Of a stretch of 64,000 bases of DNA, positions 1-64,000 are shown in pieces; the stretch's first letter is position 1, and each line of letters starts with the position of its first letter. The notes below the pieces were generated by a model. The model had not been told where the DNA came from. It was given only the letters and a program-made list of their open reading frames with translations, and ran no database searches. This DNA is from Sminthopsis crassicaudata (Eukaryota), in NCBI RefSeq assembly GCF_048593235.1, contig NC_133620.1, positions 454,985,261-455,049,260 of the forward strand, in the 5' to 3' direction. The position numbers and the translations under genes were made by a program.

Positions 1-385
1 ACGGAGTTCAAATCCTGCCTTAGACATTGACTAACTCTGTGACCCTGAGCATTTCAGCCTCAGTTTCCTCATCTGTAAAATGGAGAGAATAGCAGCCCGC
101 TCGTAGAGTTCTTGGGAGGATGCAATGAGATCATTGTCAAGGTCTTTGCAAATCTGAAGGCACCAAAGAAGTGCTGACCATCACCATCATCCTTATTAAA
201 ATCTCTCTCAACTTCAGCTTCCTCATCTGTAGAATGGGTATCTGATTGTTCCTTTCTCCACAGATTTGAGCATCACATGAGACAGAAAATGCTTTGTGAA
301 CCTTAATTCACAAACTGCCTAGAGGCATCATTTTATACTCGTATGTGTGTGTATAATATTATTACATATTACATGTACATTATTA

Positions 386-524
386 TTTTTTCCTGAGGCT
401 GGGGTTAAGTGCCTTCCCAGGGTCACACAGCCAGGAAGTGTTAAGTGTCTGAGACCAGATGTGAACTCGGGTCCTCCTGAATTCAGGGCTGGTGCTCTAT
501 CCACTGCGCCCCCTAGCTGCCCCC
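386..524 (-). mobile_element. WSINE1-like tRNA-derived marsupial SINE
   Basis: Reverse complement reads GGGGCAGCTAGG...CAGTGGATAGAGCACCAGCCCTGAATTCAGGAGGACCCGAGTTCA. It has an A-tail and a degenerate ATGTA(C/T)ATTATTATT target-site duplication (TSD). Confidence 0.85.
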
Positions 525-916
525 TTATGTATATTATTATTATTGTTAAGACACCTAACAGGAGCTTCCATCTCCTTCTCTATAAACCAGGGCTAATGAC
601 GCCACTTGCACCTCCGGGAGAGCCCTCGGACCAGGTGAAAATACTAATAAAATGTAAATGAATGCACGACTGGGGACCTCCCCTCCGAAAAAAGGAAGTG
701 GCAAAGCAGAGCTGAAGGGGAGGGGACCCCGCCTAGCCTTTAGTCTGGCAGGCCCCGAGAATGCAGAGGGCTCCGAGGCCGGCGGCGGGGGCCCGAGGCG
801 CAGCTCTCTCCCAGCCCGAGCCCCCCCTGCTCAGGAGGGAGGCAGCCAGGCGGCCGGAGCTGCGCGAGCACCCTCAGCAGGGGGGGCGGGGCCGGCCGGG
901 GGCGGGGCCGCCTCAC

Positions 917-1039
917 CTGCTCCCGGGCTCACCCTCCGTGCCCAGCATCTTGGCCTTGATCTTCCTCCTCTGCTTCTTCACGGTGGACTTCATGGCGCTG
1001 AGCAGGAGCCCAGGGACCCGGCGGTCCGTCAGCAGCTCC
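917..1039 (-). pseudogene. RILP: Duplicated orphan RILP exon (copy of RILP exon 5, 15801-15923)
   Basis: 123-nt exon encoding (R)ELLTDRRVPGLLLSAMKSTVKKQRRKIKAKMLGTEGEPGS. Acceptor (cccttccag) and donor (gtgagg) are intact. One R>K difference from the parent copy. No upstream RILP exons precede it. Confidence 0.9.
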
Positions 1040-1719
1040 CTGGAAGGGAGAGAGCAGGGCCCTCAGTCTGCAGCTGGCTCCCCTCTGGTGAAGGAGGCTG
1101 GGAGAAGCTGCCCCGAGCTCCGGGATCCCGGGGCCAGCTCTGCCGCCCAGTGAGGGCAAAGGAAGCCTGTGAGTGCCCCCTGCCGTGGCTTTTGGTCGGT
1201 CCTCGGTAATGCGAGGGAGCCCTAGCTGGGAAAGAGAATCGCCAAGTTGTAGCACAGGCAAATTGGGGAATCTGGCTGCCTTCTAAAATGACCTTGAAGG
1301 CCCCTCCAGCTGGAAACCCATGATCCTGGCCATCCTTCCCTTGGAAGGACTGCTGAAACGCACCTGCTTTCTCCAGCCAATCTGTCCCTCTGCGATTTGT
1401 GTCTCGTTTTTTGCTCCTTGGACAAGGTCTTCTCCATTTCTGGGTTGTAGGTTTCTAGTCCCCATCTCTCGATCCGCCTCCCCTCATGCTCCCCCGCCCG
1501 CACCTTGACCATCCCCAGTGCCTTGCCCCTCAGTAATGGCTATTTGGATGGATGAGTAAAGGCAGAAAGGAAGGAATCCTGTTTTTGTTTTCCTGGGGGA
1601 GTTCCAGAGGGAGGAAGATAGCCTGCCTGGGTCCCCAACCTGCTTGTGGCAATCATTGGGCAGAGATCCCAAGCTGACTCCAGAAAGAAGGACTCCACCA
1701 TTGGCTCAGCCCATAGCCT

Positions 1720-1725
1720 TTTATT
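1720..1725 (-). terminator. SCARF1 polyadenylation signal AATAAA
   Basis: AATAAA on the minus strand ~95 nt after the SCARF1 stop codon. Confidence 0.7.
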
Positions 1726-1820
1726 AGGGCAGAAGTATGCCCACTTGGCCCAGTCCTGCTGCCAAGTCCCTTTCCCAGCCTCCCCTCCTAGGTCCCCCCC
1801 TCCATTCCCCCTCGGAGACC

Positions 1821-4800
1821 TCAGGAATTCGAGGTGCCAGAGCCAGGTTTGACATTCTCATACTGGGGCTCCTCCTCGACAACTTTTTCAGCCTCCTCCA
1901 CCTCGGAAAGCTCATCCCCTGCAGCTGCTTCCACGGTGCCACCCGGGCTCTTGGCGCCATCATCCCCCAGCCCGCCGGTGGTCTCCTGGCTGCCTTCACT
2001 GGGCGCTGGCGTTTCACAGAGCTCCAGGCACCGAGGTGAGTCGGGGCTGGGGGCGGGGGAAGGGATCAAGGTGCCCTTATCCCGGCTCAGGGCCCGGCGA
2101 GGAGGCTTAGAAATGCCGCCCTTGGTCTTGGCCTCCGCCCGGCCCTTCTGGAAGCTGCCAAAGCGTCGCAGGACTGCCCGCACGGGCCCCTCGGCTCCCT
2201 TGGGAGTCCCTGCTAACATGTAGATGGTGGTCACAGGGCCTGGGCTACCCCTGTTACCGCTCTCGATGGCCTCTACCCTCTGGGCCACAGTCCTGCCCCC
2301 AAGAGGAAGCCTCCGGTGGTCGGCAGACACATCCCCCTGAGCAGCAGCAGTGTTGGGAGGCTCTTGGGAACCAGACTGCGGGTCCTCTGGCTCTGGAGCA
2401 CCCGGAGGCCCCTGAGCTTCCTGCCCCTCAGCTTGGGCCTGGGCTGGCCGGGATAGCCGCTTGGGCTTCCTCAAGGGGCTGGCCAGCTCCCCAGAGTCCT
2501 GGGAGTTTTGGGGCCCAAACTTGGTTCCTTCAGCAAAGGAGACGGATGGCCGCTTGGCTCGGGCCAGGCTGGAAGTTCGTGGGATGGCAAAAGGCGTGGA
2601 AGGCTCATCTGGTGCAGAGAAAGCTTTCCCTGCCTCGTGGGCCTCTCGCAGTTCCTCGTCTGTTAAAGGATGATGGCTAAGGGAGGAAGGAAAGGAGACC
2701 CGGACCCCAACCCCCTCTACCCCCAACAGCCGCTTTTCCCTGCTTCTCCTACCCTCAGTTTCTTTCCTTATTATGTCCCAACCTCAAGCTTAACAAAGGC
2801 TCCCGAGAAGGGGAGGAGAAGAAACTAAGGGTGAAGGGGGTGGAGGGAGGGTAGGCTGAGCCTGGGACTAGGTGGGCAGGGGGTCTTGGGAGGGCCGTAC
2901 CTTGTTGGGGAGGCACGCAGTAAGCCGGCCCCTCATCCTCTTCCCCAGAGTCGGGGTCAGAGGAGAAAGAGTCATCGGAGGCCCAGCCAGCAGACGGGGG
3001 CTCAATGAAGCTGTGATTGAAGGGGATCTCCGCGTCATGGTGGGACACTGTGGGGAGAGCCAGATGAGCAGACCAGCAGGGAGCACCTTCCCCACCCAGG
3101 CTCCCCCCTCCGGGCCCTCCTACCTGTGACCCTGGGCAGCTTGTGGTTGCTGAGAGAGCCACAGGGCAGTGCCGAGCCCAGGCTGCTCAGGGCCCCTCTG
3201 ACCTGCAGCTTGACTCGGGACACGGCAGCCCCATCCCTGGCCGGCCTGAGGACAGAGAGAGGAAGGTCAGATGGAGAAAGCCCGGCTGGGAGCAATCCTG
3301 GAAAACAACTTTCCCTCCCTCCAATAACACGCAGAGTCTATTGGGGAAAGCTCTTATCCTTTCCCTCCCATGCTCAAAAACACTCAATGGCTTCCCATTC
3401 CTTCTAGGAGAAAGCTCCAACTTCATAGATTGCCATTCAAAGCTTTCCCAGCCTTCCTTCCAGTGGCTCCCCTGGAGGAAGCCTGGACAACTCTGAACCT
3501 TTGCGCTGTCCCTGCCACCCAGAGCGCCGCCTCCTGCCAGGCAAGGGCCCCTTCCGGGATCAGAAGCGCTCTGTCTGTCTGGATTCCCAGGGCACTTTGC
3601 TGACACCTTGTCCTACTCAGGCATCCAGGGCAGGGAAGGGATTTTCCTTCCCTCCAGTCATTCTCTGGCTCTTCTTCTATTACGTTTAAAGCCTCTGCAA
3701 GCGGCCTGGCTTCCTATGTCCTTGTGTCTCCTTCAGGGCCTACTTCTGGTCTGAACGCATGAATCCCAGAAATGGGGCCAGGAGATCTGATCCAGCTCCA
3801 GCCAAAATTGGCTGCATCACCTTGGACAGATCATATGCCCTTTATTTGTAAAATAGAGCAAATGATTCCTGCCTCCCTCACAGGGTTTGGGGGAGCTTAA
3901 AACGGCTCAAGCAGATCAAGTCCTGCTTGAGAAAGGAAAAACCTCAATCTCCAAGTTCCCTGGCAGCCAAATGTGCTCCCTCAGCCTTGGGCCCTCCCTC
4001 CTCCCACAGTATCACCTAGGGAGATATCTAGACTTGTGCAAAATGATTCCGTGAATGAGCTCCTGTCATTGGCTTTTACTCTACCAATTCTTCCTTGGAA
4101 ATCCCTATCCTTTGCTAACACTTATTTGGTTATATGACAATGTTTTCTGTCTCCATTTGTAAAATGGAGATAGTCTTACTGATAGTCCTTGCTTATCTGA
4201 CTGGCCAATTGGGAGGGAAGTGCTCCATCCAAGTTAAAATGCTACATGGACTGTGATACCTAGCTTTAAAGCCAGTGGAGAGGATTTCTAATCTTTCTCT
4301 TCTCTGGGAGAGTCAGGGACTGTCCCAGAGCGCCGCACCCCAGTGCACCCGATTGAGTTCCCCCCACACTGGTACTGAGGGCTTGCAAATCCGGGGGCTT
4401 GGCTTTGGGAAGAGAAAGGGAGCCCTCCAGCAAGCCCCTGGAGACTCTGGCCCACAAGGGCTCCATCTTCCCCTTCCCAGGGAGCTGGGAGTTCCTTAAG
4501 TAAAGGAAGGCAGGTAGTCTTAGAGAGACATGGGGTCATAAGGGTGTCCCTTGCCCTTCCAGGGCCTTTGGGTGAGATCTGGGACTTTCTCTCCCGGCCC
4601 CTCATGCTCTTCCCCAGAGTTGGGGAATTGTCCGGCTCCTAACAGGGCTCTTCCTTCACTCTGTACTGCCCGGCTTCTGTTCTCCTCTTTATACTCTTCT
4701 CTCCTCCTTTCCTTTCCCAGTGTCCTGATCCTAACCAGCATCTCCCCTCCTGCACCCCTCCCCCGCCCAGGTGCACCATGAGCCCTGACTGTGATCAACC

Positions 4801-7800
4801 CCCAGGGGAAGAGACCTGTCCTTGGGGTCGGGCTGAGCCGCCCAGCAGCAGCAGGAGACGCAGGCCACGATGGCCAGTAGCAGCAGCAGCAGCGGGACCA
4901 GGATGCCGGCCAGGAGGGCGCCCTGGCCAGGGAACCCTTTGGGGAAGAAGACACCGTTGGGGGGGGGGAATTTGTGAGGTCTCTAACCCCTCTAATCTGG
5001 CCTCAGCTAACTCCTGCCCTCTGATTTCCCTCTGGGTCTCTAGTCACACCTGTCCCCCTACTCTCCCAGAGAGCAAGGGGACTCCAAGAGTCCTGCCCTC
5101 CCCTTTATCCCTTATCTCCCAATTAAAGAGCTAGAATTTCATAAATAAAGGGAATCCTGTCCTCGGGGCAAATTGCCTCCTTAGGACGCTTTAAGAAAAA
5201 GAATTCAGTTGGGAGGGAGCTGTTTACTTATCTCATTTGAGCCTCACCACTACCCCTGGGAGCAAGGTGCTTTTATTCCCATTTTACAGAAGAGAGGAGT
5301 CTCCTTTTACCACTAATTATTCTGGCTAATTCTCTGCTGTAGAAAATCTTGTAAATGCCCTTAAATTCCAGCACCCTAGAGCAAAGCCCCAGTTGCCCCA
5401 CTCTAGTTATTGATAAGTCTGGGCTCAAAGCCTTGAAAACTCTGAATATAAGAGTATTCACTTTTCAAGTTTCATTTGCATCACTTTCCTAAGTCTAGAC
5501 ACTAAGGACAACAAATCCAGGCCTGTTTTATTGTAGCCTTTGCTTATTTCTGAGATGTAAATGCTTAACTTGAAAATTTAACAAATGGCTCTCGAGAGCC
5601 AGGGTGAGCTAGTTCCAGCATGCTCTAGTCTAACATATGTCCCTATTTGCTGTATTAGGAATATAGAAGTCATAGGATTGTTCTAAAGATAATTCTGACA
5701 TCACAGACCCCCCTGAAAGGGTCTTGGAGATCCCCAGGACCCCAGACCACACTTTGAGAACCAGGCTGTCTCCATCCCACAGTTTACTCTTCAATTAGAG
5801 ACTGTTTCTACTGATACTTTCATTGCTCTGTGGGTTTGTCTTAACTCCTCGAAGAGACCGTAAGATCATGTGGGCCGGGGTCAGCAGTTCTTACAGCATT
5901 TGACTAGGGAAGGGCAGTATCGCCTAATGGGTAGGGTACAGCATTTAAAGATTCTGAATCCTGCTTTAGATACTTCACTTGGTGTGTGTCCACTAAACTT
6001 TTCTGAGACTCAGTTCCCTCATCTGCAAAATGGGGTTGATAGTAATCACCTTCTAGGATCCAGTGAGGATCCTGTGAAATCATATCCATAAAAGGTTTTT
6101 GTCAGCTTCAAAGGGTGATAGAAATTGCCCCCTTCCCTGGTCACCGGCTAGCACCAGATTGGGACGTGTAAGAGCTAGAAGGAGTCCAAGAGATCATCTA
6201 GCCCGATCCACACCTTCTGCTTTACATAGGAGGAAACTGAGGCCTAAAAAAGGCATTAACTCCCCTAGGGTCATCCAGGGAGGACCTGGACATAATATAA
6301 TTATGTTGCCCTTAGAGTTTAGCACAATATAAGAGCTTGGCCCACACGGCTACAGAAAGGGTCCCAGCTTTGGAGTTATGGGACCTCGATTCAGTTTCCC
6401 CCTCAGGTCCGTCAGGCACATCATGCCTCCTTCCCTGGGCTAGTTGGCTCTGGGGTTCCCCCAGCTCCGAGAAGTAACGGAATTACTGCTTCCCTAGACC
6501 AGGGAAGTGGGTCTGACATCACCTGTGTGTTTATGAAGCGCTTCTCAGAAGCGGCTAAGGTGTCACAGGGAGAATTTTGGACTTACAGAAAGACCTGAGT
6601 TCAAATCCTATATTAGACTTTTATTAGTTGTGTGACCCTGGGTGAATCTCACCTCTCTTTTTGCCTCAGTTTCTCCATCTGCAAAATGGGGATAATAGCA
6701 CCTCCTCCCCAGGGTTGTGAAAATCCCAGAGTCCTACATAAATGCTAGCTACTGTTATTCCTTGAGAAGGAGGCTGACTGCTCTTTTCTCCCTTCTGCTG
6801 TGCCAGTCTTACCAAGTTCACAGGTCCCAGAAGCAGGGTGGCAGGGCCCCTCTGGGCACAGGCAGGGGGAAGAACAGTTGACTCCGTAGAAGCCGAGGGG
6901 GCAGGAGGCATTGCAGCTGTAGAGGAAGAGGAGGAAGGAGTTTTCAGACAGGCATCTAGAGAGAGCATCTCTGGGCCCGGCTCCCCTGTCCTGCCCATCT
7001 CACCTGGGCCCCCCAGTAGCCCAACCTGCAGATACACTCTCCAGTCACAGCATCGCAGTTGCCCTCGACACAGGGTGGGCACAGTGACCCACAGGCCTCC
7101 CCAAAGGTGCCAGGAGCACAGGGCTCTTCACACCTGGGGAGAGATGGGACCCCGAGGTCAGAAAGGGTGCTCAAAGGCCTTCAGCTTCCACCCTTTTGCA
7201 GATGAGGAAACTGAGGCAGAGACAGAAGTAAAATTACTTGCCAAGGGTTACATCACTATTAACTAAGACAGGACTTGAATTCAGGCTTTCCTAACTCCAA
7301 GGGTAGCATTCCAGCTACTCAACCAAAGACCCCCCCACAATGTACCCCACTTCTCTGGGTCTGCCTAGGTCCTCAGGCGAGTAGATCTTCTCCATTACAG
7401 GGAAGTGGGGGACAGTGGAAATGAAGGGGGGACTACCCCTCAGGAGGAAGTTGTCAGAGGACCCATATTTGGTCCGGTCCTGCTCAGTCTTAGGGGCATC
7501 TATAAGGGCATCTCTTACCTGGGCCCCATCAGGCCTGGGTCACAGTGTTGGCAGTGCCCACTCTCTGGCTGGCAAGCCTCACCTTGCCGACACTGGGGGC
7601 AGAGCTGCCCACACTTCTCCCCGTGGGTGCCCGGTGGGCACGGCTGATCGCAGTGAGTTCCATTCCAGCCGGGCTCACAGGCCAGACAGGTCCCCGTATC
7701 AGGAGAGCAGGGCTGGTTGTGTCTGCAGTGGCCACAGCTGGGGGACAGAGGACAGGGAGAGGGAAGAGGGGAATTGTAGATGTAGATTTCCCAGCCTGCC

Positions 7801-10800
7801 CTGCTTCACAGGCCCCCGACAAGCCTGTCTGCTTCCACCCTGTCCTGGTCCTGCTCTCTCACCCCCTCCTGTCTGCCAGCCACTGGGGAATGCTCCATTA
7901 AATCAAAGTATATGAATGCTAAGGAAATAATATTTCTTGTGCCATAAGAAATGACAAAAGGGATGCTCTTCAGAGACGGAAACTGAGGTAAGAATGGGGA
8001 GAGCCCGGAGAAACATTTATACCCTAAGTACAATGAAAACCCGAAGATCTCGGACTGCCACAATGGCTGCCCAGTCAGCCAGGCCCCCATCTCCTGACCG
8101 ATGGGAATCAAGGGAAAGACGAGACCAATAAAAGAATTCGTTTTGTTGGAGCGTGCATATGTTGCAAAAATTGTTTTGTTTTTGAGGAAGGAAAGAGAGA
8201 AACTAAATCTTGTCGACTGGAAAAATAAAAGATCTTGGAAAAAAGGATCCCGAGGATTGGTGAAACTGGAACGAGATTTTTTGGAAATTTTTGGATAAAA
8301 GAACAATTTGCTAATTAATCTCAAAAATGGAGAAAGAACCCCATCCGAATCTTGTCCTCATACGGGACCCAGCAAGAGATGAAACACAGAAAGCGAATAG
8401 AGTTGCTTCTATTGATGTTTACTGTTGTTCCTATTAAAATATTCCTTTTTCTTCTTTTTAAAGCGAGAGGAGCTCACTACCTGCCGGGATGTCCAGTCCC
8501 TTTTAGACAAACCATCGTTAAATCTCTTCCCAATGAAGCTTCTCTCTCTGTTCCCTGATCTCTCATCAATAAGAATTTCTTACATGTCCTATGGGCCAAA
8601 CACTGTGCTAAGGGAATGAAATGCAAGGCGAAAGCACGCTCCCTGCCGTCAAGGAATGCTCTGTGCTTCTGCAACGTGCAAAGCACTTAGTGCAAAAATA
8701 ATCTCGGGCAAATTGAGCTTGGGTGCTGAGGGAACAAGCGAGTCTGGTTACTGTGGCCAGTTCCCCCTTCTGTCCCTTCCTCTTCCCCCCCATCCCTCTG
8801 ACCTCCTCCCCTCTCCTCTACCCTGGAGGCCTCCCTCCTCTGGCCCTCCCGGCCCTGGCTCCTCACCTGCTCTGGCACTGGACCCCATAGCGGCCCGGGG
8901 GGCAGGCCTGCTCGCAGAAGGGGCCCTGGTAGCCTGGGTGGCAGCTGCAGTGCCCGTTGGCGGGATTGCAGTGGCCATGCTGGCAGGTGCAGCGTTTCTG
9001 GCACTCGGGGCCCCACCAGCCCGTCCGGCAGAGGCAGCGGCCGGTGTTCTGCTCACAGGGGGAGTGGTGGCAAGAGCAGCGGAAGCTGCAGCGCCTGCCC
9101 CACCAGCCCGGCTCGCACTGGCAGGCCCCGGTCATCTGGTCGCAGCCCAGGGAGTAGGAGCTGCACTGGCAGGCCTTGCGGCACGTGGCCGTCCACCAGC
9201 CGGGCTCGCAGCGGCAGGCTCCCGTCAGGGGGTTGCAGTGCCCGTGGAGGCCGCACGGACACAGGAACTGGCAGTTGGTGCCCCAGTGGTCACTGTTGCA
9301 GGTACACTGGCCTGTGACGGCGTCGCACTGCCCATTGGGGTGGCAGGGGCAGTTCTCCCGGCAGTCGGAGCCCCAGTACTGGCCAGGGCAGCCTAAGACA
9401 GAGATGGGCTTGGGGTCGGGGGGAGCAGAGGGGTGGGAGGCGGTACCTACCCCCCAGGTGCCCAGAGAGTCATGTGATCACAGTATTTAGGAGGGGAAGG
9501 GACCCCTAAACTTTGACCCGGAGAGGTTACATTACTGAGGGAAGAGATCCAAGCTGCTTCAACCGGAGCTCCTTCTAGCGCCCAGCCCTAGCCCTCCTGT
9601 ACCGCCAGCTCCCGTCCCTTTCCCGAAGCTTCCCGGAGCCCACCCTTCACCACCATCGCCTCTCCATTTCACAGAGGAGGGACCCGACCCAGGCAGCTGG
9701 ATCTCCCTGCCCAGCCCCCAGAGCAGCCAAGGAGGAGCTGAGAACAGCGGGACGGCTTCTGGGCCGCTGCTGCCGGGACCAGCGCCCATCACAGCCACGA
9801 TCCATCCATGGAGGATTTCCCTTCTCTTGGAAGGAGAGCTCGTATCTGCCCATCCCCCAGAGGAAAGGAGCGGGGGTGTCCGGTAACCGGCAGCCCAAGC
9901 TCAGCCCGACGCTGCGGGGTCCTGGGTCAGACCGGGGCTGCCATTTTTCTCTAGGCCTTCCCTCTGCAGTCTGATTCATGGCTGACACCTTGACCTCCAT
10001 CCGTCCCTCCTATCACGCCTCCATCCCTGCCTCCCAATTCCTGGTGACTCAGATCTTAAGTACCCTCCCTGATCTGTGACCCCCCTGCTGGTGCTTCCTC
10101 CCCACCCTTTCTAGCTCCTGGTCGGGACCGAGCGGCCCCCGGGTCCGGAGGCCTTCCCCTCTCTGCCCCCCCCCCTGCCCCGCCACCCCAGTGACTCACG
10201 GGAGCTGCACTGGGCCCCGAAGAAGCCCGGTTTGCATCGGCAGAGCCCTGGTTTCACACACACCTCTTCTTCCCCGCACGCGTCGGGCCCCTCACAGATT
10301 GCTGCAAGACAGGCCTGGTCAGACAAACTGGACGGGGCGGGGAGGAGGGGAAGAACACCCCGGGCCCCTCACTTCCTACTTGTGTCAGGGGGACCTTGCT
10401 TTCCAACCTGATACCAGCCTCTAGCAAAATCTTGGGTGCCCAGGAGGGCCTTAATAAGCTTGTTGACTGACTAGTGTCCCGGTAAAGGAGTCAGACACCA
10501 GTAAAGGGCTTTCTATAACCTGGGAGGGGGTAAACTGAGGCCAGTAAGATGGGGGCTACAGCCAAGGAGATGGGAATTGGCAGGGGCGGGGAGGGGCAAG
10601 CTGGTCCTGAGGGGTAACAACTCTTCTCTCTCACTGCTCAGGAGGGTTCTTCTCCCAGTGTGGGCCGGCCCCGAGCCCGGGCCCCAGAAGGTCCTTGGAT
10701 ACTCACGGACTGAGCACTCGCGGCCCTCCTGCCTCCAGCCTGGGCAGCACACAGATCCAGCAGGGGAGCTAATGGGCAGAGGCAGGGATGGGGGGGAGGC

Positions 10801-11379
10801 AATGACCAAATCAGGGACTGGGAACGGCCGGCATGGCGGTTTTGTCTCTGTGGTCATGGGGGTCGGGGTACACAGAGCACGGGGCTCCGAGGAGCTGCCT
10901 TTCGGCCTAGTCATCCAGGAAACGCTGGCTGCACACATGGCGCCTCCAGTCATTTCCAGCCCCCCAATAATCAGTTTTGTTGTGGGTATTCACAGACAGG
11001 GCTGTCTTGAAGCAGATCCCCCAATCACCCACCCCTTCCAAAAACAACTGGAGGTCTCCTCCTCTGCTCACACGGTCAGTAAGCCATCCCCCTTCCCACC
11101 TTCCCCACTCAGCTCCCCAAGCTCCTCCCTTCTCCTGATCCCCGACATCATTGCCCCCTTTTTCCCATTCCCCTCCTCCTCCAGCTCGAAAGCTCCTTCC
11201 CCCACTGACCCCAACACAAATCTCACTCTCCTTCTCACACCCTCCCTCCCAGCCACCCCCGCACCAATAATCCTCCCCTCGAACCTTCCATCTTGGCAAA
11301 CGTGCCTCCCCAGAGGGTCCAGCTCCAGCTCCCCCAAGACACCCCCAAGCCAGAGCAGGAGCAGCGGCCACGGCCCCAT
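1821..11379 (-). CDS. SCARF1: Scavenger receptor class F member 1 (SREC-I), 11 coding exons; +1 frameshift in exon 6 as assembled
   Basis: Exons: 11285-11379, 10707-10768, 10200-10301, 8867-9392, 7519-7737, 7004-7133, 6813-6916, 4816-4936, 3124-3245, 2901-3047, 1821-2659; all introns GT-AG. Signal peptide MGPWPLLLLWLGG, EGF-like repeats (CPGQYWG..., CEPGWWG...), TM segment LLAGILVPLLLLLLAIVACV, tail with PFAIPRTSSLARAKRPSVSFAEGTKF and EPQYENV. Exons sum to 2467 nt; removing one G at 7009-7014 gives 2466 nt (821 aa). Confidence 0.95.
5500..5765. mobile_element. Old hAT-type DNA transposon remnants
   Basis: Terminal-like motifs GAGAGCCAGGGTGAGCTAGTTCCAGCA and GACCACACTTTGAGAACCA resemble mammalian hAT MITE ends. 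Recognised by eye only. Confidence 0.4.
5940..6090 (+). mobile_element. MIR/CORE-SINE fragment
   Basis: CORE motif CTCAGTTCCCTCATCTGCAAAATGGGG. Similar fragments occur at 1-110, 6560-6760, 7190-7320, 35400-35840, 43420-43640, 55020-55150 and 61250-61380. Confidence 0.7.
7900..8520 (+). mobile_element. Decayed L1 ORF1-like (possibly HAL1-type) relic in SCARF1 intron 4
   Basis: Frame-broken motifs in ORF1 order: DALQRRKLR (cf. ENRSRRNNLR), KTRPIKEF, and IKDLGKKDPEDW*NWNEIF, which matches marsupial L1 ORF1 TQDLAASTLKDRRAWNMIF at DL, D, WN and IF with the same spacing. Confidence 0.45.
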
Positions 11380-11859
11380 AGCGGCCAGTGCTGACTCCGG
11401 TCAGTCTAACTCTGCCCCCCCTTCTCACTCCCATCCCCCTCCTTATTTCCTCCCAAGGCTTTTCCTGAGGAAGCTGCCAACGGGGCCCTCCCTCCCCGGC
11501 GTGAGGGGTGGGAACAATGAAACAACCGGCCTTCCCTGGGGGTAGGAAAGTAACGGGCCAGGAGCCTCTGCTGGGAGTGGGGGCTCCCCTTGGGAGTCTG
11601 AGGCAGGGAGGCCTGACAGTAAATAGAAGAGGGAATCCGTTAAATCAAGCAGAGGAGTGAAGAAGACGGGAAAAGGAAATCCCCTTTTTTCATAAGCTCT
11701 TTGAGGGCAGAAATGGACTCGGTGTTTGGCCCATAGCAGGGCCAGGCCTAGTTGGACGGATTCCTTGGAGAGGTGGACGTCTATGGGGAGGAACATCACA
11801 TACACTGTCCGACTATGGTGGATGTGCTGTCGTTAAACAGAGTCCTTGGTCTTATTTTT

Positions 11860-12340
11860 ATTTTTGTTTACAAAGAATAGCTCTCTGGGTAGGGGGTAAG
11901 GGAGGGACACAGTTCAAAACCACGGGGATGGAAAACCAAGAGGTGCCAAAAATTAGAAAATTAAGTGAGAGCCCGTATGAGTTCAAATCTGGCCTCAGAC
12001 ACTTAACACTCCAAGCTGTGTGACCCTGGGCAAGTCACTTAACCCCAATTACCTCAGGGGAAAAATGAGTCTGGAAAGACTGATGCTGAGTGAAGTAAGC
12101 AGAACCAGAATATCGTGACCAGTAACAACAAATTATGTAATGATCAACTAGACGGACTTGGCTCTTCTCAACAATGAGGTGATTCAAGGCAATTCCAACG
12201 GAATTGGGATGGAAACCATCCAGAGAGAAGCCTGAGTGGAGATCCAAGCATATTTTCATTTTTGTTTTTTGTTTGCTTTTTCTTTCTTGTGGATTTTCCC
12301 CTTTTGGTTTGACTTTTCTTGCATAACATAAAGGGAAATG

Positions 12341-12378
<38 letters not shown>

Positions 12379-13240
12379 AGGCAATTAGGGTTAAGTGACT
12401 TGCCCAGGGTCACACACCTAGGAATGTAAATGTGTTTAAAAGGATTGCACATATTTAACCTGTCAGATTGCTTGCTCAGGTAGAAAGGGAGAAAAATTTA
12501 CCAAAATGAATGCTGACATATTTCTGTGTTTAACATATATGGGACTACTTGCCATTTAGGGCAGAAGGTAGGGGAAGGGGGGGGATTGGAACGCAAGGTT
12601 TTGCAAGGGCTAATGCTGAAGAATTGTCCATGCCCATGTTTTGAAAAATAAAAAGCTTTAATAAAGGGGAAAAAAGAAAATGAATGTTAAAAAACTCTAT
12701 TTCCATGTATTTGGAAAAGTAAAATACTATTGGGGGAAAAAGTTCAGGAAAATTAAAAAAAATTTTTTTAATTAAATGAAGGTGTATGGGGGCTGATGTG
12801 AGAACTAAGGGAGAAGTGAGGCTGGGAGGGACAGAAAAGGAGGCCTGGGGCAGGAAGGGCAATGTTTGGAGAAAAGAAGGGGTAATGATTTTTCTTGTGT
12901 AGCAAGACAATTGTATAAATATGTACACATATATTGTGTTTAACATATACTTTAACATATTTAACATGTACAAAACTACCTCCCATCTCGGGGAGGAGGG
13001 GAAAAGTTAGAACAGAAGGTTTCCAATTGTCAATGCTGAAAAATTACCCATGCATATATCTTGTAAATAAAAAGCTATAATAATAAAAAAGGGGGGCAGC
13101 TAGGTGGCGCAGTGGATAGAGCACCAGCCCTGAATTCAGGAGGACCCGAGTTCAAACCTGGTCTCAGACACTTAACAATTACTAGCTGTGTGACCCTGGG
13201 CAAGTCACTTAACCCCAGCCTCAGGGGGGAAAAAAAAAAA
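11860..13240. mobile_element. Cluster of L1 3'-end fragments and WSINE1 copies between SCARF1 and RILP
   Basis: Several marsupial L1 3' UTR tails (+). WSINE1 copies at ~11979-12065 (+), 12343-12420 (-, 5'-truncated, T32) and 13092-13230 (+, full length). Confidence 0.85.
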
Positions 13241-13829
13241 CAAAGAAAGAAAAGAAGGGCTATTGAGGAGGATGCTTTTCACCCCAAGGTAGGAGGAGAA
13301 TCATCATGGATGAGTGTGAGTGCTACAGTGAGGCCCCCCCACCATGAGGCAGAATCTCAGACTGTTGTTTCTTCCCTCCTCCTTTCCCAGGACACATCCT
13401 GCCCCACCTAGGGACTCTTCCACTAATACTTAGGGCCTAGAGAGCAGAGCGACAGGGATAGGAAGACAAGCAGTGGGGAGTCCATGATGGGAGGGCTCAG
13501 AGTGGAAGGATGCTGGCCCAGGGGAGGAAGGAATGAGATACTTGGGATCCTTCAGCCCAGAAAACTCAAGCTCTGAAGGGAAAACTGAAGGACGAATCTG
13601 CTTTCAGGTTAATACTGAGTAACCCCCTGCCCCCCCCCCCCACTAAGTTCCAACATCCATCCTGTCTCTCCTCCTCCAGAAAATAGACCAAAGTGGGAAA
13701 CAGACACATTAAAATAGGTCCCTGTTTAAGGGCTGAGGCTACAATAGATCAGTCAGTCAGTCAACAGACATTTATTAGGCACTTACTACAAGTCAAGCAT
13801 TCAAGGGGCTAGGGACACATTCTACCATG

Positions 13830-13835
13830 TTTATT
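13830..13835 (-). terminator. RILP polyadenylation signal AATAAA
   Basis: AATAAA on the minus strand 35 nt after the RILP TGA. Confidence 0.7.
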
Positions 13836-13870
13836 GAAAATACTGAGCCAGGGCCTGGTCAGGCTGGTGG

Positions 13871-14541
13871 TCACAGGGTGGCCCCAGAGGGCTCGGGGGG
13901 AGCTGGGGGCAGCTCCTTCTCTTCCACTTTCAGCTCCCCCTGGGAGCAGGGGGGCTCCCCAGCTGGTGAGAGTTCCGCAGAGGGCTCTGAGCTCCCCCGA
14001 TACCAAAGGCTGAAGCTAGGGGAGAGCCAAGAGCATGTGTCATGAGCAAGGTCACATCTCAGAAGATATCCGGACCAAGCCCCCCCCACAGGGAAGGCGA
14101 CAGCCCAAAACTGAGCCTCACTCAAGGTCACACCAAGGAAGGAAATGTACCAAGAGTGCTGGGGCAGGGAAGGCAAGCGGGCGAGAAGAGAGAAATAATG
14201 GAGCGTTTGGGAGAAATTAGACTGAAATTGGAAAACTTTGGGGTGAACAGGGTGGGGAGGAAAGCCCTAATTGTCCCTCCTTGATTTTTAGCCGGGTGAC
14301 CTCATCCCCCCAACCCCAACGTACAAACTCCTGATTCTGGATTCAGGGGGTGCAGGCGGGCTTGCCCCATCCACACCAGAGGGGGGTAGCCATGAGGTTT
14401 CTTCATCTTCATCATCATCATCATCTTCACTGAGGCAGAAGAGAAAAACTGGATGAGGGTCAGATGATATTCTTCCCCCAATCCCTCACCTGTGTAAACA
14501 TCCTTGACCTGCGTATTTATGAGGGCCCAGTGCTCATCCCT

Positions 14542-14579
<38 letters not shown>

Positions 14580-17500
14580 TGGCACAAATCTCATGAGGCT
14601 CAATTGTAAATCTGTAAAATGGGTACTTGTACGGCTTGTACTGCCAGTGGTGCTGGAGAAGGCACTTTGAAAACCAAACCACCCAGTATTATCAAGTGAA
14701 CTATTTATCGGTTAAGTTGTTCCTCCAGGGAAGGAAGATCTACGTTCTCCAACCTTCCTCCCCCATCCCTGGAACAGCCCCCAGGATCTGGTGGAAACTG
14801 AATCAGGCAGGAGGAACTGGCTTAGAACTCCAACTCATATTTGTCATGTGACCGTGTGACTTTTCTGGATGGCAGAATCAGGAAGAACGGAGTTCAAATC
14901 CTGCCTTAGACATTGACTAACTCTGTGACCCTGAGCATTTCAGCCTCAGTTTCCTCATCTGTAAAATGGAGAGAATAGCAGCCCGCTCGTAGAGTTCTTG
15001 GGAGGATGCAATGAGATCATTGTCAAGGTCTTTGCAAATCTGAAGGCACCAAAGAAGTGCTGACCATCACCATCATCCTTATTAAAATCTCTCTCAACTT
15101 CAGCTTCCTCATCTGTAGAATGGGTATCTGATTGTTCCTTTCTCCACAGATTTGAGCATCACATGAGACAGAAAATGCTTTGTGAACCTTAATTCACAAA
15201 CTGCCTAGAGGCATCATTTTATACTCGTATGTGTGTGTATAATATTATTACATATTACATGTACATTATTATTTTTTCCTGAGGCTGGGGTTAAGTGACT
15301 TGCCCAGGGTCACACAGCCAGGAAGTGTTAAGTGTCTGAGAGCAGATTTGAACTCGGGTCCTCCTGAATTCAGGGCTGATGCTCCATCCACTGCGCCACC
15401 TAGCTGCCCCCTTATGTATATTATTATTATTGTTAAGACACCTAACAGGAGCTTCCATCTCCTTCTCTATAAACCAGGGCTAATGACGCCACTTGCACCT
15501 CCGGGAGAGCCCTCGGACCAGGTGAAAATACTAATAAAATGTAAATGAATGCACGACTCGGGGACCTCCCCTCCGAAAAAAGAAAGTGGCAAAGCAGAGC
15601 TGAAGGGGAGGGGACCCCGCCTAGCCTTTAGTCTGGCAGGCCCCGAGAATGCAGAGGGCTCCGAGGCCGGCGGCGGGGGCCGAGGCGTAGCTCTCTCCCA
15701 GCCCGAGCCCCCCCTGCTCAGGAGGGAGGCAGCCAGGCGGCCGGAGCTGCGCGAGCACCCTCACCAAGGGGCGGGGCCGGCCGGGGCGGGGCCGCCTCAC
15801 CTGCTCCCGGGCTCACCCTCCGTGCCCAGCATCTTGGCCTTGATCTTCCTCCTCTGCTTCCTCACGGTGGACTTCATGGCGCTGAGCAGGAGCCCAGGGA
15901 CCCGGCGGTCCGTCAGCAGCTCCCTGGAAGGGAGAGAGCAGGGCCCTCAGTCTGCAGCTGGCTCCCCTCTGGTGAAGGAGGCTGGGAGAAGCTGCCCCGA
16001 GCTCCGGGATCCCGGGGCCAGCTCTGCCGCCCAGTGAGGGCAAAGGAAGCCTGTGAGTGCCCCCTGCCGTGGCTTTTGGTCGGTCCTCGGTAATGCGAGG
16101 GAGCCCTAGCTGGGAAAGAGAATCGCCAAGTTGTAGCAGACAGGGGGGACACCGGGAACCTGGCTGAGGGCCCCACTCGGATCCAGGAGAAGACGGCAGG
16201 GGGTGGGGGTGGGAAGGGGTACTAGCAATCCGCTTCTCCGCGGGCACAAGGCTCTCTTCTAGGGGCTGGATGGGGGAGGAGCCGGGGGGAGGGGGTATCC
16301 CAGCCTGCCTGCCCCTCCCCCCTCCGCCCACCGATGGTAATAATTCAGCTCTTCCTGCAGCAAGAACACGTTGGCTTTCAGCTCGTTGCGCTCCTGCAGA
16401 ATCTGGCTGACCTCCTCTCTGCTGAAGCCGTCGGGCTTCCCCGGAGCCCGGGGCTCAGCGTGGGGCAGCCGGGAACCCGCCTGTGGGGGACGGAGAAATG
16501 GGAGGGTCTCTGGGTCTCGTGTCATTGCCAGCGGCCTGACCTCCTGCCACCCCAGCGGGGGTGCCGGCGTGGGACCCAGCAAGCAGAGGGGGAATGTCGG
16601 GGCAGAGGGGGAATGCCGGGGGCAGAGGGGCAGTGCCGGGGGCAGAGGGGGAGTGCCCGGGGGGCAGAGGGGCAGTGCCGGGGGCAGAGGGGGAATGCCG
16701 GGGGTGCAGAGGGACAGTGCCGGGGGCAGAGGGGGAGTGCCCGGGGCAGAGAGGCAGTGCCGGGGGCAGAGGGGGAGTGCCCGGGGGCAGAGGGGCAGTG
16801 CCCGGGGGCAGAGGGGGAGTGCCGGGGGCAGAGGGGGAGTGCCCGGGGGCAGAGGGGGAGTGCCGGGGGGCAGAGGGGGAATGCCGGGGGCAGAGGGGCA
16901 GTGCCGGGGGCAGAGGGGGAGTGCCGGGGGCAGAGGGGGAGTGCCCGGGGGCAGAGGGGCAGTGCCGGGGGCAGAGGGGGAATGCCGGGGGTGCAGAGGG
17001 ACAGTGCCGGGGGCAGAGGGGGAGTGCCCGGGGCAGAGAGGCAGTGCCGGGGGCAGAGGGGGAGTGCCGGGGGCAGAGGGGGAGTGCCCGGGGGCAGAGG
17101 GGGAGTGCCGGGGGCAGAGGGGGAGTGCCCGGGGGCAGAGGGGGAGTGCCGGGGGGCAGAGGGGGAGTGCCGGGGGCAGAGGGGGAGTGCCCGGGGGCAG
17201 AGGGGGAGTGCCGGGGGGCAGAGGGGGAGTGCCCGGGGGCAGAGGGGGAGTGCCGGGGGCAGAGGGGGAGTGCCCGGGGGCAGAGGGGGAGTGCCGGGGG
17301 GCAGAGGGGGAATGCCGGGGGGGGGGGGCAGAGGGGGAATGCCGGGGGGGGGCAGAGGGGGAGTGCCGGGGGGCAGAGGGGCAGTGCCGGGGGGCAGAGA
17401 GGCAGTGCCGGGGGCAGAGGGGGAGTGCCGGGGGCAGAGGCCCTCGAAGCTTCCGGCAGCACCGTCCCGGGCTCTCTGGGGAGATCGGAAGGGCCGGAGC

Positions 17501-18365
17501 CGGCTGGGCTGGAGAACAGAAGTGGGAACGGGGCGTGGAGCTCGGGGTGGCCGCCTCCCACCCCCGCGCGGCGGAGAAGTGACTGGGTTAGTGGGAACTG
17601 CTGGGGCCCCACTCGCCTCCGCGCACGCCTCGGGCGCCTCCGGGGCCCCGGGCTGGGCTGGCGCCCCCTCCGCCGCGGCTGCCCTCTGAAGCGCTGCCCG
17701 CAGCTGGACCTGCACGGCGGCCAGCTTGCATCGGAGCTCCCCGTTCACCCTCAGGAGTCTCTGCAGCTGCTCCTGCAACTGTGGGCGGGGATGCGCTAGG
17801 CCCGGGCCAGCCCCGGTTCCCGCCCCCTCCCTCGGCCGCGCCCCCGCCCCCTCCCTCGGCTCCCCCCCAGCCCCGATCTCACCGCCTCCGCCTCCTGCCC
17901 CCGCAGCTGCAGCTCCCGGCTCTGCGCGCGGAGCTGGTCCCGCTGCCGGTCGGTCACTTGCTTCAGCTGCCGCAGCAGGAGCCGCTCGTCTGGGGGACAA
18001 GGAGCTCGGGCTCAGGGCTCCCGGGGCTGCAGCGCGCTCCCCCTCCCGGCCGCCCCGGCTCCCGGCGGCCTCTCACCGGGCGGACCGTCCCGCAGCCGCT
18101 CGTTCTCGCCCCGCAGCTCTGGCGGGGGGCTCCTCGGGGCCCGGCCTCCCGTGCCCTCTCCCTCCTTTTCCCCCTCCTCGAGCTCGAGGGGCGCCCCCGC
18201 CGCCGCCCCCTCCAGCAGCTCCAGCGCCCGCACCACATGGGGCACCAGCCGAGCTACCGTCTCGGACCCGAAGCGGCTGGCGAGCCCCTGCAGCTCGGTG
18301 CCCAGCGCCCCGGCCAGCTGGTACACGAACTCCGGGCTGGGCCGGGCCGCCCCCGAAGGCTCCAT
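13871..18365 (-). CDS. RILP: Rab-interacting lysosomal protein, 7 coding exons, 359 aa
   Basis: Exons: 18077-18365, 17883-17989, 17617-17778 (GC donor), 16332-16480, 15801-15923, 14325-14429, 13871-14015; total 1080 nt, open. Motifs: VYQLAGALGTELQGLASRFG (RH1), LRQLKQVTDRQRD, FSREEVSQILQERNELKANVFLLQEEL and KIKAKMLG (RH2), FSLWYRG. Confidence 0.93.
14545..14577. repeat. (AC)16 microsatellite in RILP intron 5
   Basis: Perfect AC run. Confidence 0.95.
14887..16138. other. Duplicated segment, copy B (native RILP intron 4 / exon 5 / intron 5)
   Basis: Direct repeat of 1-1254, offset ~14.885 kb. Confidence 0.97.
15272..15411 (-). mobile_element. WSINE1-like SINE (paralogous to 386-524)
   Basis: Same insertion site and flanks as the copy-A SINE. 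Confidence 0.85.
16583..17440 (+). repeat. G-rich minisatellite (VNTR), ~42 copies of ~20 bp CAGAGGGGGAGTGCCGGGGG
   Basis: I counted 42 CAGAG cores. Units vary in G-run length and include AAT/CAG variants. A variant block GTGCAGAGGGACAG recurs at 16704 and 16991. Confidence 0.97.
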
Positions 18366-18805
18366 GCGGCCCGGAGCCCGGCCTGGGACTGGGGCAGGAG
18401 GGCAATCCGCCCGGGCCCCCGGAAGCCGAAGACTCCGGAGTTGTGGGAGGAGCCACGGCCCCGCCTCCGGGCGACCGAGGTCAGCTCCCCCTTCCAGCGG
18501 AGGCCGCAGCAGCCAGGGCCAAGTGTCAGCCCGGGCTCCACCCCGCCCTGGGCTGGGGAGAGCCCGAGGGGAGGGCCCGGGGACTGGCGGCTAACGGAGG
18601 GGCGGGCCCAGTGCCGGAGCCCGGAACCGCGGTACATAAAGTGGGGTAAGAGATCCCTTCAGACCTCTCGCCCCCCAGGAGCAGAGCGGGGCTCGGGGGT
18701 GCCCTCATCACCCTGCCGAGGAGGGGCCAGTTGGGGTGAGGAGCCCGAAGCCGGCAAAGCGTCCCCTCCCCCCAAAAAGCGGAGACAGGAGTAATTTGTA
18801 CAAAA

Positions 18806-18811
18806 TTTATT
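18806..18811 (-). terminator. PRPF8 polyadenylation signal AATAAA
   Basis: AATAAA on the minus strand ~120 nt after the PRPF8 TAG. Confidence 0.8.
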
Positions 18812-18933
18812 GTCACGCTCGCGCCCAGGCGCGGGCCTCAACGTTGCACAAGACATAAAAACACGAGCACAAAATCCGGGAACGGAGCCGGGCTGCTGAA
18901 TGTCAACAGTGGCGGGGGCGGGGGGCGGGGCGT

Positions 18934-33856
<14,923 letters not shown>

Positions 33857-34688
33857 GTCCGGAGAACCTGGAGAACGGAACCGGAACTCAGGGTCTGAAA
33901 CAAGAGGGTAAGGCCCGCCCACAAAGTGCCCAAAGCCTTTCCCCAACCCCCATTTCTAGACTAAGATAAATGTAATGGTCTTCTCCCAACTCAAACAGTA
34001 ATCTCCATCACGGCCCCAGGGCAGGCTGGCCTGGCCCCCTGGTTCTCTTCCGCTCTGGCTGCGGACCCTCCATCGCTGCCCTTCCCAGCCCCAGACTCTC
34101 TGCAAGACCTTCTGCATCCCCTCCCCCCAACTCCCGCCAACGCCACGCCCCGTTTTGGGCACTAGAGCGTGCGCCCGGCCCACAGTGAGGGTTTGATGGA
34201 AGCTGCCAGGCGGGGAGGGGGAGGGGAACGGGAGACGAGGCCTACCCTCAGGGAGCTCCCCATCTGACCCACTTTCTCTCACCGTGAACAGCTTCTCAAA
34301 TTCGTTCCAAACCCTGTCCTCTTCACCCAGAAGCCCTCGACTCCATATGCTCCCGGCCAGCCTCAAGCCCACTGCGCATGCTCTCTGTTCTACACACCCC
34401 TTTTAACCCACAGCCCCCTTATCCCTCACTCAGGACCCCCCGCTTCATGGCGCATGCCCACTGCGTATCTCTCCCAGAAACGAGACTCCGCGCGCTCCCT
34501 CCATCCCCACAGCGCGTGCGCGCCCCCTCCCTCCACACTGCAGCCACAAGCCCCAGCATCCCCCCTCCCCCACACCTCTATTTCTCCTTCACTTCTTCGT
34601 GCAAACCACACCGCTCCCGCGCGCCCCTGCCCAGTCCAGCCTCCCGGATCCCGCACGTGTCACCAGCCCTTTACTCTGCTTTACTTAC

Positions 34689-34760
34689 CCCACAGGACCG
34701 GGCAGACACTTTGCTGTTTCTACGAAAACGCAATGGCGGCAATCCTACGTCCGCCTCACG
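34689..34760 (-). other. PRPF8: PRPF8 non-coding exon 1 (5' end approximate)
   Basis: Consensus donor GGG|GTAAGT at 34689/34688. The matching acceptor (ttctccag) is at 33867, 11 nt before the ATG. Confidence 0.7.
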
Positions 34761-35839
34761 TTCCCAACGCCCGGAAATACGCAAGGAACAACTGCGTGGG
34801 GGGAGGGGAAAAATAAATTCCCATCCAATCGGCGCCGACCGAAAAAGATGAAGGACGATTCTAACCAATAATAACCAAGATTCGGATTAAGTGGGCGGGA
34901 CCATATGTCGGAGTGGCTTTGCTCCCGAAAATGGGCGGGAAGATTTGGGACTAAGCTCCGCCTCTCCCATTTGCGCTCTCCCTCCCCCTTGTAGTTCTGG
35001 CCGGGCCCCATCTTCAGGTCCTTGGGAAAAGCCGCTTTCCGACAAATCTGTGGTATTACAGTCTGCATAACTTAGGCAAAGGTTTCTGGTTCTGCCAGCC
35101 GGGAAGTCGGAACCCTCCACTGGCCGGAAGCCCGGTCTGGTCCGACCTGGCGGTGGGCCTGGGCAGCTCACCTGGAGCCTCAGCGTCCCCAGACGGCGGA
35201 AAGAGTGAGGAGAGAAGCAGCGGCCCGGCCGGGAGAGCGGCCCACCGAACAAACCGGAACAGCCGCTCTGAGAAACCTCCCCTCGTGTCCCATGGATACC
35301 GTAACCATGAGGACGATGCCGGCATTTGTCCTGCGCTCCAAGGTTGGCAGAAGGCCATTAGAAGCTCCTAAGGCCCGGGGGAGGTAGGAGCCGTGGAGTT
35401 TATTATTCCCATTTTACAGCTGGGGAAACTGAGGCTCAGATTAATTCGTGGGAGTCTGTTGGCTCCGTGGTTGCCTGCCTTCTCCCTGTCTCTTTCATGA
35501 CCGGATTTTTCTTTTTCCCGAGGACACACCGAAGACTCCGCCCTAGCATTCCAGCCTTCTGGAGTCCCAGCTCCTCCTCTAGTTAGTTTCATCTTGTGTA
35601 AAATGGTAATAATAGCTCATCTGTGAGCTTTCCAGAACACTTTCCTGGCTGTAATCAAATCATCAACCAGCGTTTATTAAGTTAGGTGGTTAGAGCACTG
35701 GGTCAGGAGGACCTGAGTTCAAATCCGCCCAAGTCACGTAAATTTCTGTGTGCTTCGGGTTCCTCATCTGAACACTGGGAGCAATAATAGCGCCTATTCC
35801 CAGAGCTGCCATAAGGATCAAAGGAGATAATATTTGTTG

Positions 35840-37930
35840 TTTTTTTTTAAATAGCGTTTTCTTTTTCCAAACACACGCCAAGATAGTTTTCAACGTTCAC
35901 TTTTGCATAGCCTTGTGTTCCAAATTTTTCTCCCTCCTCTTCCCCCAGACAGCAAGAAATCCACTAGTAATTAAACATGTGCAATTTTTCTTTCTTTTTT
36001 TTACTAAAGCTTTTTCTTTTCAAACCATATGCATGGATAATTTTTCAACATTAACCCTTGCAAAAGGTCAATTTTTGTTCCAAATCCCCCCCCTTTCCCT
36101 CCCTCCCTCCCCTCAATGGCAAGAAATCCAATATATATTAAACATGTTTAACATATATTGGATTTCTTGCCATCTGGGGGAGGGGGTGGGGGAAAGGAGG
36201 GGAAAAGTTGAAACAAAAGGTTTTGCAATTGTCAATGCTGGAAAAATATCTATGCATAAATTTTTTGTAAAAATTAATTAATTTTTTGAAATGAAAAAAT
36301 CAATGGTAAATCCAACATATATACATATTTATACAATTATGACGCTGCACAAGAAACATCCGATCAAAAAGAAAAAAATGAGAAAGAAAACAAAATGTAA
36401 GCAAACAACCACAAAAAGAGTGAGAATGTTACATTGTGATCCACACTCAGTTCCCACAGTCCTCTCTCTGGATGCAGATGGATTTCTTCATTACAAGATC
36501 ATTGGAACCGGCCTCAATTTGATTGTTGAAAAAAGCCATGTCCATCAGGATTGATTTTTGTATAATATTATTGTTGTGTACAATGATGGCCTAGTTCTGC
36601 TCATTCACTTAGTATCCGTTCACATAAGTCTCTCTGGGCCTCTCCAAAATCATCCTGCTGATCATTTCTTTATAGAATAATAATATTCCATAACATTCAT
36701 ATACCATAACGTATCCAGCCATTCTCCAGCTGACAGGCATCCACTCAGTTTCCAGTTTCTTGCCACTAGAAAAGGGCTGCCACCAACATTTTTGCATGCA
36801 TGGATCCCTTTCCCTCCTTTATGATCTCTTTGGGACATAAGCCCGATAGAAACACTGCTGGATTAAAGGATATGCACAATTTGAAAGCCATTTGGGCAAA
36901 GTTCCAAATTGCTCTCCAGAATGGTTGGATCAGTTCACAACTCCACCAATAATGTATTTGTGTTTTCCCCGCATTCCCTCCAACATATATTATCTTTTCC
37001 TGTCATCTTAACCAATCTGAGAAGTGTGTAGTGGTACTTCAGAGTTATCTTAAAATTCATTTCTCTTGTGATTTGGAGCACCTTTTCATATGACTAGAAA
37101 TTGTTTCAATTTCTTCATCTGAAAATTGTCTGTTCGTATCCTTTGGCCATTTATCATTTGGAAAATGGCTTGAATTCTTACAAATTTGAGTCAGTTCTCT
37201 ATGTATTTTAGAAATGAGGCCTTTAGGGGGCAGCTAAGTGGCACAGTGGATAGAGCACCAGCCCTGAGTCAGGAGTACCTGAGTTCAAATCTCGTCTCAG
37301 ACACTTAACACTTCCTAGCAGTGTGACCCTGGGCAAGTCACTTAACCCTAGAAAGAAATGAGGCCTTTATCAGCACCCTTGAATATAAAAATTCTTTCCC
37401 AGTTTATTACTTTCCTTCTAATCTTGTCTGCAATGGTTTTGTTTGTACAAAAACTTTTTACTTTTACTTTAACTTAAAGCAATCAAAATTATCTATTTTG
37501 TGTTCAATAGTGTACTCTAATTCTTCTTTGACTAGTCCTTCCTTCTCCATAGACCTGAGAGTAAGCTATCCTTTGTTCTTCTAGTTTGCTTATATATCAC
37601 TCTTTATATCTAAATCATGAACTCATTTTGACCATATCTTGGTATATGGTGTTAAGTGTGGGTCAATGCCAAATTTCTGCCATATTAATTTCCAATTTTC
37701 CCTGCAGTTTTTGTCAAATAGTGAATTCTTAATTACAAAAGCTGGGGTCTTTGGGTTTGCCAAACACTAGATTGCTGTAGTCATTGACTTATTTTGTCCT
37801 GTGAGCCTAACCTATTCCACTGATTGACTTCTGTATTTCTTAGCCAGTACCAAATGGTTTTGATGACCACTGCTTTATAGTATAATTTTAGGTCTAGTAC
37901 AACTAGGCCACCTTCATTTGTGATGTGCAA
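35840..37930 (-). mobile_element. Marsupial L1, 3' ~2 kb (3' UTR plus ORF2 C-terminus), with nested insertions
   Basis: ORF2 remnants [16 protein letters not shown] (37781-37969) and SPAGEWLDTLWYMNVMEY-type region (~36600-36800), plus a typical L1 3' UTR. Confidence 0.92.
37226..37353 (+). mobile_element. WSINE1 inserted into L1
   Basis: Perfect 16-bp TSD AGAAATGAGGCCTTTA at 37210-37225 and 37354-37369. Confidence 0.92.
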
Positions 37931-38819
37931 TTCTTTTAAACATATTTCCATATTTATCATGCTGTGCAAGAAAAGTCAGATCAAAAGAAAAAAAAAAAAC
38001 TAGTGAACATCATCACCACCAAAAAAAGCTTAAAACACTATACTTTGAGATGATATTTATAAACTACTTTGCAAACCTCCAGATGTTATATGAATGCTAA
38101 CTGTTCTAATTACTTAGCCAACTACTGGCATGCTAAGAGAAAAATAACCTCTAGTCTCAGGGAGCTTGCATTCTATTAAGAGTGACCATACATCTTTATA
38201 TAACTTCATACAGAATATAATAATATACATTCACTAGGAGACAGGTACTATTATTATCCCCATTTTACAGATGACAAAACAGAGGTCAACATAGATTAAG
38301 TAACCTACCCAGAGTCACACAGCTTGTGAGTGTTTTCTTGACATTCAACACAGTGCTCTGCACATTATAAAACCCCCCTAGTGGCCAGAGCCATGTATGT
38401 CACAGTTTCTACTCAGGAAGAATTCCCTCATCAGGATACATCTGCAAAATGAGTCAGAGAATGTTATAATGTTAAGAGACAGGTCAGTTTTCTGAGAGCC
38501 TCCACAGCTGTGGATCATAACATCAGAAGAGTTACAAGGCAGCCTTTGCTGACACACAGGAACGATATAAATTGGAGGCAGAGGGAAGAGAAGACAGGTC
38601 AGACAATGCAACGGCCTCTCAGTCAGAGAGGTCACAGAACACAACTGCCTCTCAGTCTCCTTGTATCATCCTCTCACAAGAGGAGATCCATTCTGGGTTG
38701 TATCTCCAGCAGCCACTGTCAGGTGGCTCCTGTGTATTCCAACAGCTCTCCCATGTATTCCAACATTATAATAAAAGGAATTCTCTAGAAAGTGTTTTAG
38801 AAAGACTTATGGGAGGGGC

Positions 38820-39100
38820 AAATTAATCTGGTGACAAGATCAATCACTCAATTATTAAATGCCTTATTATGTGCCAGGTTCCAGCACAGTGGATACAAAA
38901 AGAAGCAAAAGACAATCCCTTCCCTTGAGGAGTTTATCATCCAATGGGAGAGAAAACAAATGTTCAAAAAAGCAAGTTACACAGGATAAAAGGGATAAAG
39001 AAGGGAAAACACTGGTATTGAGAGAAGTTGGGGAAGACTTCCAATAAAAGATGGGGTTTTGATTGGGATTTAAAGACAGCCAATATATAAGGAAAAGCCT
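38820..39100 (+). mobile_element. L2-like LINE 3' fragment
   Basis: ATTATTAAATGCCTTATTATGTGCCAGG...GATACAAAAAGAAGCAAAAGACAATCCCTTCCCTTGAGGAG motif. Similar pieces occur at ~8580-8700, 13750-13810, 42650-42780 and 63150-63350. Confidence 0.65.
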
Positions 39101-39569
39101 TGAGGCAAGGGGGTCGATTGGGGGATATTGTCATGACCCAAGTGATGAAGCTGGAAAGGTCTGAACTAGGGTGTTAGCAGTGGGAATGGAAAAGGCATTT
39201 TTTTTCTCAAAGTAAAGATACTTTCTAGAATGGTATAACAAGAACCATGGCTACAAGATCTCCTCTTTCCTCCCTGCTTTCCCCAAATCTGGGGCAAATT
39301 CCATCACGAAAACTCACAGCATCAGTGGGACAATGAAGTCACAACACACTTTGGGAGTGCACATGACCAAGACAACTTCTCTGACCACTAGGAGGTGCCA
39401 TGGGGCGCAGCGCCTAGGAATCAAGCTCTGGTCTCCAGGTGTCTTCATACTGCCCCCTCCTGGGCACAGGCTCTCTGCTGAACCAGTTCTCTAGGACACA
39501 TCCCAACTAAAAGATTTAGATTTAGGGACATTTGGAGGAGTCAGAAGACCTGAGTTCAAATTTAGTTCT

Positions 39570-39930
39570 ATTTTTTTTTTAATTTTTAAAACATATGGAT
39601 GGATAATTTTTCAACATTGACCCTTGCATAGCCTTGTGTTTCAGATTTTCCCCTCCTTCCCCCCACCCCCTCCCCTAGATGACAAACAATCCAATATATA
39701 TTATATGCGTTAAAATATGTTTAATCCAATATATGTAAACATATGTAAACAATTATCTTGCTGCATAAAAAAAAATCAGATCAAAAATGAAAGAAAACAA
39801 GTAAGAAAATAAAATGCAAGCAAACAACAAAAAAGATTGAGAATGTTACATTGTGATCCACACTCAATTCCCACAGTCCTTTCTCAGGGTGTAGATGGCT
39901 CTCTTCATCACAAGATGATTGGAACAGGCC
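39570..39930 (-). mobile_element. L1 3' UTR fragment
   Basis: Matches the 3' UTR of the L1s at 36000-36500 and 49720-50210. Confidence 0.85.
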
Positions 39931-41369
39931 TAAGTTTTAGCTTCCCATTCTTATCTGTGTGATAGTTGTTAAGTTGCTTAACTCAGTCCAGTTCTTGGTT
40001 CTTTTTGTTGTTGTTGCTCAATCATATCTTACTCTTCGTGATTCCATTTGGGGTTTTCTTGGCAAAGCTATAGAGTGTCTCTTCTCTAGCTCATTTGACA
40101 GATGAGCAAACAGGTAAATGTGGTTAAATCACATGTCTAAGGACACACAGCTAATGTCTGAGACGCAGTCCTCTTGACTCCAGACCCAGCACTTCTCCCT
40201 ACCTAGTTTTCCTCTTTTTGTTGGAAGTAATAATACCCCCCCCCCCCAGGGAGCATCTACCTCCTATGGTGATATTGCCTCTGATTAGAATTTCTGAGCT
40301 TGTCATTTAAAGCCCATCCTTCCCAGTCTGGCTCTGTTGTAGATTTATTTCATATTATTCCCATTGGTGAACTCTCTATTCCAGTATATTGCCTGATTTG
40401 CTGTTCCTTGTATATGATATTCCATCTACCACCACTGGGCCTTTCCTCAGATTCTGCTTCCTGTTCTTTTTTACCTCTGCATCTTAGAATCCTTAGCAAT
40501 CTTTAACTTTGGCGGCTTAGGGGTAATATCCTATTGGAAGTCTTTCATGATCACGCTAGTTCCAGTGCCTTTTCCCTCTTCAAATTATATTTATCTTTTT
40601 AAATTTTACCTTATTTATGTTTATTTATACTATTGCATCCTTAGAGCAAAATGTAAATTTGTTAAGGGCAAAGTCCATTTTTCATTTTTTTCTAAGTACA
40701 GTGCTTTTTGCAAATGGCAGATATTTAATAAATGCTTGTAGAATGAAGCATAAGTGAATGACAAAAGATGGAGAGTCATCAGACCTAGATTTCTATCAGT
40801 ATGATTTTAGGCAAGTCACTTTTTAAACTTACGTAAAATGAAAGTGGTAGAAATAGATCATGTTTAAGGTCATTTCCAGCTCTAATACCTCTTGATGAAG
40901 TAGGGAGTTAGAAAAAAAAAATGGAGGTCATAGAAGAGGGCAGGGGAATAAAAAATTATTGTGTAATATTAGAGAACTCCAAGTGAGAAGAAGATTTCAA
41001 AACAAGAGTGGCCCCAGGGTCAGATGCCATAGAGATATGGAGAAGGTCAAGAACTAGAAGGAAAAAGGTTGTTGAATTTGACTAAAAGGAACTGGCCAAT
41101 CACCAGAAAATGATGCCCCCTGCACTTGTTTTGGATTGGTTTTACAAGAGGCCTTTTCCTGTTGGCTTTCCAACTACTAATGCTTCTAGTTTAATATTGC
41201 CTTCACTTGTCTACATATGTAGGAAGCCTACCTTTCATCTATAGCATGGATATGTTGTTTTGTGGCTTGAGGGAAGGAAGAATAAACATCTCTAGTCTCT
41301 TTTTTCATCACCTCTTTTCCAAGAGAGACTTTAATTCCTGCCAGGAGAGCAACTTCTTCTTCTTCTTTT

Positions 41370-42140
41370 TTTTAAATAGCATTTTATTTCCCAAATACAT
41401 ATAAAGATAGATTTCAACATTCAGTTTTTAAAGACTATGTTCTAAATTTTTCTCCCTCCCTCTCTCACTTACTTCCCACTTCCCCAAGACAACAAGCAAT
41501 CTTATATAGGTTAAATATGTGCAATCCTTTTAAACATATTTCCATGTTCTTTTAAACACATTTCCATATTTGTCATGGTGTGCAAGAAAAATCAAACCAA
41601 AAGGGAAAAACATGAAAAAAAAAATAAACACAAAAAGGTGTAAGTGCTATGCTTTGATCAGTCTCCATTGTTCTCTCTCTGGATACAATTTCCATCCCTA
41701 GTCTATTAGAATTGCCTTGAATCACCTTATTGTTGAGAAGAGTCCAGTCTATCACAGTTTAATCACATAATCTTATTATTACTGTGTATAATATTCTCCT
41801 GGTTCGTTTGCTCACTTCTCTCAGCATCAGTTCATGTAAGTCTCTCAAAGCTTTTCTGAAATCAGTCTGCTTGTCATTTCTTATAGAACAATAATATTTC
41901 ATAACACTCATATATCACAACTTATTCAGCCATTCTACAACCAAGGGGCATCAACTCAATTTCCAGTCTCTTACTACTACAAAAAGAGCTACTACAAACA
42001 TTTTTGCACCTATGGCTTCTTTTCCCTTTTTTATTATCTCTTTGGGATATAGACCCAGTAGTGAGACAAAGTTTTGGGCATAGTTCCAAATTGCTCTCCA
42101 GAATGGTTGACTAATTCTACAACTCTACCAATAAAGCATT
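41370..42140 (-). mobile_element. L1 3' fragment (older subfamily)
   Basis: L1 3' UTR and ORF2 C-terminal sequence similar to the neighbouring copies. Confidence 0.85.
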
Positions 42141-44629
42141 AGTGTTCCAGTTTTCTCATCTCCAGGAGGATAATTTCTTGTTAGAGGTGGAGTCAGAGGC
42201 CACTGTGTTCTCAGAGAAGGGGATTGCCAGGCTAGAATTATTTCTATCTGCTTCTTTAAATATTATTTCATCTAGAAGGTATGATTTTTTTTTATTGTTT
42301 ACTATTGGGGACACTGGATTCCAAGATCTAAATCTAAGGTTTGACCCCTTTCCCATCAAATGTCAGTTCTACAATGAACACACATAGCAAATAGTCAAGA
42401 AACCCATTTATCTATTTACTTTCGTTTTGATGGCAAAACAGATATCAGAGAAGGAATACAGAGGAGAATACATACCAGACAATACAGATTGAATGAGTTC
42501 TCCCATTGGGGAGCTGTCTCCCCTCTGGCTAACTCTTTTATACTTCTGTCCCTCACTCAGGGCCAGGGCATTTATCTCCACCTAGGAGGGAAGGGGCCCA
42601 TACCAATAGGCTTTGGGACTGGGATTACATGTGTCTAGTTACTGATGTGTCATCTCTTGTATTAGACTGCAAGCTCTTGCAAGGCAAGGACTATTTCCCT
42701 CCTTTTCTCTGTATTCCCTGAGTTTAATACAGAATTGGGATGTGGTAAACATTCAATAAATACTTATCTGTTGACAGGCTGTAGTAGGAGAAATGGTAAT
42801 AATGCAGGATAAATAAAGAAGGATGGAGCTATGAACACATGGACATAATGAGTGGGGAGAACTCATTCAGCAAGTCTGGCTTATCTAGAGCTAAATACCA
42901 GCTCCACCCACCCTTGTGAGCTTTTAAATAACCAAACCTATCAACATTATAAGAGTTGGAATGTCCAGCCTAAAACTAAAGTCGGTTTTCAGTCAGTTTA
43001 TTCCATGTTGCCCTTCTAGATCAATCGAATAAAGGGCCTTATACTTTGTAAGGAAACACAATGTAGATATATCTCTTTTTAACATGCATTTTTATTGATT
43101 TTTAAAATTGCCTATATGTTCATTGTTCTTTTTGCAGGCAGTAATTCTTATAATAAAGAATTAAAATGAGAGTAACATATTTCAGCAAAACCAACCCATG
43201 TCTTGAAAAAGCCAGACAGTATAACCATAGTTCCCTGCCTCTGCAAAGAAACAAGAGGAGGTAGACACTTTCCTTGCACCAACCTTGGTTTCCAGTGTTC
43301 AGTTTTGATTGTTTTGTTGTTGTGTTTTCCATTCGTTAGCGTTATTATTTATATTATAGTTTTTCTGATTTTGTTTATGTCACTTATATCACCCATGCTC
43401 CTCAGGGTGTATCTATTTACAGTGGATAGAACACTGGACCTAGAGTCAGGAAAACCCAAAGTCAAATCTGGCCTCAGGCATTTACTAGCTGTGGAATCCT
43501 GGAGAAGTCATTTAATCCTGTTTCTCTTGGATTCCTTATCCATAAATCAAGGATCATAATAGCACCTACCTCACTGGGTTGATGTGAGGGTCAAATGAGA
43601 TAATATTTATAACACACTTGATAAACCTTGAAACATTGTTTAAATGCTATTATTATTACTATTATTTTGTTTCTTATAGTAGCAAGTCTATTACATTGTG
43701 TTCCAAAACTTGCTTAGCCATTCTACCAATCTACTTTGTTTCCTCTTTTTTTCCCTTTTTCTGTTACTACAAAAAGTGCTACTTTAAATGTGATGTCTAT
43801 AGGGACTCTCTTTCTGTCATTGACCTCCTTAGGGTATGTGCTTAGCACTAGGATGTCTCTCTGGATCAAAGCATATGGCCATTTTTGGTTACTTTGTTCA
43901 TATAATTCCAGATTGGCTCAGACACCTTGTTAATGTATCAGACCTGATTATCTGTATGGGGAATACTATTCTCCTCCTCTTTGCAACATATGATTTTTGA
44001 CTTGTGACCAGATGGATATTTGGAGGCCAGCTTTTATCCAGGGGGCATCCTGATGCCCAAGGACTTAGGGTTTTTAATAGGATGTGGTGGGTTATTCCCC
44101 AACACATGGCAGAAACATGGGGAACATCCTGAGTTTGAGATCAATCATGGGCCTTAGATATGTCTGGGCTGGACTAGAGATGCCAGATCTATTGAGAGGA
44201 GCAGCTAATTACTGCGAAAGCCAAATGGGACTGGCTTTGCAAGAAGCTGGTGCATTGGAGAAGATGATGGGTAGCAAGAGAATTGGAACAAGCCTAGATG
44301 TATTACTGGCATATATGCATTGAGAGCTTTGGGAGAGCACTAAGCTGAGGTGAAATGCCTTATTAACACCATTGCAAACTGCTTTATGTTCTGATGAAGT
44401 TTACATATTATCCTCCCAGCAGATTGCAATAGCAGTCATAAATTGTTGCAGAATCCTGTTTTAAGTTTCTATTTTGTTAAAGACATATTTGTATGTATTT
44501 TGTGTTTAATATTCCTTTTGCATGTAGGAATAAATTAACTGGCCTGTATTTGATTTCTATATACATTGAAAATAAGATTTTTCATCCCCTGTTTTGGGGG
44601 AGAGGTCCTTTATATATATATATATATGT

Positions 44630-45470
44630 ATGTCTTTTTATTTACCAAATATACGCATGGGTAATTTTTCAGCATTGACAATTGCAAAACCTTTTGTTCC
44701 CACTTTTCCCCTCCTTCCCTCCACTCCTTCCCCCAGATGGCAGGTTGACCAATACATGTTAAATATGTTAAAGTATATGTTAAATACAATATGTGTATAC
44801 ATGTCCATACAGTTGTTTTGCTGTACAAAAAGAATCGGACTTTGAAACAGTGTACAATTAGCCTGTGAAGGAAATCCAAAATGTAGGCGGACAAAAATAG
44901 AGGGATTGGGAATTCCATGTAGTGGTTCATAGTCATCTCCCAGAGTTCTGGCACTGGGTGTAGCTGGTTCAGTTCATTACTGCTCTATTGGAACTGATTT
45001 AGTTCATCTCATTGTTGAAGAGGGCCTCGTCCATCAGAATTGATCATCATATAGTATTGTTATTGAAGTAGATAATGATCTCCTGGTCCTGCTCATTTCA
45101 CTCAGCATCAGTTCATGTCAGTCTCTCCAGGCCTTTCTGAAATCATCCTGCTGGTCATTTCTTACAGAGCAATAATATTCCATAACATTCATATACCACA
45201 ATTTACCCAACCATTCTCCAATTGATGGACATCCACTCAGTTTCCAGTTTCTAGCCACTACAAAGAGGACTGCCACAAATATTTTTGCACATACAGGTCC
45301 CTTTCCCTTCTTTAAAATCTCTTTGGGATATAAGCCTAGTAGTAACACTGCTGAATCAAAGGGTATGCACAGTTTGATAACTTTTTGAGCATAGTTCCAA
45401 ATCATTCTCCAGAATGGCTGGATGTATTCACAATTCCACCAACAATGTATCAATGTCCCAGTTTTCCCAC
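44630..45470 (-). mobile_element. 5'-truncated L1 with open ORF2 C-terminus
   Basis: ORF 45118-45453 IHCWWNC...IPFDSAVLLLGLYPKE...CPSIGEWL is the L1 ORF2 cysteine-rich C-terminus. Flanked by a 13/15-matching TSD GGGGA(G/C)AGGTC(C/T)TTT. Confidence 0.93.
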
Positions 45471-45689
45471 AGGGGACAGGTCTTTTTCATGAACCCTAAG
45501 TAGAGCCTAATTCTTTGGGGAATTGGAATAGGAAACTTAACAAGTTAAAAGAATGTAAGAGAGTCTGGCCTCTTTCACAATAGACAGGCTTCCCAGGACT
45601 GAAATGTATTCCAGTCTAACTGTATCCCTGGGTATGATCAGGGAAGGGACATGGTATTCCAGCCCCTGTGGGCCTGGTAGCTGGCAGGA

Positions 45690-48600
45690 TTTTTTTTTTT
45701 TTCTCAATAGTATTTTATTTTTCCAATTAGATGTAAAGGGTAATCAACATTCATTTTTTATATTTCTTCTCTCTCCCTTTCTTACCTCCTCCCTCCCCAG
45801 TATAGCAAGCAATCCAATATAGGTTAAATATGTGCAATTTTTTTTAAACAGAGCTCCATATTTGTCATGTTGCAGCAGCTGTTTCTTAAGGTTAGATTTG
45901 CCAGTTGCTTTTTGTGATTACATCAAGTGATTCTAAGAAGGGATTCTAAAAGGTGGAGGCAAGCAAGGAGGGAGAACGTTCCATGCATGAGACACAAGCA
46001 GTGCAAAAATACAGGAGATGGAGTGTCTTGTTTGAGAAATGAGAAAGACAAAACGATTGGAATCTAAAATGAAGGAGAGCTTCATGTAAACTGATACCGA
46101 ATGAAATTAAAAAAAAAAAAACAGGAGAACAATTTAAACAATAACAACAACATTGTAAAGACAGCAATGTTGAAAGATTTAGCATCTCTTATTAGTGCAG
46201 GGACCAACTATGATTGCAGAGGATCCATGATGAAGAATGTACCTATCTCCTAAAGGAGAGCTGATAGACTCAAGAGATAAAATGAAACATTCATGTTTGG
46301 GTATCAACAAAAGAGGGATTAGTTTCACTTACCTACTTGTATATTATAGAGATTTTTTCTCTTTTTTTTTTTTTCCTTGGGGGGAGGGCAATGGAGAAGG
46401 ATGGAGGAGAGAGAGAAAATAAGTGTTCACTAATAAAAGTAAAAGTGAAAAACTTTGGAGCAATTTCAGACCTCAAAGTATTAACAAGAGGAAAATGGAG
46501 GAGATTAGGAGGAAAATAGCTTTTTCTAGGAGTTTGACTATAAACAGGAAGATATTTGAAAACAGGTTGAATGTAAGGTAGGGTCAAGAGAAGGTCTTTT
46601 AAAAATGGGCAAGACCTGGGCATATTTATAGGGAGTTGGGAACTAGCCCTCGGAGACAAACAAGATGGAGAGAACATGAAGCTTGTCAGTCCACAATCTC
46701 TCACCTAAGGTTGCCATGGTTCCAAAACCTTGGCAAAAGGCCACACTGCCTTTTTCAAAAGTCATCCCTTCATCCCATCCATGAAGAGTTCACTAATTCA
46801 CAAGACAATGTACATTGTGGGTTAGCTCTAATTAATGTGTTTTACTCTGATGGCTGAAAAAGCATAGTATATGAATATAATTAATTTTTTTCAGTAAGAA
46901 ATGAAGAATAAAACAAATTCAGAGAAATATGGGAAATACAGGTATTGCAACAGAGTGAAATAAGCAGCATCAAGAGAAAAGATATACAATTATGACAATA
47001 ATGCAATTGACAAGATCTTCTGAGTGATAGAAAAACCACCATGGATCTCAGAGGATAGTAATGAAATACTCCTTCCCTCTCCCCTCATAGGCCAGAGGGA
47101 TTTGGAAACAGAACACTGTATATATTGTCAGATGTGATCTCTGGGAACATGGTACTTTTTTTTTTTTGTCCCTCAGGGGAAGAGTGAAGTGGGAAATCAT
47201 GACAAAAAGACGTCAATTAAATGTATTTTTAAAAATGAAAAAAAAAAGTTTTTCCTTAAAAATACCCAAACACATGCAGAAATATGCCATGTTCATGGCT
47301 AGTTTGAAGAAAAACAATTTTAAAAGTCAACATTTGCTATTAATTTATAGATTTAATTCATTAGCAATCAAAATACCAATAGGCTACTTCACAGAAGTAG
47401 AGTATTACAACAAAATATATATATGGAAAAGTAGCTGGGCAAGAATAGAAGAAACAATGAAAAAGAGACTGGATCATGGGAGACTTACTGCATCAAAATT
47501 CTGAATATATGAGGAAGAAACAATTATACAAACTGTCTGGTACCAGAAAAAGAATAGAGAAACAGGTCAATGACATAGAATAGTGAGTCCAGAAATAGAA
47601 CCCAATATATAGAAGAGGATAGTACTTGATAAAAGCATGTCTAAAAATACCACTGGAGAATAGAATCAATCTTCAGTTTTTTTTTTTTTTTAAATGGTTG
47701 AGAAAATTGCATAGCTGCAAGGGCAAAAATAATGTAAAGACTTAAAGAAAAAGAAATAACATTTATTTTAATTGTGGAGGGAAGGAGTATTTTTATCAAT
47801 CATAATTGAAATATGTCTCAGTGACAAAATTGATGAATCTAATTATATAGTGAACATGGGATTTTATACAATAAGTAGTAATAGTCCCCAAATTAAAAAG
47901 AAACATTGTGAAATAATATTTGTGGTAAATATAAAAGATATTTGTGGCATCTGGGATCCATAAGGCTGTTAGAGGGATATATACATTCTCCAATGGTAAA
48001 ATGGTCAAAGGATGTGAACAGGCAATTTTAAAAGGTGGAAATACAGACTGCTGTAATCCATAATCTCATGGAGAGGAGACATGTTATAGTAAATAGAAAA
48101 CAGGCCTCAAGTCAGGAAGAGCTGAGTTCAAATTCCACCTCTGAGAAATTACAGTTAGATGACTGGGCAAATCATTTAAATTCTCAATGACGTAGGCAAC
48201 TAGGTGGTTTAGGAACTGGTTAGAGTAGTTTTAAAGTTTTCTGTTCAAGACATTGTTTTCCTAAAAGGTTGTTTGACAAAGTTTTCATCATTCAGATAAA
48301 TCTAGAAAGGTATTTAGATCGAAGGAATATTTATTTCTTAATTATCCTAAAAGGAAGGAAGTCTTACTTAGTATGCTTCTACAGACCACATGAGGCAGAA
48401 CAATTGATGATATACATTCATGAGGGGATCTTACCAGGAGTTTACTATCTTGATGAAATCATAAGTCTAGATGCAGATTCCCTGATACTCAAAATAACCT
48501 TAAAATACCATCTTTCACCAATTAAATTTGGGAAACAAGCAAAAACTACCCACAATCAAGGGCTGGGAGTATTAGATCTCACACAGTGAGGGAACAAACC
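45690..48600. mobile_element. Mosaic of old L1 fragments (mostly + strand)
   Basis: ORF2 motifs IYRFNSLAIKIPIGYFTE (47166-47504) and LKYHLSPIK (~48500), plus 3' UTR pieces at 46040-46330 and 46950-47070. Confidence 0.75.
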
Positions 48601-49714
48601 ATATGGATTGAAGAACCCTTTTTTCAAGAGAATGGATTTGCAGGTGAAAGATGCAGAATCAGATTCCTGCTTCCCAACAGTTAGAACTAGCCATAAATGG
48701 AATGGCAGTCTCAGAGGGTAGTGAATGGGTCCCCTCCTTTCTTGGAAGGGCTTCAAATAGAGTCTCAGTTTTTACTTCCTTTGCTATTGTACAGATTGTT
48801 ATTTACATATAGGTGGGTGGTCAATGAGAATCCTTCTAGGTCTCTCTGAATCTGTAACTCTGAGAGTAATAGACACACACAGGAAAAGTCAAAAGCCTGA
48901 ATGTGGTGAAGACCCAGAACAAACATGTGTTTTATTAATTTATTGTTCCATTGTTCATTTGTTTGGTTTTATTTACTTGTTGAAATAAAAAATAAAATAA
49001 AAATGAAGTTTTAAACTTCTTTGTTAGAAAGCTGGCTTTCTAAGAGAAGGAAGGGTAAAGGATATAATCAGAAATGGAAGTCATGTAAAAACCAAAAAAA
49101 AATCATTATTTTAAGCTTGAAATATAAAATGCAAGTATAAGATTTATTGATTTTTTTTTCCTTCCTCAGCTAATTGAGATTTAAATGGTTCAAAATCTAA
49201 TGTTTTGGTTGCTCTGTTTTGATGCAATGGTTAATTGGTTATGAATGCTGACTTTACAGTAATGTGTATGTGTGTTTTTTTAATGTTCTACCTTCTACTA
49301 AGTTGAAATCTGTCCTCCTATTCTCTCCAGTAGTTATAGCTCTCAGAGTACAAATTATTGTGACAATTTTAGCTTATGGAGTAAATCAGTTGGGATTAGG
49401 GCTCCCCTAAGACAGGTGGAATTTAGGAGGTAGGCAGCAGGGAAACAGAGGCTGGAGGAAATCCTGGGGAAAATCCTAGGGAGATTTGTGCCCTGTTGCA
49501 AGTAGGAGAGTAGGATGTGGTGCTCAAGTCTATAGAAAAATTCCCTTGGAAAGGAGAAGCTTATAATGCACATGAGGCAATGTTAAGGTGATAGTATGGT
49601 GATCATTGGTGTTCACTTTTATTTGGTCCTCATCCTCAGTCATTGACCAGATGGGTCTCTAGATATAAAACCTCCTTCTTCACTCTGGAAAACATTTTAT
49701 CTCTCTCTTTTTTT

Positions 49715-50210
49715 AATTTTAATTTTTATTATTATTATAGCTTTTTATTTACAAAACATATGCATGAGTAATTTTTCAACATTGACCTTTGCAAAACCTT
49801 CTGTTCCAACTTTTCCCCTCCTTCCCTCCATCCCCTCCCCTAGCTGGTAGGTAGTCCAATACATGTTAAATATATGTTAAATCCAATATATATATATACA
49901 TATTTATAGTTATCTTGCTGCACACACACACAAAAAAAAAAAAAATCGGATCTAGAAAGAAAGAAAAAAAACCTGAGAATGAAAACAAAAATTCAGCAAA
50001 CAATAACAGAAAGAGTGAAAATGCTATGTTGTGGTCCACACTCAGCTACCACAGGCCTCTCTCTGGATGTAACTAACTCTCTACATCACTGAACAATGGA
50101 ATTGGTTTGAATTATCTCATTGTTGAAGAGAGCCACATCCATCAGAATTGATCATCATATAATTTTGTTGTTACTCTGTATAATGATCTCCTGGTTCTGC
50201 TCATTTCTGG
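49715..50210 (-). mobile_element. L1 3' UTR fragment
   Basis: Same 3' UTR family as the L1 at 39570-39930. Confidence 0.88.
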
Positions 50211-51079
50211 AAAACATTCTTAAAAGATCTGCTATGGTCTTTATCTTTTTTTGTTTTATCTTTGTTTGTTTGTTAGCTCCAAGCCCTCAAGCAGAGACAG
50301 AACTTCAACAAAACACTTCTATATAAGATCTAGTTCTAAGTCTTCTCTCTCTTGTCCGTATTATATGTATGCCTGTCTCAAAAATGTCAGAGGTTAACAC
50401 AGTTTATAGAGTCAAAATAAACATTTAAAGTAGCCTTTCCTTATGGCCAGAAGAGAAGGCACCAAGCTCTCATAAAAGAACTCAAAGGGAGAAAGGAGAT
50501 ACAGGGTTAACCCTTTGGGGTTTATATTGTTGATGGAGGAAGTGGCTCAGCAACACTGTTTCTGGCTCAATGTAGTTTGTGTCTGTTTGGGGAACAGGCA
50601 GGTACTTTTCTTTGTATTGGTTTCGTCTACTTGGGTTTCCATTCTTCTAGCTCTGTGTGACTTCTAACATCTTCCCATTCTTTGGTTTCCTGTGTCTTCC
50701 TCTCATCCTCTCGTCCAGTTATAGGAACTGGGGCACAGTGAAATAAATAGCACCAAGAGAAAATTTATACAATGATGAAAATAATGTAAATGAAAAGATC
50801 ATTTAAAAAAAGTTCTGAGTAATGGGAAAAAACCAACAAGGATCTCAGAGGATTGATTCACTTCTTTTTTTCAGTTAAAAAGTCCTATTTTTTCCCCTCC
50901 ATAGAGAAAAAAAAATCAATACTCTTTTAACAAATATGCATAATCCAGAAAAATTTCCCCATTGGCCTTTTCCAAAAATACATGTCTCATTCTGTACCTT
51001 TAGTCCAGGTACCTGTCAGGTACAGGATTCATTATGGTCCTCTGAAATTGTGATTAGTCATTTCAATGATTAGAGTTTT

Positions 51080-53820
51080 TTTTTTTTTAATTGAAGTTTA
51101 TTTTCAAAACATATGCATAGATAATTTTTAACATTCATCTTTGCAAAATCTTGTTCCAATTTTTTTTCCTTCCCTTCCCCTACCCTCTCCCCTAGATGTC
51201 AAGTAATCTAGAATGTTAAATGTGTAATTCTATACATATTTCCACAATTATGTAAATTAGCTGCACAAGAAAAATCAGATCAAAAAGAAAAAAAAAAACA
51301 TGAAAGAAAACAAAATACAAGCAACAATAAAAAAAGTAAAAATACTAAGTTGTGATTCAATCCCCACAATCTTTTGGGTGTAGATGGCTCTTTTCTTCAC
51401 AAGACCATTGGAACTGGGCTGAATTACCTCGCTATTGAAAAGAGCCACATCCGTCAGAATTGATCATCGTATAATCTTGCTCTTGCTGGATCAGAGTTCT
51501 TAAGTCTGTCCAAGTTGCTTATCTTGGGGGGCAGAGGGGAAGGGAGAGAAAGCTGCTTGTATCGATGTTATTATAGATATGTAATTGTTATAATTAGATA
51601 TATAGATATATAATTGTGTATAAGTCTTTACAAGTTTCTCTGAAAATCAACCTTTTATCCATTTCTTATAATGGTATTCATTATATATAATAATTTATGA
51701 TCATAAATTACATATATGCAATAAATTGTTCAGTCATTATTCAATTGATGGTCAATCCCTTAGTTTTCCATTCTTTACCACGACAGGGGAAAAAAAAAAA
51801 AAAAAGGCTGCTTTAAATATTTTTTGTATATGTGGGTTCTTTTCTTCTTTCTTTGAGTTCTCTGGAGTAGAGCCCAAGTAGTGGTATTATTGGATCAGAG
51901 TATGCACAGTTTAGTAATTTTAAGTAACTAATGGAGATAGTGCCAGTTGTATCCATTCACAAATCTACCAATTATAATAATGTGCCTGTTTTCCTATAGC
52001 ATTTTCCTGTAACATCTATCATTTTCCTTTTTTTTTTTAAATAACTTTGCCAATATGATAGGTGTAAGATAGGATCTCAGAGTTCTTTAATTTTAACTTT
52101 TCTAATTGTTTTCATATGAATATAATTTGGATTTCTTCCCTAGAGATCTCCTGCTCATATGTGTTGACTATTTACCAACTATGGAACAGTTCTTATTTTT
52201 TTTTATGTGAAAAAATGTATATTGTTCCAATTACATGTAAAAACAACTTTTAACACTCATTTTTCAAAATTCTGAGTTCCAAGTTCTCTCCTTTCCTTTT
52301 TCTCCCTCCTTGAGAAAGCAAAGAATTTGATATAGATAAAATACATGTGTGACTGCAAGCTATATTTTTATATTAACTATGTTCCTAAAGAAAACACAGA
52401 CCAGAACCTAAACAAGAAAAATTAAGAATCTTTTAAAAAGTCTGTTTCTTCCTGAATTCAGATCCCATCAGTTCTTTCTCTGGAATTGGATAGCATTTTT
52501 TTTTCAATCATAAATCCATCAGAATTATCTGGAATCATTGTATTGCAGAGAATAACTAAGTCATTTGTAGTTGATCATTGTATGAGATTGCTGTTATTCT
52601 GTACAATATTTCTCTGGTTCTGCTTATTTCATGTTGCATATAACACATGTAAATCTTTCCAGGTTTTTCTGAAAGTTTCCTGCTTGTCATTTCATGTAGT
52701 ATAATAGTATTCTATCACAATCATATGCCACATCTTGTTCAGGCATTTTCCAATTGATGAGCATCCCATCAGTTTCCAAATCTTTGCCATTACAAAAAGA
52801 ACTGCTACAAATATTGTTATTACTCATATAAATTTAATTCAGTTCTATGTAGATATTGTAAATGAGACATTTATCATAGAAACTTGAAGAAAAGGCTTTT
52901 CTTTTTCTTATCTAATCTTAAATGCATTGGTTTTATTTGTGCAAAAACTTTTTTTTAAACATTTTACGTAATCAACATTCCTTATTTTATCTTCTTCACT
53001 CCTCTTTATACCTTATTTCATGGGGAACCATTCCCCTATATCATATTACTTCCTTGCTAATCTGTTTATGATATTACCCTTTATGTTTAAGTCATATGGC
53101 CATTTGGATTCCATCTGGAATATTATCTGAGATGCTGATCTTTAGTTTCTGCCAGATTATTTTCTATTTTTCTCAGCAGTTTTGGTTGAACTGTGAGTTC
53201 CTTTTTTCAGTAGCTGGGGTTTTCTGGGTTTGTCAAACATTGTACTACTGTTTTTGTTCGCTTCTGCTTACTGTGTAGCTAATCAGTTTCACTGAATGAC
53301 CTCACTATTTCTTAACCAGTAGCAAATCATTTTGATGACTACTTTGTAATATAGTTTGAGATGTGGAACTGTTAGGTCTCCTTCCTTCCCACTTTATTTC
53401 ATTATTTCCCTTGAAGTGCCTGACTTTTCTGTTCCTTGAGATGAATTCATTATTATTATTTTTAGCTTCATAAAACAATCTTTTGGTAGTTTGGCATGTA
53501 ACTGAACAAATAAATTCACATAGGGAGTATTGTCATTTTTATTATGTTAGCTCATCCTCCCCAAGAGCAATTGATATTTCATTCTGTTTTTATTTGTGTA
53601 AAGAATGTTTTATAGTTTTTGATAAGAGTCTTTTTGTATGTCTTGGCAAGTAGACAGTCAAGTATTTCATATTCTCTGTAATTTTTAGAATTCTATTTTA
53701 TTTTCAATTCTATCTCTTCCCCTTTCTAAGCCATTAAGAAAACAAAAATAAAAAATAAAACCCATTTTTATAGTTATTTATCTGGAATTCTATTGCTTTC
53801 TGTCAGGTTTTGTGGATAAT
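51080..53820 (-). mobile_element. Stacked L1 fragments (younger 3' end at 51080-51490, older L1 bodies after it)
   Basis: Degenerate L1 ORF2/3' UTR sequence collinear with 36500-37930. Confidence 0.8.
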
Positions 53821-55689
53821 ATAAAAAAATGCTGATTTCCTCTTCCTGGTTTGGTCCTGAACATTCAAGAGTCACACATGTATAGATAATTACTTCCTAT
53901 TTTTGTTAATAAAGTGATAAATTCAGTTGTCTGTACCTTGTAGAAGTGAATATACTGCCATACCCTTGAAAACTGAGCCCTCTTATTTGGACATTACCCA
54001 AGTTGATCCATCTCAGTAACGGAGTAACGGCTCTACTAATACAGCCCGCCAGAAACCATATAGAACAAATCTATTCCTTTACATAAACAGATCTTCACTC
54101 ATTCAAAGATAGTGATCTTGTTTCCAGACCTTCTTCCCTATCTCTCTGAACCTTCCCCCCCCCCAACTAAATCCTTAAATGACATGCTTTCTAGACTCCA
54201 TACCATGCTGGTCACCCCTAATCTGGATACATTCTAGTTTATATCAGTTTCTCTCCCTTTTAAAATGAGGTGCCCAAGGTTTGATTTTCCCAAGGCAATT
54301 CACAATGGATTGCTTGCTTCTTACAAGCAAAGTAGGAGTCAAGGTCATTTGTTAAGAGATAAGATAGGAAGTGTGGGTGATGGGGCAAGCTGAGGACTTT
54401 AGGAGAAAGAAAAGAGAAGTAGAACAGGGATTCTAGAAACACTGTGTTGGCCACAGAGATGAAGAAAGCAGGTTTTTTGATTCAGACTTGGGGATTAACA
54501 AACTGAGTCCAACAGAAGGGCAAAGGCATGAAGAAGTCCTCACCGATTTCCAAAGAGGATCACAGGCAGAGAATTTAAGCTAAAAAACTGCATCACTGTT
54601 GGTGGAATCCGTGCAGTGGATGCATAGTGTGCCAGGTAGAATTGGGAGGATTACTTAGGGGTAGAGGGTTTCCAGAACCCTTTAAATCATGTCACTGCTT
54701 ACAGCTTTATCTCTGATGGAGGAGCTCAAGTTTGGGCACCTTTCCAGTCCCTCTGGAGCATACACATCCCTGCGGAGGGCTTAGCAAGTGAGTGCTGCCT
54801 TGGCTCATTTGGAGAAGGCATGAAATACTTCATAATAGAAAGTTAATCGTTTATCAGGTAGGAGGAGCAGAGCTAAGGCCTTTCACACCAAACACATGGA
54901 TTGACAGCAGGAGGCAATTTCATCTGTGGTCACTGTGTGGCCTGTGCTTTTTTCAACCTCCCAACAAAGAAGTAGGAAAGGCATTTAAAAGAAACAAAGA
55001 TGTTCTATTAAATGAGTTTTTGACCTAGATTCAGAATATTAGCTTCAGTTGTCATTTACTTTGTGACTGTGGATGAGCCACTTTTTGGTTCTCTGAGCCT
55101 CAATTTCTACATCTGGAAAATGAGGGGTCCACATTCTCCTAGCAATCTTTCCATCATACAATACCTAGAGAAGATATTGACCAGAAACATCACCTTGGTT
55201 TCCAATAGTTGGAAATTTTTCTAGCATTCCTGACTCCTTTCTTGGATTTTGTCTCTATGCCTTTTTTTTGTCGGTGTCTTGTTTTGGTATATCTAATAAA
55301 GTCACCACAAATAATTAGGGTGCTTTACATTTTATATCCATGCTAACTCCATAACCTTCCCCTCAGATCTCTCCATTTTAACTTCTTTATCGCAACTGGA
55401 GGATCACTTAATCCAGGAGGCTTTCCCTGATCCCTTCTCCTCAATACCATGTGGCAATGACCTTTCTTCGTCATGATCCTCCAGAAGTACTTTGTTCTTA
55501 AAGCACTTCCATTGTGCTGTTCTTTATGAGAGGGGGGCAGGTTCATCTCCTTCAGATGTCAGCTCTGAGGTGCTTACCCTAAATTTCCCATCTCCCTAGC
55601 CCTTCTGACAAGTCTTCTATAGACCAGGAGCCTTTAATAAGTAGCAGTCTTGTTGAATCAATTTCCATGGGCGTTTTGTTCTTGCCACA

Positions 55690-55910
55690 ATTCTCAACCA
55701 TTTTTGGTCTTGGAACCCAGGACCCTTTTATATTGTTAATTATTGAGAATCCTGCTCACAAAGAGTATTTATGTGAGCTGTTTCTGTATTATGGGGCATA
55801 TTAACTGTATTAGAAATGAAAATGTCTTGCCATTATTGTAAAGTTTTGTCCTCATCCCCTTAAAACATCCAAGGATACCCAGGGTGTCCCTAGACCACAC
55901 TTTGAGAAAT
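55690..55910 (+). mobile_element. hAT-Charlie-like MITE remnant
   Basis: TTCTCAACCATTTTTGGTC...GACCCTTT...ATTATTGAG at the left and GACCACACTTTGAGAA at the right. Recognised by eye. Confidence 0.5.
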
Positions 55911-55924
55911 CATAATTACAAATA

Positions 55925-56310
55925 GCTGAGGGCCATCTCTCTGGATCTATATCTGGCCACTGGACCCAGATAGCTCTGGGAGGGGAATTAAGGTAGGTGA
56001 CCTTGCAGACCCTCCCTCACTTCAATCCAAGTCACTTGCATGCCATCACTTCCCTGATATCATGATCCTCTTCAAGAAACAGTTATGTGTCAAGGCAGCC
56101 TGGTGGCTCAGTGGACAGAGCACTGGGTGTGAGTTAAGGAGACCTGAGTACAAATCCAGCCTCAGATCTTCACTGGGTGACCCTGTTTGAGACACTTAAC
56201 TGAAGTTTGCCTTAAATCTACTGGAGCAAGAAAAGGCAAAGGGGTCCAAGATTTTTGCCAAGAAAACTCCAATGGGCTCAGAATCTGATATGAGTGAACA
56301 GCAAGACTAT
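55925..56310 (+). mobile_element. RTE-related / Mar1-like marsupial SINE fragments
   Basis: GGCCACTGGACCCAGAT... RTE-type segment, then a tRNA-like head (GGTGGCTCAGTGGACAGAG) and a tail TTTGCCAAGAAAACTCCAATGGG. Confidence 0.6.
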
Positions 56311-56849
56311 GTGCCAGGTACCGTGTAAAGCATTTAGCCCTCACAACATTCTTGGCAGGCAAGTTACTGTTACCCACTTTGCAGATGAGGAAATTGAGGC
56401 ACTTACCTCTCACTGCTCAAATTTCTCATTTGCCCAAAGGGTCAAATAAATTCTGCTTAATAAGGTGGTTGACATTTGTTGCTCAGTGTTATTAAGGAGA
56501 ATCCAAGCCTTTGGTGCACAGCTATATAGAAACAGCTTTCCTCCTTTGGGTCTACTTCTGTAGTTACCTGTTCAATCTGGCAGAAGGAATATAGGATTTA
56601 CCTGGAAGTTAAGGAAACCTGGGGTCAAGTCTCACTTCTGCCATTTAGAGCTGTGTGACCACAGACAAATCAATTCACCTCTCTGGACCAACTTCCCTGT
56701 GGTTTTGTATATCGGCAATAATCCCATAATTCCTTGATGAACTTTCCTTAGTTTGTCTGGGACCTCACAGGAGACAAGACATGTAAATCATCATTTCAGG
56801 GTCAGCTCTTGTCAGCCTGCTGGCCTGGTCCTTCCAGAGCCACAGCTCC

Positions 56850-57450
56850 AAAGCTTTGCGCCTCAGCATTTTACTCCCCTTTGTTTATGTTCTCCCAGTC
56901 ATTCCCCACTTCCTTCACCCCTTTATTGGTCCATCTTGGTGTTTCTTCCTCCATCTATATCTTGGCTTCTACACCTGACTCCTGTTTCAGGTTCCCATCT
57001 ATCTCTGCCTGTTTTTGCATATCGTGTTTGTCCAGTCCTGCTCCTGACCTATCTGTAGCAACCTTCTTTTCCATTTCTGCCGTGTCTTTCCTATTTCCCC
57101 CCTTTCTCTTTTTTGCCCTTGTTTCTGACTGTTCTCTTCAAATGCTTCTTATCTCTCATCTCCCACCACCCAGTCACTGTATTTCTGCCTCCTCTGTCTC
57201 CCCCCCTTTGTCTATCTCTATCCCTCTTTGTCTCTGCCCGTTTCCCCATTTTGGTCTTGCTGTAACATGTCCTTCTCGGTATCTGGGACTCCCTATCTCT
57301 GTTCCTGCTTCAGTCTTTTTGTTACTCTCCTTCTCTTTCCCTCTTTCAGTTGTCACCTCTATGTAGTATCTCTTACTTCCTTCTATGTGTATCTCTCTTT
57401 GTTCCCCCCCCCCATCATACTCTCTCTTTGTCTAGCTTTCAGTCCCTCCG
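56850..57450. repeat. Pyrimidine-rich (CT) low-complexity tract
   Basis: About 600 nt strongly enriched in C/T on the + strand. Confidence 0.75.
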
Positions 57451-58343
57451 TTCTGTCCAGGGGGAGGGCTGTCCCCTTCATTTGGAGCAGAGGAGTGACT
57501 GGGAACTGATGAAATTTCCCATAAGCTAGGACATTTTCTTGGAGGAAAATGACCTAATAAAAGTGAAGATACTGACAATATGTATGAGGGATGGGTTCCT
57601 GTACAAGTTCTGAAAGAAAGATGTTCCTTAACCCTCCCTAGGTCCAAGGGGTCCTGCCCTCTCTTCTCAAAAAGAGAGCCTGGCTCTGAGTGGTTCTATG
57701 CTCTTACATGGCCCAGAAGAAGAAAGATCAGCTCCAGATTCAGAGTTCCTGTATTTTCTTTAAGGAAGATAGGGGTGGAGGGATGATGAGTGAAGAATTA
57801 GGGTCAGGGGCAAACAATGATCAGTGCAGCTAAAAACAAATCAACAATCTTGGGACCCTGGTGCCCACCATTCCTATGTGTCCAGATTACCCGGACTATT
57901 GGCTATTCCCACTGTTTACAGATAGCAGCCAGGGGATCACCATCCGTGGCCATGTTTTTGTAATGGCTGAGTCTGCCTGGTATGACTTTTCTATCCCCCT
58001 ACTCAGACTGCCGCCGAAGGGTAAGAAGCCCCATTTACTCCATCAGTTTCAACTGGCTCAACGATTTCTACGTCATCTGCCTGCCCAAATCGTAGAGAGC
58101 CAGCCTGGGTAGGGAAAACTGTCTCATGAGAAATGTCGAATACCAGTTAATGTTCCCAGTTCAGCTGTTAACACTAGCACCTAGGTTCTTGTCCCAAGGG
58201 TTTGGGGCCGAGTTCCGGTTCTGCTCCTAGAACTGCAGGACTAAGCGAGCCCACAGCACTTGGTTCATCCTGGGGCCCAGGGGATTAAGTAGCACCCTCC
58301 TTCCTGACCTTAGCCTCTTGGTCGAGGAGATCCCAAGTCCAGC

Positions 58344-60390
58344 TTAATCCTGCCTCTTGGAGGAGGCGTCCTCTCTGTGTGAAGGCCTGGCGTAATCATC
58401 CCTCCCACGTTCCCAGGTGCTTCTGGCCTCCTTTTTTGTGGGTGAGGCTGGGGCCCAGGGGCCACTGCCAACCAGATCGGTGAGTAACTTAACACTCATG
58501 ATGGTGATGCTGAGCAGCCCGACTCCCCAGAGAACATTGAAGGAGAGGGGGAAGTGGGGGTGGTGCCATAGCAGCTGCAGGCTCATCCATCCCAAGGGCA
58601 GGAGGCGGAAGACCAGCAGGGTGGCCAGCGTGGCCCAGCTGGCCAGGCGGCAGAGCAGGGCAGACCGCAGGCCGGCCAGCAGAAGCAGCGTCCGGAAGTG
58701 CAGGCAGGCCGAGTTCACCTCCAACAGCAGCGGCACCACTGAGATGCTCAAGCAGCTTCCAGGCAGCACAGCCAGACCCAAGCAGCCCACCGCCTAGGAG
58801 TCAGAGGCCAGGGGTCAGCGACCTTTCTCTCAGGACCCCCTGTCCTGGCCAAGGCCAGGCTTCAGGATTCTCGGGCTTCCCATGAGACTTCAAGCACTCA
58901 TTTTTCTTCTCCAGTACTCACTACCCCCTGCCCCATCCCCACTCCCCATCCAGGTGATTGAGGGACTTTCAATGATTTTGATGGAAGGGATAGTCTTCAT
59001 GTCGTGTACTTACATGACATATTCTGAACTGCCTTACCTCTGCCCTAGTCCATTCACTCTCACTCTGCCTCAGGCCTGTACTTACACTGTACACTCATCC
59101 CCAAATAGAGTAACGCCTTCCAATGTGGCGGCAGGGAGAGTCAGGTGGGGCCCCTCAGGGGCTTCAGGACCCCACTCACGCTGTGGGGGAGGGGTTTCAT
59201 GGGAGCAAGACTCTCCCAATGTCAGAGACTTAAGAGCTTAGAGCACAGAACTCAAGGCCCTAAGCCAGCAATTCCAAGACTTTTTGTACTCTAAAGTTCT
59301 TCCGTGTTAGAAACTCAGAGTGGGATAGCCAGAGTGAGACAGGCAGAGACAGAGGCAAAGGGAGAGGCAGAGACAGGAGAGGCAGAGGCAGAGACAGAGA
59401 GACAGACTATTTTCTCCTCTGACTCTGAGGAAATGCTGTCCGGGTCAGATCCCAGAAATAATCTGGGCTGCCTGAGTGGGGGGTGAGGTCCCCATGACCC
59501 GGAGGTCTTTAAGCACAGGCTTGCTCGATCACGTGTGGCAGAGATTATAAAGGGGATTTGCGCTACAAGGAGTTAAGGGCAGATATTCCGGGAGATCCCC
59601 TTCGGGCTAATTCGTTAAGGCAGCGGAGGCCGGCCGAGGTGAAAGCTGGGCCCCGGCCTTCCCCCGTGGGGCGACACCTCCCAAGCCCCTGGAAGGCTGG
59701 GGGTGAGGCAGAGCTCAGGCTCCGAGGGCTCTCAGGATTCCCCCCGGGTGGGAGCCGGAGGCCCCCAGAGTCAGAGGCCCGCGCGGGCAGCAGAGGAGGC
59801 CGCGCCCCCGCCGACTCCACCCCTTCGCTGCCATTCCCACTCCCACCCCCGCCTCACCAGCGCGTGGTGACAGAGCAGGTGCCACGATCGGCCCAAGGGC
59901 TGATTCCATAGGAGATCCACCCCGTCTGCCAGGAAGTAACCTGCAGGGTGGAAGGGAGGAGGGGCTGAGAGACCCCGGCCTCAGCCCCCACCCCCGCGTG
60001 TCCCGGTGCTCCGCCCCCGCCTGCCCCACTCACCGATGGACAGAGAGACCAGAGCCGCAGTCCTGGGGGGGCAGCTGTGGCTGAAATCCGTGACCAGGTG
60101 GGAGTACTGGGACATCCTGGGAGAGAGGACGGGCAGAGGTCAGAGCCTGCGCTCCCGCCCGAGCCCCCCCGGGGGCCTCCCCCGCACCCCAGGCTCTCGC
60201 GGCCCCCTCACCAGAGCAGCGCCCCGGCCCCGGACAGCAGGCTGTGTACGAGGGAGGCGCAGATGTTCCTCCACATCCAGCGGTCCTGGGGGTCGGCGAG
60301 GCGCGGGGTGGGCGCTAGCTCGAGACCCCGGTGCAGCCCCCGGAACAGAGCGAAGGAGACGGCGGCCACCGTGAATCCCGCCGGCGCCAT
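58344..60390 (-). CDS. TLCD2: TLC domain-containing protein 2, 4 exons, 264 aa
   Basis: Exons 60212-60390, 60034-60116, 59858-59940, 58344-58793; total 795 nt, open, GT-AG. Motifs MAPAGFTVAAVSFALFRGLH, NICASLVHSLLSG, GYFLADG, LCHH, LLLEVNSACLH, FRLLPLGWM. Confidence 0.96.
59330..59405. repeat. (GAGACA/GAGGCA)n purine-rich simple repeat in TLCD2 intron 3
   Basis: Imperfect hexamer run. Confidence 0.8.
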
Positions 60391-61000
60391 GGAGGGTCGC
60401 CCGCCTGTCCGCCGGTCAAGTCTGTCAGCGCTTCCGTCCGCTCCGGCCCGCGCGTCCTCGTACTCAGTCCCAGCGCGGCAGCCGCCCGAGGCTCCGACCT
60501 CGACTCCGGCGCTTTCCCGCCGCCGCTTCCAAAACCTCGGGAACTTTTTTTGGAGTTGGGCCACGCCCCCACGTCCCGATCTCCATCCCCATTGGCTTCA
60601 GCGCCAGGAGCCCGCCTCCGTAACCACGACAAACCGCCGGGGCCCGCCCTCGCGTGGTGCTGGCCGGGGACACTCCCACGTGCGCCGTCGAGATTTCGGG
60701 CGCTCGGAACTTCCACTCGGATCCATCCGGAGGGAGGGACTGCGCGCCCGGGACGGGGCGGAGCCGTATATGGGGTTCTGGGTACCCCGATCTCGCCGAC
60801 AGCTGGGGCCCCGCCCCTGTACCTTTCGCTGGGTTCCACACCACCTCCACTCCGAGCTTCAACTATAACCTGCTTTTAGTCTTCCGCGTCAGACCTGGAG
60901 CAGAGGCGGGGAGAACCCTGCCCCCCAGACACCTGAGCCTCTCCGCCGCCTCCCCCCGGGAAGACCCCAGAACCCCTTTCCTGTGAGTCCCGAGTGCCGG
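59550..61000. promoter_or_regulatory. TLCD2 CpG island / promoter
   Basis: High CpG density with GC boxes GGGGCGGAGC (~60755) and GGGGCGGGG (~60808, minus strand). Confidence 0.8.
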
Positions 61001-61067
61001 GAGGCCCAGGTGCCCCATGGCATCATCAACTGAGGGGGAACACAGGACAAGGGTCCAGGGTCAATTT

Positions 61068-61186
61068 TTTTTCAAATTAATTTTATAATTATAATTTTTT
61101 GACTGTACATATGCATGGGTAATTTTTTTTTACAGCATTATCCCTTGTACTCACTTCTTTTCCGAATTTTCCCCTCCCTCCCTCTA
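61068..61186 (-). mobile_element. ~120-bp 5'-truncated L1 insertion
   Basis: L1 3' terminus with a perfect 12-bp TSD CAGGGTCAATTT at 61056-61067 and 61187-61198. Confidence 0.88.
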
Positions 61187-63824
61187 CAGGGTCAATTTCT
61201 TACAGACCTTCCCGGCTCCCCTCCGCAGATTACCCTGGCAATATAAAATCTGGTGTAGGGGATGGAGTTCAAATCCTTCACCTCGTTAGCGTGTGCTAAC
61301 GCTTAACCTAAGCCTCAGTTTCCCGATTAGGAAAAGGGGTTAACCACCCCTACTTCTCAGTTATTGTGAGGATTAACCGAAACCTATCCAGTGCTAGAGG
61401 AGAAAGAGCCTCGTTTTCCCCACAAAAAGACCGGGAAGAGGAGAGCAGAAGTTCCTTAGGACCCTGGGTTGGTGGCTGGGCAGTGACTTTGGGAGCCGCT
61501 TGTTGTTGGTACCGAGAAACGAACGCTCCCAACCTTCACCACGGTCTGACCCCTCCCCCTTTCACAAACACCTCCCTTGGCTGCCCCCCCCCAGACTTCT
61601 TTACCCCCTCAAGGCCTTTCTTGATGTCCCTTTTAACTTGATTTCACATGGAAGGCACTCTGGAGAAAAATCAGTGTTTTTTGCCTCACTCACACTTGTT
61701 TAGAGACGAAATTGAGGAAGAATTGACTGGGCTGGGCTGAACCTGCCCAGGAGCCAGATTTTCAGCCTTGGTCAGAGAGGGCTGCTCTTGCTGCCTTAAT
61801 CGAAGTTTGCTGTTTATAAATCAACTTTTCCCCTTTCCAGCCAGCTCCTAGACAGGTAAACTTTGTGCCTGAGGCTACTTTCACCATCCAAACCAGTTTC
61901 TAGGCTTGGACAAATGCCAGCTTTCAGCCCCCTATTCCCTGGAGTGTCCCACTGCACACATTCCTCCCCAGGTATCAGTGTGTGGAGCTCCTAAAAAAAG
62001 GTGGCTGGGGGAAAAGGTCATCTCCTTGGGACAGGAGAGGCCATAAATGCTTTTTCTCACTGGGGGTTGAGAAGCAAAGCCCCACAACTTACCAGAGCAA
62101 GCCAGTTACTGTCTATCCCAGAGCTTTTAGAATAAGCCTCCCTCAGTCACTCCAAATGTAGCCCTATTCACCCAAACCCCTCAGAATCTCAAGTTCTGAA
62201 ACCAGTAGAGGCACTAGTAGATTTGAACCTTTTCTGCCCCCCAAAGAACAAATGTCTTCCCACCCATTTTTAAGTTTTTGTTCTTTGCCGCTCAAGAAAA
62301 TACACCAGCTTTCCACTTCACTTATAATCTTCTTAAAACCACTAGTAAATACAAATTTCTTTCATTACAACATCACAACTTGAAATTTGGGCCACATCTG
62401 GCCAGGCCAGGGCTGCCGGGGCTAGAGATTGGGTATGGGACCAACAAGCTTTCCCTGCCTTCTACTTAGGGTGATTAATTAATTATCCTCTTCATAGCCA
62501 TTCTGTGTTTGGGAGATACTTGGCTTCCCAACACCCAGCAAAGAAAACTCTGTATATTTAAGAGTTGTGTTTTTCCTTGTTCTAGCAACTCCCCTCTCAA
62601 CCTTGGCAGCAAGGAGCAGCAGTATGGACAGAGCAATTATTTCAGACTCCTTCAGGAAGTGCAGCCTCATTCTTGGTCTGGAGGCTAGGTGAATGAACCA
62701 GAGAATAGAGTTCTTCCACGCTGCCTCCCCTAGCTCTTCCAGAGTGGATGGCAGCAGTCTAGTACCTGAATAGCCTTCCTTTACCCACCCCCACTGGAAT
62801 TTCTAGAACCTAGTTCTAGACATAGTCTTCCCCTAGAAGTTCTAGACAACAAAGTGAGATGAGAATAGGGTTCAGAATACACACACATGCAAATACAGCC
62901 CTCTAAATTTAGACAGAATGCTTTCTAGCTTATTTCTTTTCACATTTCATTTTATTCAGACTAGTCTTAGTTTTCACTATTACTTGGCCCCCACCTTCCC
63001 ATCCTCTTCATAAAGTCCTAAAGGGATTATTAGGTGGCCTCTAGGCCTAGAAGCCCAGAGTAGCCCAATGGGAATAAGGATCTGAAAGGAAGGCCAGTGG
63101 ATCTATCTTTCCCTTCTAAAGGAGCCCGTTTTGAATTTACACCCAGTCAGCAAGACTAACTGGGATAAAGAAAACTGCTAGAAACACAAACTTCAATCCA
63201 CAAGCATTTATTAAGCATCTCTGGTGCAAGAGATACAAAGACAAACAGGAAGCAGTCCTTGCCCTCAATGAGTTTACACTCTAGAGGAGGGGGGGGGGGG
63301 GAGGAAGATAAACCCATACAGAAATAAATACAAAGTGTGATTCCAGAAAGTGCTAATATCTGAGGGGATAGAATGGTCAGAGATGTAGAACTAGATGGGC
63401 CCTTTTCACAGATGAGGGGCAAAGCTAACCCCACTGGGATGAAGCAGTGAGTGTCCTAGGTGGGATATAAATTCAAACCATTCTTCTAGCCACTCACTCT
63501 GAGCAGAGCAGGGAGAGGGGACACCTGAACTGGTCCCTGAAAGAAGCTAGGGAGGGAGAGAATTCCAGACTTTGGGGCCACCTGTGCAAAGGTAGGAGAT
63601 AGAATGTTACATACAGGGAACATAGCAGAGCAATTTAACTGGAACAGACTGTTCAGGACAGACATAATGGAAAAAAGGTGAGTCTCTCCTGTGGGGTCAA
63701 AATCAGCAGGGGAGCAGACAGCAATGTCCCTCAGGCCCCCTCCCCCTGCCCAGTAGTTTGGGTCCTGCTGGAGGCCCCCCCCATCAAGGCTCTGTCCCCT
63801 CCCCCCACCCCCCAGGCCTTTCAC

Positions 63825-63981
63825 CTTCTAGATGGCAGGGCAGCAGCTCTTCCTCAATCCTCGAAGACAGGAGCAGAGCTCAGCAGTTCTTCAACTGGCA
63901 GCTTTAGCTGGGACAAGACATAAAGCTCGCCACTGAAGAACTGCTGTGGCTCGGCCAGGAGTGTGTGGGGGGCACAGGATC
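63825..63981 (-). ncRNA. MIR22HG: MIR22 host gene exon containing the miR-22 hairpin
   Basis: Acceptor ctccacccccccag|GATCC at 63981 and donor TAGAAG|gtgaaa at 63825 bracket the hairpin. Position upstream of TLCD2 matches human synteny. Confidence 0.65.
63872..63956 (-). ncRNA. MIR22: pre-miR-22 (3p 63883-63904 AAGCUGCCAGUUGAAGAACUGC; 5p 63921-63942)
   Basis: Exact miR-22 seed and mature sequence, and the arms pair as a hairpin. The 5p arm has G in place of human A at the bulged position 15. Confidence 0.98.
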
Positions 63982-64000
63982 CTGGGGGGTGGAGGGAGGA

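What the first reader, a model, noticed from the sequence alone, without database searches (positions are those of the whole stretch)
1..16138. Tandem segmental duplication with a ~14.9-kb period whose implied unit contains the whole SCARF1 gene plus the 3' half of RILP
Seen: 1-1254 repeats 14887-16138 in the same orientation at ~98.7% identity. Copy B continues into normal RILP intron 4, but copy A switches abruptly at 1254/1255 to SCARF1 3' flank, ~470 nt beyond the SCARF1 AATAAA. Inference: this is a tandem-duplication junction with breakpoints in RILP intron 4 and just downstream of SCARF1. If the unit is complete, a second SCARF1 lies left of the window, with RILP exon 6 near -460, exon 7 near -870 and a SCARF1 ATG near -3500. 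Established: SCARF1 is single-copy at this locus in human and acts as a scavenger receptor for modified LDL and for apoptotic cells via C1q, so a lineage-specific copy gain would be notable. The breakpoint is ~445 nt from the G-rich VNTR.
Basis: partly seen in the sequence, partly recalled or inferred. Interest (0 to 1): 0.75.

Follow-up and report, generated by a model that had tools for sequence, protein, structure and literature searches.

The report
Recent SCARF1 tandem duplication in dunnart
In the fat-tailed dunnart reference genome, a block of about 14.9 kb holding the whole scavenger-receptor gene SCARF1 and the rear half of its neighbour RILP appears to be present twice head-to-tail; this is a young, fairly ordinary gene duplication that RefSeq already lists as two 'SCARF1-like' proteins, and I could not check it against sequencing reads.

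Summary
Window 1-1254 repeats 14887-16138 in the same orientation (1239/1256, 98.6%). It runs to the window's left edge and stops abruptly at 1254/1255, with no gap and no residual similarity beyond.

The window holds SCARF1, RILP and PRPF8, all on the minus strand. The breakpoint at 16138 lies in the RILP intron that splits the Rab7-binding domain. The breakpoint at 1255 lies about 470 nt past the SCARF1 poly(A) signal.

RefSeq holds two Sminthopsis crassicaudata 'SCARF1-like' proteins on contigs of identical length (478,676,348 bp), so presumably one contig.
- XP_074119950.1 is encoded exactly by this window.
- XP_074119947.1 differs at seven single-nucleotide codon changes spread over exons 4-11, and it keeps seven residues that the window copy loses next to a G6 run.

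Devil and antechinus each contribute SCARF1 proteins without the '-like' label, and these are about 10% diverged.

So a complete tandem unit in the assembly is very likely (about 0.9). The absence of a gap and derived changes on both copies favour a real duplication (about 0.7). Clustered and homopolymer differences keep an assembly artefact alive (about 0.2). Interest is modest.

The parts
1..1254 (+). Copy A: the tail of the left-hand unit (unit 1). It holds part of RILP intron 5, a copy of exon 5 and part of intron 4. It is cut by the window edge on the left.
   Evidence: 98.6% identical to 14887-16138 in the same orientation. The identity runs to window position 1.
919..1038 (-). Orphan copy of RILP exon 5, encoding the second half of the Rab7-binding domain. 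It carries K where copy B and human RILP have R.
   Evidence: Matches PDB 1YHN chain B positions 32-65 with E = 2.4e-11. The K/R difference is shown.
1254..1255 (.). Duplication junction: RILP intron 4 sequence joined to the SCARF1 3' flank, with no gap.
   Evidence: Sequence read directly. No similarity continues past it. No N in the window.
1255..16138 (+). The implied complete right-hand unit (unit 2), 14,884 bp: SCARF1 3' flank, the whole of SCARF1, the intergenic DNA and the rear part of RILP (exon 5 onward).
   Evidence: Start-to-start spacing of 14,884-14,888 between the two copies. Gene mapping.
1720..1725 (-). SCARF1 poly(A) signal AATAAA, read as TTTATT on the + strand.
   Evidence: Read. 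It lies about 100 nt beyond the stop codon at 1821-1823.
1824..11379 (-). SCARF1 copy 2 coding region, 11 exon blocks. It encodes RefSeq XP_074119950.1 (P0187, 814 aa) exactly.
   Evidence: Every residue of P0187 maps exactly, exon by exon, apart from one split codon. The last exon is 71% identical to Gracilinanus SCARF1. Exon 4 carries EGF domains.
7004..7010 (-). G6 run at the 3' end of SCARF1 exon 6. It is one G more than the reading frame needs. The RefSeq model avoids it by using an upstream donor at 7028/7027, which drops seven residues (RLGYWGP).
   Evidence: Sequence. P0187 maps to 7132-7028 while P0081 maps to 7132-7010. The 7-residue gap is shown.
14887..16138 (+). Copy B: the same segment in its normal place inside the complete RILP gene.
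   Evidence: It continues rightwards into RILP exon 4.
15803..15922 (-). RILP exon 5 in the intact gene.
   Evidence: Translation. Same domain half as.
16334..16423 (-). The part of RILP exon 4 that encodes the first half of the Rab7-binding domain. It lies just outside the duplicated unit.
   Evidence: Pfam PF11461, E = 5.2e-13. PDB 1YHN_B positions 1-31. Translation.
16583..17440 (+). G-rich minisatellite with a 20-nt unit in about 41 copies, in the next RILP intron, 445 nt from the breakpoint at 16138.
   Evidence: Tandem Repeats Finder. Repeat family D1. GC content 0.74 and GC skew +0.26.
19401..32928 (-). PRPF8, giving the synteny context SCARF1-RILP-PRPF8. This is not part of the duplication.
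   Evidence: Pfam PROCT, PRP8 domain IV, U6 and U5 snRNA-binding, RRM_4, PROCN and PRO8NT domains, in C-to-N order along the window.

Best explanation
This is a young head-to-tail segmental duplication in the fat-tailed dunnart lineage, with a unit of about 14.9 kb corresponding to window 1255-16138. One breakpoint lies in the RILP intron between the two exons that encode the Rab7-binding domain. The other lies about 470 nt downstream of the SCARF1 poly(A) signal.

The result is two complete SCARF1 genes, each with the same upstream DNA of at least 4.7 kb. There is also one intact RILP, plus an orphan RILP fragment without a promoter (exon 5 onward) sitting between the two SCARF1 copies. The window shows the last 1,254 bp of the left unit, the junction, and the whole right unit.

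The junction is blunt at the level of long homology. It was therefore probably made by a replication template switch or by end joining, not by recombination between repeats. The G-rich minisatellite 445 nt away and a 12/13-nt shared motif just to the right of both breakpoints are candidate facilitators; that part is inference.

After duplication both copies picked up a few amino-acid changes. The window copy may in addition be disabled by a +1 G at the end of exon 6, unless that is a base-calling error.

Shown here: the repeat, the junction, the gene identities, and the existence of a second, distinct, full-length SCARF1 protein on a contig of the same recorded length. Inferred: that the second gene lies directly to the left, that the duplication is physically real, and the mechanism.
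For: 1. Same-strand repeat of 1-1254 and 14887-16138 at 98.6%, reaching the window edge, with an abrupt junction, no N and no residual similarity beyond it.

2. RefSeq has two S. crassicaudata 'SCARF1-like' proteins, each seen on one contig of 478,676,348 bp. P0187 (XP_074119950.1) is encoded exactly by the window. P0081 (XP_074119947.1) differs at 7 residues in exons 4, 7 and 11, each reachable by one nucleotide change. These are therefore two genes and not isoforms.

3. There is no second SCARF1 anywhere in the 64 kb.

4. The amino-acid divergence of 0.86% matches the 0.45-0.88% substitution divergence of the RILP segment, as expected for one event.

5. The two dunnart proteins share many residues that differ from devil and antechinus (about 88-93% identity per exon). 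Those species contribute SCARF1 proteins to the 90% cluster under the plain name 'SCARF1', not '-like'.

6. Derived states against the outgroups are split 4 on P0081 and 3 on P0187.

7. One published hallmark of same-scaffold false duplications, a gap between the copies, is absent at the junction (PMC9516828).
Against: - Neither reads spanning the junction nor read depth were seen.
Adjacency of the second SCARF1 is therefore inferred.
- The differences between the copies look partly technical. There are 5 indels to 11 substitutions, and 3 of the 5 indels are in G/C runs. Seven of the 16 differences fall within 100 bp of a SINE, with mixed polarity. Earlier notes list other homopolymer frameshifts in this assembly.
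- Two tandem 'X-like' genes is also how a published false duplication looked (ZBTB11 and ZBTB11-like).
Confidence: 0.7

Rival explanations
1. Assembly false duplication. The animal has one SCARF1-RILP locus. Two haplotypes, or error-laden reads of one haplotype, were laid down one after the other, giving a spurious second unit and a spurious 'SCARF1-like' gene.
For: - The excess of indels, the homopolymer-length differences and the cluster of 7 differences in 100 bp of a SINE all suggest consensus noise in this GC-rich region.
- The +1 G in exon 6 is of the same kind.
- Other homopolymer frameshifts are noted in this genome.
- Divergence of 0.5-0.9% is within reach of alleles in a highly heterozygous region.
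- Adjacent 'gene' and 'gene-like' pairs are a known artefact pattern (PMC9516828).
Against: - There is no gap at or near the junction, and no N anywhere in the window. Same-scaffold false duplications typically flank gaps.
- The junction joins two unrelated sequences 14.9 kb apart with no shared repeat. An assembler should not create such a join without reads that carry it.
- Seven non-synonymous differences, with derived states on both copies, is many for two alleles of one gene.
- The assembly is a recent chromosome-scale one that others use as a reference.
Confidence: 0.2
2. Only a short RILP fragment (1.25 kb to a few kb) was copied and inserted downstream of SCARF1. The second SCARF1-like gene lies elsewhere on the chromosome and comes from a separate event.
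For: Only 1,254 bp of the left-hand copy is visible, and nothing in the window shows how far it extends. The position of XP_074119947.1 on the 478.7-Mb contig is unknown.
Against: - It needs two independent recent duplications of neighbouring genes with the same divergence.
- The orientation and the breakpoint geometry are exactly those of a tandem unit.
- The two RefSeq accessions are only three numbers apart. In my experience that goes with neighbouring genes; this is inference, not tested here.
Confidence: 0.07

Closest known systems
Lineage-specific tandem segmental duplications of mammalian genes, for example the dasyurid ANAPC4-SLC34A2 block noted earlier in this scan (s1-153306)
   Same: A head-to-tail copy of a block whose ends cut through a neighbouring gene. 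This leaves one extra complete gene plus a truncated, promoter-less fragment of the neighbour.
   Different: This one is much smaller (14.9 kb against about 200 kb). It is also much younger: the copies are about 99% identical, and devil and antechinus show only proteins named plain 'SCARF1', where the earlier case is shared by dasyurids. It has not been validated in a second species or with reads.
False heterotype or homotype duplications in genome assemblies (Ko et al. 2022, PMC9516828), for example ZBTB11 and a false 'ZBTB11-like' next to each other
   Same: Two nearly identical adjacent copies annotated as 'gene-like', with some differences of an error-like type.
   Different: No assembly gap separates the copies here. 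The junction is a clean join of unrelated sequences. The depth, k-mer and read-pair criteria could not be tested.
SCARF1 (SREC-I), the class F scavenger receptor, and its old paralogue SCARF2
   Same: The window gene has the EGF-repeat ectodomain and a long cytoplasmic tail. Its relatives are named SCARF1, and it sits in the SCARF1-RILP-PRPF8 arrangement.
   Different: As far as I know, mammals described so far carry one SCARF1 at this locus. Here there are two 99%-identical copies, and one of them has a possible exon 6 frameshift. Siamang also shows several distinct 'SCARF1-like' RefSeq proteins, so extra copies may not be unique to the dunnart.

Membership tests
Tandem (head-to-tail) segmental duplication | Two copies in the same orientation at high identity, separated by exactly one unit length | tested here: met
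   1-1254 against 14887-16138, + strand, 98.6%, spacing 14,884-14,888.
Tandem (head-to-tail) segmental duplication | A single new junction joining the distal end of the unit to its proximal start, with no similarity continuing past it | tested here: met
   The 1254/1255 junction read directly. No alignment between 1255-3254 and 16139-18138.
Tandem (head-to-tail) segmental duplication | Everything between the breakpoints is present twice (a complete second unit) | tested here: inconclusive
   This is indirect. A second, distinct, full-length SCARF1-like protein is recorded on a contig of the same length, and there is none elsewhere in the window. The DNA left of the window could not be read.
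Tandem (head-to-tail) segmental duplication | Junction-spanning reads and full read depth on both copies | not testable with these tools
All listed runs were Logan contigs in any case.
False assembly duplication (criteria of PMC9516828) | An assembly gap between the duplicated pair on the same scaffold | tested here: not met
   No N run anywhere in the 64-kb window, and the junction is contiguous sequence. A gap further left cannot be excluded.
False assembly duplication (criteria of PMC9516828) | Half or very low read depth, discordant read pairs, and haplotype-specific 1-copy k-mers | not testable with these tools
False assembly duplication (criteria of PMC9516828) | Differences between the copies that look like alleles or sequencing errors and not like paralogue divergence | tested here: inconclusive
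   In favour of errors: 5 indels (3 in G/C runs) to 11 substitutions, and 7 differences clustered in a SINE. Against errors: 7 amino-acid substitutions, with derived states on both copies.
SCARF1 (scavenger receptor class F member 1) | An ectodomain of EGF-like repeats and sequence relatives named SCARF1 | tested here: met
   EGF_laminin and EGF_2 in exon 4. Best hits are named SCARF1. Exact match to XP_074119950.1.
SCARF1 (scavenger receptor class F member 1) | Conserved neighbourhood SCARF1-RILP-PRPF8 (the human order is from my own knowledge) | tested here: met
   RILP at 15.8-16.4 kb and onward. PRPF8 at 19.4-32.9 kb. All on the minus strand.
SCARF1 (scavenger receptor class F member 1) | An open reading frame through all exons with the canonical splice sites | tested here: inconclusive
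   The window copy has G6 where the frame needs G5 at the end of exon 6. The canonical donor would then shift the frame into a stop in exon 7. RefSeq uses a weaker upstream donor. This may be a base-calling error.
RILP (Rab-interacting lysosomal protein) | A complete Rab7-binding (RILP) domain | tested here: met
   For the right-hand gene, exon 4 matches 1YHN_B positions 1-31 and exon 5 matches positions 32-65, with Pfam PF11461.
RILP (Rab-interacting lysosomal protein) | The same complete domain in the left-hand copy (copy A) | tested here: not met
   Copy A holds only the exon 5 half. On the exon 4 side it is joined to the SCARF1 3' flank. It is a gene fragment, not a second RILP.

The most novel reading that the evidence does not exclude
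The duplication is real, and the window copy really carries the +1 G in exon 6. The dunnart would then have one intact SCARF1 and one young paralogue. That paralogue would make either a truncated, membrane-less ectodomain (a soluble decoy for SCARF1 ligands) or, through the upstream donor, a receptor lacking a conserved EGF motif. Both would be driven by the same promoter. Read-through from this copy into the orphan RILP exons could also give SCARF1-RILP chimeric transcripts.
Probability: 0.1. Interest if true: 0.5.

Novelty: new member of a known kind. Interest (0 to 1): 0.3.

Why it matters
If it is real, the dunnart, an emerging laboratory marsupial, carries a species- or genus-specific extra copy of a receptor that clears modified LDL and apoptotic cells. 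Knock-out, expression and orthology work on SCARF1 in this model must take the second copy into account.

The junction is resolved to the base. It sits next to a G-rich minisatellite and cuts a neighbouring gene's binding domain in two, which makes it a tidy case for studying how such duplications form.

If it is an artefact, it is a concrete error in a RefSeq reference: a spurious 'SCARF1-like' gene that is worth reporting. Either way it is an ordinary class of event, not a new mechanism.

Tried and rejected
Only local scripts on the window file touched them.

2. Reading the left flank through the look-up of encoding contigs with the dunnart SCARF1 protein.

3. Looking for the junction in independent data. 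I searched the 96-aa ORF that crosses the junction (1225-1512, minus strand). There was no candidate at all, which is uninformative for non-coding DNA.

4. Searching for hidden similarity past the junction, which would mean an older or longer repeat. None was found.

5. Searching for a second SCARF1 inside the window. None was found.

6. Literature. I found no paper on a SCARF1 duplication in marsupials and none describing how assembly GCA_048593235.1 ('SCR6') was built. The 2024 Flye-based draft is a different, more fragmented assembly.

7. I did not run the large representative protein search, because no claim here rests on absence of relatives.

Exons were handled one by one, by reference or by matching database proteins to the window.

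9. I rejected the idea that the two RefSeq proteins are isoforms. Isoforms cannot differ by substitutions in shared exons.


Full report
**Observation**

A direct repeat is present as described. Window 1-1254 aligns to 14887-16138 on the same strand with 1239 of 1256 columns identical, 11 mismatches and 5 gap openings. Nothing else in the 64 kb comes close: all other self-matches are interspersed repeats at 92% or lower and 589 nt or shorter. The window contains no N.

The repeat starts at window position 1, in the middle of a SINE-like element. In copy B the sequence upstream of 14887 simply continues, so the left end of the repeat is set by the window edge and not by biology.

On the right the two copies part abruptly. 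Copy A reads GTTGTAGCA|CAGGCAAATT at 1254/1255. Copy B reads GTTGTAGCA|GACAGGGGGG at 16138/16139. A sensitive comparison of the 2 kb after each breakpoint finds nothing.

**Genes**

The last exon of the minus-strand gene at 1.8-11.4 kb is 71% identical to Gracilinanus SCARF1, and all named relatives are SCARF1. Exon 4 carries EGF domains.

Two exons on the minus strand match the two halves of the Rab7-binding domain of RILP solved in PDB 1YHN chain B:
- 16334-16423 matches positions 1-31, and also Pfam PF11461.
- 15803-15922 matches positions 32-65. The same exon recurs in copy A at 919-1038.

PRPF8 domains follow at 19.4-32.9 kb, also on the minus strand. The arrangement is therefore SCARF1-RILP-PRPF8, which is the human order from my own knowledge.

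One breakpoint (16138) lies in the RILP intron that splits the Rab7-binding domain. The other (1255) lies about 470 nt beyond the SCARF1 AATAAA at 1720-1725. The G-rich 20-nt minisatellite occupies 16583-17440, 445 nt from the breakpoint. I did not verify RILP exons 6 and 7, because I had no RILP protein to map them with.

**Is there a second SCARF1?**

I could not read the DNA left of the window, but protein records answer the question indirectly. Using the Gracilinanus protein as a query, the collection returned a 90% cluster with two proteins of Sminthopsis crassicaudata. Both are named 'scavenger receptor class F member 1-like', and both are seen on a contig of 478,676,348 bp: XP_074119947.1 (P0081, 821 aa) and XP_074119950.1 (P0187, 814 aa). 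The cluster also holds three devil proteins and one antechinus protein, all named plain 'SCARF1'.

Mapping exon by exon, every residue of P0187 is encoded exactly by the window. This identifies both the genome and the gene model.

P0081 differs from P0187 at seven residues in exons 4, 7 and 11. Each difference is one nucleotide away from the window's codon. P0081 also keeps seven residues (RLGYWGP) at the end of exon 6 that P0187 lacks. Substitutions in shared exons rule out isoforms, so these are two genes.

The window holds no other SCARF1-like sequence. The two dunnart proteins agree with each other at many sites where devil and antechinus differ (per-exon identity to those species is about 88-93%). 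The duplication therefore post-dates that split.

The amino-acid divergence of 0.86% fits the substitution divergence of the RILP segment, which is 0.88% overall and 0.45% outside the SINE. That is what a single event would give. With an assumed neutral rate of 1-2.5e-9 per site per year, this means roughly one to a few million years; this is inference.

By parsimony the second gene is the one predicted directly to the left. The accession numbers, three apart, point the same way, but that is only a hint from my experience of RefSeq numbering.

**Real or artefact?**

This is the weak point. The planned test was reads or contigs across 1254/1255, together with variant and depth patterns over 1-6000. 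A search for the ORF that crosses the junction found nothing, which says nothing either way.

What remains is internal evidence. In favour of a real duplication:
- The junction is contiguous sequence joining two unrelated places 14.9 kb apart, with no shared repeat that could mislead an assembler.
- There is no gap. Ko et al. list a gap between the copies, half depth, discordant pairs and 1-copy k-mers as the marks of false duplications (PMC9516828).
- Against the outgroups, derived amino-acid states are split four on one copy and three on the other. Seven non-synonymous differences is a lot for two alleles.

In favour of an artefact, or at least of local base-level noise:
- The ratio of indels to substitutions is very high, at 5 to 11.
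- Three of the five indels are length changes in G/C runs.
- Seven of the 16 differences sit within 100 bp of one SINE. Other copies of that SINE in the window show that each copy is 'derived' at three or four of those sites.
- The +1 G in SCARF1 exon 6 is a change of the same type, and earlier notes list other homopolymer frameshifts in this assembly.

I put a complete tandem unit in the assembly at about 0.9. I put a physically real duplication at about 0.7, a false duplication at about 0.2, and a short fragment copy plus an unrelated second gene at well under 0.1.

**Mechanism and consequences (inferred)**

There is no long homology at the breakpoints, so non-allelic homologous recombination between repeats is unlikely. 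A replication template switch or end joining fits better.

Two local features may have helped. One is the G-rich, strongly skewed minisatellite 445 nt away. The other is a 12/13-nt motif, GGGAAyCTGGCTG, lying 11-14 nt to the right of both breakpoints. Random position pairs in the window reach that score in 0.7% of trials, which is suggestive and no more.

The unit carries SCARF1 together with at least 4.7 kb of its upstream DNA, so both copies should be expressed alike. RILP stays intact on the right. The orphan fragment (exon 5 onward) has no promoter and only half of the Rab7-binding domain. It already carries a K where copy B and human RILP have R.

If the G6 run is real, normal splicing of the window copy shifts the frame into a stop in exon 7 (read). 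That would be the usual fate of a young duplicate. The RefSeq model instead uses a weaker upstream donor and so loses a conserved EGF motif.

**Comparison and novelty**

This is an ordinary kind of event, a lineage-specific tandem gene duplication that truncates a neighbouring gene. Another case in this same genome was noted earlier in the scan. The two genes are already in RefSeq's automatic annotation.

I found no paper describing the duplication. I also found none on how assembly GCA_048593235.1 was built. Siamang also has several distinct 'SCARF1-like' RefSeq proteins, so SCARF1 copy gain may not be unique to the dunnart.

I rate it a new member of a known kind, with interest about 0.3.

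I took no contig for human and saved or compared none as such.

Noticed in passing
window 7004-7010 (minus strand), with the alternative donor at 7028/7027: SCARF1 exon 6 ends in a run of six G where five are needed for the frame. RefSeq XP_074119950.1 avoids the problem with an upstream CAG|GTTGGG donor and so lacks seven residues (RLGYWGP) that the other dunnart copy, devil and antechinus all keep. This is either a real disabling mutation or a homopolymer error.
   Followed up: partly
window 412-511 against 15298-15398: Seven of the 16 differences between the two copies fall within 100 bp of one SINE. The flanking 411 bp and the last 278 bp are identical. Compared with three other copies of this SINE in the window, copy A is the odd one at four sites and copy B at three. 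I have no explanation: it could be polishing noise, or a small conversion or mutation hotspot.
   Followed up: partly
window 1265-1278 and 16153-16165: A 12/13-nt shared motif (GGGAAyCTGGCTG) lies 11-14 nt to the right of both duplication breakpoints. Random pairs of positions reach this score in 0.7% of trials. It may be microhomology used in a template switch.
   Followed up: partly
window 16583-17440: A G-rich minisatellite with a 20-nt unit in about 41 copies and 89% matches. Local GC is 0.74 and GC skew +0.26. It lies inside a RILP intron and is likely able to form G-quadruplexes on the + strand.
   Followed up: no
proteins P0135-P0138: Four distinct 760-aa 'SCARF1-like isoform X2' proteins are recorded for the siamang (Symphalangus syndactylus). 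This suggests extra SCARF1 copies in another mammal.
   Followed up: no
protein P0001: Gracilinanus agilis SCARF1 is annotated at only 498 aa, against about 820 aa in other marsupials. It is probably a partial model.
   Followed up: no
run X12, 'organism B': A small run filed under a different organism label holds 36% of the sampled words of window 1-6000. A second species label therefore carries near-identical sequence. I could not lay it on the window.
   Followed up: no
   Followed up: no
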